A DNA stretch of 64,000 nt from NCBI GenBank assembly GCA_963783885.1, contig CAWAPJ010000001.1, positions 112,764-176,763 on the forward strand, written 5' to 3'. The notes beneath the pieces are model-generated. The model worked only from the letters and a program-made list of their open reading frames with translations, made no database searches and had not been told where the DNA came from. The translations under genes and the position numbers were made by a program. The stretch's first letter is position 1. Each line of letters starts with the position of its first letter. Below are positions 1-64,000 of the stretch, piece after piece. The DNA comes from Waddliaceae bacterium. Lineage in GTDB: Bacteria > Chlamydiota > Chlamydiia > Chlamydiales > SLFE01.

Positions 1-2045
1 AAAATCGCCCTTTCCCGAATGAAAATCGCAGGACCGTAAATCATCGATTCGATATATTCGATTTCCTCATCGGAAATCTTTTGATTCTGCAAAATTTTAT
101 AGAAAGCCAGCATAAATACAGAAGCCGCTCCCCCAATGTCAATGGCGTCTTTGCAGCTTAAGCTGAAACTGAAGGGGCGGACGATATCAATGAGTTTAAG
201 CTCTAGGAAAAAATGAAAGAGCGTAATAAAGCTCTGTCTGTCTTTCATGGATAAATATTTTTCTCCATTGAAAAAAAATTCATGGATTGCTGCTGTCGCA
301 TTATCGATAAAGCTTGCAGTCAGATTCTTTTTCACGCTGTCCGGAAAGTAGTATCCTGCGGAAGAACTTTTCAATTGTTGTTTAAAGCCTTCGATAAAAT
401 CTTCGACGTCATCCTGATTTTCATAGGTCCCGCTCTGATGATAAAACTCTGTATCGACAGCCAGGGTCAAGACAGTCAAACTATCTGAAAAGAGTGGAGC
501 ATTTTGAAGCTGCTCCAAAACCTGGCAGCGTGAGAATTCCCTCCAGGATGTTCTGTCCTGTAAATTCACAAGAAGGTGTTTTGCCTTCCTTCCCCTTTGA
601 CTTGTCGACAGGAGAAAGCCTTTGAATTCATCGAGTACAGACGCCTTATTGACAAAGACCTGCCGTGTTGGAGAGGCCATGCGCAAATTAACAACCCGAT
701 CATCGCCAAGATATAAATCGAACCATCTGTGGGGAAGATTGTGCTGATGCAACGAGTCAAAAGCGGCATATTTGCCCTCTTCGAGCGATTCAAGAATCCG
801 CTTTAAGGGTCCGCTGGCATGCTTTTTGAAAGATTTGACAATTTCAGCGTAATCATAAGCCAGCCTGCTCCATAAAAATATCCCTCTTTCCTGCTCAACG
901 GACGCCGAGCGGGGAATTGCCTCCTTTGCCTCATTCAAGATCTCGTGGACATTCGGCAGAAGCTCCTGCTGGATGTGCGAATGCAAAAAAGTTGCTCTGC
1001 ATAGATGCTGCAATACGCTCACGAGGCAGTTTGCCAAAATGTTTGACGGCTTTGGAGGATAAACCAGTAGTTTTTGATAGTAGCGGTTATTGAGAGCTTC
1101 CCTGAGATATCCCTGAAAATCGGCGAAATAGTGAATGCACGATTTCCCTTCCTTATTTTTTCTGTTGGAATGGAGATTTTTTGGATCTGCGGCGAGCATC
1201 AGGGCCATAATCGCGCTGCTCATTTCTCTTACTTGTGCACGGCCTTTATAACGAAACGCCTCATGGTAGAATCGTTTTAACGACAAATTCAGCGAGTGAA
1301 GAATATTGAGCGCTGCCACATGGCACATCACATCGCGCCAGTTGTATACCCTGGCAAAAATATCGGTTTCTTCATCAGAATAACTTCCGAATTCGCAAAC
1401 AAGTTTAATATTCCGCAAAAGTCTGGGACTGAAAAATCGGCTCCCGTCTTCTTTTCTCATTAATAGAAGCTCATATTCATTGTCCCGCTTAACCATTTCC
1501 AGATCCACAAAAACATGCTGGCTCTTTTCTTTTTTTCTCGCTCTAGCTTTTCTAAGCAATTCCTTGGAAGGACCGGTTTTCGCGAGGCCGAAAATCCATT
1601 TGCTGAGCATCCCCTCGTCTACCTGTCTTTCCACTTTCCTGGTATAAAACTCCTGAAGCCTTTTATATTCGTTCATCTGGGTCACGCTTTTTGTGCTTTT
1701 CGTTTTGAAGAGACTAGAAAATTTGTCCAAATTTTTAGCCGCTTCGCCGACCAGCACCATAATCGACCTGACATCTTCGATTTTTTTCTCCGAAACAACA
1801 GGCTCTTCTTCATAGATCAATTTCACGTAGTGCAAAATAGTCTGAAAAATCTCCTTAATCCGACCTTCGGAAAGCTCCTTAGAAACATTCTTGATTTTTT
1901 TGACCCTTCCAGAAATCGGCTTGACTGTTTCAAGGTTAGCCAGAGGGACAGCCGGCTCCTCTTCCCCCAGCTGAGCTATAAGAGATAGGGTATTAAGCGC
2001 TTCTGAAATACTTACCCTTTTATCATCATCTTTTTTACTTTCCAT
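1..2045 (-). CDS. Large hypothetical protein, probably Chlamydiae-conserved; 3' end runs off the window (absent from the ORF track)
   Basis: Manual translation from ATG 2045 gives MESKKDDDKRVSISEALNTLSLIAQLGEEE...VDLEMVKRDNEYELLLMRKEDGSRFFSPRLLRNIKLVCEF. The same frame still reads EYIESMIYGPAIFIRERAI at positions 59-3. Middle part not fully checked. Confidence 0.75.
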   Translation of the reverse strand, partial: MESKKDDDKRVSISEALNTLSLIAQLGEEEPAVPLANLETVKPISGRVKKIKNVSKELSEGRIKEIFQTILHYVKLIYEEEPVVSEKKIEDVRSIMVLVGEAAKNLDKFSSLFKTKSTKSVTQMNEYKRLQEFYTRKVERQVDEGMLSKWIFGLAKTGPSKELLRKARARKKEKSQHVFVDLEMVKRDNEYELLLMRKEDGSRFFSPRLLRNIKLVCEFGSYSDEETDIFARVYNWRDVMCHVAALNILHSLNLSLKRFYHEAFRYKGRAQVREMSSAIMALMLAADPKNLHSNRKNKEGKSCIHYFADFQGYLREALNNRYYQKLLVYPPKPSNILANCLVSVLQHLCRATFLHSHIQQELLPNVHEILNEAKEAIPRSASVEQERGIFLWSRLAYDYAEIVKSFKKHASGPLKRILESLEEGKYAAFDSLHQHNLPHRWFDLYLGDDRVVNLRMASPTRQVFVNKASVLDEFKGFLLSTSQRGRKAKHLLVNLQDRTSWREFSRCQVLEQLQNAPLFSDSLTVLTLAVDTEFYHQSGTYENQDDVEDFIEGFKQQLKSSSAGYYFPDSVKKNLTASFIDNATAAIHEFFFNGEKYLSMKDRQSFITLFHFFLELKLIDIVRPFSFSLSCKDAIDIGGAASVFMLAFYKILQNQKISDEEIEYIESMIYGPAIFIRERAI

Positions 2046-2233
2046 AAAACCATCCTCACAACTATCTACAACTATTATCCCATCATAAAATATTTTATAC
2101 AATTAAAATTCAAATTAATTTTATTAGGTATTTAAATTAATATTTAAAATATGTTATAATCCACCAAATTTTGATCATTTCCATTTAATCTCAAAATCGT
2201 TATGGTTAAGTGATTAAGAAGGAGAGCGCCGCT

Positions 2234-2575
2234 ATGTTAGACAAGCTGCAATTAAACGGGACGTTAACCGGGGCCTATGAGGGCAATGATTTTAAAGCCG
2301 AGTTTAAAGACCGCTCATTAAAGCTCTATTTTGACAGCATCGACACCTTGAAAACGCTGAAAGACCTGCTCTTTGACAAAATTAAGACGCTTAAAGACGA
2401 CCCTAAATTGAAAGAGACCCTGGAAAAAATCGACATAGAAATTTATTTAGAAAAAGAGTTGATTATTAAGATCGGCAAAAGCGCGAAAACCAATTTTATC
2501 AGCGGAATGCTCGGAATCCCCTATTTTGAAGTTGTGGCAAACAGCCGCATGTCGGACCTGATGAGTCTTATGTAA
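2234..2575 (+). CDS. Hypothetical protein (~113 aa)
   Basis: ORF with AAGGAG RBS upstream of ATG 2234; divergent from the left ORF across an AT-rich spacer. Confidence 0.65.
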   Translation: MLDKLQLNGTLTGAYEGNDFKAEFKDRSLKLYFDSIDTLKTLKDLLFDKIKTLKDDPKLKETLEKIDIEIYLEKELIIKIGKSAKTNFISGMLGIPYFEVVANSRMSDLMSLM

Positions 2576-2579
2576 CGGC

Positions 2580-2608
2580 TTGACACATTTTGGGCAATCA
2601 GCTATAAA
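2580..2608 (+). promoter_or_regulatory. Sigma66/sigma70-type promoter of tRNA-Ser
   Basis: TTGACA-N17-TATAAA, 17 bp upstream of the tRNA. Confidence 0.75.
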
Positions 2609-2625
2609 AGTATTCTCATTATTAA

Positions 2626-2710
2626 GGAAGAGTGGCAGAGTGGCCGAATGCGCCTGTCTTGAAAACAGGAGTCCCGCAAGGGACCGGGGGTTCGAATCCC
2701 TCCTCTTCCG
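2626..2710 (+). tRNA. tRNA-Ser(TGA)
   Basis: GGAAGAG/CTCTTCC acceptor stem, anticodon arm CCTGT-CTTGAAA-ACAGG, long variable arm, GTTCGAATC T-loop. Confidence 0.95.
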
Positions 2711-2778
2711 ACACCTAATATGAGTTTGAAACTGCGATCAGCTTATCAAACGGCTCACGCAGTGTTATGATCCTCTTT

Positions 2779-3411
2779 TTATTTTGCTGCTAACCAAAAT
2801 TGATACAATCCATCAATATCTTCAGAACACAATAATTTCATCGATTGGGCTAATTGATCCTCAGACCAATCCCACCAAGACATTTCCAGCAATTTCTGTA
2901 TTTGCCCATCAGAAAATCTTTTCCTGATAGGTTTTGCAGAATTTCCTGCAACGATGGTGTAGGGTTCGATATCTCTTGTAACTACTGACCGAGCTCCAAT
3001 GACCGCTCCACTCCCCACCTTTATGCCAGGCATAATCATCGTCTCCGCCCCTATCCATACATCATGGCCTATTTCAGTATTCCCGGCTCCTAAGTAACCG
3101 TTAGCAGCTTCTTTCATACACGGTTCATCAAAATAGAAAAAAGGAAAGGAGCTGACCCATTCCATGCGATGTCCCTGATTACCCGCCATAACAAAAGAAA
3201 CACCTGTACCTATAGAGCAGAAACTGCCAATTATCAGTTTGTCCACGTCATCTCTATCAGGCATAAGATAGCGAGCGCATTCATCAAATGAATGGCCATG
3301 ATAGTAACCTGAGTAATAACTGTAACGCCCAACAATAATATTTGGATTTTTTACCTGTTGATCGAGTGGAATACCCTTAAATGGACTTTCAAAATAGTTA
3401 TCTCTAGTCAT
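2779..3411 (-). CDS. catB: Type B chloramphenicol O-acetyltransferase (xenobiotic acetyltransferase, hexapeptide repeat)
   Basis: N-terminus NYFESPFKG...[28 protein letters not shown]...[22 protein letters not shown] and WWDW motifs typical of CatB. Confidence 0.85.
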
Positions 3412-3449
3412 GAAATGATTCCTTGTGTCTTGTCTCAAAAGTTTTTTGC

Positions 3450-4513
3450 TTAAGATAGCTGGTTAAAGATAACATTTCGACTTAATAGTTTTGAAATAAT
3501 GTCAGTAGTTGATTTGTCAGACTCATCTAGAGGACCTATACTAAATTCTCTGAGTTTTTCACATTGAAGTATTTCTTTAGGAATGGAAATTGTCGTAGGT
3601 CCAGTCAACAAGTCTGACCCGTTAAGAATAAAAATTGTTTCCAGATTTTGCAGCTTCCCAATTTCTGGGGGAAGGGAACGGAGATCGCAACGGTGAAAAT
3701 AAATATGTTTTAAATTGGTTAACTTCTCGATTTCCGGAGGAATCGACTTTATATCCATATACATTGAGGTGAAAGATTCGAGTTTTGAAAAATACTGAAT
3801 TTCCGGAGGTATGTAATAGAATTGAGGTTTATCTTTTCTTGGATTTGCAATATTTATTTGTTGAATATCCGGAGACCGGTCTTCAAGGGTCTCTCTCCAT
3901 CTTTTTGCCTCTTTTTGTGCTTGCTCAGGATCCTCCAAATGCTCTTCCAAGGATATTTTCCTATCGGATAAAACGATACGGCAAAATTGACAAAGAGCCA
4001 CATCCTGCTTTTGCTCAATTTCTTTTGTGATGCGCTCGACGATTTCCGGCTTAATCGTTTCATCCACGTCAATTTCGTAATCACGGCATAGCCTGTCCAG
4101 CTCCTTAGAAAAACCTCGACAAAGGCCGCACGATAAGCACGTGTGTTTGGTTCTATGGGCACTTTTTTGAACTCAGGCTTCTTATCTTTTTTTCGAAATA
4201 ATTTCGAAATTATGCCTTTCTTTTTTTCCGGTTTTTGCTCCTCTTCCAAATAGAAGGCCTTATCTGGAAGCATTTTTTCAACCCTTTCCCCGAGTTTAGG
4301 GTAAGCTCTCTTCAGGTGTTTCATCGGTGAGAGGCTTTCATCCTCGCAAATCTGTTTCCATGAACGGCTGACTAAACTTAAATTTTTAACATCTTCTTCA
4401 TCTAATTTACTGGCAATAAATAATCTAACCTCATCGGGAAGATTCGAAATAAGGTCTTTTTCCGGGGGCTTAGACCGGTCAATTTTATCTCTATCTGGCG
4501 GCAATTTTTGCAT
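3450..4513 (-). pseudogene. F-box + leucine-rich-repeat protein split by a 1-nt frameshift (~354 aa if restored)
   Basis: F-box LISNLPDEVRLFIASKLDEEDVKNLSLVSRSWKQI in ORF 3854-4513 and LRRs (IPPEIEKLTNLKHI, LPPEIGKLQNLETI) in ORF 3450-4067. Adding one T to the T5 run at 4109-4113 joins them as EVFSKELDRLCRDYEIDVDETIK. Confidence 0.8.
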
Positions 4514-4619
4514 CTCTCATCTCCTTAATAGCTTTTTTAAACTGAAGAAGCAGGATTCATGCCAAAACAATTTTTTAACGGCTTGTAGATTAACGTGGAT
4601 TGAGATAAAATTTCACCTG

Positions 4620-6485
4620 ATGAAGTACTGTGAATTCGTTTACAAGACGTTAAGGCGAAAGACGCGAGAAGTGATGGTCGGAAGCGTCGGGGTCGGAGGG
4701 GCCAATCCTATCCGTATTCAATCAATGACCACATCCAGCACAAGGGATGTCGAGGCGACGCTCGAGCAAATCATGAGGCTGGCCGATTCCGGCTGCGAAA
4801 TCGCCCGCGTGACTGTACAGGGCATGAAAGAGGCCGAAGCGTGCGAGGGGATCAAAAATGGCCTTTTGCGGAAAGGGTATGAGATTCCCCTTGTCGCCGA
4901 TATTCATTTTTACCCCCCTGCCGCCATGAAAGTGTGCGAATTTGTCGACAAAGTGAGGATCAACCCAGGAAATTTTGCAGACAGAAGGGCGACTTTCAAG
5001 GTTTTGGAATATGATGATGCATCTTATGCCAAAGAGATCGAAAGAATCGAAGAGAAATTCACCCCCCTCGTCGTCAAATGCAAGCAGCTCAAACGAGCTA
5101 TGCGTATCGGGACCAATCACGGATCGCTGTCCGATAGAATCATGAACCGCTTTGGGGACACCCCTCAGGGGATGGTCGAATCGGCTCTTGAATACGCCAG
5201 AATCTGCCGGCAAAATGACTATCACGATTTTATGTTTTCGATGAAGTCTTCCAATCCGCAAGTGATGATTCAGGCCTACCGGCTCCTCGCGGCCAGGATG
5301 TATGAACTGGGGTGGGAATATCCCCTCCATCTCGGCGTCACGGAGGCGGGAGAGGGCGAAGACGGCAGGGCCAAATCGGCAATCGGCATCGGCTCTTTGC
5401 TTCTCGACGGGCTGGGCGATACGATCCGCGTCTCCCTCACGGAAGATCCATGGCACGAGATCGATCCCTGCTCGCGATTGATACGCTTTGCCAAGAGTTA
5501 TCAAGGGCGAGGCATTCTTCCGTTCGAAGAAAAACATCGCGATATGATGCACATCGTTCGGCGCTCGGTCGATCTACCCAAGCATGTTTCGATGCACCGA
5601 GACGGAACAGTCATCCTAAAGATGAGTCGCGAAGCAGCGGATGATCCATCTTTCTATGAAAAGATTGGATGCTCCGAAATTGGGAGCTTAACCCCGATGA
5701 GCGCAGACAGCCTCATTTTTGATCAAATGCCGGAAAATGGAAGCGATCTCAAAGAGGCCGGAGTGGGCATCCTGCAGCCTGTTTCGATTCGAGAGCATGA
5801 ACTCAGGCGCTTTGCGACTCGGCTGGGAGAAAGATATCGCGACGCCGTTTATGTTGAGGAAAATGATGAAGCTGTGTGGCAGTCTTTAAAAACGATCAAA
5901 CCCGCGATGATCTTACTCCGCCCTAAAGAAAACTGCCTCCATGTTTGCCGCAAATTTTTTGAGTGGCTGCAAGCAAACGATCTAAAAGTTCCTGTGATTC
6001 TGAATTTTTCCTATGACTGCTCGAAAGAAGACCTGATTATTCGCTCTGCGGCTGAATGCGGCTCTCTTTTCTGCGATGGTCTTGGAGACGGCCTCTGCCT
6101 TGAAGGGCCTTATGACCCCGCATTTTTGCGCAATTTGAGCTTTAACATTCTTCAATCGGCAAGGATGCGCATGATCAAAACTGACTTTATCTCCTGCCCC
6201 AGCTGCGGACGGACGCTATTCAACCTTCAAGATGTCACAAAAAGAATTCGGAAAAGGACAGCGCATCTTCCCGGCGTCAAAATCGCGATCATGGGATGCA
6301 TTGTGAACGGTCCGGGGGAAATGGCGGACGCTGACTTCGGTTATGTGGGGTCAAAACCGGGAAAAATCGACCTGTATGTAGGCAAGACATGCGTTGAGCG
6401 CAATATCGACTTCGAGGATGCTGACGACCGTTTGGTAGACTTAATCAAAGCTCATGACCGTTGGGTTGACCCTACCACTTATTAG
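4620..6485 (+). CDS. ispG: (E)-4-hydroxy-3-methylbut-2-enyl-diphosphate synthase, long three-domain form
   Basis: IQSMTT, PLVADIHF, RINPGN, HLGVTEAG, SCPSCGRT and MGCIVNGPGE motifs. Confidence 0.97.
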   Translation: MKYCEFVYKTLRRKTREVMVGSVGVGGANPIRIQSMTTSSTRDVEATLEQIMRLADSGCEIARVTVQGMKEAEACEGIKNGLLRKGYEIPLVADIHFYPPAAMKVCEFVDKVRINPGNFADRRATFKVLEYDDASYAKEIERIEEKFTPLVVKCKQLKRAMRIGTNHGSLSDRIMNRFGDTPQGMVESALEYARICRQNDYHDFMFSMKSSNPQVMIQAYRLLAARMYELGWEYPLHLGVTEAGEGEDGRAKSAIGIGSLLLDGLGDTIRVSLTEDPWHEIDPCSRLIRFAKSYQGRGILPFEEKHRDMMHIVRRSVDLPKHVSMHRDGTVILKMSREAADDPSFYEKIGCSEIGSLTPMSADSLIFDQMPENGSDLKEAGVGILQPVSIREHELRRFATRLGERYRDAVYVEENDEAVWQSLKTIKPAMILLRPKENCLHVCRKFFEWLQANDLKVPVILNFSYDCSKEDLIIRSAAECGSLFCDGLGDGLCLEGPYDPAFLRNLSFNILQSARMRMIKTDFISCPSCGRTLFNLQDVTKRIRKRTAHLPGVKIAIMGCIVNGPGEMADADFGYVGSKPGKIDLYVGKTCVERNIDFEDADDRLVDLIKAHDRWVDPTTY

Positions 6486-7175
6486 TCTCTTCATAGCCCA
6501 ACTCGATAAGCAGATCTCCGACATTTTTTTTGAAAACATCTTTTATCTTTTCATCAAAGGATTCTCTCCATATGGAAGTCTTGGCACGGCAGAAGGTCGC
6601 TCCTGTTCCATAGACAGAGGAAAACACTTCAAGGAGGTTTTCGTCCGAGATTTCTATATCGAGAAACCGGGCAATTTTTCTCAGCTCGGCAAGATGCTCC
6701 TCTTCGGTTCAACAGCCTCCGGTAGGGCCGATAAGCTTTTCAAAACTTAAGATGCAGCAATTGGGGCTCTTATGCCACCCCTGAAAAGCCTGGACATGCC
6801 ATCTGGTGAAATTCCACCAATCGGTCCCCTCGATCATGACAATCATCTGTTTGTCGAAAGGGAGACGGGAATACCACTCGAGAGGAAAGGGGCAGCAAAT
6901 GTTTTTTCCATAATATTTGGCAGCCGAAACGACAAAATCCCTGATGTCTCTTGCAATATGAAAAACTTTTGCTCTCTTCCAGATAGGTTCTTAGAGAGTC
7001 GCTGCAAGGGATATGAGAAGCCAAAAACCGCCCTTCATTTTTATATCGATTCAACATGTCAACAATTCTGCCTTGGGTATGGGCGGCCTGTGAAGATATA
7101 TCGGAACATAGCCTAGATTTTGAAGAAGATATGTGTATTTCCACCGGGAGCAGTCCCTATAGTTGAAGTCCGAAG

Positions 7176-8320
7176 ACCCTGATTGCTACCTAAACTTGTT
7201 GTTAAAGTCTTTCGTTGGATTCAGATGCGTAGACTCGATTTGAAGGCAAGGGTAATCCCTTGCCGATAATCGAGGCTTAGCAGATGAATTCAATGAAAGA
7301 TTTTAACGACAATAGTCTCTATGATACTTCCTTAGCCAAAAAAAAGGGGGCATCATGGAAACTTACGCAACAACAGTTTATGTCATCAGCGAAGAAATCC
7401 TTCGAATTTTGGGGATTAAAGACGATCCTCAATCTCAAATGCCCAACGCAGAAGTGATAACTTTTGCTATTTTATCAGCAAAATATTTTTCTTGTAACTA
7501 TAAAATGTCCAGATATTTATGTAAAAGATTACGATTATTCAGAGCTATTTTAAGCAATAGCCGGCTAAATCGCCGAATTCATAAAATTCCTTGGATTTGT
7601 TGGAACGCCATTTTCCGTTTTTTAGCTCTATTTTTTAAGCAAATAAATAAAGATCAGGGTTTTGCTATAGACAGCTTTCCAGTTTCATGTTGTCAGAAAA
7701 ATAGAATCGATAAACGGAAGGTTTTTCTAGAACGAAGGTATTTAGGTTTCGCAGCTTCTAAAAAGCGTTACTTTTGCGGCATAAAAGTTCATAGGATTGT
7801 GACGAGCGAAGGCAAGCCGGTTGAAGTTCTTTTCAAGCCAGGAGCAGTAAGCGATGTAAAGGTGCTCTGGGAAATGAAACTGGACATTCCACCAGATTCT
7901 AAACTTTATGCAGATGGTGCGTATAATTGCTTTGATTTAGAAGACATCTTGAAAGAAGAACAAATTACATTGCTTGCAAAACGGGGATGTAAAGCAAAGA
8001 ATAGAGTCCGAACACCAATTGAAGAGAGGGAAATTAGCAGCAAGCGACAGATTGTCGAGACGACATTTAGCTGCATAACAAACCTTTTCCAAAGAACTTT
8101 TAAGTTCTGCACTGAACAAGGCTTTTTGATAAAAGTATTCTGTGCAATTCTTGCCTATAGTGTTTCGTTTTTATGCAAAGGGGAGCTCAGCTAGAGCTTA
8201 CACGAGCACACCATCTACTGCCTGTAGCGCCTCGGCAAGGGATTACCCTTGCCGAGGCGCTACAGTTGTATCTGGCGCACTCGTGTAAGCTCTAGCTAAG
8301 GTTTAGGTAGCAATCAGGGT
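7176..8320 (+). mobile_element. IS982-family insertion sequence, copy 1 (1145 bp)
   Basis: Perfect 20-bp terminal IR ACCCTGATTGCTACCTAAAC; TSD CGAAG at 7171-7175 and 8321-8325. Confidence 0.92.
7355..8194 (+). CDS. IS982-family DDE transposase
   Basis: AIDSFPV, YFCGIKVH, LYADGAY and RQIVETTFS motifs; 279 aa. Confidence 0.9.
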   Translation: METYATTVYVISEEILRILGIKDDPQSQMPNAEVITFAILSAKYFSCNYKMSRYLCKRLRLFRAILSNSRLNRRIHKIPWICWNAIFRFLALFFKQINKDQGFAIDSFPVSCCQKNRIDKRKVFLERRYLGFAASKKRYFCGIKVHRIVTSEGKPVEVLFKPGAVSDVKVLWEMKLDIPPDSKLYADGAYNCFDLEDILKEEQITLLAKRGCKAKNRVRTPIEEREISSKRQIVETTFSCITNLFQRTFKFCTEQGFLIKVFCAILAYSVSFLCKGELS

Positions 8321-8499
8321 CGAAGGGATCCAGCAAGCCTTTTTCTCGGTAAGCTTCTCTAGAATCGGGATGAGAAGATGACTGCCGGTCTTCGGCATTG
8401 TCGTGACGATAAATTCGGCAGCTGATAAACTGATCGTCAGGAATAAAGCGACAAACAAATAGCGAAACATCGCAGTTATTATAGACAAAGTCAGCTATT

Positions 8500-9009
8500 A
8501 TGAGAATACTGCTTTTGCTGCTTGCTCTTGGAACACTCGGAGCAAACGACATCACTTTGACAATTGAACACGCCCAAACCCCCGAAGAGCTTAGCTGGGG
8601 CCTAATGGGAAGAGAGGAGCTTTCGGAAAATCACGGGATGCTCTTCCATTATCCTCAATGCACAAGACATAAGCTTTGGATGTTTGGCTGTCTTATCCCC
8701 CTCTCTGCCGCATTTCTTGACGAGGAAGGGAAAATCGTCGAAATTCACCAATTGGAAGCCTATCCCGACAAAGTGAAAAATACCGTTCCAATCGAGTCCT
8801 ATGAAGATCTGGAAAATCTGGACCTCAAGGATCCTGTCATCCGGTTTTTTATCAAAAAGTCTGTTATATCTTCCAAACCAGTCAAATATGCCTTGGAAAT
8901 GCCTTATGGCTGGTTTCATGAAAATGGAGTGGCTGAGGGAGACACCCTCATCTGGGAAAGTCCTGTTGAGAAAATCGGGAATATAGGCTATATTAAAATA
9001 TATGAGTAA
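8500..9009 (+). CDS. DUF192-family exported protein
   Basis: Signal peptide; GLMGRE..GMLF..WM...IPLSAAFLD...YALEMP.GW pattern. Confidence 0.85.
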   Translation: MRILLLLLALGTLGANDITLTIEHAQTPEELSWGLMGREELSENHGMLFHYPQCTRHKLWMFGCLIPLSAAFLDEEGKIVEIHQLEAYPDKVKNTVPIESYEDLENLDLKDPVIRFFIKKSVISSKPVKYALEMPYGWFHENGVAEGDTLIWESPVEKIGNIGYIKIYE

Positions 9010-9376
9010 ACCACTTGTCTCTCATCAGAAAGCTGTTTCTATCGCCGGAGGGGTCCTGCTTATTTGCATCGGCATACTCTTTTATACCAAATTCTGGTGG
9101 CCGGGGATTTTGCTGGCCCTTATGGCAACTGTAGGCATCAAAGAAGCGCTTAGAGGGCGGTATTACGATATGGCCTTGTCTGTCGCCATTTTCGGTGTAT
9201 TGTTTTTGTTCTTCTTCTTAAACAGTAGCTGGTCTATTGCCGTTCCTGTTTTATTTACTGTCGCAGGAATATGGATTATCTTCCGCGAATTTTTGAGCAC
9301 GCAAAAACGGACAGGAGACGAGGCCGCTGAAGATGCAAGCCGGGAGATGAATGACGAGGAAGAAGATGAACAATGA
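9002..9376 (+). CDS. Small 4-TM membrane protein
   Basis: Four hydrophobic segments, WWPGILL motif, acidic tail; overlaps both neighbours. Confidence 0.75.
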   Translation: MSKPLVSHQKAVSIAGGVLLICIGILFYTKFWWPGILLALMATVGIKEALRGRYYDMALSVAIFGVLFLFFFLNSSWSIAVPVLFTVAGIWIIFREFLSTQKRTGDEAAEDASREMNDEEEDEQ

Positions 9377-9758
9377 TATCATTCATATTGCCAAAATCCT
9401 AAGCCGGGGCGAAACTGTTTACCTTTTTTTAAAAAAAACGGGTCCGGAAACCTACCAGTGGTTTAGAGGTGAAGAGACGACAGATGTCAAAGGAATCACC
9501 CCGGAAGAGGCCATGAGGCTTGCCAAAAGGCAATGGAGGCATAACTCCTTTCGTTTTGTAAACTGCGGATTTCGTTTTACCCTTCCGGAAAGAGACGAGC
9601 ACGGAGGCAATGCGCTATTTTGTCAAATGGCCGCCTCTTATAAGGCATCCAATGGCATCTATTTTGACGAAGAGCTGGGACACAGCTGCATCGTTAAAAA
9701 AGCTTCGGACGAGGCAAGCGAATTGCTCAGAAAATTAAAGAGGGAATTGCAAAAGTAA
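9366..9758 (+). CDS. Hypothetical protein (probably Chlamydiae-conserved)
   Basis: Operonic ORF with CGFRFTLPERDEHG motif; last codons and stop lie inside a palindromic element. Confidence 0.75.
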   Translation: MNNDIIHIAKILSRGETVYLFLKKTGPETYQWFRGEETTDVKGITPEEAMRLAKRQWRHNSFRFVNCGFRFTLPERDEHGGNALFCQMAASYKASNGIYFDEELGHSCIVKKASDEASELLRKLKRELQK

Positions 9759-9903
9759 TGCAAAACCGATTTTTGAGCGATTTTGCCGAAATTCGTCATT
9801 TGATGCAAATTCACATACTCCTAAGAGTAGGGAATTTGCATCAAATGGCGAAGTTCGGTGAAAGCGCCAAAAAGCGGTCTGCAGGAGTTTTGCAATTCCC
9901 TCT
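9739..9903. repeat. ~165-bp palindromic element (family B)
   Basis: AGAGGGAATTGCAAAA...TTTTGCAATTCCCTCT outer arms; CATTTGATGCAAATTC/GAATTTGCATCAAATG inner arms. Confidence 0.9.
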
Positions 9904-9924
9904 AAAATCCTGAGGAATCCACCC

Positions 9925-12900
9925 ATGGAACGTCCTCGCAAAAATGAATCTAAAGAAATCGTTTGTCCTTCCTGCGGCTCCCACTTCTTCTTGTCGGGAG
10001 ATAAAAAAGCACATCCCGCATTTTGCACCTACTGCGGCCATACTTTGGACCAGTCGAGAGACCAGGAAACCACCCTGGAGGAAATTTCTTTTGTTCAAAA
10101 ACATATCCCCGATGAAGAGTCAGTGCAGTTCAGCATCGGGTCTTATCAAATTCTAAAAAGAATCGGCAAAGGCGGAATGGGCGAAGTCTTTCTCGCCTAC
10201 GACACCGAATGCGGCAGAAGAATTGCTTTGAAACGTATCCGTACGGATTTAAAAAACAGAAAACAGCTGCTTCAGCGCTTCCTGAAAGAAGCGCGCATCA
10301 CAGCCCAGCTCACCCACCCGTCGATTATTCCTATTTATACCATCCACGAAGATGGACAAAATATCTATTATACCATGCCCTTTGTGGAAGGAGAGACGCT
10401 CAGGGAAATCATTAATAAAGCCAGAAAACTGGAAAAAAAAGGAGAGAAATCCGAAAGCGCCGGAACGTCGATCCCCTCGCTGGCGCGCATTCTCGTCAAT
10501 GTTTGCCAAGCGATCTCCTATGCACACTCACATGGGGTTCTTCACAGGGATATCAAGGGAGAAAATATCATTGTCGGAAAATTCGGAGAAGTCATGATTC
10601 TGGATTGGGGCCTGGCAAAAATTGTGAAGTCTCCTCCTGAGGATGAAGTTTTTGAAGAAGAAAAGCCGACATCGCCCGATATCACTGCCATAGGGAAAGT
10701 TGTTGGTACAATTTCCTATATGGCGCCTGAAAGGGCGAGAGGCAATCCCGCAACGACTCTAACCGACATCTATGCTTTGGGCGTACTCCTCTTTGTTATC
10801 CTCACACTTCGGCATCCCTTTAAACGAGGCAATCTCGAAGAATTTCGAAAAACCATGGTCAACGAAGTGTTCAAGGATCCCGCAGAAATCGCCCCTTACA
10901 GGGACGTCCCCCAACTCCTGGGGCAAATTAGCAGAAAATGTTTGTCGGTTAATCCCGAAGAGAGATATCAAACCGTAGACGAACTGATACACGATCTGGA
11001 AAACTATATTGAAGGGCGCTCGGAATGGTTCGAAGTTTGCCAGCTCGATATTCTTCAGAAAGACGATTGGCAGTTTCAAGAACATGTCCTAATGGCAGAG
11101 CAGATGGCGATCACAAGGACACCCGAGTCTTCGCAATGGGTCACTTTGATGATTTCCGAAAAGTCTTTTGCGGAAAACATACGAATAGACGCCAGGGTCA
11201 AGATTTACTCCGACGGACATGGAATCGGTTTTTTGCTGAGTATACCCGAAACTTCAGAAAGGCGGCATTTAAATGACGGGTATTGCCTTTGGCTGGGTAC
11301 GGAAGATCATAAGGCGACCAAACTTCTGAGGTCGACAGTCGAGGTTCTTCACACGCCCGACATCTTTCTCGAAAGCGGCGTTTGGCACCGGATACGCATT
11401 GAAAAAATTGACCATAACATCTATTTTTATCTCAACAAAGCTCTTCAATTTTCCTATATCAGCCATATTCCCTTAACGGGTACCCACGTCGGATTGATCT
11501 GCAGAGACACAAACTTCGACCTGGAATCATTTTCAGTGTCGCTCGGAAGCCAAAGCGTTATGGTCAACTGCCTCACGGTGCCCGACGCATTTTTAGCCCA
11601 CAAGTATTATGATATAGCGCTGAGCGAATACCGAAGAATCGGCTATACCTTTCCCGGACGGCAGGAAGGACGAGAAGCCATGTTCCGGGCGGGGATCACT
11701 CTTCTCGAACAAGGCCGCTATCAAAGCGAATTGAAAAAATCTCAGGAATTCTACGACCTGGCTCTTCAGGAATTCGAAAAGCTTCACCGAACCCCGGGAG
11801 CTCCCCTCGAATATTTAGGCAAAGCTCTTGTTTATAAAACACTACAAGACATATCCGAAGAAGTTAAATGCTACATGCTAGCTTATAGAAGGTATCCGAA
11901 ACACCCTCTTCTTTCCGTGCTTGACGAGCAGGTTGCCTACCGGATGCACGAATGTTCCCGATATCATCGCCATGCCACTTATGAACTTGTCCTTCTTGTA
12001 AATCGGCATATCCCGACTGTTCAGAAAACCCCGCATACACAAAAACTTATCGAAACGCTGCAGAGGCACTGGGAAACGCTTCCCTTCATTCAAAACGATC
12101 CTTGCGGCGCACACGTTAGCAAAGTCAGCAATATCTCTTTTAGCCTTCTCCTAAGTTTTTGGCTGGCCAAACCGCTATTCATCGAAGAGTTGATCGATTC
12201 CCTCATCAAACTCGACAACATTTATCCCATCACATTTTTTAACGCCCTTTACTGCATCCTTGAGCTTGGGGCGGCAGACCTAGTCAGCGAGCTGTTTGCC
12301 AAAACATTGGAAACACGTCCTGAAGACGAGAGCAAATTTTTAATTAAAGCCTTCACTCCCTTTGCCTTCGCTGTCAAAGCCGAAAGAGCCCCCATACAAG
12401 AGGTCCTGGAAGATTTTCTGATCTCCCTCAAGCGGGAGATCAACTTTAATGAAATGCGCATCCTCATTTATTTAATCGAAAAGGCACTTTCCGAAGAAAA
12501 AACCTCCCTAGTCTATGAAGCACTCGATCGACTGAATATCACGCAGCTGGAAACAAAGCAGCGGCTGAGGCTCGACTATTACCGCATCTGGGCGCTTTTG
12601 ATCGATAAGAGATGGAGCGAAGCGGGAAAAGTATTTGAGAGGTACCCTCTTGAATATATCGGAGAGGAAAAAAGCGCCTTTCACTTTCTCTACGGATGCT
12701 GGCTTTATGTCACTGAGGGACCTGAAATTGCCAAAGCCCATTTTTCAGGGGTTCTGGAAGTTTCCTTTCCCAGAAGCTGGACACTGGCCACACACTACAT
12801 CAACGAAAGGTTCTACGACGGACACCGCTGGTTTCAGCAGGCCTTTATGTGGGAAAAACGGCAGCTTTACAGACAGCTGTCGCTCTATTACCACTGCCGA

Positions 12901-12966
12901 GGCGACCAGCAAAAGAAAGATCTTTATCAAGAACTGGCAAAAAAACAGGTGATCAATGCAGATTAA
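9925..12966 (+). CDS. pknD: Ser/Thr protein kinase, chlamydial PknD type, with N-terminal CxxC...CxxC zinc ribbon
   Basis: IGKGGMGEV, ALK, HRDIKGEN, DWGLAK and YMAPE motifs; long C-terminal region. Confidence 0.85.
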   Translation: MERPRKNESKEIVCPSCGSHFFLSGDKKAHPAFCTYCGHTLDQSRDQETTLEEISFVQKHIPDEESVQFSIGSYQILKRIGKGGMGEVFLAYDTECGRRIALKRIRTDLKNRKQLLQRFLKEARITAQLTHPSIIPIYTIHEDGQNIYYTMPFVEGETLREIINKARKLEKKGEKSESAGTSIPSLARILVNVCQAISYAHSHGVLHRDIKGENIIVGKFGEVMILDWGLAKIVKSPPEDEVFEEEKPTSPDITAIGKVVGTISYMAPERARGNPATTLTDIYALGVLLFVILTLRHPFKRGNLEEFRKTMVNEVFKDPAEIAPYRDVPQLLGQISRKCLSVNPEERYQTVDELIHDLENYIEGRSEWFEVCQLDILQKDDWQFQEHVLMAEQMAITRTPESSQWVTLMISEKSFAENIRIDARVKIYSDGHGIGFLLSIPETSERRHLNDGYCLWLGTEDHKATKLLRSTVEVLHTPDIFLESGVWHRIRIEKIDHNIYFYLNKALQFSYISHIPLTGTHVGLICRDTNFDLESFSVSLGSQSVMVNCLTVPDAFLAHKYYDIALSEYRRIGYTFPGRQEGREAMFRAGITLLEQGRYQSELKKSQEFYDLALQEFEKLHRTPGAPLEYLGKALVYKTLQDISEEVKCYMLAYRRYPKHPLLSVLDEQVAYRMHECSRYHRHATYELVLLVNRHIPTVQKTPHTQKLIETLQRHWETLPFIQNDPCGAHVSKVSNISFSLLLSFWLAKPLFIEELIDSLIKLDNIYPITFFNALYCILELGAADLVSELFAKTLETRPEDESKFLIKAFTPFAFAVKAERAPIQEVLEDFLISLKREINFNEMRILIYLIEKALSEEKTSLVYEALDRLNITQLETKQRLRLDYYRIWALLIDKRWSEAGKVFERYPLEYIGEEKSAFHFLYGCWLYVTEGPEIAKAHFSGVLEVSFPRSWTLATHYINERFYDGHRWFQQAFMWEKRQLYRQLSLYYHCRGDQQKKDLYQELAKKQVINAD

Positions 12967-13483
12967 AACATTGAATAGCAACATTATCCTCGATGAGTTT
13001 CTCAAAGTCAAAAAAGAACATCTTCGTTTCCCAAACGGTTATGAGCACAACCACTACACCCTTACACTGCCTGCGAAAACATCAGTTTCAATCGTACCCG
13101 TCACAGAAGATGGGCAGCTAATCATCAACGAAGAGTACCGGCACCCCGCCGGGGGAAGAGTTCTCAGCCTTCCCGGCGGTTTTCTTCATGAAAATGAATC
13201 GCCCAAAGAAGGAGGCAGACGTGAGCTGCTTGAAGAAACGGGCTTTGAGGCAAAGAATTTTAAGGAACTGGGTCGATCATTCCCTATGCCGGGCATCTGC
13301 GACCAAAAAGTGATCTATGTTCTCGCTGAAAACTGCCGAAAAACACGCCAGCCCGAGCTTGAGGGGGGAGAGATTATACAAACGTTTACATTCTCGCTTG
13401 AAGAGCTCAGGGATAAAATCAGGCAAGGCGCCGCAGTCGACGGCATCCTTCTTACCGGCCTGTGCTTTTATCAGATGGGGTAG
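12956..13483 (+). CDS. NUDIX hydrolase (ADP-ribose pyrophosphatase-like)
   Basis: Nudix box GFLHENESPKEGGRRELLEETGF. Confidence 0.9.
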   Translation: MQIKTLNSNIILDEFLKVKKEHLRFPNGYEHNHYTLTLPAKTSVSIVPVTEDGQLIINEEYRHPAGGRVLSLPGGFLHENESPKEGGRRELLEETGFEAKNFKELGRSFPMPGICDQKVIYVLAENCRKTRQPELEGGEIIQTFTFSLEELRDKIRQGAAVDGILLTGLCFYQMG

Positions 13484-14997
13484 GCCGCTTTAAGCGCCTC
13501 CTGCCTTTTTTTAAATTCATTTTTAATCGCATCGCATCGTTTTATATCTCCGCGCTTCTTAGCAGCCATAAACTCATTTTTGATAAATCCCATGACAGGA
13601 ACCGGAGGAATTTTGCTGTTTCTTAACTGTTTTTGATATTTCTCTTTAGTGTCGATTATGCTATTAAATGCCTTGCTCAATTCCTTCTTTTGCAAAAGTT
13701 GATTCAAACACATTGCAATCTCAAAATTTTTTACTCTGATAGACTCATTGAACAAAGCGATGAGATTGTCCATGAGATTTTTTCGTTGTTTTATCTTTTT
13801 TGTTTCCAAGATCTCTTGATGCAAAACCTGATAAAGGCTATCAGCAAGCCGATCGATATTACGGGACACGAATTTTTCTATACAATTTGCATGCCACCCT
13901 GCCATGATTTCTGTCACTTCATGGACTCTTAATTTTCTTATAAGCATTCGGCGATCTACGTTTTCGGATAGGCCTGCTTCGCCCGCGCTGCGGTCTCCAG
14001 GAACGTATATCAGCGAACGCTTACATTTTCTTTTTTTCAAGTCTGAAACTTTGGGGGATTTCATCTTATCAATTCGCAATATTAATTGCCTTATGTAGCC
14101 CAATCTTTCACACAGAAGATCAGAAGATGAAGTTAAAACAAATATTTTCTGAATATAAACTCTTAACTGATATAAAAGGACGAATGTATTGTTGATATTA
14201 CTTTTCCATATCTTATCAATCACCATTGTGTGATCAGGGTCTATGACAAATGAACATTGAAAATACCGATTGTTTTCTAGACAATGCTCCAAATAAGAAT
14301 GCATTAATTCCCTTGTTACGACAATATTATGATCCAACAGGCTGATCTGGGGATCTTTGATGTCAGGACCTTGTAGAGTTTCATTAAAAAAAATGCGACG
14401 GCATAAATTTTTATATATATCAGGATATTTGTTTTTCAGAGAATTATAAGTCCTCTTGATTAACAATTGGTATATTTCTTCATCCGACAAATCAGGTTTT
14501 TTTTCCCACAATATCTTCATGATAATGAAATGACACAGTTGGACTGAGCGATAGGATCTTAGACAAGGCTTTAAATCTTCGGATAATTGTTCCAAAGTAT
14601 ATTTGACATTGTTCAAGACGATAGAGTTGTATTCAGATTGCAATTGATTTCTAAATTTCTCCGATTTTGATATTAATTGAAAATAGAAGATTCCCGAAAA
14701 TTTCCAATTATACTCAAATCCAAATTTAGAAAATTTTGTTGCGACATCCAGATCCGACCAACTGGCAGGTTTCAGTTGAATCACTTTTTGAAGAATATTT
14801 GTGACTGTAGACAAATTCCTGTTTTTTTCAATGCAACCAATCTGATAAAGGTCTTTTAAACACTCTTCCGCAATGTTGTCAATTTTGGGGCTTTTTTCAA
14901 TCTGCCGATTGACATATCCTAGAGAAAACTCTACTGGATCCGAACCTTCTTTATAATCCGGATATAACGTTCTCCAGTTATTCTGATAAATTATCAT
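13471..14997 (-). CDS. Hypothetical protein with C-terminal RasGEF/CDC25-like region; candidate effector
   Basis: EILETKKIKQRKNLMDNLIALFNESIRVKNFEIAMCLNQLL and YQKQLRNSKIPPVPVMGFIKNEF resemble CDC25 conserved regions; AT-rich sequence. Confidence 0.55.
   Translation of the reverse strand: MIIYQNNWRTLYPDYKEGSDPVEFSLGYVNRQIEKSPKIDNIAEECLKDLYQIGCIEKNRNLSTVTNILQKVIQLKPASWSDLDVATKFSKFGFEYNWKFSGIFYFQLISKSEKFRNQLQSEYNSIVLNNVKYTLEQLSEDLKPCLRSYRSVQLCHFIIMKILWEKKPDLSDEEIYQLLIKRTYNSLKNKYPDIYKNLCRRIFFNETLQGPDIKDPQISLLDHNIVVTRELMHSYLEHCLENNRYFQCSFVIDPDHTMVIDKIWKSNINNTFVLLYQLRVYIQKIFVLTSSSDLLCERLGYIRQLILRIDKMKSPKVSDLKKRKCKRSLIYVPGDRSAGEAGLSENVDRRMLIRKLRVHEVTEIMAGWHANCIEKFVSRNIDRLADSLYQVLHQEILETKKIKQRKNLMDNLIALFNESIRVKNFEIAMCLNQLLQKKELSKAFNSIIDTKEKYQKQLRNSKIPPVPVMGFIKNEFMAAKKRGDIKRCDAIKNEFKKRQEALKAAYPI
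13940..14024. mobile_element. MITE-like palindromic element (family A) inserted in frame in a CDS
   Basis: ATAAGCATTCGGCGATCTACGTT...AACGTATATCAGCGAACGCTTAC, flanked by direct repeat ATTTTCTT (13932-13939, 14025-14032). Confidence 0.85.
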
Positions 14998-15073
14998 TTG
15001 CTTCCCTCATGATTACACAAAAGAGCAATTTTATATCTAATTTTGCAAAATTAAGTCAAAGAAAAAAATGAAT

Positions 15074-15102
15074 AAAACCGAGGCCTAAAGGCCTCGGTTT
15101 TT
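15074..15102 (-). terminator. Rho-independent terminator after rpoC
   Basis: AAAACCGAGGCC-TAAA-GGCCTCGGTTTT hairpin with T-runs. Confidence 0.85.
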
Positions 15103-15107
15103 GTTGA

Positions 15108-18100
15108 TTACTTTTTGGAGTTAACCGGTTCGACAGACTCGAAGTCGAAGACAAGGTCTTCGGCTTCGGCAGAATCAATAGACGCATATGTTCGCTTATG
15201 CTCATCGAATCCGGTTCCGGCAGGGATAGTGTGTCCCATAATGATGTTCTCTTTGAAACCTCGCAGATAGTCCTTTTTCCCTGAAAATGCAGCTTCGGTA
15301 AGGATACGGGTTGTATCCTGGAAAGAAGCAGCTGAAATAAAGGATTCGGTACTCAAAGACGACTTAGTGATTCCGAGAAGAAGTGGAGCCGCCTGTGATG
15401 CTTTGCCGCCTTCTGCCGTCACCTTCTCGTTTTCGGTCTCAAACTGCTTCTTGTCAACTTCCTCGCCGAACAGAAGGCTTGTATCGCCGGGATCGACTAC
15501 GCGCACCTTTTTCAGCATTTGCCGAACTACGATCTCAATGTGTTTGTCGTTAATATCGACACCCTGCAGGCGGTAAACTTCCTGCACCTGATTGACCAGA
15601 TATTTCTGAAGTTCGCGCACTCCGCATACCTCCAAAATCTCATGGGGAATGACCGATCCGTCGGTAAGCTGCTGTCCTTTAACTACATGATCGCCACGTT
15701 GAACAATCAAGTGTTTTGTATGAGGAATCAGATGCTCTTCCTGCATGCCCGATACTTCATCGCGAACGATGACAAGACGCTTATTTTTGTGCACACCGAA
15801 ATCCACGATTCCATCGATTTTAGCAATCTCGGCAGCATCTTTAGGCTTGCGCGCCTCAAGAAGTTCGGCAACGCGGGGCAGCCCCCCCGTGATGTCCTTC
15901 GTCTTCATCGCTCCTCTCGGCAGACGGGCCAGCAGTGTTCCGGCTGAAGCGAAATTGTTTTCTTCGACGGAGATAATCGCCCCGCTTGGGATCGGATAGG
16001 TTCCGACCAGTTCCTTGAAATCCTTGTCGGAATAAATCGCGATTTGCGGGTGAAGCTCGCCGCGGTGCTGCTTGACAATCAACTCCACCTGGCCTGTTTG
16101 CTTATTCGTCACACGCTCGGTGGAAATCCCTTCAACGAGATCCTCATACTTCGCGTAGCCCGGCCTGTCGCAAATAATCGGGATATTGTGCTGTTCCCAC
16201 TCCCCGATTTTTTGCCCTTTCTTGACTACGGCTGCGTCCTCGACAAATATTCTAGTACCCAGTTCGATGTTGATTGTTTGCAGCGCTTCGATGGATTTGG
16301 TGCTGAGAAGCTGTTTGTATTCCTCAAGCTTCCTACCTTCATCCCTGACGATATTGAGGGTACCGTTTTTGTTAAGAACTACCCAGTTGCCTTCGTCATT
16401 TTGAACGGTCCTTAAGTCGGTGTAGATGACAACGCCATCGCTCTCAGTCACCAACTCGGGACTGATGCTTGCAGAAGCAATACCCCCGATGTGGAACGTT
16501 CTCATCGTCAGCTGTGTACCCGGCTCTCCAATCGACTGGGCCGCTATGATGCCTATTGCCTCGCCCAGGCTGACCTTTCGGCCATTAGCCAGGTTAACGC
16601 CGTAGCAAGTCGCACAAACGCCCCATTTAGTTTCGCAAGTGAGGACTGAGCGGACTTTGACTGTATCGATACCGGCGTCGTCGATTCTCTCCGCCTGTTC
16701 AAGGGTGAGGACATCTCCCGCTTTGGCAAGAAGCTTTGACTTGTCGCCGGGCTGGTAGATATCTTCGCACACGGCACGGCCGAAGATACGGTCTTTGATC
16801 GGCAATAATTCTTCCTGCCCCTGCTTGATCGCCGAAACCTCGATTCCATTCAGCGTGCCGCAATCTTCTTCGGTCACAATGACGTCAAGAGAGACATCGA
16901 CAAGCCTTCTTGTCAGGTAGCCGGAGTCGGCTGTTTTGAGAGCGGTATCTGAAAGCCCTTTTCTCGCTCCGTGAGACGAGGTGAAGTACTGCCCGGGCGT
17001 TAAACCTTCGCGAAAGTTGGTTTTAATCGGATATTCGATAATTTCACCGGAAGGTTTGGCCATCAGGCCCCTCAGGCCGCCGAGCTGCTTAATTTGAGAT
17101 TTGGTACCCCGCGCTCCGGAGTCGAGCATCATAAACAACGAGTTGAGTTGTTCATTTTCAATTTTGGAGATCATATCGAAAAGGATTTCCGAAATCTTTT
17201 CTGTCACTTCGGTCCAAATGTTGATTACTTTCGATTTTCTCTCCCCGTCGGTAATGATACCGTCGTCATATTGCTTCTTGACAGAGCTCACTTGTTTTTC
17301 GGCCTGTTCAAGAAGCTTTTTCTTTGCTTCGGGAACTTTGATATCGCTGATACCGATTGAAATTCCCGACTTTGTCGCTTCGTAGAATCCAATACTTTTT
17401 AAGTTGTCTAGAAACCGAACGGTTTTTTCAAGGCCGACTCTTTTGTAACATTGGAGGACAAGTTCTCCAAGCCTCTTTTTGGGAAGCTGGTAGTTTTGAA
17501 ATCCAAGTTCGTCGGGTACAATTGTATTGAAAATCACCCGCCCCGGCGTAGTTTCGATGATGCCGACTCTTGTCCTGAGCTTAATCTTCTCATGGAGTCT
17601 CAGACCCCGGCCTAGATTATCCGTACGTCCCTTTTCTCCTTCTTGGTGTTTTTCGTCGAACCAGTTGTAGCTCCCTGACGAATTCAACGCGAGCAGAACT
17701 TCCCGATTGTCTCTGAAAACTTTGACCGGCTTCCCGTAATCCTCAGGATTATAAATGGGATCGTGCATCAAATAGTACAGACCGAGAGCCATATCCTGAC
17801 TCGGAACGGCGGAGGGCTTGCCCGATGAAGGGAGGAATATATTGTCCGGCGCCATCATCAGCATGCGTGCTTCGATTTGCGCTTCTACCGAAAGAGGCAC
17901 ATAGACTGCCATCTGGTCACCGTCGAAGTCGGCGTTGAATGCCGAGCAGACGAGCGGATGGACGCGTATTGCCTTTCCTTCAATGAGGATCGGCTCAAAT
18001 GCCTGGATACCCAGACGGTGGAGTGTTGGCGCGCGGTTTAAGAGAACCGGGTGATGCTGAATGATCTTTTCCAGCACGTCCCAAACTTCCGGGTCATGCC

Positions 18101-19295
18101 TCTGGATCATCTTTTTTGCCGATTTTATGGTATAGACATACCCCAGATCCTTGAGCTCTTTGACAATGAATGGTTCAAACAGCTCAAGAGCCATCAATTT
18201 AGGAAGGCCGCACTGATTAAATTTCAATTCAGGGCCGACAATAATAACGGAACGGCCGGAATAATCGACACGTTTACCCAATAGATTCTGTCTGAAACGG
18301 CCGGATTTACCCTTTAGCATTTCAGAAAGCGATTTAAGCGGACGGTTGCCGGCGCCCATTACCGGGTGGCCGTGACGACCGTTGTCAAAAAGAGCATCGA
18401 CAGCTTCCTGAAGCATCCGTTTTTCGTTTCTGACAATGACTTCGGGAGTTTTGAGTTTGAGTATCTGCTTTAAGCGGTTGTTTCGGTTGATAACCCGGCG
18501 ATAAAGATCATTCAAGTCCGATGTCGCAAAACGCCCGCCATCAAGGGGAACAAGAGGACGGAGGTCCGGAGGTATCACCGGAATTGCGGACATCACCATC
18601 CATTGGGGTTTATTCTCGGAGCTCATAAAGCTCTCTACAATCTTAAGCCGCTTGGCTATCTTCATCCGTCCCTGTTGAGACTTTGTCTTCCTTAATTTTT
18701 CCTTAAGCTCATTAAGAATGATAGAAAGGTCTTCCGATTGAAGGAGATCCTGAATTGCTTCACCGCCCATTTTAGCGACAAAAGCACCGCGTCCCCACTT
18801 TTCCTGCGCTTCGCGGAATTCGACATCGTCAAGAAGCTGTTTTTTTTCAAGATCCGTTTCTCCCGGATCTGTCACAACCCACTCTTCATAATAAATGATT
18901 CTTTCAAGATCGCCAGCAGTCATACCTAAAAGATTGCCTATGCGGGAGGGCATTGTTTTGAAAAACCAGATATGAACAATAGGCACTGCCAGGTCTATGT
19001 GCGCCATCCTTTCCCGGCGCACTTTGGACAATGTCACCTCGACACCGCAGCGATCGCACACGATTCCTTTATGTTTAATCTTTTTGTATTTGCCGCAAGC
19101 ACACTCCCAGTCCCTGGTAGGCCCGAAAATCTTCTCGCAAAAGAGTCCGCCTTTTTCAGGTTTGAAAGTACGATAGTTGATCGTTTCAGGTTTTTTTATT
19201 TCGCCCCGAGACCATTCATTGCAAATGACTTCGTCTGAAGCGAGCTGAATCGTCAAACTATCAAAATGTTGCTGCTGCTGTGTTTCTTCGGCCAT
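15108..19295 (-). CDS. rpoC: RNA polymerase beta' subunit
   Basis: NADFDGD catalytic motif, zinc finger; 1395 aa. Confidence 0.99.
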
Positions 19296-19319
19296 GAATT
19301 TCTCCTACAAATGGGAAAA

Positions 19320-22300
19320 TTAATAACTTATTTCTTCTACTCTTTCCGCTTTAATATCGAGCCCGAGCCCTTGCATCTCTTTAATCAAAACATTAAATGA
19401 TTCCGGCGTACCGGCTACTAGAGTGTTTTCACCTTTAACGATTGACTCGTAGATGCGCGTTCTTCCGGAAACGTCGTCAGATTTTACAGTCAATAGTTCT
19501 TGCAGCAAGTGGGCCGCGCCGTAGGCTTCTGCCGCCCACACTTCCATCTCCCCAAAACGCTGACCTCCCATTTGAGCCTTTCCGCCAAGGGGCTGCTGGG
19601 TTACTAGTGAATAAGGACCAACGGCACGGGCGTGGATTTTATCCGAAACCAAGTGGCCAAGCTTCATCATATAAATGTAGCCAACAACAGTCGGGTAATC
19701 AAAACGCTCGCCGTTCCTTCCGTCATATAGATAAAATTTACCATCTTCAGGCAAACCGTTTTCTCTCAGCATGCTCCAGATTTGATCTTCAGGAAACCCT
19801 TCAAATACAGGCGTTTTAATAAATACTCCAGATTTTTTAGCGGCAAATCCGAGGTGTGTTTCAAAGACCTGTCCCAGGTTCATACGAGAGGCAATACCTA
19901 GGGGATTGAGAATAATCTCCACGCTTTGCCCATTGTTTAGGTACGGCATATCTGCTTCAGGAACAATGTTGGATACGACCCCTTTGTTTCCGTGGCGCCC
20001 TGCCATTTTATCGCCCACTTCAAGTTTTCTTTTAGTTGCAATATAAACTTTTACCTGGCGGATGATGCCCGGTTCTAAGTCCGTATCCCCTTTTCGGAGC
20101 TGCTCGACTTCCGTCTTATACTTCATTTCGAGAGACAAGAGCGCCGTATCATAATCTCTGAGGATTTGCTTCAGGACATTATAGACATCATTTTCCGGCA
20201 TAAGCAGATCTTCAACAGCTTCGTTTTCAAGGACATCGATAACATCTTCGGTAATCAGCTCGCCTTCCTGCGCAATCACCGCGGCGGTTTTTCGGTGGAC
20301 AATGGTTCCCGGAGCCATTTCTCCCTGAAGAAGAACCGTCATCTTTTCATATTTTTCATTGCGGAGCTGAGTTTGTTGAACCTTGTAGTCTCTTTGCAGC
20401 TCTTTCAATTTAGCCGCCTCTTCGACAAGCTCGTCGTCTGTCTTCGCGATTCTTTCCTTGCGGCTGAATAGCTTAATGTCCATCACGACACCTTCTACTC
20501 CAGTGGGGACTACCAAAGACGCATCTTTGACATCCGCCGCTTTTTCTCCAAAGATCGCTCTAAGCAGGCGTTCTTCAGGAGCTAGTTCGGTTTCTGACTT
20601 AGGCGTAATTTTTCCAACAAGAATATCGCCGGGTTTTACCTCGGTTCCGATGCAGATAATTCCATCATCGTCGAGATTTGCTAGCGCTTCTTCAGAAACA
20701 TTTGGGATATCTCTTGTTATTTCTTCCTTTCCAAGCTTGGTATCCCTTGCTGTAATTTCAAACTCTTCAATATGAATTGATGTGAAATAATCCTGCACAA
20801 GAAGCTTTTCAGAGATAATGATGGCGTCTTCAAAGTTATATCCCATCCACGGCATGAAAGCTACGAGAACATTCTTGCCAAGTGCGATTTCTCCTCTGTC
20901 GGTTGCAGGACCATCTGCAATCACATCCCCTGCAGACACCTCATCGCCAACATAGCAAAGAGGAACCTGATTAACGCACGTTCCCGAGTTTGAGCGTATG
21001 AATTTTTTCAAATGATAGGTCTTTTTATCCAGTCGGTTTCTCTTGGAGGAAATCACAATGATTGATCCGTCGACATATTCGACAATTCCGTCATCTTCGG
21101 CTATCAGAGCAGCTCCGGAGTCGCGGGCGGCTTTCAGTTCAAGACCTGTTCCCACAATCGGCGCTTCAGCCTTAAGCAGCGGAACACCCTGACGCTGCAT
21201 GTTCGATCCCATCAATGCCCGGTTGGCATCGTTATGCTCCAAAAACGGAATCAAACCGGTTACAATCGAAACAAGCTGTTTGGGAGATACATCCATATGA
21301 GTCACATTGGATGTCTCGCTCTCAATTTGCTCGCCTCGATAACGAGCCCAGCATTTTTCTTCAATGAACATGCTCATTTCATCTAATGGCGCCGACGCCT
21401 GAGCAATCACATATCTTTCTTCCTGGTCCGCGGTCATATACTCGACCTCTTCGGTGACAATGCCATCTCGGACAATGCGATAGGGAGTTTCAATAAAACC
21501 GAACTCGTTGATTTTCGCAAATGAAGACAGGGAAGTAATCAATCCGATGTTCGGACCTTCAGGAGTCTCGATCGGACAAATTCTTCCATAATGGCTTGTG
21601 TGTACGTCGCGCACTTCAAACCCGGCCCTATCCCGGTTTAAGCCCCCGGGCCCTAGGGATGACAGACGTCTTTTATGGGTTAGTTCGGCTACGGGATTTG
21701 TTTGATCCATGAATTGCGACAACTGAGAACGTCCAAAAAAGTCCTTAAGAACACCCGACAGGGCTTTAGCCGAAACAATTTTACCCGGAGTGAGCGTATC
21801 GGAGCTGAAGTCAAAGAGATTCATTCTCTCCCGTATAATTTTTTCCATCCTAGCGAGGCCGATGCGGCACTGATTTTGTATAAGCTCTCCAACAGAACGC
21901 ACGCGCCTGTTGCCCAGGTGGTCAATGTCGTCGATGTTTGTATCCTCGTCGCCGTTTCTGAGCCGGATAAGATACTTAACAGCCTCGATAACATCTTCTT
22001 TTGTCATTGTCAGATTCGACAGCGTCTCGTCATTAACATCCATTCCCAGCTTTGTATTGAGCTTATAGCGCCCAACCCGGCCAAGGTTGTAACGTTTGGA
22101 GTCAAAAAATAGGCGCATGATAGCTGATCGCGCATTGGACAAAGTTGCCGGTTCCCCGGGACGAATCTTCCGATAAAAGTCTTTTAAAGCCGATTCATAG
22201 GAATCGGTTGGATCTTTTGCCAGCATCTTAATAATCGGGCTGGTTTCGTCGGCATCTTCAGCTATGCGAATTGTCGTGATTCCCGCATCCATCATCCGTT

Positions 22301-23090
22301 TTAGCATTGCGGTTGTCAACTTTTCCGCAGCCTTACCGAATACAAGCCCGCTTTCTTCGTCAACGACATCTTCTGCCAGGATTTTACCGACATATTTAGC
22401 AATTTCCTTTTCGGATTTTATCTTCACTTTCCGTGTATTGAAGAACTCTTCAATAATATCGGAATTAGAGGAGAATCCAAGGGTTCTGACAAAAGTCGTG
22501 GCAAGAATTTTCCGACGCCTTTGCTTTCTGTCTACATAGATATAGATTAGATCGTTTGCATCGAACGAGGCTTCCAGCCAACTTCCTCTATAAGGGATAA
22601 TACGGAAAGAATAAAGCATCTGGCCTCGGGAATGTTTTTCCCGTTCAAAGCAAATTCCGGGAGAACGGTGCAGCTGGGAGACGACGACCCTTTCAGCTCC
22701 ATTAATAATGAAAGTCCCCTTATCCGTCATGACCGGAATGGTTCCCATGTACACTTCTTCTTCTTTAATTCCCGTCTCATCCGTGAGGCGGAACTTGACT
22801 TTGAGTGTGACGCTGTAAGTGATGCCTCGCCGAATGCATTCATCGGGATTGTATTTCGGAACACCCAGGCTGTATGACAAGTACTCTAAAACCGTCTTTT
22901 CATCATAGGATTTGATGGGGAATATATCGGTAAAAATTTCCTGCAAACCTACATTTTCCCTACTCTCTGGAAACTGATCGGACTGTAGGAATTGATTGTA
23001 CGATTTTATTTGGATTTCGATGAGGTTGGGAAGATCGATAATATCTTCTTTTTCCTTGAAGCTAATCCTGACTGGCGGCCTTTTTAACAT
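19320..23090 (-). CDS. rpoB: RNA polymerase beta subunit
   Basis: [12 protein letters not shown] and GGQRFGEME motifs. Confidence 0.99.
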
Positions 23091-23389
23091 CCTGAAGGGC
23101 TCCCTCTTAAGTGATTTATTTTACTGAAAATGTTAGGCGCGAAATAACATAAGCATTCAGTGATCTGCGTCTGCAGAGAACGCTGATATATTTTCAAATT
23201 GGTTTTAGTAAAGAACATCAAAAAACGTAAATGCCTTGATAATCACAGACGCTTGCCATGTGAAAGTATCATTTATGTGCAACCCAGCTAAATTTTTATA
23301 GCATTTTAACAAAAAAGTCAAGAAATTCTCTTAACAGTAACACCTTTTTTCCATTTAGCGGGTGCTTTTCGAACAATTTGTATAAAAAC

Positions 23390-23427
23390 CATGAAATGGG
23401 AGACTATCAATTGACTCCCATTTCATG
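23390..23427 (-). terminator. Terminator after rplL
   Basis: CATGAAATGGGAG...CTCCCATTTCATG stem followed by a T-run on the minus strand. Confidence 0.75.
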
Positions 23428-23444
23428 TATTTTTAAGCGGAAGA

Positions 23445-23855
23445 TTAAACGCCTTTCAGCGTAACCTTAGCTCCGGCCGCTTCCAATTTCGATTTAATTT
23501 CATCGGCTTCGGCTTTAGGTGCCTTCTCTTTTATCACTTTAGGTGCGCCTTCTACCATTTCCTTAGCTTCTTTTAAGCCAAGACCGGTAATTTCACGAAC
23601 GACTTTGATGACTCCGATTTTCTTATCTGCTGGAGCTTCAGCAAGTGTTATTTCAAAGTCTGTCGCCTCTTCGGCTTCAGCAGCTGCGCCGCCGGCAGCA
23701 GGTGCTGCGACAACCTGTGCAGGTGCAGCAGCAGCTTCAACACCCCATGTATCTTCCAATGCTTTTTTGAGTTCAGCCATTTCAAGGACTGTCAACTCGC
23801 TAAGAGCTTTGACGAGTTCTCCAACTTTTGGACTGGTTTTTGTTTCTGTACTCAC
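23445..23855 (-). CDS. rplL: 50S ribosomal protein L7/L12
   Basis: [24 protein letters not shown]. Confidence 0.98.
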
Positions 23856-23896
23856 GGTTAAACCTCTCTAATTTTTTTAAAAAAAAAGTAATTGTT

Positions 23897-24421
23897 TTAT
23901 TCCTGATCATTTTCTTTCTTGCATTTATTATCCAAACAATAAACGACGCTGGAAACCAATGCATTCATGACAGATAATGTTTGAGCCATAGGCGCTTGCA
24001 GGAGTCCGACAAACTGAGCTCGCAATTCTTGTTTACCTGGCAGTTTAGACAGTTCAGTCATCTGATTTTTATCAAGAACTGAGCCGTCAATTTGTCCACC
24101 AATAACATTCAGCCGATCCTGATTGTCTTCTTGATACTCAAAAACAGCCTTTGTTGTTTCCATTGGATCTTCGCCGGCAAAAACCACGCCAATGTGTCCT
24201 GTCAATAAATTCAGGTCAAAATTATACCCCGACTTTTCTGCAGCAATCACAAACATTCTTTTGGGCAACATTTCGATTTCACCCCCGGTTTTTCTGATTT
24301 TCCGGCGAAATTTGTGTGCTTCGTTTGCAGACAAACCAAGGTAGCTTAGAATTACAAACGATCCGTATTGATCGATCTGCTCTCGAATCTCATCGAGAAG
24401 TAATTGTTTTTCTGCTCTCAT
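23897..24421 (-). CDS. rplJ: 50S ribosomal protein L10
   Basis: Position between rplA and rplL; LSKLPGKQELRAQFVGLLQAP. Confidence 0.95.
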   Translation of the reverse strand: MRAEKQLLLDEIREQIDQYGSFVILSYLGLSANEAHKFRRKIRKTGGEIEMLPKRMFVIAAEKSGYNFDLNLLTGHIGVVFAGEDPMETTKAVFEYQEDNQDRLNVIGGQIDGSVLDKNQMTELSKLPGKQELRAQFVGLLQAPMAQTLSVMNALVSSVVYCLDNKCKKENDQE

Positions 24422-24436
24422 GATACCTTAGCTCCT

Positions 24437-25135
24437 TTACGCTGCTTCAACTTCACGAAGGTCGATTCTAATACCAGGACCCATCGTTGAGGAAAGCGCA
24501 ACCGATTTAATATATTGTCCTTTAGCAGTTGCAGGTTTGGCACGAACGATAGCTTGCAAAAAAGCTCGAATGTTTTCAACAAGCTGTTCAGGCGCAAATG
24601 AGACTTTCCCGACAGCAGCGTGAATACCTGCGTGTTTATCGATCTTAAATTCGATTTTACCGCCTTTAAGTTCGCCTACAGCTTTCGCAACATCGGGTGT
24701 CACTGTTCCACCTTTTGGAGTAGGCATTAAACCTCTAGGACCTAATATTTTACCAAGTTTTCCCACTTCGCGCATCATATCCGGTGTCGCCACCACTGCG
24801 TCAAAGTCGGTCCACCCGCCTTTGATTTTTTCAATCAATTCTTCGTTTCCCGCGTAATCGGCACCAGCATCAAGAGCTTCCTTCACTTTTTCACCAGAGG
24901 TTATCACGATGATAACCATTGTTTTTCCGGTACCATTCGGTAGTGATACCGTTCCGCGAATGTGCTGATCGGATTTACGAGGGTCAACGCCAGTTCTTAA
25001 AGCAAGTTCAACCGACTGGTCAAATTTGACCGGCGGGCACTGCTTTAACAATTCGACAGCTTCTTCTACACTATATGATTTTGATTTATCATATAGATTT
25101 GCTATCTCCCGAAATCGCTTATTTGTTCGACCCAT
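24437..25135 (-). CDS. rplA: 50S ribosomal protein L1
   Basis: [11 protein letters not shown] and SSTMGPG motifs; start moved to ATG 25135. Confidence 0.98.
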
Positions 25136-25142
25136 AATATTT

Positions 25143-25577
25143 TTATTCCTCCACAAAGTCTACGCCCATAGAACGGCATGTTCCCAAAACGATTTTGACT
25201 GCAGCATCTTCGTCATTGGCGTTAAAATCCTGCATTTTTCTTTTTGCAATATTTAGCGCCTGACTGCGCGTAATGCGGCCGACTTTATCGCGGTTGGGAA
25301 CTCCTGAACCTTTTGCAAGCCCAAGCTCTTTTTTTATCAACTCTGGAACGGGCGGTTCCTTTGTAATATAATCAAACGATTTGTCCTCATACACAGAGAT
25401 TTCAACCGGGAGAATGTCACCCCCTTTATCCTGAGTACGAGCATTGAAGTCTTTACAAAAAGCCATAATGTTCAAACCGGCGGCGCCTAGCGCCGGCCCA
25501 ATTGGCGGGGCTGGATTTGCTTTGCCGGCCGGTATCTGCAACTTGATGACTTTTACTACTTTTTTCTTCTTAGCCAT
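25143..25577 (-). CDS. rplK: 50S ribosomal protein L11
   Basis: [15 protein letters not shown]. Confidence 0.98.
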
Positions 25578-25664
25578 TTATTTGATTCCTCTTTGTTTCT
25601 CTCCATTTATTCAGTCATTTAAGAGGCATTATGACCTAGCATTATGGAGAAAACCCACTTATTT

Positions 25665-26207
25665 TTATACGTCGTCATCGACTCTTTCTACTTGTGTAAA
25701 TTCGAGATCGTCTACTCGTGTATCCCTCCCGAAAATCGAAACCATGACACTCAGTTTTCCCTTATCATGGAAAACTTCAATGACGGTTCCCACAAAATTG
25801 TAAAAGACCCCTTCAACAATTTTTACTGTATCTCCAACCTCAAAGGGATGCTTTTGTGTTACCGTATCTTTCTTTTCATGAAGGTCTTTCAATATCTCTT
25901 CAACTTCGGCATCGGTCAATGACGTGGGCGACGAGCCCCCTAAAAATGCGACGACACCATTTGTCATCTTGACATACTGGTGCGACTCATCATTGAGTTC
26001 CATTTTAATTAATAGATAACCGGGCCAAAGCTTTTTTTCGACAACTCGCTGTTCACCCTGCTTAACTTCGGAAACATTTTCCGTCGGAAGCATCACTTCT
26101 TCTATGTAACTCTGCACGTTCCTGATAGCAGCCTGCTCTTCAATAGCGCGCTTCACTTTTTTTTCCTGCCCGGACAGCACCTGTAAAACGTACCAATTCA
26201 CCGTCAT
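25665..26207 (-). CDS. nusG: Transcription termination/antitermination factor NusG
   Basis: WYVLQVLSGQE, PGYLLI, KOW motif, IFGR. Confidence 0.97.
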   Translation of the reverse strand: MTVNWYVLQVLSGQEKKVKRAIEEQAAIRNVQSYIEEVMLPTENVSEVKQGEQRVVEKKLWPGYLLIKMELNDESHQYVKMTNGVVAFLGGSSPTSLTDAEVEEILKDLHEKKDTVTQKHPFEVGDTVKIVEGVFYNFVGTVIEVFHDKGKLSVMVSIFGRDTRVDDLEFTQVERVDDDV

Positions 26208-26213
26208 TTCTCC

Positions 26214-26486
26214 CTACCCCGCAATCCAATGGACTATGTTGCTAAGCCCCATTAACACGCCGCGTATAAATAAATCGATCCCATATATCATAATGCCCAG
26301 GGAGAATGTTGCTCCTACCACTATTTTTGTGTAGGTCCGCAATTCCTCTTTACTCGTCCAGGTAATACGCTGAATCTCATTTTTGACTTCGCCAAAAAAA
26401 CCGGCAGCTTTATGTAGCGATCCTTTATCGGACCCTTTGGCATCCTGCCTTGACGATTGTCTTTTTTTTGCATCCATTAGATTCAT
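26214..26486 (-). CDS. secE: Preprotein translocase subunit SecE
   Basis: EVKNEIQRITWTSKEEL plus one TM segment; between tRNA-Trp and nusG. Confidence 0.93.
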   Translation of the reverse strand: MNLMDAKKRQSSRQDAKGSDKGSLHKAAGFFGEVKNEIQRITWTSKEELRTYTKIVVGATFSLGIMIYGIDLFIRGVLMGLSNIVHWIAG

Positions 26487-26509
26487 ATGTTCCCGTACAA
26501 TATTTGTTG

Positions 26510-26582
26510 CGAGTGCGGAGGGGCTCGAACCCCCGACCTGCGGCTTTGGAGACCGCTGCTCTACCAGCTGAGCTACACACCC
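26510..26582 (-). tRNA. tRNA-Trp(CCA)
   Basis: GGGTGTGTAGCTCAGCTGGTAGAGCAGCGGTCTCCAAAGCCGC...GTTCGAGCCC cloverleaf. Confidence 0.95.
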
Positions 26583-26624
26583 TTATAAAACCCGGAAAGA
26601 GATCAAACTTTCCGGGCCGATTCT

Positions 26625-27809
26625 TTATTCAATAATTTCGGATACAGTTCCTGCACCGATTGTTCGGCCGCCTTCGCGGATAGCAAATCTTTGACCAACT
26701 TCGAGCGCTACAGGAGCAATGAGGCTGGCTGTAATTTCAACGTTGTCGCCAGGCATGACCATTTCTGTACCTGCAGGAAGATCTACAGTCCCGGTTACGT
26801 CCGTCGTTCTAATGTAGAATTGAGGACGGTATCCTTGGAAAAAGGGCTTATGCCTTCCGCCTTCTTCCTTCGTAAGGACATACACAGGACCTTTAAACTT
26901 TGTGTGAGGTGTGCATGAGCCGGGAGCGGCAAGAACCATTCCTCGCTCTACATCATTCTTTTCAACACCTCTTAGAAGAACGCCCACATTTTCACCGGGC
27001 TGCACTTCGTCGAGAGTCTTATTGAACATCTCGAGACCTGTCGCCACTGTGTCGCGCGTATCTTTAAGGCCGACAATCTGCAGTTTGTCATTCAGTTTAA
27101 GAACCCCCCTTTCCACACGGCCGGTCACAACAGTTCCACGGCCCGGAATTGAGAAAACGTCCTCGATAGGCATCAGGAACGGCTTGTCAAAATCCCTCTG
27201 AGGTTCAGGAATGGTTTCGTCGACGCTCTTCATCAGCTCGATAATCTTGCTTTCAGATTCCTCGTCGCCTTCAAGCGCTTTCAGTGCAGAGCCCCGGATA
27301 ATCGGAACATCCTTGTATCCTTTCGCTTCCAAAATTTCATGAAGCTCCAGTTCAACCAGATCGAGAAGCTCTTGATCTTCCGCGCCCAGCATATCGCACT
27401 TGTTGAGAAATACAACAATCGAAGGAACGTTCATCTGGTGCGCCAGAAGAATGTGTTCTTTTGTCTGGGGCATGGCGCCGTCTGTCGCCGCAACAACAAG
27501 AATGGCTCCATCCATTTGGGCGGCCCCGGTAATCATGTTCTTAACATAGTCGGCGTGCCCGGGGCAGTCGACGTGTGCGTAGTGGCGGTTTTCCGTCTGA
27601 TATTCAACGTGGGAAGCGTTAATGGTTATCCCCCGCTTTTGCTCCTCAGGCGCGCTGTCGATCTGCGCAAAATTCTTGGCATCTCCACCATATTTCTTAG
27701 TCAGTACTTTGCTAATCGCGGCAGTCAGGGTTGTTTTACCATGGTCAACGTGGCCGATGGTACCAATATTTAAATGTGGCTTCTCCCGCTTAAATGCTTG
27801 TTTAGCCAT
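26625..27809 (-). CDS. tuf: Elongation factor Tu
   Basis: [20 protein letters not shown] motifs. Confidence 0.99.
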
Positions 27810-27858
27810 TTGTATTTTCCTCCGTAGACAACTTCTTGTTTTACTTGTTAAATTTCGT

Positions 27859-27930
27859 TGCCCAGAAGAGGAATTGAACCTCCGACCGCTTGCTTACCAT
27901 GCAAGTGCTCTACCTCTGAGCTATCTGGGC
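27859..27930 (-). tRNA. tRNA-Thr(GGT)
   Basis: GCCCAGATAGCTCAGAGGTAGAGCACTTGCATGGTAAGCAAG...GTTCAATTC...TCTGGGCA. Confidence 0.95.
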
Positions 27931-28074
27931 TAATCTTCAGTTTCTTTTATCTGCAGTCTTCAGCTTTTGCACTAATGCAAGAGTTGGTTGAATTGCACCG
28001 TAATCGAAAGCTTATAAGTTTAGTGCCTTCTGCAAATAAAATCAATAGGATCGAAAAGATTTTCTTATCCGGTC

Positions 28075-28293
28075 CTATTTTTGCCTATAAACGATCCTGG
28101 CCTTCGTCAAATCGTAAGGCGATAATTCGCATGTCACCACGTCTCCTACGAGGACGCGGATATTCCTCATTCTCATCTTTCCGCAAAGGTGTGCATGGAC
28201 TGTCATTCCATTTTCCAGTTTTACGCGGAACGTCATGTTCGGAAGCAGTTCTTCGACAGTTCCATCAACTTTGATCGTGTCTTCTTTCGCCAT
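28075..28293 (-). CDS. infA: Translation initiation factor IF-1
   Basis: [19 protein letters not shown]...[13 protein letters not shown]. Confidence 0.98.
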
Positions 28294-28414
28294 AATCCCT
28301 TATAAAATTCGATATATACGATATGATTAAAGTATGATTTTAACATTAAAGTCAACTAAATAGCAATATTTAGTGATAAAAATTTGATATTCATGTTAGG
28401 ATTGGAAAAATCAT

Positions 28415-28834
28415 ATGTTTGAAAACTGCCTGCAGAAACAACAAAATTTAAAAGAGATATTTGAAAAATCTCAGTCACCTGAGGAGAAATATCTGATTAT
28501 CATGAATTTGGGAAAGAACCAAAAACCATTGAATCCCGAATATATGATTGAAGAATACCGTGTTCAGGGATGTCAGAGCACAATGTATCTTCTTTCCCGT
28601 TTTGAAGATGGCGCTGTTCACTTCCAGTCCTCGTCGGACGCTTTGATATCTTCTGGGCTGGCCGAGCTTCTGATCAATGTCTACAGCGGCGAGTCTCCCG
28701 AGACTATTCTTAAATGTCCTCCCTCTTTCATTGAAGAGCTTGGCATTCCCGCAAGCCTCACCCCCAACAGGGCAAACGGCCTCTTTCACATTCATTTGCG
28801 AATGAAGCAAGATGCTTTAAAATATTTGTTATAA
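28415..28834 (+). CDS. sufE: SufE-family sulfur acceptor
   Basis: VQGCQS, SDALISSGL and LTPNRANGL motifs. Confidence 0.92.
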   Translation: MFENCLQKQQNLKEIFEKSQSPEEKYLIIMNLGKNQKPLNPEYMIEEYRVQGCQSTMYLLSRFEDGAVHFQSSSDALISSGLAELLINVYSGESPETILKCPPSFIEELGIPASLTPNRANGLFHIHLRMKQDALKYLL

Positions 28835-30082
28835 AAGATTAACTTCGGATACATCATAGATTGAAGAAAGCATTCCTAAATGGACCAAAATTTCGATCGT
28901 CAGTGAAATAATAAAGAGGAGAATAGTCAGTATTAAAAATAGTTTATGACCGAGGAAGCCGACTGCATGCGGAAGATTCCGCCGATAGCGGCCTATCCAA
29001 ACCATTAATACCGGAATAATTCCATTTAGAATTGTATCGCCAAAACCTCCGGAAATGTCCATAGCGACAAGAAACGCTCTTTCATAATTGATGGCAAAAA
29101 ACAGTGTCGGCAATGCGATAATCAATCCAAGCTTCAATCTCCCCCATCCGGCCTTTTTTATATTAAGGCCGTCGGATAAAAAATCGAACAATCCTAAAGA
29201 CATGCCGAGAAACGAGGTCACAAGAGCGAAAAAGGCGAAAAATTCGGCTATCGTCACAATCCATGTGCTGCTTGCAGATTTTTTGATAAAGTTCGTAGCT
29301 ATAGCCCCCTCCTGCAGCGCCTCGGTCAGACTGTCCGGTCCGGTAGCAGGGACAATGCCGAGAACAAGCATTTGCCAGACTATGTAAATGACGAGAGTAA
29401 TTGTTGTGCCGCCTATAACGCTTAGCCGGAGATATTTCACGTTCCTTTTCAGATATGGGGTCAGGCTTGGAACCATAGTCTGATAGGAAAAGGATGTTAA
29501 AATCAATGGAATGCCGATAAAAGTCGTGGACCATTGCTCATGAAGGAGGTTGGAAAACTTTATCTCTTGAGAACCTACTCCGATAATCATAAAATAAGCT
29601 CCCAGCATACCAAAAAACATGACAGAATTGACCCTTCCGACAATTTTTGCGCCAAGATCGATCAATATGCCAAAAATGAGAAAAAAGATCAGGCAGCTTA
29701 CAGCGCGAGTGAGTTCGATGTCCAAATAATCGGCCGCAACCGAAGTGATATACATGCCTCCGCCGGCAGTGTAGGCAATAATTGAGGCATAGCAGATAAA
29801 AAGATAAAGAATCCAGGCGGCAACTTTTCCCGGTAATCCCAGCATGCGGGAGGACATCGAAATCATATGCGCCCCTTCGCCAAGCCAAAGACTCACTTCT
29901 ACAAGCAGCAGACCGGTCACTGTCATGGCGGCCCAACAGCACAGCATCACAACAAGCGAAGGGAAAAAACCGCTGATACCTGTTGCTACAGGGAGGGCCA
30001 GCATGCCGCCGCCAATACTTGTGCCCGCAACAAGCAGCATTGCCGATATCAGCCTGACTTTTGGAACTTCCGTCTTTTCCAA
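28829..30082 (-). CDS. tyrP: Aromatic amino acid permease (TyrP/Mtr family)
   Basis: LLVAGTSIGGGMLALP motif; about 11 TM segments. Confidence 0.85.
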   Translation of the reverse strand: MEKTEVPKVRLISAMLLVAGTSIGGGMLALPVATGISGFFPSLVVMLCCWAAMTVTGLLLVEVSLWLGEGAHMISMSSRMLGLPGKVAAWILYLFICYASIIAYTAGGGMYITSVAADYLDIELTRAVSCLIFFLIFGILIDLGAKIVGRVNSVMFFGMLGAYFMIIGVGSQEIKFSNLLHEQWSTTFIGIPLILTSFSYQTMVPSLTPYLKRNVKYLRLSVIGGTTITLVIYIVWQMLVLGIVPATGPDSLTEALQEGAIATNFIKKSASSTWIVTIAEFFAFFALVTSFLGMSLGLFDFLSDGLNIKKAGWGRLKLGLIIALPTLFFAINYERAFLVAMDISGGFGDTILNGIIPVLMVWIGRYRRNLPHAVGFLGHKLFLILTILLFIISLTIEILVHLGMLSSIYDVSEVNLL

Positions 30083-30096
30083 TTCAAAAATACCTT

Positions 30097-30993
30097 TTAT
30101 TGCAGGGATGGACTATTGATTGCAACTCCCATGGCGTGGAGTCCGTTGTCTGCATGCAGGGTCTCGCCGCTTATGGCGGATGCCAAAGGTGAAAGGAGAA
30201 ATGCGGCTACATGGCCGATTTCTTCAGCGGATAATTCTTTGGCAAGGGGAGCATTTTCCTCTGAATAAGCGATAACCTTTTCTATGAATCCGATAGCTTT
30301 GGCGGCGCGGCTGCCAAGAGGGCCTGCGGAGACGGCATTGACGCGCATGCCCCACTTCCTTCCCGCTTCCCAAGCGAGATACCTTGTATCGCTTTCAAGA
30401 GCGGCCTTGGCGGCGTTCAAACCTCCGCCATAACCCGGTACAACCCTTTCAGCGGCAATATAGCTCAGCGTCAAGGCGGCTGCTCCTTGATTCATGAATG
30501 GACCGAAATGAGAAACAAGGCTGACAAAAGAGTATGACGAAGCGCTGACTGCAGCTAAATACCCGCTCCTTGAAGTTTCGGTCAGCGGCTTTTGCGCTTC
30601 CGGCCCATTTGCCAAAGAATGGACGAGAATATCAATATTTCCAAAATCCTGTTTTACCAGTGCGGCAACTTCCGAAACGGTATAATGGGCCACATTTTGA
30701 TACCGTTTGTTTTCTTTTATTTCAGCAGGGACATCACCGGGATAATCATAGGCTGCGTCTAGGGGATAGATCTTTGCGATCTCCATTTTCGAACCATCCC
30801 CAAGAATAAGGGAACCGTCGAGTTTTCCATTTTCCAGACTTCTCAAAAAAATTTGATAGACAGGAGGCCAGGTCCCAAGAATGATCTCGGCTCCGGCTCC
30901 GGCTAATGCTTTCGCAATAGCCCATCCGAATCCCCTGTCATCGGCAACCCCGGCGATAAAAGCCTTTTTACCTTTCAGATTAATGCCAAGCAT
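30097..30993 (-). CDS. fabI: Enoyl-ACP reductase, chlamydial/plastid type
   Basis: [40 protein letters not shown] motifs. Confidence 0.95.
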
Positions 30994-31039
30994 AGTAATT
31001 AATTATAAAATCAGAGTTTTTTTTTTGGAACTATTTTTT

Positions 31040-41921: not shown

Positions 41922-42662
41922 TTAACCAGCTTTTGCGCGGGCGTTTGTTAATGTGTTGACATTGATTAAAAGATACGGATTAGATGACTTATTCCATCGC
42001 GAGTTGCGGCCGAGAATAATGGCATCGTTGATCTGCCACTTGGAATAGACGCCTTCATCCCATCCCGACATTTTAAACAGCATATAGATACCGTTGGTAC
42101 CGACAATCTCAATGAATCCATTATGGTTATCGATGTTCCAGATAAAAAAGGCATACTGGTTTAGAGGTCCTTGAGACATATTCACCAATGCGCTTTCTTT
42201 GGTTGTTCTATTCACAACGCGGTATTTGTAATCGGTTCCAAAAAACCAGTTATTGTTTGTTGTTAGATAAACTTCAGCCGGGTGTTCGCCATATAAATAT
42301 TCGGAATTATAATCGGGCCAGTGCTGAATTTTTTTTCCATCCGACGGCCTTGTGATCCAGATTGACCCGTCTGAAAGATAAAGGGAGCTTCCTTTGTATC
42401 CCAACGCCTCAAGATAAAGCAGCGAGTAGTCGTAATACTGGAAGCTGCACGGCTTGGCGACAACGTCTTCATCCTCATTTTCGTATTCCGGCTCTTCTTG
42501 TCTTTGCTGCTCGATTTCTAGAAATCTTTCTTCGGATACAGCATTCAGCCCAACACGTGTTCGTAAATTTTCTTCTGAGATGTCTTTGGCAAAAGCCGGC
42601 TGAGCAATCAATGCCAATCCCATTGCAAGGTATCCGATTGTCTTTGACAATTGTCTTTTCAT
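41922..42662 (-). CDS. Exported hypothetical protein, paralog of 41160-41900
   Basis: AAGGAG RBS before start 42662; signal peptide; LSDGSIW and W.INDAIILG..NPYLLINV. Confidence 0.75.
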   Translation of the reverse strand: MKRQLSKTIGYLAMGLALIAQPAFAKDISEENLRTRVGLNAVSEERFLEIEQQRQEEPEYENEDEDVVAKPCSFQYYDYSLLYLEALGYKGSSLYLSDGSIWITRPSDGKKIQHWPDYNSEYLYGEHPAEVYLTTNNNWFFGTDYKYRVVNRTTKESALVNMSQGPLNQYAFFIWNIDNHNGFIEIVGTNGIYMLFKMSGWDEGVYSKWQINDAIILGRNSRWNKSSNPYLLINVNTLTNARAKAG

Positions 42663-42693
42663 CACATTCTCCTTTTGTTGTGATTTCGTGTTC

Positions 42694-42864
42694 ATACTGC
42701 GATCGGCATCACACTTTGATTTTTTACATGCTGCGACTTTGCCAAATCGATCCTCCTTCTCGCCCTTCCCTTCCGGGAAGAGCTTCATCGATCGGAACGC
42801 AATAGCTTCGATTTAGCTTTGTCTCGCTGAGTCAAAAATCAAAGTGTGATGCCGATCGCAGTAT
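42694..42864. repeat. ~171-bp palindromic element (family C)
   Basis: 31-bp perfect IR ATACTGCGATCGGCATCACACTTTGATTTTT. Confidence 0.9.
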
Positions 42865-42987
42865 AGCTAAGAAAATCTCAAAATCTTGTTAAGACATTTT
42901 AAAGCAGTTATTAATCTTGCGTTAAAATTCGCATTATAGACTTAAAATTATGAATAAAAGTTACTTAAAAGAAAAGAGATTTACTCG

Positions 42988-43121
42988 GTAAGTGCTCGGC
43001 GATCCAGGTACTCCCGCTGAGATCACAGAGAAATTTGAGAATAATGGGCAATATGTTACGAAAATATGTGTGTAGTCTGTGGTGAAAATCTCAGCGAGAA
43101 CGTAGATCGCCGAATGTTTAC
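42988..43121. mobile_element. MITE-like palindromic element (family A) right after the accC stop
   Basis: GTAAGTGCTCGGCGATC...GTAGATCGCCGAATGTTTAC; direct repeat TTTACTCG at 42980-42987 and 43123-43130. Confidence 0.8.
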
Positions 43122-43123
43122 GT

Positions 43124-44479
43124 TTACTCGAACTTGCACCCTTCTTCCGAAAGGGTGTCAATATAATTGATCACATAATCACCGGATAAAAACTTTTCAT
43201 CCTCTAGCATATAAAGATGAAACGGGATTGTTGTTTTGATTCCCCCGATATGAAATTCTCTAAGAGCCCGTCTCCCATGTTCTATGGCCTCGGTTCGATC
43301 CTTGCCCTTGACAATCAACTTGGCGATCATGGGGTCGTAGTGGGGCGGAATGAAATAACCCGAATAGCATGCGCTGTCAACACGGACATGGGGCCCTCCA
43401 GGAGGAAGATAATACTCGAGCCTCCCCGGGGATGGAGTAAAATGCGTTCTCGGATCTTCAGCATTGACCCGAAACTCGATAACGTGCCCTGTATAGTCAA
43501 TATCCTTTTGCCGAAGGGGCAGCTTTTCTCCCATAGCAATTCGAATTTGTTCTTTGACTAAATCAACTCCTGTCAGCTCTTCGGTCACTGTATGCTCTAC
43601 CTGAATGCGGGTATTGACTTCCATAAAATAAAAGTTCTGATCTTTATCGAGTAAAAACTCCACAGTGCCTGCCGATTGGTATTTCGCCGCCTGCATGACC
43701 CATACAGCGGATTTTCCGATTTTTTTCCTCAGCTTATGATTGAGTATAGGGCTTGGAGCCTCCTCGATCAGCTTTTGCCGGCGCCGCTGAATCGAACAGT
43801 CCCGCTCTCCCAAATGGATCACATTCCCATATTTGTCTGCCAAAACCTGAACTTCGATATGACGGGGATTGACAATCATTTTTTCAAGATAAATTTCAGG
43901 GTTCCCAAAACTGACTTCGGCTTCTGCGCGCGCAGCAGCAAATTGTTTCGGAAACTGATCGGGATGTTCGGCAATGCGGATGCCGCGCCCCCCTCCTCCC
44001 GCTGACGCTTTGATAAAAAGGGGAAAGCCGATTCTTTCTGCCTCATTAATCGCCTCTTTTCCACTGTTCACGGTTCCGCTGGTCCCCGGTATGACAGGGC
44101 AGCCGGCTTTTTTGGCAATTGATTTAGCTTTTGCCTTATCCCCTAAAAGAGAGATGGTCTCCGGCGAAGGGCCGATAAACGTAAGGCCGCAACTTTGGCA
44201 TATTGAGGCGAAGTTGGCATTTTCGGCTAAAAATCCATAACCGGGGTGGATGGCATCTGCTCCCGTGATCTCGCAAGCGGATAAAATATTGGGTATTCGC
44301 AGATAGGATTTATGAGAAGGAGGCTCGCCAATGCAAATGGCCTCATCGGCGTGCAGCACATGCAGAGCTTCGGTATCAGCCTCGGAATAAACAGCAACTG
44401 TTTGAAGTCCGAGGTCATGGCAGGCTCTGATGATTCGAACCGCAATTTCCCCGCGATTGGCTATTAATACTTTCTGCAT
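43124..44479 (-). CDS. accC: Acetyl-CoA carboxylase biotin carboxylase
   Basis: LIANRGEIAVR, HPGYGFLAEN, GGGGRG, ERDCSIQRR motifs. Confidence 0.98.
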   Translation of the reverse strand: MQKVLIANRGEIAVRIIRACHDLGLQTVAVYSEADTEALHVLHADEAICIGEPPSHKSYLRIPNILSACEITGADAIHPGYGFLAENANFASICQSCGLTFIGPSPETISLLGDKAKAKSIAKKAGCPVIPGTSGTVNSGKEAINEAERIGFPLFIKASAGGGGRGIRIAEHPDQFPKQFAAARAEAEVSFGNPEIYLEKMIVNPRHIEVQVLADKYGNVIHLGERDCSIQRRRQKLIEEAPSPILNHKLRKKIGKSAVWVMQAAKYQSAGTVEFLLDKDQNFYFMEVNTRIQVEHTVTEELTGVDLVKEQIRIAMGEKLPLRQKDIDYTGHVIEFRVNAEDPRTHFTPSPGRLEYYLPPGGPHVRVDSACYSGYFIPPHYDPMIAKLIVKGKDRTEAIEHGRRALREFHIGGIKTTIPFHLYMLEDEKFLSGDYVINYIDTLSEEGCKFE

Positions 44480-44484
44480 AAGGC

Positions 44485-44958
44485 TTAAGAAATTTCAAAC
44501 AGTTTAGTTCCGAATTCGACAGGATGGCCGTTTTCCACCAGAATTTTCTTCACTGTCCCCGACATGTCCACCTTCACCTCATTCATGACTTTCATCGCTT
44601 CAATGATGCAGATCACGTCCCCTTCGCCTACTCTGTCTCCGACTTCGACGAAAGGGGCATCGTCTGGAGAGGGGGAAATGTAAAATGTACCGACCATAGG
44701 AGATGTGACGAATGCAGCGGAAAAATCCTCTTCGGGCTCCGGTTCTTCAGCATGCCCTTTCGAAGGAGAAGCATGAGCGCGGTGCATTTCCAGCTCCGAT
44801 TTCATCGGATTGTCACCCATATATTCAACCTCGAAAGTCGGCTTGATTTTTCCCTCTCGCTCCAATTCGATTTCAAATTCGCCCTGTTTGATGGAAAGCC
44901 GTCTTGTTCCCGTCTTGCCCATCAGGTTCATCAGTTCTTTAATTTGTTTTAAATCCAC
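44485..44958 (-). CDS. accB: Biotin carboxyl carrier protein
   Basis: SPMVGTFY and EAMKVMNE motifs. Confidence 0.97.
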
Positions 44959-44967
44959 TGAGACTCC

Positions 44968-45525
44968 TTATACACGTTGAATATATTCATCGGTACGGGT
45001 ATCAATTTTAATGATGTCCCCGGCTTCAATGAAAGACGGCACCTCGACTTTCGCTCCGGTTTCGAGCAATGCGACTTTTGTCCCCTGAGCGCCGCTTGCC
45101 GCGCCTTTTTCCTCCTCAGTCTTCGATATCATCAGTTCGAGAAACTGCGGGAGATCGACCGTGAATATAGTGCTGCCATAAAATGCGGCCGTCACCTCGA
45201 CGCCCTCTTTTAAGTAATTCGACTTGGCCTCAATGACCTGATGAGGAACCAATACCTGCTCGAGATTTTCGATATCGAGAAACAGATAATCCTTTCCTTC
45301 AAGATAAAGATATTCGAGCTGCCTTTGAGTCAGGTTGACCTCTTTAATGGTTTGATCGAGCTTAAAGTTTTTTTCAATGATTTTATTGGAATCGAGATCT
45401 TTCAGTTTTGTTTTTATAAAAGGAGCCCCTTTTGGGACTGTCACTTTCATGCTCGACTCAACCCGGTAAAGTTTGTTTTTGATTGAAACGATCATTCCCG
45501 GTTGCAAATGATTACTGATTGCCAT
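44968..45525 (-). CDS. efp: Elongation factor P (chlamydial paralog)
   Basis: LETGAKVEVPSFIEAGDIIKIDTRTDEYIQRV; rpe-efp-accB synteny. Confidence 0.93.
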   Translation of the reverse strand: MAISNHLQPGMIVSIKNKLYRVESSMKVTVPKGAPFIKTKLKDLDSNKIIEKNFKLDQTIKEVNLTQRQLEYLYLEGKDYLFLDIENLEQVLVPHQVIEAKSNYLKEGVEVTAAFYGSTIFTVDLPQFLELMISKTEEEKGAASGAQGTKVALLETGAKVEVPSFIEAGDIIKIDTRTDEYIQRV

Positions 45526-46189
45526 TTTCACCTCTAAGCGATTTTACAGCAGCGCTCATTCCTTCGGGCGCTGTGAAGCAATAAGTTCCAGCTACTATGA
45601 TATTGGCTCCTGCGTCCCGGCACAGTTTTGCTGTCTCGGGATTGATTCCACCATCCACTTCTATGTCCACATCGAGATTCTGCTTATCGCATATATTTTT
45701 TGTTAAACTTATTTTATCCAAAACATCGGTAATGAACTCCTGTCCCCCGAATCCCGGATGGACAGTCATTAAGAGCACCATATCGCAAAGATGTAGAAAC
45801 TGCGGGACCATTGACTCCGATGTTTCCGGACAAAAAGCGAGCCCCGCCTTAATGTTGCATTTTTTGATAAAGTTAATCGTATCTTCTACATCTTCAGTTG
45901 CTTCGAAGTGAAACGTGATATTATCAGCTCCCGCCTCAACAAACCTTTCGATGTAATCAAAAGGACTGTAGATCATCAAATGAACATCGAGAAACATGTC
46001 CGTCGACCGGTTGATTGCCGCCAAAGCTTTCGGCCCAAGCGTCAGATTCTGGACAAAATGTCCGTCCATGACATCAAAATGGATCGCATCGGCCCCGGAA
46101 TCTTCGATTCTTTTGGCCTCATCACCCAGTCTTCCAAAATCCCCGGCTAAAATTGAAGGTGCGATTTTAATCTGTCTCTTCTTCACCAT
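45512..46189 (-). CDS. rpe: Ribulose-phosphate 3-epimerase
   Basis: IAPSIL, HFDVMDGHFV, PGFGGQ, EVDGGI motifs. Confidence 0.97.
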   Translation of the reverse strand: MVKKRQIKIAPSILAGDFGRLGDEAKRIEDSGADAIHFDVMDGHFVQNLTLGPKALAAINRSTDMFLDVHLMIYSPFDYIERFVEAGADNITFHFEATEDVEDTINFIKKCNIKAGLAFCPETSESMVPQFLHLCDMVLLMTVHPGFGGQEFITDVLDKISLTKNICDKQNLDVDIEVDGGINPETAKLCRDAGANIIVAGTYCFTAPEGMSAAVKSLRGENGNQ

Positions 46190-46208
46190 ATTATAATTAT
46201 AGCACCTA

Positions 46209-46439
46209 TCATTTAAGATTGCGAGCCATAGTGATCAGAGCCTGATGCGTTGCCGAAGTCAACTGGGTACTCAGCTCCGAAAGCTGGGAAAGATGATTCA
46301 TAAGCATCTGCATTTCAAACATATCACCGATGCTGATTTGATCGCCCTGAGCTTTTAAGGATCTTACTTTTTCTCTAACTTTGCAAATTTCTTGATTGAT
46401 GATTGCGACAAGCTCTTCACATTGCATTTGTTCTGCCAT
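46209..46439 (-). CDS. T3SS needle (SctF/CdsF, DUF5407)-like protein 2
   Basis: ISIGDMFEMQMLMNHLSQLSE...ITMARNLK; AGGAGG RBS before ATG 46439. Confidence 0.75.
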   Translation of the reverse strand: MAEQMQCEELVAIINQEICKVREKVRSLKAQGDQISIGDMFEMQMLMNHLSQLSELSTQLTSATHQALITMARNLK

Positions 46440-46468
46440 AGCATGACCTCCTTGAATTCTGAAGACCA

Positions 46469-46498
46469 AGCATACAAGGGATGGGCGGGAGGGGTCAA
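46469..46498 (-). promoter_or_regulatory. Putative sigma66 promoter for needle-like gene 2
   Basis: TTGACC-N18-TATGCT just downstream of the upstream gene's terminator. Confidence 0.55.
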
Positions 46499-46501
46499 GA
46501 G

Positions 46502-46528
46502 AAAAAGGCTCTCAAGTTAGAGAGCCTT
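46502..46528 (-). terminator. Terminator after needle-like gene 1
   Basis: AAGGCTCTC-AAGTTA-GAGAGCCTT hairpin followed by a T-run on the minus strand. Confidence 0.75.
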
Positions 46529-46538
46529 GTGATTAGGA

Positions 46539-46775
46539 TTATCCTTTTACGTTTCTTGCCATCGCGATAATGGCCTGATTCGAAGCGCCTACGATTTGCG
46601 TACACATCTCCGATAGCTGGGAGAGCTGGTTCATTAGCATTTGCATCTCAAACATCTCGCCAATGCTGATCTGATCTCCCTTTTGTTTGATGGAACCAAT
46701 TTTCGTTTTTACTGCAGTGATCCCTTCATTAATAATGTTTACTAACTCTTCAAAGGAAATACCCTCTTGGGACAT
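46539..46775 (-). CDS. T3SS needle (SctF/CdsF, DUF5407)-like protein 1
   Basis: ISIGEMFEMQMLMNQLSQLSEM...IIAMARNVKG; AGGAGG RBS. Confidence 0.75.
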   Translation of the reverse strand: MSQEGISFEELVNIINEGITAVKTKIGSIKQKGDQISIGEMFEMQMLMNQLSQLSEMCTQIVGASNQAIIAMARNVKG

Positions 46776-46903
46776 AAAACCTCCTAATTAATTTATTGAG
46801 GTAATTATCATCGTAACTTTGAATTATTAATATTGTGTTAATTTAACTATCGTAAAAAATATTTTACTTTTTTAAAAATTTAGTTTTCCATTATAGTGGT
46901 ATT

Positions 46904-47359
46904 ATGGAAACTAAATTAAAACATCCGATTCAGGTCGTGGAAATTGCAAAGCCGCAGGAAATAGAGGGCAAGCCGGTGCCGGTTGCCTCCTCGAATGTTC
47001 AGGCGGGCTTCCCTTCCCCCGCAGAAGATTACATCGAGAAACAGCTAAATTTGAACGAACTTGTCATACAGCATCCGGCTGCGACTTTTTTTGTCCGCGT
47101 CGAAGGCGAGTCGATGACAGGCGCGGCCATTCATCCAGGCGATATTCTGGTTGTCGACCGCTCGCTCGAGCCTACAAACGGCAGGATTGTTGTCGCTGTC
47201 GTCAATGGAGAGTTTACCGTCAAACGCTTTGCCTGCCGAGGCGGCAGGCCTTGCCTTCTGGCCGAAAATCCGCAGTTTCCCGATATTGCCATTGAACCCG
47301 ATTCCGATTTTCATGTATGGGGGGTCGTCACCTACGTCATTCATAAATGTATGCCTTAG
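46904..47359 (+). CDS. umuD: DNA polymerase V subunit UmuD (S24 peptidase)
   Basis: [14 protein letters not shown] and FTVKR motifs. Confidence 0.93.
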
Positions 47360-48591
47360 TCGACTGCAATAATTTCTATGTCTCCTGCGAGCGGGTATTC
47401 AACCCGGGACTGCGGGGAGCTGTTGTCGTCCTGTCGAATAATGACGGCTGCGTTGTCGCCCGCTCTCAGAAAGCCAAACAGCTTGGCATTCCGATGGGCG
47501 CCCCTTATTTTCAATATAAAGATTTAATTGATAGAAACAATGTAGCGGTTTATTCCTCGAATTACACCCTCTACGGCGACATGTCGCAGCGCGTCATGCA
47601 GACACTGAAAACCGTCACTCCCGATATCCAGGTCTATTCAATCGATGAGGCGTTCCTTTATTTTCCGACCCTCAAAGATGTCGATTTTCTTGCGGCAATC
47701 CGCCAGAAAGTATTGCAATGGACCGGCATCCCCGTCTCCATCGGCCTGAGCAAAACCAAAACACTGGCAAAAGCCGCGAGCCGCCTGGCCAAAAAACAAG
47801 ACGGGATTTTCACCATGTGCGACAGAGCCTCGATAGAAGCTGCCCTTGAAGATTTTTCCGTCCAAGAACTTTGGGGAATCGGCAGGCAGTACGCGGCCAA
47901 GCTCAGATCAAAAGGAATAAAAACAGCCCTACAGCTCAGTAAAGCTGAAGACACCTGGATCCACAAGAATTTGACCGTTGCCGGGCTCCGTCTTGTCTGG
48001 GAACTTCGGGGAATTTCCTGCCTGCCGCTAGAACAAGTCCCTTCCTCTAAAAAATCGGTGATGAGCTCCAAGTCGTTCGGCCGCTCGGTTTACACGCTCA
48101 AAGACCTTTCTGAAGCAGCAGCAGCCTACACCGCGCGCGCCGCGGAAAAAATTCGACTTCAGAATTCCCTGGCGACCTACCTTTCGGTTTTTGTCGTCGT
48201 CAATGACAGAAAAAACGACCGCTACCCTGCCTACGAAACAGGAATGCCGCTGATTGAGCCGACATCCTATACACCGACATTGATTCAAGGGGCAAAAGAA
48301 CTTGTTTCAGAGCTGTTCACAGAAGGACTCCCCTACAGGAAAGTGGGAATATTTTTAGGGGGGCTCATTCCCGCCTCATGCTATCAGCCCGACCTCTTTC
48401 AGACGCACGGAAATCGAAAATCCAAACAAGACGCTGCCATGCGCCTCATGGACAAAATCAACAGCGACTTGGGAAAAAAAGCGCTCCGATTCGCCTCGGA
48501 AGGCAAGCCGGGCGCCTCCTGGAAAATGCAGCAGAAGAGCCGCTCGCCCTGCTACACAACGAGCTGGAAAGAATTGCTTACAATAAAATAG
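47347..48591 (+). CDS. umuC: DNA polymerase V catalytic subunit UmuC
   Basis: [25 protein letters not shown] and SPCYTTSW motifs. Confidence 0.95.
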
Positions 48592-49993
48592 ATTGACCGA
48601 ACGGAGTCACTTTAAAACATGGCTTCTCTTGGCAAGTGCCTATGTCGACCATTCCGCACTGAAACAGACGCTCAAAAATTGTATCGTAAATCAGTTGAAT
48701 TTCATCAGCGGTATATTCGGGAAAACTGTAATGCCATTTGCAGCCCTTCCGAGTCAAAGAGACGCCGCAAGGCTGAGTTATAGGATTAGATGCGCTTTGA
48801 ATAAACTCATCAAACAGAACCCATCCCCATTCCATAACATCTTTTAAAGTTTTTTCAGCAGCCCGTATGTGGATTGGAGAATAAAGCTCTTGTTTTTTTG
48901 AAGCATTTTTCATTTGATTTTTGGGATGACGATAAAGCATAACAGCCTGATCCTGGACAGCAAGTGCTATCCATGAAGAGGCTGTATCGGCCGCAGTAAA
49001 ATGGCCCTCCTTCAAAACGCCGAGATTGAGCGCCAAACACTTTTCCATAACATCGTGGAAGTAGCCATGCAAATCATTTTGCTCATCCGAAAAACCGGGC
49101 AGACATCCGGATAAGGTTTCAAAAGAGATGTTATCATTGGCAATCGGAGACTTTAATGCGGCTCTTAGCAAAGCCGTCATATCGCGAAGAAAGGGAAATT
49201 CATGGGAGCGCGTTTTAATGGATGAGCTCTCTAATTTTCGAGGAAAATGCTTCTGCTGCCTTTGATAAAATTCACGCCACTCCAGGAAAGGGCATATGTA
49301 CCCGACCCAGCGATCATCAGTGAATTCATAGCAAAGATAGCCGACAAATGTATATTCGAGAAGAAGAACTATTTCCTGAAACTGCCCATGAGACAGTTGA
49401 TACTTTGCCATCACATCGTCGGCGTTGATTCGGCAATCAGGAGCCTTAAAAATTTCAGAAATGATGAAATCCATTGCCGGGTGGTCGAAAGAGAGATTGG
49501 ATAAATATTTTTTATAAAGTTCCGGAGTGGCGAAATACTTCTCCACAATGGAAAGGAACATATCGCTGGCAGTCTTTGAGATAGAATACCAGTCAGGAAG
49601 GATATGAAGAGGCACTTTATTTTTTAAAAGGGAAAAAGCGTAGGAAATATCGGGATAAAAGTCTTCATCGAATTTTGAAAGCTCAAGTTCAAAATAGCGC
49701 CTCCTCTCTTTATTAACTGCCACCCTATCCTCGCGCCGCTGCAACAACTGCAAATCGGAAAATTTATCCAAAACCGGAATCAGTTCTTTTGAAGCACTCC
49801 CAAAAAGTTCGGCGAGCTGATTGATGGAGAAGTTAAGCGAATTGTCAATAATTTCTTGAAGAACTTCGACCTCAAATCGACTGAGTTTTGCCATTAATGA
49901 GCGGGTTTGAATATCGGAAAGGTAATCATAATCATTGAGGTCGACTTTTTTCTTTTGGGAAGGCTTTTCAACTTGAAAAAAATCTTTACGCAT
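48578..49993 (-). CDS. Hypothetical protein (probably Chlamydiae-conserved)
   Basis: 471-aa ORF, convergent overlap with umuC; no recognisable catalytic motif. Confidence 0.8.
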
Positions 49994-50198
49994 GCAAATT
50001 AAAAATTTCCATTGTTTTACTTATCCGACATTAAAATCATAATCGAAATTTAATAATTCGCCAACCAAAAATTTACAAACATAACGAAAGCTAACATTAA
50101 AAATTCTTCTTGATGTCAAAACCTTCCTAATGACTTTAATAGTGTCAATTTAAGAAAAATCGTGCCCGTACCCGATTACAAACTAACTAATGTCTAAG

Positions 50199-51343
50199 AC
50201 CCTGATTGCTACCTAAACCTTAGCTAGAGCTTACACGAGTGCGCCAGATACAACTGTAGCATCGACGGCAAGGGTAATCCCTTGCCGAGGCGCTACAGGC
50301 AGTAGATGGTGTGCTCGTGTAAGCTCTAGCTGAGCTCCCCTTTGCATAAAAACGAAACACTATAGGCAAGAATTGCACAGAATACTTTTATCAAAAAGCC
50401 TTGTTCAGTGCAGAACTTAAAAGTTCTTTAGAAAAGGTTTGTTATGCAGCTAAATGTCGTCTCGACAATCTGTCGCTTGCTGCTAATTTCCCTCTCTTCA
50501 ATTGGTGTTCGGACTCTATTCTTTGCTTTACATCCCCGTTTTGCAAGCAATGTAATTTGTTCTTCTTTCAAGATGTCTTCTAAATCAAAGCAATTATACG
50601 CACCATCTGCATAAAGTTTAGAATCTGGTGGAATGTCCAGTTTCATTTCCCAGAGCACCTTTACATCGCTTACTGCTCCTGGCTTGAAAAGAACTTCAAC
50701 CGGCTTGCCTTCGCTCGTCACAATCATATGAACTTTTATGCCGCAAAAGTAACGCTTTTTAGAAGCTGCGAAACCTAAATACCTTCGTTCTAGAAAAACC
50801 TTCCGTTTATCGATTCTATTTTTCTGACAACATGAAACTGGAAAGCTGTCTATAGCAAAACCCTGATCTTTATTTATTTGCTTAAAAAATAGAGCTAAAA
50901 AACGGAAAATGGCGTTCCAACAAATCCAAGGAATTTTATGAATTCGGCGATTTAGCCGGCTATTGCTTAAAATAGCTCTGAATAATCGTAATCTTTTACA
51001 TAAATATCTGGACATTTTATAGTTACAAGAAAAATATTTTGCTGATAAAATAGCAAAAGTTATCACTTCTGCGTTGGACATTTGAGATTGAGGATCGTCT
51101 TTAATCCCCAAAATTCGAAGGATTTCTTCGCTGATGACATAAACTGTTGTTGCGTAAGTTTCCATGATGCCCCCTTTTTTTGGCTAAGGAAGTATCATAG
51201 AGACTATTGTCGTTAAAATCTTTCATTGAATTCATCTGCTAAGCCTCGATTATCGGCAAGGGATTACCCTTGCCTTCAAATCGAGTCTACGCATCTGAAT
51301 CCAACGAAAGACTTTAACAACAAGTTTAGGTAGCAATCAGGGT
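50199..51343 (-). mobile_element. IS982-family insertion sequence, copy 2 (intergenic)
   Basis: Same 20-bp IR; TSD CTAAG at 50194-50198 and 51344-51348. Confidence 0.92.
50326..51165 (-). pseudogene. IS982 transposase with premature stop
   Basis: Codon 246 is TAA (50428-50430), versus CAA in copy 1 and CCC in copy 3. Confidence 0.85.
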
Positions 51344-51372
51344 CTAAGTGGCGTATGGAAGTTTGACAAACA

Positions 51373-51408
51373 AGCATTCGGCAACCCAAATGGAGATTGC
51401 CGAATGCT
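51373..51408 (-). terminator. Hairpin after acpP resembling family A termini
   Basis: AGCATTCGGCAA-N12-TTGCCGAATGCT. Confidence 0.6.
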
Positions 51409-51417
51409 CAGCGTGTG

Positions 51418-51660
51418 TTAGGTGGTTTGTTTTTGACGGTCTTCGATATACTTGATTGCGTCGCCGACGGTGCGGATCTTTTCCGCGTCCTCGTCCGGAA
51501 TCTCGGTCCCGAAACGCTCTTCGAACGTCATAATCAATTCCGTCAAATCCAGTGAATCGGCGTTGAGATCTTCAACAAAAGAAACTTCGGGAGTGACCTG
51601 ACTTTCATCAACTCCCAGCTGCTCAACAACGATTTCAATGACTTCTTTTTCTAAAGACAT
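51418..51660 (-). CDS. acpP: Acyl carrier protein
   Basis: [14 protein letters not shown]. Confidence 0.97.
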
Positions 51661-51678
51661 AATTTCCTTGCTCCTACT

Positions 51679-52410
51679 TTAAATATAACCACCGTCTACA
51701 GTCACAACCTGAGCTGTGACGTAATCGGACATTTCACTCGCCAAAAAAAGGGCAACATTTGCCACATCTTCCGGGTTGCCAAAACGTTTCATCGGAATAT
51801 CCGAAAAAATTTCATTTTTTTGCTCTTCGGACAGCTGTCCGGTCATGGATGTTTGAATAAAACCGGGTGCAATGCAATTCACATGAATGTTCCGAGATGC
51901 CAACTCTTTTGCGAGCGCTTTGGTAAACCCGATGACAGCTGCTTTGGATGCGGAATAATTGACCTGACCGGAATTTCCTGTCAAACCAATGATAGAACTC
52001 ATATTAATGATTTTACCGCTTCGGGCGCGCATCATCGACCGCGTGACTGCCCGGCAAAAATTATAACAGGATTTGACATTTACATCCAGTACCCGGTCCC
52101 AGTCTTCAGGCTGCATCTTCAAAAGAAGTTTATCCCGAGTAATGCCGGCATTGTTCACCAAAATATCGACCCGGCCTTCTTTATCAAGGATTTTTTTGAC
52201 AATATCATTGACCTGTCCTTCATCAGCCACATCTGCTTGGTAAAATTCAGCTTGCGGGATCTCCTTTGCAGCCTTCTCCCCCTTATCCCGATTCATTCCA
52301 ATGATCGATACTTTAGCGCCATGGGTAGCAAATTTTAGGGCGATGGCCTTTCCGATTCCCGCCGATCCGCCAGTCACAATCGCAATCTTATCTTTCAATA
52401 GTTCTTCCAC
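51679..52410 (-). CDS. fabG: 3-oxoacyl-ACP reductase
   Basis: TGGSAGIG, NNAGITRD and YSASK motifs. Confidence 0.96.
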   Translation of the reverse strand: MEELLKDKIAIVTGGSAGIGKAIALKFATHGAKVSIIGMNRDKGEKAAKEIPQAEFYQADVADEGQVNDIVKKILDKEGRVDILVNNAGITRDKLLLKMQPEDWDRVLDVNVKSCYNFCRAVTRSMMRARSGKIINMSSIIGLTGNSGQVNYSASKAAVIGFTKALAKELASRNIHVNCIAPGFIQTSMTGQLSEEQKNEIFSDIPMKRFGNPEDVANVALFLASEMSDYVTAQVVTVDGGYI

Positions 52411-53361
52411 TTAGATTATCGCCTCCTTTTCCAGTTTGCGAAGATCATCCACTTGGCCGATGCTTATGGTTTGACCTGAGATTCCGATCCGTTTGTTCAT
52501 GCCGGCAAGCGTTGTTCCCGGCCCGATCTCTATAAATAAAGTAATACCTGAGCGATTCATCGCTTTTATTTCCTGTTCCCAGCGAACAGGACAGGTGACC
52601 TGGTCGATTAGATTCTGCCTCATTTGATCGATTGATTCAACAAAATCTCCCGGTACATTCATGGCGATTTTGGTTTCGCTATTTTGAATGGCAGCCGAAT
52701 TGATGTAGGGCTTCAATTTTTCTTTTGCAGATGCCATCAAGCCGCTATGAAAAGCCCCGTGAACCTGAAGAAGCAGCACCCGCCTTGCGCCGCGCTTTTC
52801 AGCTTCGCCAGCCGCCGCTTTAACCCCTTTAACTGTTCCCGACACAACAACTTGCCCGGGACAATTGAAATTGGCCGCCCAAAGATCATGCGGCATCGAC
52901 AAATCGCGCACCATGGATTCAATCTCATCGGAATCAAGTCCGATGACAACCGCCATGGTTCCCTCGTTTTCATCGCAAGCTTCGCTCATGAAATCTCCTC
53001 GATGCCCCACTAAATGCAGCCCGTCCTTAAAGGATATTTTGCCTGCTGCTGCAAAGGCTGTATATTCGCCGAGGCTCAAACCTGCCGCTGCCGCCGGGCT
53101 AAGGTGCGGGTATAAGCTCAGAAGAGTGCGCCAGATAGCAATGCTCGTGACGTAAATGGCGAGCTGGCTATGATCTGTTCGAATCAAAACGTCATCGGGG
53201 CCGTTGAATATGACCTTGGACAGATGCTTTTGCAAAAGATCGTCGGCCTCTTCAAACGTTTGCCGAGCCACAGGATAAGACTCAGCAAAGTCCTTGCCCA
53301 TGCCGACAAACTGGGCCCCTTGTCCGGGAAAAATGAATCCGAATGTCTTATTCATCATCAA
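52411..53361 (-). CDS. fabD: Malonyl-CoA:ACP transacylase
   Basis: FPGQGAQ, GLSLGEY and AFHS motifs. Confidence 0.96.
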   Translation of the reverse strand: MMMNKTFGFIFPGQGAQFVGMGKDFAESYPVARQTFEEADDLLQKHLSKVIFNGPDDVLIRTDHSQLAIYVTSIAIWRTLLSLYPHLSPAAAAGLSLGEYTAFAAAGKISFKDGLHLVGHRGDFMSEACDENEGTMAVVIGLDSDEIESMVRDLSMPHDLWAANFNCPGQVVVSGTVKGVKAAAGEAEKRGARRVLLLQVHGAFHSGLMASAKEKLKPYINSAAIQNSETKIAMNVPGDFVESIDQMRQNLIDQVTCPVRWEQEIKAMNRSGITLFIEIGPGTTLAGMNKRIGISGQTISIGQVDDLRKLEKEAII

Positions 53362-54352
53362 CCTTTGTCAAGAGCGCAGACCCCCAAGTCAGTCCGCCGC
53401 CGAAAGCGACCAGTAACAGGTTGCTGCCTGGCGAAAGCTCGTTTCCTTTCAATAAATCCCCAAGGGCAATACCCACGCTTGACGCAGACGTGTTGCCATA
53501 TTTTTCAATACATCTGAAAACTTTTTCTTCAGGAATTTTCAGATGTTTCGTCAAAGCGTCGATAATTCTGCCGTTAGCCTGGTGAGGGACAAACCAAGAG
53601 ATATCGGAATCCTTAAGTCCCGCCTTATCCAAGCTTTCCGATGCCGAGCCGGCCATTCTTCTCACGGCATGCTTAAAAACTTCTTTTCCCTTGAGCTTGA
53701 TAAAATGCTGGCGATCCCTCACAGTATCGATCGTCGCCGGATTTCTCGCTCCCCCTCCGGGAACAATGATGAGGTCGGAAAGAGCGCCGTCAGCCCCCAG
53801 ATCAACTGCATTGATTTGCAGGCCGGCCCTCTTAGAAGAGACAACTGCGGCAGCGGCTCCGTCGCCGAAAAGAACGCAGCTCGTCCGGTCGGAAAAATCG
53901 GTAAACGCCGACATTTTTTCGGAGGCGACAAGCAAAATATTTTTATAGAGCCCCGATTCCACATAAGCCTTAGCCAATGAAAGACCATATATATAGCCGG
54001 TGCAGGCGGCAAAAATATCGAACGCGGGAACGCCCTCAGCCCCCAAACCGGCCTGGATAATAGCGGCTGTCGAGGGGCAGAAATAATCGGGGGTCATGGT
54101 CGCGACCAATATCATATCGATTTCAGAAACCTGGAGCCCAGCGTTTTTCACTGCCTCCCGGGCTGCCAAAAGCCCCATATCCGAAGTGCTTTCTGCTTCC
54201 CCCGCAATCCGCCGCTCTTTGATACCCGTGCGGGCGGTGATCCATTCATCGGATGTTTCGACCATCTTTTCCAAGTCGGCGTTGCTCAAAATTTTTTTTG
54301 GCAAAAATGACCCTAAGCCGACGATGCGAGCTGTCTTTATTTCATTATTCAT
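53348..54352 (-). CDS. fabH: 3-oxoacyl-ACP synthase III
   Basis: AACTG, PHQAN and YGNTSASS motifs. Confidence 0.97.
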   Translation of the reverse strand: MNNEIKTARIVGLGSFLPKKILSNADLEKMVETSDEWITARTGIKERRIAGEAESTSDMGLLAAREAVKNAGLQVSEIDMILVATMTPDYFCPSTAAIIQAGLGAEGVPAFDIFAACTGYIYGLSLAKAYVESGLYKNILLVASEKMSAFTDFSDRTSCVLFGDGAAAAVVSSKRAGLQINAVDLGADGALSDLIIVPGGGARNPATIDTVRDRQHFIKLKGKEVFKHAVRRMAGSASESLDKAGLKDSDISWFVPHQANGRIIDALTKHLKIPEEKVFRCIEKYGNTSASSVGIALGDLLKGNELSPGSNLLLVAFGGGLTWGSALLTKVDDE

Positions 54353-54485
54353 ATGAATTTAAACAAATTAAATATGAGTTTAACACATCAGGTAATATAA
54401 AAAAAGCTTGAATATAGCCAAATCTTTTGATTTGATTTACTTAAAAAAACCCTTTGGCGACAATTAGCTATATGAGAGGTGAAAA

Positions 54486-55085
54486 ATGAATCGCTATCCA
54501 CCGCATTTACTTAAGCTTATGGAATTTTTGAAAAAACTCCCGGGAGTCGGCAATAAAAGCGCCGAGAGATACGCCTTCCAAATCGTCGACTGGCAGCCTG
54601 ATGAATTGGCCTGCTTCGCAAAGGCGCTCTCATTAACGAAAGAGTTGCTGCAAAACTGCGGCGAGTGCGGCTGTCTGACTCAGGAAAATGCCTGCCCTTT
54701 TTGCGATGCTAAGTCGCGAAGCTCCGAGACCCTTTGTGTCGTCGGCCATTACAAAGATGTGTATGCTATTGAAGAGACCCGCGAATACAAAGGGCTCTAC
54801 CATGTTCTCGGCAGCCTCCTTTCTCCCCTGGAAGGGAGAAATCCCGACAGGCTTAACATACAGAAAATTAAGAAAAGAGTTATCGACCTTGAGGTCAAAG
54901 AAATTGTCATCGCCATCGACGCTACTTTGGAGGGCGACGCCACTTCCCTTTATTTAAAACAGGAATTGGAAGATCTCGAAGTCCAAATTTCCCGTTTAGC
55001 TCTCGGACTGCCCATGGGCAGCTCTTTAGACTATGTCGACGGCGGAACACTGGCCAGAGCCTTGGCCGGCAGAAGAGACTTCTGA
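54486..55085 (+). CDS. recR: Recombination mediator RecR
   Basis: LPGVGNKSAER, C4 zinc finger, Toprim EGDATS. Confidence 0.97.
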   Translation: MNRYPPHLLKLMEFLKKLPGVGNKSAERYAFQIVDWQPDELACFAKALSLTKELLQNCGECGCLTQENACPFCDAKSRSSETLCVVGHYKDVYAIEETREYKGLYHVLGSLLSPLEGRNPDRLNIQKIKKRVIDLEVKEIVIAIDATLEGDATSLYLKQELEDLEVQISRLALGLPMGSSLDYVDGGTLARALAGRRDF

Positions 55086-55087
55086 AC

Positions 55088-55390
55088 ATGAATCCCAAAG
55101 CCGTCGAGTGTGAAATATGCTGTGAACTCATTGCCAAAGAAAATCTCTATATAATTCCGTGCAACACTGCAATTAAAGTTCACGATTACTGCTTGATCGA
55201 ATGGATTCAAAAAACACCTCTCAGCCCTCCCCGCTGCCCCTGGTGCCAACGGTCAATTACCGATGCTGCGGTTCTCGACAGAGCTAAAAAAAAACACCCC
55301 AAAATTGCAAAAATCATCTTCATAGCATCATTTATCTTGATCGGCGGCTTGGCAATTGCTCTAATAAATCGCCCCGGCCCCTTGCAATAA
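55088..55390 (+). CDS. RING-variant zinc finger protein with C-terminal TM segment
   Basis: CEIC...PCNTAIKVHDYCLIEWI...RCPWC followed by IIFIASFILIGGLAIALI. Confidence 0.7.
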   Translation: MNPKAVECEICCELIAKENLYIIPCNTAIKVHDYCLIEWIQKTPLSPPRCPWCQRSITDAAVLDRAKKKHPKIAKIIFIASFILIGGLAIALINRPGPLQ

Positions 55391-55454
55391 TAAATCGTCA
55401 TCTCGTATGATTGATTTCTTTAATATTATTTTAAATTAATCAAGGACGCCTGCC

Positions 55455-57827
55455 ATGTCTCGATGCCTAATTCCCCTCTGCATTTTAGCCGCGCTCTTTT
55501 CATTGTCTTCTCTATTTTCACAAGTCGATGTTTATGAGACTTTTGTCGTCGAAAGAATCGATGTAAATATTGTCAATGCCCCTCCGGGCGCCATGGTCAA
55601 TCCCGATACGATCTTGTCGCGAATGAAAACTAAACGGGGCAGATCCTTTTCACAAATCGACTTTGATGAAGATCTCAAAGGACTCGCCCAAGATTACGAC
55701 GACGTCGACCCCTGTGTGCAAATCGCCGAAGGGAGAATCTATATCACTCTTAATGTGTCTCTTAAGCCCTATATCCGATCGATAAGGTGGTGCGGCAACC
55801 GAACAATCTCCATAGCACGTCTGCAGAAAGAACTCGGCATCGAAACCGGCAGCGTCTTTGACCGGAGCGATTTCAATAAAGCCGTTTTTGAGGTGCGGAA
55901 ATTTTTTGTCAAAAAGGGATTTTTTGAAGCCGATATCGATTATACAATCGAACAGGACTGCACGGCAAATGAAGTGGATATCACCATTAATGTCTGCGAA
56001 GGGCGTTCGGGAAGAATCCACCATGTCAGGTTTGTCAATTTCACACCCGAAGAGCAAGCCGACCTCGAAGCTATGCTGGTCTCTCAAAGCTGGAACTTTT
56101 TTTACAGCTACTTTTCCGATATCGGCACCTACTGTGAAGAGGCTATGATACAAGACCAGTTTATCATCATCAACTACCTGCAAAACCAAGGATACGCCGA
56201 CGCGACTGTCAAGATCGAACCTGTCAAATCGAAAAAAAGCAATCACATCAATATCCTCATCACAGCCGACAAGGGAGAGCGCTACAGTTTTGGCGCAATC
56301 AACATTGAGGGAAACGAGATCCTCACAGATGAAGAGGTTTACAGGCTTATCGGCATTTGCGAAGGAGAGTGGTTCTCTCCGGAACGTCTGCAAAACGCGA
56401 TCAACCGCCTCCGCGATTATTACGGCTGCCAAGGATATATCGATGCCTATGTGGAATTCGAGCCGACGCTCGATCTGGAAGAGCCTGTTTACGACATTGA
56501 TTTTTATATTGAAGAAGGCGAGCAGTATCGTGTCGGGCTCATCCGGGTTCTCGGCAACATCACCACATGCAACACCGTTCTTTTGCACGAGTGCCTGCTC
56601 GTTCCCGGCGAGCTGTTCAACATAGAAAAACTGAAAGCCACGGAAACCCGTCTACTCAATATGGGGTATTTCAGCTCCGTCAATGTTTATGCCGTGAGAG
56701 CAGATGAAAGGTCGTGCATGGGAGAGAATTACCGCGACGTGCACATAGAAGTCGTCGAGACCTCGACAGGCAATTTCTCGGCGTTTTTAGGTTTGAGCAG
56801 CTTTGAAGACCTCTTCGGAGGGCTCAGCATCTGCGAGAAAAACTTCAATATCAGAGGACTTGGCTGCCTGCTTTCCCGAGGCTTGAAAAATTTAAGGGGC
56901 GGCGGAGAATACGCCTACTTCACCACAACCATCGGTGAAAAAAGTTTGAAATATCAGGCCTCCTGGGCCAAACCCTATATTTTGGACACCCCCTGGATCT
57001 TCGGCGTCGATTTCGACAGGTCGTGGATTCGCTATGTCTCCGACCAATACTCGCTGGATGCGTGGGGACTGCGCTTTTACGCCCGATATCCCATGAACGC
57101 TTTCATGACTTTCGGAATGCACTATAGAATGAGAAATTCAAATGTCAAGCTGGATAATCCGCAAACTGCTTCGGATGAATTGAAAGAACAGGCCGATCAG
57201 CCGGGCTTTATATCGGCAGCCGGCATCACTTATTGTTACGACACGACCGATCACCCTCTGCTCCCCTCGCGAGGAATCCGCTCCCGTTTCGAGTCGGAAT
57301 ATGCCGGCGTCGGCGGAGACTCGAGTTTTTTAAAGATAGGCTACCTCAACAATATCTATGTTCCCTCGGGACGATACGGTGTCTTTAAAGTCCGCGCCGA
57401 TCTCGAGTTCATTATCCCGGGCATCGATACCAAATTTACAACCATTCCCATTGACGAGAGGCTCTTCCTGGGAGGCATCTGCAGCGTAAGGGGTTATAAA
57501 GACTTTTCATTAGGAAACAGATTTAAAAACAAGGACGGAAAAGAGTCAAACGACGATCCGACCGGAGGCATCTCGATGAACCTGCTTTCTGTCGAATACG
57601 CTTATCGGTACTGGGGCAAGGTCCACCCTTTCGTCTTTTTTGATATGGGCCATTTATCGGACGCCAGACTCAGTTTCGGTCGCTACTCCACTTCCGCAGG
57701 ATTTGGAGTCAGAGCCTTTATTATGCCGGGAAGCCCCCCTCTTACATTGGGAATGGGGTGGCCGATCAACAATCCCGACGATGCGCCCCCAAAACGATTC
57801 TTCTTCTCATTGGGAGGAAACTTTTAG
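55455..57827 (+). CDS. bamA: Outer membrane protein assembly factor BamA/YaeT
   Basis: POTRA-like repeats, VRGY motif, C-terminal Phe; followed by skp-lpxD. Confidence 0.95.
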   Translation: MSRCLIPLCILAALFSLSSLFSQVDVYETFVVERIDVNIVNAPPGAMVNPDTILSRMKTKRGRSFSQIDFDEDLKGLAQDYDDVDPCVQIAEGRIYITLNVSLKPYIRSIRWCGNRTISIARLQKELGIETGSVFDRSDFNKAVFEVRKFFVKKGFFEADIDYTIEQDCTANEVDITINVCEGRSGRIHHVRFVNFTPEEQADLEAMLVSQSWNFFYSYFSDIGTYCEEAMIQDQFIIINYLQNQGYADATVKIEPVKSKKSNHINILITADKGERYSFGAINIEGNEILTDEEVYRLIGICEGEWFSPERLQNAINRLRDYYGCQGYIDAYVEFEPTLDLEEPVYDIDFYIEEGEQYRVGLIRVLGNITTCNTVLLHECLLVPGELFNIEKLKATETRLLNMGYFSSVNVYAVRADERSCMGENYRDVHIEVVETSTGNFSAFLGLSSFEDLFGGLSICEKNFNIRGLGCLLSRGLKNLRGGGEYAYFTTTIGEKSLKYQASWAKPYILDTPWIFGVDFDRSWIRYVSDQYSLDAWGLRFYARYPMNAFMTFGMHYRMRNSNVKLDNPQTASDELKEQADQPGFISAAGITYCYDTTDHPLLPSRGIRSRFESEYAGVGGDSSFLKIGYLNNIYVPSGRYGVFKVRADLEFIIPGIDTKFTTIPIDERLFLGGICSVRGYKDFSLGNRFKNKDGKESNDDPTGGISMNLLSVEYAYRYWGKVHPFVFFDMGHLSDARLSFGRYSTSAGFGVRAFIMPGSPPLTLGMGWPINNPDDAPPKRFFFSLGGNF

Positions 57828-57842
57828 CAAAGGAGTTATTAC

Positions 57843-58457
57843 ATGAGTTATTTTAGAAAACAAATGCCTAAACAATTTCGAGCCCTATGCGCCGGTTTTT
57901 TGATGATCGCGCTGCTGGGGAGCTCGGGAGCCCTGCTCGCAGACAACAGCAATATAAAAATCGGCCTTGTCAATTTCAAAGAAGCCATAGAAAAATCCAA
58001 GCTTGGCAAGCAGGAACAGGAAATGTATGAAAACATGAAAAAGCAAATTGAAACGATTCTTTCGGAAAAAGAAGAAGAGTTTCAAAAAATCGCCAAAAAT
58101 CTCAAAGACGAGGATTTTCGCGACAGCCAAAAGCCAGAAGCTCTGAAAAAAATGCAGGAGCAATACCAGCAGCTGGGTACCGAGCTTGCTCAAGGACAGC
58201 AGCAGTATTATCAGGCCCTGCAGCAGGCAAATTTCAAAATCCTGCAAAGGATAGCAGAAATTGTCTCGAAAGCTTCAAAAAAAGTAGCCAGCGATAAAAG
58301 CCTCGATCTCATCCTGAATGACGACAACAGCTTTTATAACTCGCCAAGGCTCGATGTAACACCCGATGTTATTAAGGAAATGGACCGCATCGCTGCAGAA
58401 GAGCTCAAAGATGCTGCCGATTCCAATCAACCGATGAACTTGGATCTTTCTAAATGA
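57843..58457 (+). CDS. skp: OmpH/Skp periplasmic chaperone
   Basis: Signal peptide, KIGLVNF, coiled coil, DVTPDVI; synteny. Confidence 0.9.
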   Translation: MSYFRKQMPKQFRALCAGFLMIALLGSSGALLADNSNIKIGLVNFKEAIEKSKLGKQEQEMYENMKKQIETILSEKEEEFQKIAKNLKDEDFRDSQKPEALKKMQEQYQQLGTELAQGQQQYYQALQQANFKILQRIAEIVSKASKKVASDKSLDLILNDDNSFYNSPRLDVTPDVIKEMDRIAAEELKDAADSNQPMNLDLSK

Positions 58458-59497
58458 AAAAGCAAAGATTCGAACTCAAAGAGCTGGCTGCTCTGACAAA
58501 TGCTACGCTTATCGGTGATCCCGGTCATTATATTGACGGGGTCGCCGACCTTGATAACGCCAAGGAAAATGATGCCTCATTTCTTGGCAATGCACGCTAT
58601 GAAAAAAAAGCGGCAAACTCAAAAGCCGGAGTCATTTTTATCCGCCCCGACGCTCCCCAGAAGGAGGCCTGCAACTACTTATTATCGGATGATCCGACCG
58701 CAGCCTTTCAAATAGTCGTGGAATTGGTCTATTCACACCAAAATGAAACTACAGGATTCGAAGGCATCCATCCGAGCGCCGCTATCCACCCCTCGGCTAA
58801 AATTGGAGAAAACGTCTCAATCGGACCGCATGCCGTCATCGATAAAAATGCTGTTGTCGACTCCGGTACCGCCATCGGCGCCGGCTGTTTTATCGGTCTG
58901 GAAACAACCATTGGCAAAGACTGCCTCATCCATCCCAATGTCGTCATTAAAGAAAGATGCCGAATCGGCAACCGGGTCATCATTCAGTCCGGAGCCATCA
59001 TAGGCCTTTGCGGATACGGATATACGCAAGACAGGCAGGGACGTCATCAGAAACTCCATCACTTCGGCATTGTTGACATTCACGATGATGTCGAAATCGG
59101 AGCCAACACGACGATCGCAAGAGCCCGTTTTCATAAAACCATAATCGGCGAAGGAACGAAGATCGACAGCCTGATCGAGATCGGCCATAATGTTCAAATC
59201 GGCAGGCATTGCATCATCGTGGGGCAATCGGCCATCGGCGGATCGACAAAAGTCGGCGACTATGTCATGATGGGCGGGAAAGTCGCGATTGACGGCCATC
59301 TTGAAATCGCCTCGGGCGTAATGATCAGAGCCTTCTCCGGAGTGACCAAATCTATTGAAAAACCGGGGGCTTACGGTGGTATTCCAACGCAGCGGCTGGC
59401 TGACCAAAACCGCATGGATGTCCACCTAAGGAACATTGAGAAAACATTGAGTCGGATCAAAGATCTTGAAAAACGGCTCGATGAACTTGGAACATGA
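58454..59497 (+). CDS. lpxD: UDP-3-O-(3-hydroxyacyl)glucosamine N-acyltransferase
   Basis: Hexapeptide repeats, DDVEIGANTTI, IGHNV. Confidence 0.95.
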   Translation: MKKQRFELKELAALTNATLIGDPGHYIDGVADLDNAKENDASFLGNARYEKKAANSKAGVIFIRPDAPQKEACNYLLSDDPTAAFQIVVELVYSHQNETTGFEGIHPSAAIHPSAKIGENVSIGPHAVIDKNAVVDSGTAIGAGCFIGLETTIGKDCLIHPNVVIKERCRIGNRVIIQSGAIIGLCGYGYTQDRQGRHQKLHHFGIVDIHDDVEIGANTTIARARFHKTIIGEGTKIDSLIEIGHNVQIGRHCIIVGQSAIGGSTKVGDYVMMGGKVAIDGHLEIASGVMIRAFSGVTKSIEKPGAYGGIPTQRLADQNRMDVHLRNIEKTLSRIKDLEKRLDELGT

Positions 59498-60690
59498 CCT
59501 CCTTTATTGAAATAAAAAATCTGACTAAGGTTTTCGGGAATCATCCCGAACAGGCACTCCCCCTTATCGAACAAAACATTTCCAACGACGACATCAAAAA
59601 ACAAACAAATCAAATTGTTGCGCTGCGAAATGTCTCCTTTAATGTCAATCAAGGAGAAATCCTGGTGGTTATGGGGCTTTCGGGCAGCGGCAAATCCACT
59701 CTCATTCGCTGCCTAAACCGTCTCATTAAGCCAACTTCAGGCCAAATCCTGATCGAAGGAGAAGACATTATCCCTTACAATGAATCGGAAATCCGAAAGC
59801 TGAGACGAAACAAATTCGGTATGGTTTTTCAACAATTTGCCCTATTTCCCAACAAAACGATTATTGACAACGTCGCCTTTGGTCTTGAAATCAAAGGGCT
59901 CGATTTGAATACAAGAAATCAAAAAGCGCAAAAAGCGCTGGATCTGGTCGGTTTGTTGGGAAGAGAAGATGCCTACCCCGAAGAGCTCAGCGGGGGCATG
60001 CAGCAAAGAGTCGGACTTGCCAGAGCCCTGGCCCAGGATCCTGAAATCCTCCTGATGGATGAGGCCTTCAGCGCCCTCGACCCCCTGAACAGAAGGGAAA
60101 TGCAAGATGAACTTCTTGCCCTTCAAAAACGGATGAGGAAAACCATAGTCTTTATCACTCACGATTTAGACGAGGCCATTAATTTGGGAGATAGAATTGT
60201 TCTGGTTCAAGAGGGAAAAATGATCCAGGACGGCGTGCCTGAAGAAATTCTGATGAACCCCTCGACAAGATATGTCGAGCGCTTTATTGAACACTACGAT
60301 GTTTCCAAGGTATTGACCGCAGGCTCGGCCATGCGGCGCCCCAGCTCTGTGGCCTATTTGAATCAGGGCCCCCGCGTAGCACTCAGAAAAATGGATTTTG
60401 CAGATATTTCAAGTATTTTCGTTTTGGATGACGAATATAAACTAGCCGGTTTTGCGACAGCTGAAGATGTCGCAGAAGCAGTCAAAAATAAGGAAGCCGC
60501 TCTTCACAAAGTTCTGCAAAAAGACTTTATTGCGGTAACTGAAGACACTCCCCTTCAGGATATCATCGAAAAAACTCTCGCATCACCTGCCGCAGTTGCT
60601 GTTGTCGACGAAAAAAATCAATTGAAGGGCGTCATCACAAAAAGCCATCTGCTCGCGGCTCTGGCGAATGTGGAAGGAGACTTAAGCTGA
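59494..60690 (+). CDS. proV: Glycine betaine/proline ABC transporter ATP-binding subunit with CBS pair
   Basis: GLSGSGKST, LSGGMQQRVG, DEAFSALDPL motifs. Confidence 0.92.
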   Translation: MTSFIEIKNLTKVFGNHPEQALPLIEQNISNDDIKKQTNQIVALRNVSFNVNQGEILVVMGLSGSGKSTLIRCLNRLIKPTSGQILIEGEDIIPYNESEIRKLRRNKFGMVFQQFALFPNKTIIDNVAFGLEIKGLDLNTRNQKAQKALDLVGLLGREDAYPEELSGGMQQRVGLARALAQDPEILLMDEAFSALDPLNRREMQDELLALQKRMRKTIVFITHDLDEAINLGDRIVLVQEGKMIQDGVPEEILMNPSTRYVERFIEHYDVSKVLTAGSAMRRPSSVAYLNQGPRVALRKMDFADISSIFVLDDEYKLAGFATAEDVAEAVKNKEAALHKVLQKDFIAVTEDTPLQDIIEKTLASPAAVAVVDEKNQLKGVITKSHLLAALANVEGDLS

Positions 60691-60692
60691 CT

Positions 60693-61529
60693 ATGCCGAT
60701 CCCGAAAATACCTGTAGGAAATTTTTTCGAAGCGCTCATTAATTTCCTCATCGACAACTTTTCACTGATCACAAGGACTATCTCCCGAACCATGAAAGCG
60801 ACAATTGCCGATATCGTCGATTTTCTCGCTTGGTTCAATCCGTTTATACTCATCGTTATTTTGACCATTATAATCTGGAGATTTGTGGACAGAAAAGGAG
60901 CCCTTGTGACACTCTTCGGCTTATTGTTTCTATGGAATCAACAGCTCTGGATTCCCACACTTGAAACTTTTGTCCTCGTTCTCATAGCCACCCTAATGGC
61001 CGTCGTTATTGGACTCCCTCTCGGCGTTTGGACGGGCCTTTCGGACCTTTGTTTCCGCATCATGGCCCCAATACTTGACTTCATGCAAACGATGCCCGCT
61101 TTTGTCTACCTGATCCCGGCTATCGCTTTTTTTGGCCTCGGCTCTGTCTCGGCCATTTTTTCCACTTTGGTTTTCTCCATCCCGCCAATCATCCGCCTAA
61201 CGGGATTGGGAATTAGGGAAATTCCCAAAGATTTGATTGAAGCTGCCGACTCATTCGGATCGACAAAAATGCAAAAACTCCTCAAAGTACAGCTTCCCCT
61301 TGCAAAGCCGACAATTATGGCCGGCATTCAACAGGCCATTATGCTTTCACTCTCAATGGTTGTCATCGCCGCCATGATCGGAGCCGGCGGCCTTGGAGCG
61401 GAAGTGTGGAAGGCGATACAGCGCCTCAATATGGCGCTCGGCTTCGAAGCGGGAATCGGTGTTGTCGTTTGCGCCCTCATCCTCGACTCCTGGACTCACC
61501 ACCTCATCAACAAAAAGGCCGTGCAATGA
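60693..61529 (+). CDS. proW: Glycine betaine ABC transporter permease
   Basis: ILDFMQTMPAFVYLIP, EAA motif, MIGAGGLG. Confidence 0.92.
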   Translation: MPIPKIPVGNFFEALINFLIDNFSLITRTISRTMKATIADIVDFLAWFNPFILIVILTIIIWRFVDRKGALVTLFGLLFLWNQQLWIPTLETFVLVLIATLMAVVIGLPLGVWTGLSDLCFRIMAPILDFMQTMPAFVYLIPAIAFFGLGSVSAIFSTLVFSIPPIIRLTGLGIREIPKDLIEAADSFGSTKMQKLLKVQLPLAKPTIMAGIQQAIMLSLSMVVIAAMIGAGGLGAEVWKAIQRLNMALGFEAGIGVVVCALILDSWTHHLINKKAVQ

Positions 61530-62296
61530 AGCTCTTTGGAAAACTTCTCCTATTCCTTAGCCTTGCCTCATGCCACTTTTTCAATCCCGAAAACTCTATT
61601 GAACTTGTTTACGGCGATTGGCCCATAGATATCGTCCTGGCGAACCTGATCAAGAAAAACATCGAGGAAAAGTTCGGAACAAAAGTAGATCTCGTCCTAA
61701 CCAACTCGGCAGGAGCCTGGGCGTCAATATCGACAGCAACCGCAGATATTTCCATAAGCGCCTGGCTCCCGACAACCCATAAATACTATTATGAAAACAC
61801 AAAAGGGCGGGTAGACATTGTCCATCCTATCTATACCGGAACGCGCATCGGCCTGGCAGTTCCCACATATGTCACCATAGATTCGATCGACCAGCTAGGT
61901 CAATACGCCGAAAAATTCCATCACCAAATCATGGGCATCGAACCGGGAGCCGGAATTATGGTGCAAATTGAAAAGGCCATGAAAGCCTACAACCTGAGAA
62001 ATTTTAAACTTATCGACACAAGCGAAGCTGTGATGCTCAATATGCTAAAACAGGATTACCGAAAGAAAAACTGGATCGTGATATCCGCTTGGGAGCCGCA
62101 TGAAATGTTCCTGCAGTTCGACCTCAAATTTTTAAAAGATCCGAAAGGTGTGTTCGGAAAAGAGGAAAAAGTCTACACCATTGTCAGGAAAGGGTTTAAA
62201 AAAGACTATCCGAAAATTTACCGCTTCCTGCAAACCTTTGAAGTCTCTAAAAGTGAGATGGAAAAGCTGCTTCAAAAATATAAATCTGCTGAATAA
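61526..62296 (+). CDS. proX: Glycine betaine-binding lipoprotein (OpuAC/ProX type)
   Basis: Lipobox LASC, AWLPTTH, GIEPGAG, WEPH; true start ATG 61526. Confidence 0.88.
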   Translation: MKLFGKLLLFLSLASCHFFNPENSIELVYGDWPIDIVLANLIKKNIEEKFGTKVDLVLTNSAGAWASISTATADISISAWLPTTHKYYYENTKGRVDIVHPIYTGTRIGLAVPTYVTIDSIDQLGQYAEKFHHQIMGIEPGAGIMVQIEKAMKAYNLRNFKLIDTSEAVMLNMLKQDYRKKNWIVISAWEPHEMFLQFDLKFLKDPKGVFGKEEKVYTIVRKGFKKDYPKIYRFLQTFEVSKSEMEKLLQKYKSAE

Positions 62297-62332
62297 AAAA
62301 ACACAATAAACAGATTTAGAGTTATTTGATAA

Positions 62333-62435
62333 GAAAGTGTTCGCTGATCTACGTCCCTAAAGAACGAAGCGCGGGCGCCTTGCAGCTCTTCGCCCGCGCT
62401 GCGTTTTCCAGGAACGTATATCACCGAATGCTTAC
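62333..62435. repeat. Palindromic element (family A) downstream of proX
   Basis: GAAAGTGTTCGCTGATCTACGT...AGCGCGGGCG..CGCCCGCGCT...AACGTATATCACCGAATGCTTAC; right arm nearly identical to 13977-14024. Confidence 0.85.
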
Positions 62436-62542
62436 AATGTAAAGGGCCCTAAAAGCCCACAAACGCATTACATCCGAAAAAATATTCTTGCTTTGTTTTG
62501 CTATTAACCATATAATTTTTCACTAACTTTTATTCAAAAAAC

Positions 62543-62878
62543 ATGGGGTTTATCTTGAAAAAAATGCTTATCTTTTCACTTATTTTATTTACTAACTGCC
62601 TAACAGCAATTGAAACCTCAATCCTTTCCGATGAGTTCGTTGCCTATCACCTAAAAGCGGCTGTAGAAGACATTGAAGATGAAGATATCTTTAATTTGAT
62701 TGCCATCAATGTCGAGAATCTTAAATATTGCGGGACGACAAAATCAGCAGCGAATGAACTCATTAATTTGATCGAGGAGGGGTATAAAATCGATGCTTTT
62801 AATATGGCAAAATTAATTGATATTTTGCAAATCGCAAATGCTTTAAAAAATACCACTAAGACCCTGATTGCTACCTAA
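62543..62878 (+). pseudogene. Exported hypothetical protein truncated by IS982 copy 3
   Basis: Signal peptide; ends in TLIAT*, which is encoded by the IS terminal IR. Confidence 0.6.
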
Positions 62879-64000
62879 ACCTTAGCTAGAGCTTACACGA
62901 GTGCGCCAGATACAACTGTAGCGTCGACGGCAAGGGTAATCCCTTGCCGAGGCGCTACAGGCAGTAGATGGTGTGCTCGTGTAAGTTCTAGCTGAGCTCC
63001 CCTTTGCATAAAAACGAAACACTATAGGCAAGAATTGCACAGAATACTTTTATCAAAAAGCCTTGTTCAGTGCAGAACTTAAAAGTTCTGGGGAAAAGGT
63101 TTGTTATGCAGCTAAATGTCGTCTCGACAATCTGTCGCTTGCTGCTAATTTCCCTCTCTTCAATTGGTGTTCGGACTCTATTCTTTGCTTTACATCCCCG
63201 TTTTGCAAGCAATGTAATTTGTTCTTCTTTCAAGATGTCTTCTAAATCAAAGCAATTATACGCACCATCTGCATAAAGTTTAGAATCTGGTGGAATGTCC
63301 AGTTTCATTTCCCAGAGCACCTTTACATCGCTTACTGCTCCTGGCTTGAAAAGAACTTCAACCGGCTTGCCTTCGCTCGTCACAATCATATGAACTTTTA
63401 TGCCGCAAAAGTAACGCTTTTTAGAAGCTGCGAAACCTAAATACCTTCGTTCTAGAAAAACCTTCCGTTTATCGATTCTATTTTTCTGACAACATGAAAC
63501 TGGAAAGCTGTCTATAGCAAAACCCTGATCTTTATTTATTTGCTTAAAAAATAGAGCTAAAAAACGGAAAATGGCGTTCCAACAAATCCAAGGAATTTTA
63601 TGAATTCGGCGATTTAGCCGGCTATTGCTTAAAATAGCTCTGAATAATCGTAATCTTTTACATAAATATCTGGACATTTTATAGTTACAAGAAAAATATT
63701 TTGCTGATAAAATAGCAAAAGTTATCACTTCTGCGTTGGACATTTGAGATTGAGGATCGTCTTTAATCCCCAAAATTCGAAGGATTTCTTCGCTGATGAC
63801 ATAAACTGTTGTTGCGTAAGTTTCCATGATGCCCCCTTTTTTTGGCTAAGGAAGTATCATAGAGACTATTGTCGTTAAAATCTTTCATTGAATTCATCTG
63901 CTAAGCCTCGATTATCGGCAAGGGATTACCCTTGCCTTCAAATCGAGTCTACGCATCTGAATCCAACGAAAGACTTTAACAACAAGTTTAGGTAGCAATC
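62861..64000 (-). mobile_element. IS982-family insertion sequence, copy 3 (last 5 bp beyond the window)
   Basis: IR at 62861 preceded by CTAAG; other IR cut by the window end. Confidence 0.9.
62988..63827 (-). CDS. IS982-family transposase (full length)
   Basis: 279 aa, near-identical to copy 1. Confidence 0.9.
   Translation of the reverse strand: METYATTVYVISEEILRILGIKDDPQSQMSNAEVITFAILSAKYFSCNYKMSRYLCKRLRLFRAILSNSRLNRRIHKIPWICWNAIFRFLALFFKQINKDQGFAIDSFPVSCCQKNRIDKRKVFLERRYLGFAASKKRYFCGIKVHMIVTSEGKPVEVLFKPGAVSDVKVLWEMKLDIPPDSKLYADGAYNCFDLEDILKEEQITLLAKRGCKAKNRVRTPIEEREISSKRQIVETTFSCITNLFPRTFKFCTEQGFLIKVFCAILAYSVSFLCKGELS

What the first reader, a model, noticed from the sequence alone, without database searches (positions are those of the whole stretch)
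7176..8320. IS982 bracketed by two ~110-nt hairpins capped by the same 20-bp palindrome
Seen: just inside each IR is a long hairpin (7196-7312 and 8189-8297). The stems are unrelated, but both are capped by GGCAAGGG-N4-CCCTTGCC (7245-7264 and 8234-8253), inverted relative to each other and ~68 bp from each end. All four mismatches in the 28-bp base of the left stem are G-U pairs on the transposase-sense strand, which suggests selection on single-stranded structure. The transposase stop lies inside the right stem. All three copies keep this layout. I do not know this architecture as typical for IS982. Inference: either captured palindromic elements forming a composite, or structured RNA/ssDNA controlling transposition or serving as binding sites.
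Basis: partly seen in the sequence, partly recalled or inferred. Interest (0 to 1): 0.7.

Follow-up and report, generated by a model that had tools for sequence, protein, structure and literature searches.

The report
IS982 with twin folded-strand end modules
This jumping gene from an environmental chlamydia carries, just inside each tip, a 117-base hairpin whose shape (not sequence) is conserved across dozens of related elements and gene-less mini-copies, and which likely acts as a single-stranded DNA signal that helps the element move, a design we did not find described for this transposon family.

Summary
Confirmed and extended. The element (7176-8320) is an intact IS982 with 20-bp IRs and a 5-bp target duplication. 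The two hairpins are one module in inverted orientation: each starts right after its IR and folds better on the strand reading inward (47 of 47 ends from 24 elements). Shared plan: 28-bp stem, tandem GA at position 48-51 from the tip (37 of 47), a 3x2 purine loop, 8-9-bp cap. All 35 consensus pairs show two-sided changes. The model hits 0 of 71 short IS982 loci but 59 of 150 Chlamydiota genomes, often as IR-hairpin-IR MITEs, including about 200 copies in a genome with no IS982. Loops stay conserved in transposase-free MITEs despite recurrent erasure, so the module likely serves mobility in cis, not transposase expression. Mismatch spectrum leans to ssDNA over RNA, weakly. The identical 20-bp cap and the stop inside the stem hold only in a subgroup. 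Mechanism untested. The scan noted this before on other pieces of the same genome and related MITEs elsewhere (e1-7318036, e1-7546846, e1-2331435, e1-7715150).

The parts
7176..8320 (+). Complete 1145-bp IS982-family element of the long, hairpin-bearing type
7171..7175 (+). Left copy of the 5-bp target duplication CGAAG (equally readable as a 3-bp duplication plus terminal G/C)
   Evidence: 17 of 19 longer two-tipped copies in the genome have a 5-bp direct repeat
8321..8325 (+). Right copy of the target duplication
7176..7195 (+). Left terminal inverted repeat, 20 bp, starts AC
   Evidence: I3
8301..8320 (-). Right terminal inverted repeat, 20 bp, identical to the left
   Evidence: I3
7196..7312 (+). 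Left hairpin module, favoured on the + strand: 28-bp stem with four G.T pairs, tandem GA (7224-7225 opposite 7283-7284), GAA/GA loop (7242-7244 opposite 7265-7266), cap
7245..7264 (+). Cap of left hairpin (8-bp stem, TAAT loop)
8186..8300 (-). Right hairpin module, favoured on the - strand: 28-bp stem with four G.T pairs, tandem GA (8272-8271 opposite 8215-8214); the upper 3x2 loop is erased in this copy
8234..8253 (-). Cap of right hairpin; same stem and TAAT loop when read on the - strand
   Evidence: (I2)
7320..7357 (+). Likely transposase -10 box (TATGAT) followed by a short stem predicted to mask the ribosome-binding site in read-through RNA; inferred only, no full sigma-70 promoter was called
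   Evidence: fold; similar layout in relatives; one search found no + strand promoter
7355..8194 (+). IS982 transposase, 279 aa, DDE residues D106, D187, E235 invariant in 8 relatives; stop inside the right stem
50199..51343 (-). Second copy in the window; both hairpins with all loops; ORF broken by a stop
62861..64000 (-). Third copy in the window; left tip cut by the contig end

Best explanation
This is an intact IS982 of a long subtype that carries the same 117-nt fold-back module directly inside each inverted repeat, and the module likely works as a single-stranded DNA signal, read by shape next to the transposase-binding repeat, that would license or speed transposition. Shown: the module, its inverted placement, its fixed geometry, conserved unpaired purine loops with free stem sequence, better folding on the strand that reads inward from each tip, and its retention in gene-less MITEs. 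Inferred: when one strand is exposed (replication fork, DNA transfer, or a single-strand step of transposition) the correctly folded hairpin forms at the 5' tip of that strand and is bound by the transposase or a host factor; the mismatches let only one strand give the right shape, as in integron attC sites. One hairpin between two repeats is enough for a MITE to spread; two inverted copies would give the full element a usable hairpin on whichever strand is exposed, which would explain why both are kept despite frequent hairpin deletions.
For: Inward strand folds better in 47 of 47 ends (RNA parameters) and 46 of 47 (DNA). Hairpin starts at position 19-26, apex at 77-81.5, tandem GA at 48-51 in 37 of 47, A-T closing pairs 37 of 37 on both sides. 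35 of 35 pairs with two-sided changes, 85.5% cells paired against 53% shuffled and 38-52% slid. Transposase-free MITEs keep the fold and loops: 11 copies from G146 at 79% identity, 30 of 59 pairs with two-sided changes, loop bases invariant; 101 sampled copies in G147, 5' AGAT in 100, 214/206 repeat ends in that genome. Mutation pressure runs the other way: template-switch corrections and deletions recur in G000 (6 of 16 two-tipped copies lost right-hairpin sequence, each at a different junction). Isolated mismatches G.T 60 vs A.C 7, A.G 24 vs C.T 2, T.T 11 vs A.A 2, G.G 5 vs C.C 2; the A.G skew equals the G.T skew, as DNA energies predict (-1.35 vs -1.56) and RNA energies do not (-0.6 vs -4.7); apical loops T-rich, 0 of 47 GNRA/UNCG. 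No significant bias of MITE orientation to flanking genes (27 of 42, p 0.09). attC sites show the same G.T and purine bias (PMC5027507, passages).
Against: No experiment. Most IS982 lack the module (0 of 71 short loci), have transposases of the same length and no clear diagnostic residue, and a large short group may descend from hairpin-bearing ancestors, so IS982 chemistry does not need it. This copy and four others lost the upper loop of the right hairpin, and three such copies share a core SNP, so that variant may have transposed. No bias of G147 MITEs to replichores (48 of 101; 14 of 41 in the unbiased sample, p 0.06). The DNA-over-RNA lean rests on mismatch counts among related sequences, and purine-rich loops are common in RNA too. 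Hairpins without any repeat exist. The protein model shows no extra domain.
Confidence: 0.5

Rival explanations
1. The module acts as RNA: a host transcript entering either end folds the hairpin at once, and the RNA either tethers the transposase to that end or is cut or bound by a host factor (RNase III-like) so that read-through RNA is neutralised.
For: Same strand symmetry fits transcripts entering from either side; G.U pairs are 166 of 2221 pairs; RNA energies give the larger strand gap (mean -15.2 vs -5.9 kcal/mol); Correia MITE transcripts are cut by RNase III (PMC10969869, passages); slight excess of MITEs with the good strand on the mRNA strand (27 of 42).
Against: Transposase-free MITEs keep the loops, so guarding transposase expression cannot be the reason; a separate short stem already masks the ribosome-binding site; A.G mismatch skew and T-rich loops fit DNA better; no terminator-like U tract on the inward strand; no Rfam match.
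Confidence: 0.27
2. The hairpin is an independent palindromic element (REPIN-like) or host-recognised module that was captured once at IS982 ends and by other mobile elements, and is maintained by another enzyme or by the host.
For: The same module occurs in MITEs with TACC ends and 3-bp duplications unlike IS982 (71 of 101 copies; at least 12 more genomes), between short palindromes in G100, and without repeats; G147 has no IS982 match.
Against: Position relative to the tip is fixed, also in the TACC family (position 49); 49 of 53 caps in G000 lie next to an IR and the rest at contig ends; no inner repeats or duplications border the hairpins in the full IS; no Y1/RAYT gene was tied to the module in 5 genomes checked.
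Confidence: 0.13
3. The caps are double-stranded operator or accessory transposase sites and the long stems are by-products of fold-back duplication.
For: The 5' cap arm is identical at both ends in 11 of 23 elements and the apical loop in 10 of 23, with eight different shared loops.
Against: Caps differ between ends in about half the elements; stems covary in 35 of 35 pairs; the most conserved bases are the unpaired loops, which exist only in the fold.
Confidence: 0.06
4. Neutral palindromes kept perfect by template switching, with no function.
For: Template switching is frequent here and makes compensatory-looking changes.
Against: Template switching erases mismatches, yet the GA loops and one-strand mismatch bias persist across 32-100% transposase identity and in MITEs.
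Confidence: 0.03

Closest known systems
IS982 family insertion sequences (review PMC7335449; ISEfm1, ISLll1, ISPasp1-3)
   Same: Single transposase above the NF033520 cut-off, atypical DDE, AC ends, 20-bp IRs, short target duplication.
   Different: About 230 bp longer than its short relatives (1145-1174 vs mostly 917-1041 bp) because of two hairpin modules. The review text has no such structure; by its Table 1 only ISPsa1 has at least 120 bp at both ends (not tested). ISEfm1-like and ISLll1-like loci lack it.
Integron attC sites (PMC5027507)
   Same: Long imperfect DNA hairpin, free stem sequence, conserved unpaired features, G.T and purine bias that favour one strand.
   Different: attC is itself the recombination site of a tyrosine recombinase; here the hairpin lies beside a classical IR of a DDE transposase and no binding is shown.
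IS200/IS605 subterminal hairpins and REP/REPIN elements (own knowledge; PMC3116915 seen as listing only)
   Same: Structured single-strand ends read by a transposase.
   Different: Those use HUH enzymes, short hairpins, both on the same strand and no target duplication (recalled); here the enzyme is DDE, the hairpins are 117 nt, inverted, and there is a duplication.
Hairpin-forming bacterial MITEs (Correia, ERIC, QMITE2; MITECca01 from an IS982 parent, PMC9769881, PMC10969869)
   Same: About 160-bp IR-core-IR non-autonomous copies that fold into long stems.
   Different: Here the core is a conserved module also present twice in the autonomous parent; the MITECca01 paper has no mention of hairpin, stem or secondary structure.

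Membership tests
IS982 | Transposase scores over the IS982 family cut-off | tested here: met
   NF033520 152.8 bits vs 130
IS982 | IRs of 11-32 bp with 5'-AC(N6)T ends | tested here: met
   20-bp perfect IR starting AC, T at position 9 (definition)
IS982 | Target duplication 2-10 bp | tested here: met
   5 bp in 17 of 19 copies
IS982 | Length 845-1282 bp, one ORF of about 290 aa with DDE triad | tested here: met
   1145 bp, 279 aa, D106/D187/E235 invariant
attC-like single-strand recombination site | One strand folds better through G.T pairs and purine-rich unpaired parts | tested here: met
attC-like single-strand recombination site | Associated tyrosine integrase; cleavage within the hairpin | tested here: not met
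   The enzyme is DDE and element ends are at the IRs
IS200/IS605 or REP/RAYT | HUH Y1 enzyme linked to the hairpins, no target duplication | tested here: not met
   Target duplications present; Y1 hits in 3 of 5 genomes were not parents of the module
Known structured RNA family | Rfam match at gathering score | tested here: not met
Intrinsic terminator | Short GC stem followed by a U tract on the folding strand | tested here: not met
   No call on the inward strands; one weak call on the + strand inside the right hairpin
RNase III-processed MITE RNA (Correia type) | Transcript is made and cleaved | not testable with these tools
   No RNA holder listed
Single-strand DNA transposition signal (proposed) | Transposition depends on the folded strand | not testable with these tools
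   Needs an assay

The most novel reading that the evidence does not exclude
A DDE transposase family reads a folded single-stranded DNA module beside its inverted repeat, so these IS982 elements, and a second MITE family with different ends, move by a single-strand-gated pathway so far known only for HUH transposases and integron integrases; the module is a portable, chlamydia-wide cis signal.
Probability: 0.3. Interest if true: 0.88.

Novelty: new variant of a known kind. Interest (0 to 1): 0.66.

Why it matters
The transposition mechanism of IS982 is unknown (PMC7335449). A conserved, strand-specific fold next to each IR gives a concrete, mutable handle on that question. If it is read as single-stranded DNA it would join DDE chemistry to the folded-strand recognition seen in integrons and IS200/IS605. 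It also explains a large, unannotated class of 160-bp repeats in environmental chlamydiae (59 of 150 genomes, up to about 200 copies in one) and shows how an IS can shed MITEs by fold-back copying at its own hairpins.

Tried and rejected
Rfam: only sub-threshold miRNA-type hits, none for 8 related loci apart from a neighbouring tmRNA. Sequencing runs: no RNA holder listed, which says nothing on expression; four DNA runs (contigs) showed no joints, so no circle junction was seen, weak because contigs drop rare forms. Viral contigs gave nothing useful. Promoter and terminator scans were at chance level. Protein fold matched generic DDE enzymes only, best TM 0.48 to piggyBac-type. No hairpin-group-specific residue stood out. 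Trees: 3 changes on 87 rows (careful search unfinished, quick tree shown), 2 changes on 62 rows, one clade not rejected, p-AU 0.30; backbone unresolved. Orientation tests on G147 MITEs were not significant (the duplication count had an offset error and was redone). A link to RAYT or IS200 enzymes was checked and rejected: L238 is a pair of IS982-type ends around an IS200 fragment, L236 a MITE 450 bp from a Y1 gene. No autonomous parent of the TACC-type MITE was found in 12 transposase loci or 20 candidate regions. A recalled likeness to the parvovirus hairpin bubble found no paper and is dropped. K-turn and sigma-54 readings were considered by eye and do not fit the loop geometry or variable loop length. 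End-calling failed or took caps for IRs in some loci (L014, L069, L045, L114, L139, L052); these were left out of counts and trees.

Full report
The element. Window 7176-8320 is a complete IS982: a 279-aa transposase at 7355-8194 scoring 152.8 bits on NF033520 against a cut-off of 130, perfect 20-bp IRs starting AC and a 5-bp direct repeat CGAAG on both sides. The host genome G000 holds many copies; 17 of 19 longer two-tipped copies have a 5-bp duplication of the form C-NNN-G, and most differ from the majority by 0-8 core bases.

The observation. Both hairpins are far beyond chance and the cap pattern occurs six times in the window against 0.02 expected. The left hairpin folds better on the + strand (-70.7 vs -50.6 kcal/mol as RNA), the right on the - strand (-101.1 vs -87.3). 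Each has four G.T pairs in a 28-bp base stem on that strand. Read inward from its own tip, each end has the same plan: IR, 28-bp stem, tandem GA closed by A-T pairs, three pairs, a small loop, a stem, a 3x2 purine loop, an 8-bp cap stem, a 4-nt loop. So the two hairpins are one module in inverted orientation. In this copy the upper loop of the right hairpin has been corrected to a perfect palindrome; the other two window copies keep it.

Relatives. I collected IS982 loci from 401 genomes of the phylum (86 with a match), species genomes, metagenomes (best 80 of 442) and 8 plasmid records. Elements with both tips fall into a long class of 1145-1174 bp and a short class of mostly 917-1041 bp (part of that output was cut, and six loci with mis-called ends were dropped). 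After removing six near-duplicates, 47 ends from 24 long elements remained (one element, L062, lacks the right hairpin). All 47 fold better on the inward strand; the stem starts at position 19-26 and the apex lies at 77-81.5. The tandem GA is intact in 37 of 47 at position 48-51, with invariant A-T closing pairs; pairing below it is 89% within an end, 47% between the two ends of one element and 49% after shuffling. On a sequence-only alignment of 39 of the 47 ends, all 35 predicted pairs have two-sided changes, 85.5% of cells pair against 53% for shuffles and 38-52% for slid partners. The sequences are related, so these are not probabilities. Transposase identity to the query goes down to 32-37%. 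The identical cap is a subgroup trait: the 5' cap arm is the same at both ends in 11 of 23 elements and the loop in 10 of 23, which suggests occasional conversion between ends. The stop lies 126-146 bases from the tip, inside the stem in only about half of the elements, so that feature is incidental. Trees need 2-3 changes of the label and do not reject one clade; a large short group may have lost the module.

The module elsewhere. A covariance model of the hairpin alone hit none of 71 short-type loci, including ISEfm1-like and ISLll1-like elements, and 21 of 29 other loci. It hit 59 of 150 scored Chlamydiota genomes (at most 23 candidates scored per genome), none of 26 in family f4. Many hits are 156-165-bp IR-hairpin-IR MITEs. 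In G000 there are 11 such units: 4 left type, 5 right type, 2 left/right hybrids joined at the cap; 6 of 11 keep a duplication. Their converted arms suggest that they arose in place by fold-back copying (inference). In G146, 11 copies at 79% identity keep the fold with two-sided changes at 30 of 59 pairs and invariant loop bases. G147 has no IS982 match but about 200 copies of a one-hairpin MITE; in 101 sampled copies (median 96% identity) the ends are TACC with a 3-bp duplication in 71, the 5' AGAT is kept in 100, and the opposite side is AA in 95. Related TACC-type MITEs occur in at least 12 more genomes; no parent was found. A few hairpins have no repeat. I could not search outside this phylum with the model.

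What keeps it. The hairpins are costly: 6 of 16 two-tipped copies in G000 lost right-hairpin sequence, each at a different junction, none lost left-hairpin sequence, and loop-erasing corrections appear on three SNP backgrounds. Conservation of the loops against this pressure implies selection. Because gene-less MITEs keep them, the selection is not on transposase expression; a separate short stem is already predicted to mask the ribosome-binding site. MITE orientation shows no significant bias to flanking genes (27 of 42 co-directional cases, p 0.09; 8 of 102 unscored) or to replichores (48 of 101), so neither a host RNA role nor fork-directed insertion is supported.

DNA or RNA. G-U pairs alone do not decide: attC DNA hairpins carry more G.T pairs and purines on the active strand (PMC5027507, passages). 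Among 113 isolated mismatches the inward strand has G.T 60 vs A.C 7, A.G 24 vs C.T 2, T.T 11 vs A.A 2, G.G 5 vs C.C 2. DNA parameters give similar gains for A.G and G.T (-1.35, -1.56), RNA parameters very different ones (-0.6, -4.7), and the observed skews are similar. Apical loops are T-rich and none of 47 is GNRA or UNCG. This is a lean, not a proof. No RNA run holds the element, which is no evidence either way.

Mechanism. Most likely (0.5) a single-strand DNA signal beside the IR, with one good copy per strand so that either exposed strand can serve; rivals are a nascent-RNA signal (0.27), an independent captured module (0.13), a duplex operator (0.06) and neutrality (0.03). Every step beyond the anatomy and conservation is inferred. 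Against the best reading: most IS982 do without the module, transposases show no diagnostic change or extra domain, a loop-less right end may have transposed, and no circle or single-strand intermediate was seen.

Literature. Of the IS982 review PMC7335449 I read parts 1-3 of 6 and searched the whole text: one unrelated 'hairpin', no 'palindrom', 'stem' or 'MITE'; it states that the mechanism is unknown. Passages only were read of PMC9769881, PMC5027507 and PMC10969869; other papers were seen as listings. Ten searches showed no description of this module. Subscription papers, ISfinder records and supplements were not seen. Statements on IS200/IS605, REPINs and K-turns are recalled. Earlier notes of this scan describe the same element on other pieces of this genome and related MITEs elsewhere; they are not independent support.

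Verdict. A true IS982 member and a new structural variant of the family, with a well-supported conserved single-strand fold of untested function. Interest 0.66.

Noticed in passing
G147:C1 (L198-L209, L260-L319); also L321-L339: A 159-bp MITE with TACC ends and 3-bp TWA duplications carries the same hairpin at the same spacing; about 200 copies, no IS982 in that genome, parent transposase unknown.
   Followed up: partly
L238:1234-1939 (G074:C43): IS982-type IR-plus-hairpin ends enclose a fragment of an IS200-type transposase gene, a small non-autonomous composite.
   Followed up: partly
L190, L191, L197 (G074): Hairpin MITEs sit in the loop of another, shorter palindrome, as if targeted to it.
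   Followed up: no
L210-L217 (G100): The hairpin lies between short palindromic repeats with ends that do not start AC, and a second form has no repeat at all.
   Followed up: partly
G000 C36:7741-7860, C2:19810-19859, C44:31-80: Hairpin module without any recognisable IR, at gene ends.
   Followed up: partly
G000 C35:5547-6000 and C4:15049-15170: MITE and internally deleted element of a second hairpin-bearing IS982 subfamily in the same genome; in one the tandem GA has been corrected away.
   Followed up: partly
L130:1-110 and about 1060-1165: A short-type IS982 flanked on both outer sides by a different, near-perfect 105-nt hairpin that the model does not match.
   Followed up: no
L062:76-1109: Long-type element with an intact ORF and duplication but a clean loss of the right hairpin; a natural test case.
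   Followed up: partly
window 7145-7175 and 6770-7144: This copy inserted just upstream of a short minus-strand ORF, between ispG (4620-6485) and a DUF192 gene (8500-9009).
   Followed up: no

Follow-up and report, generated by a model that had tools for sequence, protein, structure and literature searches.

An in-frame MITE with IS66-type ends lengthens a RasGEF-family gene in a Waddliaceae bacterium

Palindromic repeats inside bacterial genes

In-frame MITE insertions have already been described in Rickettsia, enterobacteria and Coxiella, and the locus reported here reveals no new mechanism. The Rickettsia palindromic elements (RPEs) comprise RPE-1 to RPE-10 (Ogata et al. 2000, 2002, summarised in PMC10969869). 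As that review summarises it, in R. conorii close to half of all RPEs lie in ORFs, and each encodes a conserved peptide. Coxiella burnetii carries the MITEs QMITE1 and QMITE2, which sections of PMC5896051 associate with IS1111. According to these sections, QMITE2 generates duplications of 7-11 nt, the elements occasionally insert in frame, either midway along an ORF or at its 3' end, and IS copies are found within or against MITE copies. In Pseudomonas syringae, the 100-nt MITEPsy1 inserted into hopX1/avrPphE with a 4-nt duplication, shifting the frame and altering the 3' end (PMC3189936). The IS66 insertion sequences (TnpA/TnpB/TnpC; about 2.3-2.6 kb) have inverted repeats that start GTAAGCG, and 8-bp direct repeats are given as characteristic of them in an excerpt of PMC11946415.

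Here we analyse a related case from a Waddliaceae bacterium (assembly GCA_963783885.1). The window, a 64,000-nt stretch of contig CAWAPJ010000001.1, contains a palindrome that a preliminary description had read as a MITE inserted in frame into a candidate effector gene. Like the RPEs, it belongs to a palindromic repeat on the scale of 100-150 bp in an obligate intracellular bacterium, is read through in frame, and adds a peptide at a structurally tolerant place. The two were compared by behaviour. The chlamydial family stands apart through its clear inverted ends, its 8-bp duplications and an IS family that can be identified, and its stop-free frames occur at near the chance rate. Mid-gene loci, defined as those with long coding sequence on both sides, account for 1 of the 30 loci in this genome and 1 of the 18 in its congener G001, in contrast to the near half summarised for R. 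conorii.

The resemblance to QMITE1 and QMITE2 lies in the intracellular bacterium that carries the MITEs, in the short target duplications (7-11 nt for QMITE2), in occasional in-frame insertion and in the juxtaposition of MITE and IS copies, which in the chlamydial case involves two IS66 copies in G001. The partner IS family differs, and in genes of known function the QMITE sites given in PMC5896051 are at the 3' end, whereas the site here is at an internal domain boundary. With MITEPsy1 the locus shares a small MITE that creates a new allele of a host-interaction gene. The chlamydial insertion is internal and preserves the frame, however, and effector status has been shown for hopX1/avrPphE, whereas the RasGEF-family host gene is a putative effector. 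With this locus, the genes altered by an in-frame MITE come to include one for a eukaryote-like RasGEF protein, from a Waddliaceae-type chlamydia. It offers a natural case of a protein lengthened by selfish DNA in which filled and empty alleles, the element family, a likely transposase family and a plausible path of shrinkage are all visible.

A clean 93-nt insertion in a RasGEF-family gene

All features that had been listed for positions 13932..14032 were reproduced (Table 1). The 8-bp direct repeat ATTTTCTT is present on both sides of the element, its two copies 93 nt apart from start to start, or 31 codons. The claimed palindrome has inverted arms of 22 nt (13941-13962 and 14002-14023) that are 82% complementary. 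As had been stated, the element is GC-rich within an AT-rich gene (55.3% against 33.7% G+C for the remainder), and its right arm resembles the intergenic sequence at 62333-62435 (91.8% identity over 49 nt). The ORF on the minus strand remains open for 508 aa, and the additional 31-residue segment, which is hydrophilic and basic, is read exactly as described.

Table 1. Positions of the host gene, the inserted element and related repeats in the window
Feature	Position	Strand	Remark
Host gene, 508 aa, small chlamydial RasGEF (Cdc25-homology) family	13471..14997	-	directly downstream of rpoC, as is the G002 ortholog
C-terminal RasGEF-like region, residues 356-508	13474..13932	-	profile positions 9-13 map to residue I364
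31 extra codons, residues 325-355	13933..14025	-	element plus one duplication copy
Left target-site duplication ATTTTCTT, 8 bp	13932..13939		direct repeat
MITE copy, internally deleted, 85 bp	13940..14024		parent family about 160 bp
Right target-site duplication ATTTTCTT, 8 bp	14025..14032		direct repeat
Solo terminal fragment of the MITE family, 35 nt	23150..23184		terminus match
134-bp element with the family's inverted ends and a different A+T-rich interior	42988..43121		TTTACTCG on both flanks, with a one-base offset
Intergenic MITE derivative, 103 bp	62333..62435		model 97-160 plus inverted end; flanking 8-mers differ at 4 positions

Comparison with orthologs, the check proposed in the preliminary description, revealed the corresponding empty sites. 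The ortholog in G001, a member of the same genus, has an exact gap of 31 aa (93 nt) and carries the target once (AAGAAAGT on the coding strand). A second congener, G002, has a 30-column gap in a syntenic gene adjoining rpoC (ortholog of 468-495 aa), and the segment is absent from all seven homologues aligned with the host protein. Deletion in the relatives is ruled out by the inverted ends, the duplication, the family membership of the element and the seven homologues without the segment. The element and its duplication are therefore confirmed as a true, clean insertion. It is lineage-specific and probably arose after the species split from the two sampled congeners.

Contigs assembled from public sequencing runs of two different studies covered the element with 0 differences, which rules out an assembly artefact. 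Contig X3 record 13 covered positions 13858-14125, and X4 record 18 covered 13893-14049. The latter extends only 25 letters past the element, below the 31 or more that we counted as a bridge. The empty-site junction was not found in contigs of four runs (three studies), where only the filled allele was seen, a result to be read with the tendency of contigs to drop rare variants.

The host protein belongs to a very small family, with 10 representatives recovered by profile search among 1.84 billion proteins. A word-indexed search among 6261 candidates returned only the host protein itself. Its score against Pfam PF00617 (17.8 bits) falls below the cut-off of 23.1, which all five other family members tested passed (P0003, P0004, P0005, P0007 and P0008). 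Pfam gave no match for the G002 ortholog, and NCBIfam gave none for the host protein or its paralogue. The family profile matched solved Cdc25-homology domains (Epac2, RalGPS1, RasGRP2, SOS1 and Cdc25) with E-values from 1.3e-7 to 1e-4, and four other RasGEF genes in the genome score above the cut-off. The designation as a candidate effector is made plausible by this eukaryote-type domain in the family, from which we infer effector status. Our literature search gave no paper on chlamydiae with the word RasGEF in its main text and none on RasGEF domains in bacterial effectors. Within the protein, the insert abuts the N-terminal edge of the RasGEF domain, in a linker whose length varies across the family alignment.

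The MITE family and its IS66-type ends

Searching the 2.16-Mb genome with nhmmer revealed about 30 loci of the element family, 13 of which span essentially the entire 160-nt model. Its 22-nt inverted ends start GTAAGCATTCGG, and this terminus occurs 43 times across the genome when up to 5 mismatches are allowed. Copies measure 63-160 bp, with one of 326 bp, and are too short for a transposase ORF. Some lie at the ends of contigs (C7, C12 and C40). Among 16 paired copies, seven, including the one in the host gene, are flanked by a perfect 8-bp target duplication and four by a duplication with one mismatch, while chance would provide a perfect duplication at about 1.7e-5 per element. The preliminary description had treated such duplications at other copies as a check on its reading. 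Empty sites are seen in both directions, as the host gene is empty in G001 and G002, and a hydrolase gene that is filled in G001, where the family has 18 loci, is empty in this genome. Altogether, the short length without transposase coding capacity, the inverted ends, the duplication of fixed length and the dispersed copies with filled and empty sites uphold the identification as a MITE. The seven perfect duplications have a mean G+C of 27%, compared with a genomic value of 44.8% (P about 0.007, resampling). Such a target preference can steer insertions to lysine-rich linkers, which tolerate extra residues.

The copy in the host gene (13940..14024) is composed of model positions 1-31 and 113-160 with an 11-nt junction, and the central 75 nt of the family are missing from it. 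On the plus strand it starts with A, where nearly all other family termini have G. A further candidate, a 1.1-kb composite element at C25:12670-13758, was rejected, as it consists of two separate copies whose flanking 8-mers differ at 6 positions. The literature search returned no paper on a chlamydial MITE, as judged by title or start of abstract, none on repeats of Waddliaceae and, within the library searched, no description of an IS66-derived MITE.

The assignment to IS66 is based on the MITE ends, which start GTAAGC(G/A), together with the 8-bp duplication, both in agreement with the IS66-type origin initially proposed. Such a terminus belongs to a complete 2633-bp element in a Prolixibacteraceae MAG (L040/L043), which contains ORFs for TnpA-like, TnpB_IS66 and DDE_Tnp_IS66 proteins. 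Its ends and the MITE terminus agree at 21 of 22 positions, and it is flanked by the 8-bp duplication GTTTGAAA. Unlike these insertion sequences, the MITE carries no transposase and measures 85-160 bp. A complete three-ORF IS66-family element 83% identical to the 2633-bp element lies on G003:C138, in a bin of the same chlamydial family, and its first 12 nt are the same as the MITE end. That contig is 3.2 kb long, its flanks have no match in four other genomes of the family, and its assignment to the chlamydial bin is provisional. The autonomous IS with GTAAGCATTCGG ends that had been postulated was thus found in other genomes but not in this assembly (88.9% complete, 46 contigs). The single PF03050 match in this genome belongs to an element with ends GTAAGCGTCATTTAAG, which have only GTAAGC in common with the MITE ends. 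The resident IS66 elements of this genome and of G001 also make 8-bp duplications. The resident IS66 is kept as a candidate for mobilising the MITE, but end similarity gives it no support.

Translation of the full element yielded one or two stop-free frames out of six, about the chance rate (by our own arithmetic, about 0.15 stop-free frames per frame at this G+C). The frame and orientation used in the host gene are stop-free in all five 160-bp copies, whereas the other five frames mostly contain stops. The mid-gene insertion in G001 uses the same orientation and frame, the only one stop-free in all five copies, and its host gene encodes an alpha/beta hydrolase, not an effector. The view of the family as an RPE-like remodeller of effectors by general habit does not hold on these data. 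Mid-gene loci are rare, the second is in a hydrolase gene, stop-free frames are near chance and the in-gene copy has shrunk. The initial interpretation is therefore supported in part.

Origin and consequence of the insertion

We consider it probable that an IS66-type MITE inserted into the linker that immediately precedes the RasGEF-like domain and is rich in A+T and in lysine codons, after the split from the congeners, and has since been carried as a tolerated passenger. An IS66-family DDE transposase acting in trans would have recognised the ends and cut an A+T-rich target with an 8-bp stagger. The insertion would have survived because it landed in the one orientation and frame in which the full element contains no stop, because its footprint amounts to whole codons and because its place is a domain boundary whose length differs between members of the RasGEF family. 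For a full-length copy this footprint would originally have been 160 + 8 = 168 nt, or 56 codons. Most likely the 31-residue segment forms a loop that is tolerated as a passenger and does not act as a functional module of its own.

Two other readings give the open frame a different meaning. The 31 residues may have been recruited, for example to lengthen the linker or change its charge, or to supply a short new interaction motif that modifies how the RasGEF-like protein works in the host cell. The position of the insert at the entrance of the catalytic domain, the maintenance of the ORF, the trimming of the element by whole codons (75 nt) and the exclusive recovery of the filled allele would all accord with such recruitment, and a review (PMC10969869) notes that protein evolution may owe something to MITEs fused in frame. 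Set against this, the peptide is no more than what a selfish element encodes in its one stop-free frame, the loss of rare variants from contigs means that fixation is not shown, and conservation of the insert sequence is not measurable in a single lineage. The 52-aa peptide of a full-length copy was found in no longer protein of a 5.8-billion-sequence collection, a weak negative. We regard recruitment as quite unlikely. Alternatively, the gene may already be decaying, such that the open frame is a leftover and the insertion a step in the pseudogenisation of a dispensable, fast-evolving paralogue, without consequence for any protein. The G001 ortholog is broken up by at least 4 frame changes, which may reflect a decay-prone gene lineage or indel errors in a long-read assembly. 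The latter is suggested by IS copies of G001 (5 contigs) that also contain stray stops. The sub-threshold RasGEF score, the unmatched G002 ortholog, the tiny family and the four other RasGEF genes likewise point toward decay. Yet the frame is fully open over 1527 nt at 34% G+C, the G002 ortholog is intact and syntenic, and dN/dS, at about 0.35 in comparison with the G001 fragment and 0.33 for the part downstream of the insert, indicates that purifying selection has acted in the past, beyond the insert as well. Decay thus appears unlikely, if a little less so than recruitment.

The element might instead act as nucleic acid, its hairpin providing a cleavage site for an RNase, making translation pause or acting as an internal terminator by which the N-terminal and RasGEF parts are uncoupled. 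Its coding-strand RNA is predicted to fold into a single long hairpin with a free energy of -34.5 kcal/mol (z = -3.5), matched by only 1 of 200 shuffles, and sections of PMC5896051 describe Coxiella MITEs that yield small RNAs and affect neighbouring genes. We judge such a role highly improbable, as no U-run follows the hairpin, six loci with family copies or the core gave no Rfam match at E-values up to 0.1, and the core hairpin conserved in the family is missing from the in-gene copy.

The element may also belong to a wider pattern. We entertain, as a doubtful extension, that the palindromic MITEs of about 160 bp in environmental chlamydiae form one modular superfamily with a shared, conserved and structured core hairpin of about 55 nt. 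Its outer arms would be swapped to parasitise different transposase families (IS66-type here, other end types elsewhere), and its copies would time and again insert loops into proteins of chlamydiae, eukaryote-like ones of host interaction among them. If true, an RPE-like process would have arisen a second time, independently and outside Rickettsia, in which whole-codon footprints and one stop-free frame would provide a route to recurrent loops.

Other copies of the family suggest a plausible course for the shrinkage of the in-gene copy. Relative to the 160-bp model it has lost 75 nt, or 25 codons, so that the footprint after deletion is 85 + 8 = 93 nt (31 codons). In copy C28:29871, two copies of the 10-nt direct repeat CTTCGCCCGC lie exactly 60 nt apart, and deletion between them reproduces the junction of the in-gene copy. 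The most economical reading would thus be a 60-nt deletion between these repeats plus a 15-nt deletion. A split into 28 and 47 nt at an internal 8-nt repeat gives an equal mismatch count, which makes the 15 + 60 division ambiguous and leaves the 75-nt total alone as certain. Both deletion before and deletion after insertion are compatible with the data. Since its terminal G is mutated, the in-gene copy is probably immobile now. Loss between short repeats is also seen elsewhere in the family, where copies of 147/148 bp are missing exactly the 13 nt that separate two CTGCTTCG repeats.

An in-frame insertion in a RasGEF-family gene

The preliminary description had proposed that a GC-rich, 85-bp palindrome between 8-bp direct repeats adds 31 in-frame amino acids to an AT-rich gene, and all of these features were recovered. 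Copies of the 8-mer ATTTTCTT flank a segment whose two 22-nt arms are inverted and 82% complementary. Within the host ORF the element is read as residues 325-355, and its G+C content is 55.3%, compared to 33.7% for the remaining host gene and 45% for the entire window. RNA of the coding strand forms a single hairpin (-34.5 kcal/mol, z = -3.5). The reported resemblance of the right arm to the second copy in the window also held (91.8% over 49 nt).

Features discussed in the text (unprefixed coordinates are window positions; G, genome; C, contig; L, extracted locus)
Feature	Position	Strand	Remarks
Ser/Thr kinase-domain protein	9925-12966	+	1013 aa, eukaryote-type domain; host gene neighbour
NUDIX hydrolase	12956-13483	+	host gene neighbour
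Host ORF	13471-14997	-	508 aa; contains element
Target duplication	13932-13939 and 14025-14032		flanks 85-bp element
Element (gene copy)	13940-14024
rpoC	15108-19295	-	host gene neighbour
Variant element	42988-43121		134 bp
Second window copy	62333-62435
G001 host ortholog	L003:1400-2832 (G001:C4)
Further RasGEF matches	G000: C1:74538-75083, C17:45306-45779, C2:108439-108885, C28:8937-9380
3' fusion copy	G000:C2:122246-122405		full-length
Full copy with 10-mer repeat	C28:29871-30030
MITE copies at contig ends	G000: C7:2-46, C12:95756-95779, C40:2-137
MITE copy in G001 hydrolase	L065:1501-1647 (G001:C4)
G000 hydrolase ortholog	L079 (G000:C12:57769-58944)		site empty
Three-ORF IS66-family element	L040:3001-5633, L043:389-3021, L052:318-2949
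MITE-abutting IS66, G001	L041:3001-3183, L049:3001-3067
Central core	L014:245-315		in G000:C2 full-length copy

The host protein was searched in 41 genomes (this genome, G000, and 40 relatives). Besides G000, matches were found only in two same-genus genomes, G001 and G002. The G002 ortholog is an intact 495-aa ORF directly after rpoC, the same placing as in G000. That of G001 is interrupted by internal stops and at least four shifts of frame, and is either a pseudogene or the product of indel errors in a 5-contig assembly. The 31-residue segment is absent from both. The 31-aa gap anticipated by the preliminary description is exact in G001, falling between DLKKRK and LRFHEV, and the DNA alignment shows a gap of 93 nt, with a single copy of the target AAGAAAGT. 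Searching 1.84 billion representative proteins with a profile gave only 10 family members, and none of the seven homologues aligned with the host protein carries the segment. Judged from these alignments, the element is an insertion specific to the G000 lineage. The filled allele recurs with 0 differences in a soil-metagenome contig (public run X3, 13858-14125) and in a salt-marsh contig from a different study (X4, 13893-14049), the latter reaching just 25 letters past the element. No empty-site contig joins across in four public runs, where contigs drop rare variants; the G000 assembly may itself derive from one of them.

Against Pfam RasGEF the host protein scores 17.8 bits (residues 380-459), below the 23.1 cut-off; this cut-off is exceeded by a paralogue of 834 aa and by four further members of the family. 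The family profile matches the solved Cdc25-homology domains of Epac2, RalGPS1, RasGRP2, SOS1, and Cdc25 (E 1.3e-7 to 1e-4), and ESM Atlas neighbours, a lead only, lean the same way. All 6 genomes searched in this chlamydial family have RasGEF matches, and none of 14 control genomes does. Because the domain is of eukaryotic type and the lineage is obligately intracellular, the earlier term "candidate effector" is a reasonable label on sequence grounds. Alignment maps RasGEF profile positions 9-13 to residue I364, so the insert would lie at the N-terminal edge of the domain, within a lysine-rich linker of variable length among family members. The inserted segment is hydrophilic and has a basic pI of 9.8. 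Compared with the G001 fragment, the host gene has a dN/dS of ~0.35, and of 0.33 for the part downstream of the insert. It is also much richer in A+T than the genome (33.7% vs 44.8% G+C). Four further G000 matches above the Pfam cut-off represent a RasGEF expansion.

The MITE family and the shortened gene copy

Within the G000 assembly (2.16 Mb, 46 contigs, ~45% G+C), in which the window corresponds to C1:112764-176763, a fuzzy search with the 22-nt terminus (≤5 mismatches) located 43 termini. Among 16 end pairs checked, the flanking 8-bp duplication is perfect in seven, including the gene copy, and has a single mismatch in four; the other five show 2, 3, 4, 6, and 6 mismatches. One 6-mismatch pair, considered as a single element, is actually two separate copies in contig C25. 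The other is the variant element of the window, with its flanking repeat shifted by one base. Its family inverted ends enclose an unrelated A+T-rich interior (44% G+C): the same ends, with a different passenger between them. A family profile made from nine copies of 147-160 bp matches ~30 loci in G000, 13 of which cover essentially the entire 160-nt model, the others being truncated or internally deleted. The seven perfect duplications have a mean G+C of 27% versus 44.8% for the genome (P ~0.007), which points to an A+T-rich target preference. In the host gene, the insertion site consists of consecutive lysine and arginine codons. Three G000 contigs start or end within a MITE copy. The repeat family thus breaks the assembly, and the assembly may be missing additional copies or an autonomous element.

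The gene copy retains model positions 1-31 and 113-160 with an 11-nt junction, having lost the central 75 nt (25 codons). Its first plus-strand base is A where nearly all other family termini have G, such that it is probably no longer mobilisable. One full copy contains the 10-mer CTTCGCCCGC twice, at positions 53 and 113, a spacing of exactly 60 nt, and deletion between the two gives the junction ...CTGCTTCGCCCGCGCTGCG... seen in the gene copy. In the 147/148-bp copies, the missing stretch is precisely the 13 nt that separate two CTGCTTCG repeats. Together these make a 60 + 15 nt deletion path plausible. An alternative 28 + 47 nt alignment fits equally by mismatch count, limiting certainty to the 75-nt total. 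The junction was not found in any other G000 family copy, which hints at, without proving, deletion in place after insertion.

Survival of the host reading frame

A complete copy with its duplication adds up to 56 codons (168 nt). Read in the orientation and frame found in the host gene, all five 160-bp copies lack stops, while the remaining five frames mostly meet stops within the first few codons. By our own arithmetic, the chance of an open frame at 58% G+C over 53 codons is ~0.15 per frame. One or two open frames in six are therefore near chance level, and the element does not seem to be adapted to coding. Of the 30 G000 loci, the gene copy alone is flanked on each side by a long coding stretch (327 and 155 codons). 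Elsewhere in G000, one copy replaces the final residues of a 218-codon frame, another lies within a 153-codon small ORF, and another is just upstream of an aldo/keto-reductase-like start. The first of these is an in-frame 3' fusion, in which the element encodes ~54 residues up to the stop. The congener G001 has one mid-gene insertion among its 18 loci, with a footprint of 147 nt and a decayed right end; it lies just before the nucleophile-elbow region of a 443-aa alpha/beta hydrolase, in the same orientation and frame as in the host gene. The MITE 52-aa peptide had no match among proteins >91 aa in a 5.8-billion-sequence collection, a weak negative.

This pattern agrees with random insertions of which purifying selection has spared only those that keep the frame, bring in no stop, and lie at tolerant places. 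It does not match specialisation of the kind seen in Rickettsia palindromic elements (RPEs), to which the preliminary description had likened the element; the low mid-gene counts in both genomes and the near-chance open frames argue against that likeness. In-frame MITE insertion into a protein gene is a known kind of event, of which this is a further member. As excerpted, a 2024 review (PMC10969869) calls in-frame fusions by intragenic MITEs "not unusual" and RPEs the extreme case. Excerpts on Coxiella QMITEs (PMC5896051) describe in-frame mid-ORF cases, as here, and IS insertions into MITEs, and an excerpt on MITEPsy1 (PMC3189936) reports that it changed the effector gene hopX1.

Relationship to IS66 and a shared core

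Inverted repeats of IS66 begin GTAAGCG, and 8-bp direct repeats are characteristic (PMC11946415, in excerpt). The single G000 IS66 element (2338 bp; DDE_Tnp_IS66, TnpB-like, and a small upstream ORF) has ends GTAAGCGTCATTTAAG... Scanning one genome per species with a degenerate 21-nt version of the MITE terminus gave 12 loci: five in the same-genus record "MAG: Waddliaceae bacterium" and two in a Prolixibacteraceae MAG. In the latter, the motif forms one end of a complete IS of 2633 bp, which has three ORFs (HTH-type, TnpB_IS66, and 552-aa DDE_Tnp_IS66) and a perfect 8-bp duplication, GTTTGAAA. Its second end is identical over the first 14 nt and then diverged, with 18 of 22 positions equal to the MITE terminus. 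A counterpart of this transposase, 87% identical, is present in G003 (same family, other genus), where a 3.2-kb contig carries an 83%-identical IS with ends beginning GTAAGCATTCGG. An exact 12-mer count gave 18 in G000, 9 in G001, 0 in G002, and 1 each in G003 and G004; the reversed 12-mer control gave 0 in all. From these shared ends, the link of the MITE to IS66 is well supported at the family level. The earlier proposal of IS66-type mobilisation is probable at that level, with autonomous elements bearing MITE ends in the Prolixibacteraceae MAG and G003 contig. No autonomous partner with these ends was found in the G000 assembly, whose sole IS66 shares just GTAAGC with the MITE.

Flanks of the G003 contig had no match in four other family genomes, leaving its binning unverified. 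The 83% DNA identity of this IS between a Bacteroidota MAG and a Waddliaceae-family contig reflects either cross-phylum transfer or binning error. In G001, two resident IS66 copies abut MITE sequence end to end, one against a full 160-bp MITE and the other against a 44-nt fragment. Neither has a duplication; two other G001 copies have clean 8-bp duplications. The resident IS66 may insert into or beside MITE ends.

The most interesting loose end lies outside the in-frame insertion itself. The central ~55 nt of the MITE, lost from the gene copy, was met again, 75-90% identical, in 10 further genomes of the order out of 200 scored, within 158-170-bp palindromes (L020-L029, L035-L037) bearing at least five unrelated terminal sequences. 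Seven of 10 delineated core-bearing elements are without any stop-free frame. The core had no match in Rfam, and compensatory changes affect 5 of the 15 pairs in its predicted hairpin.
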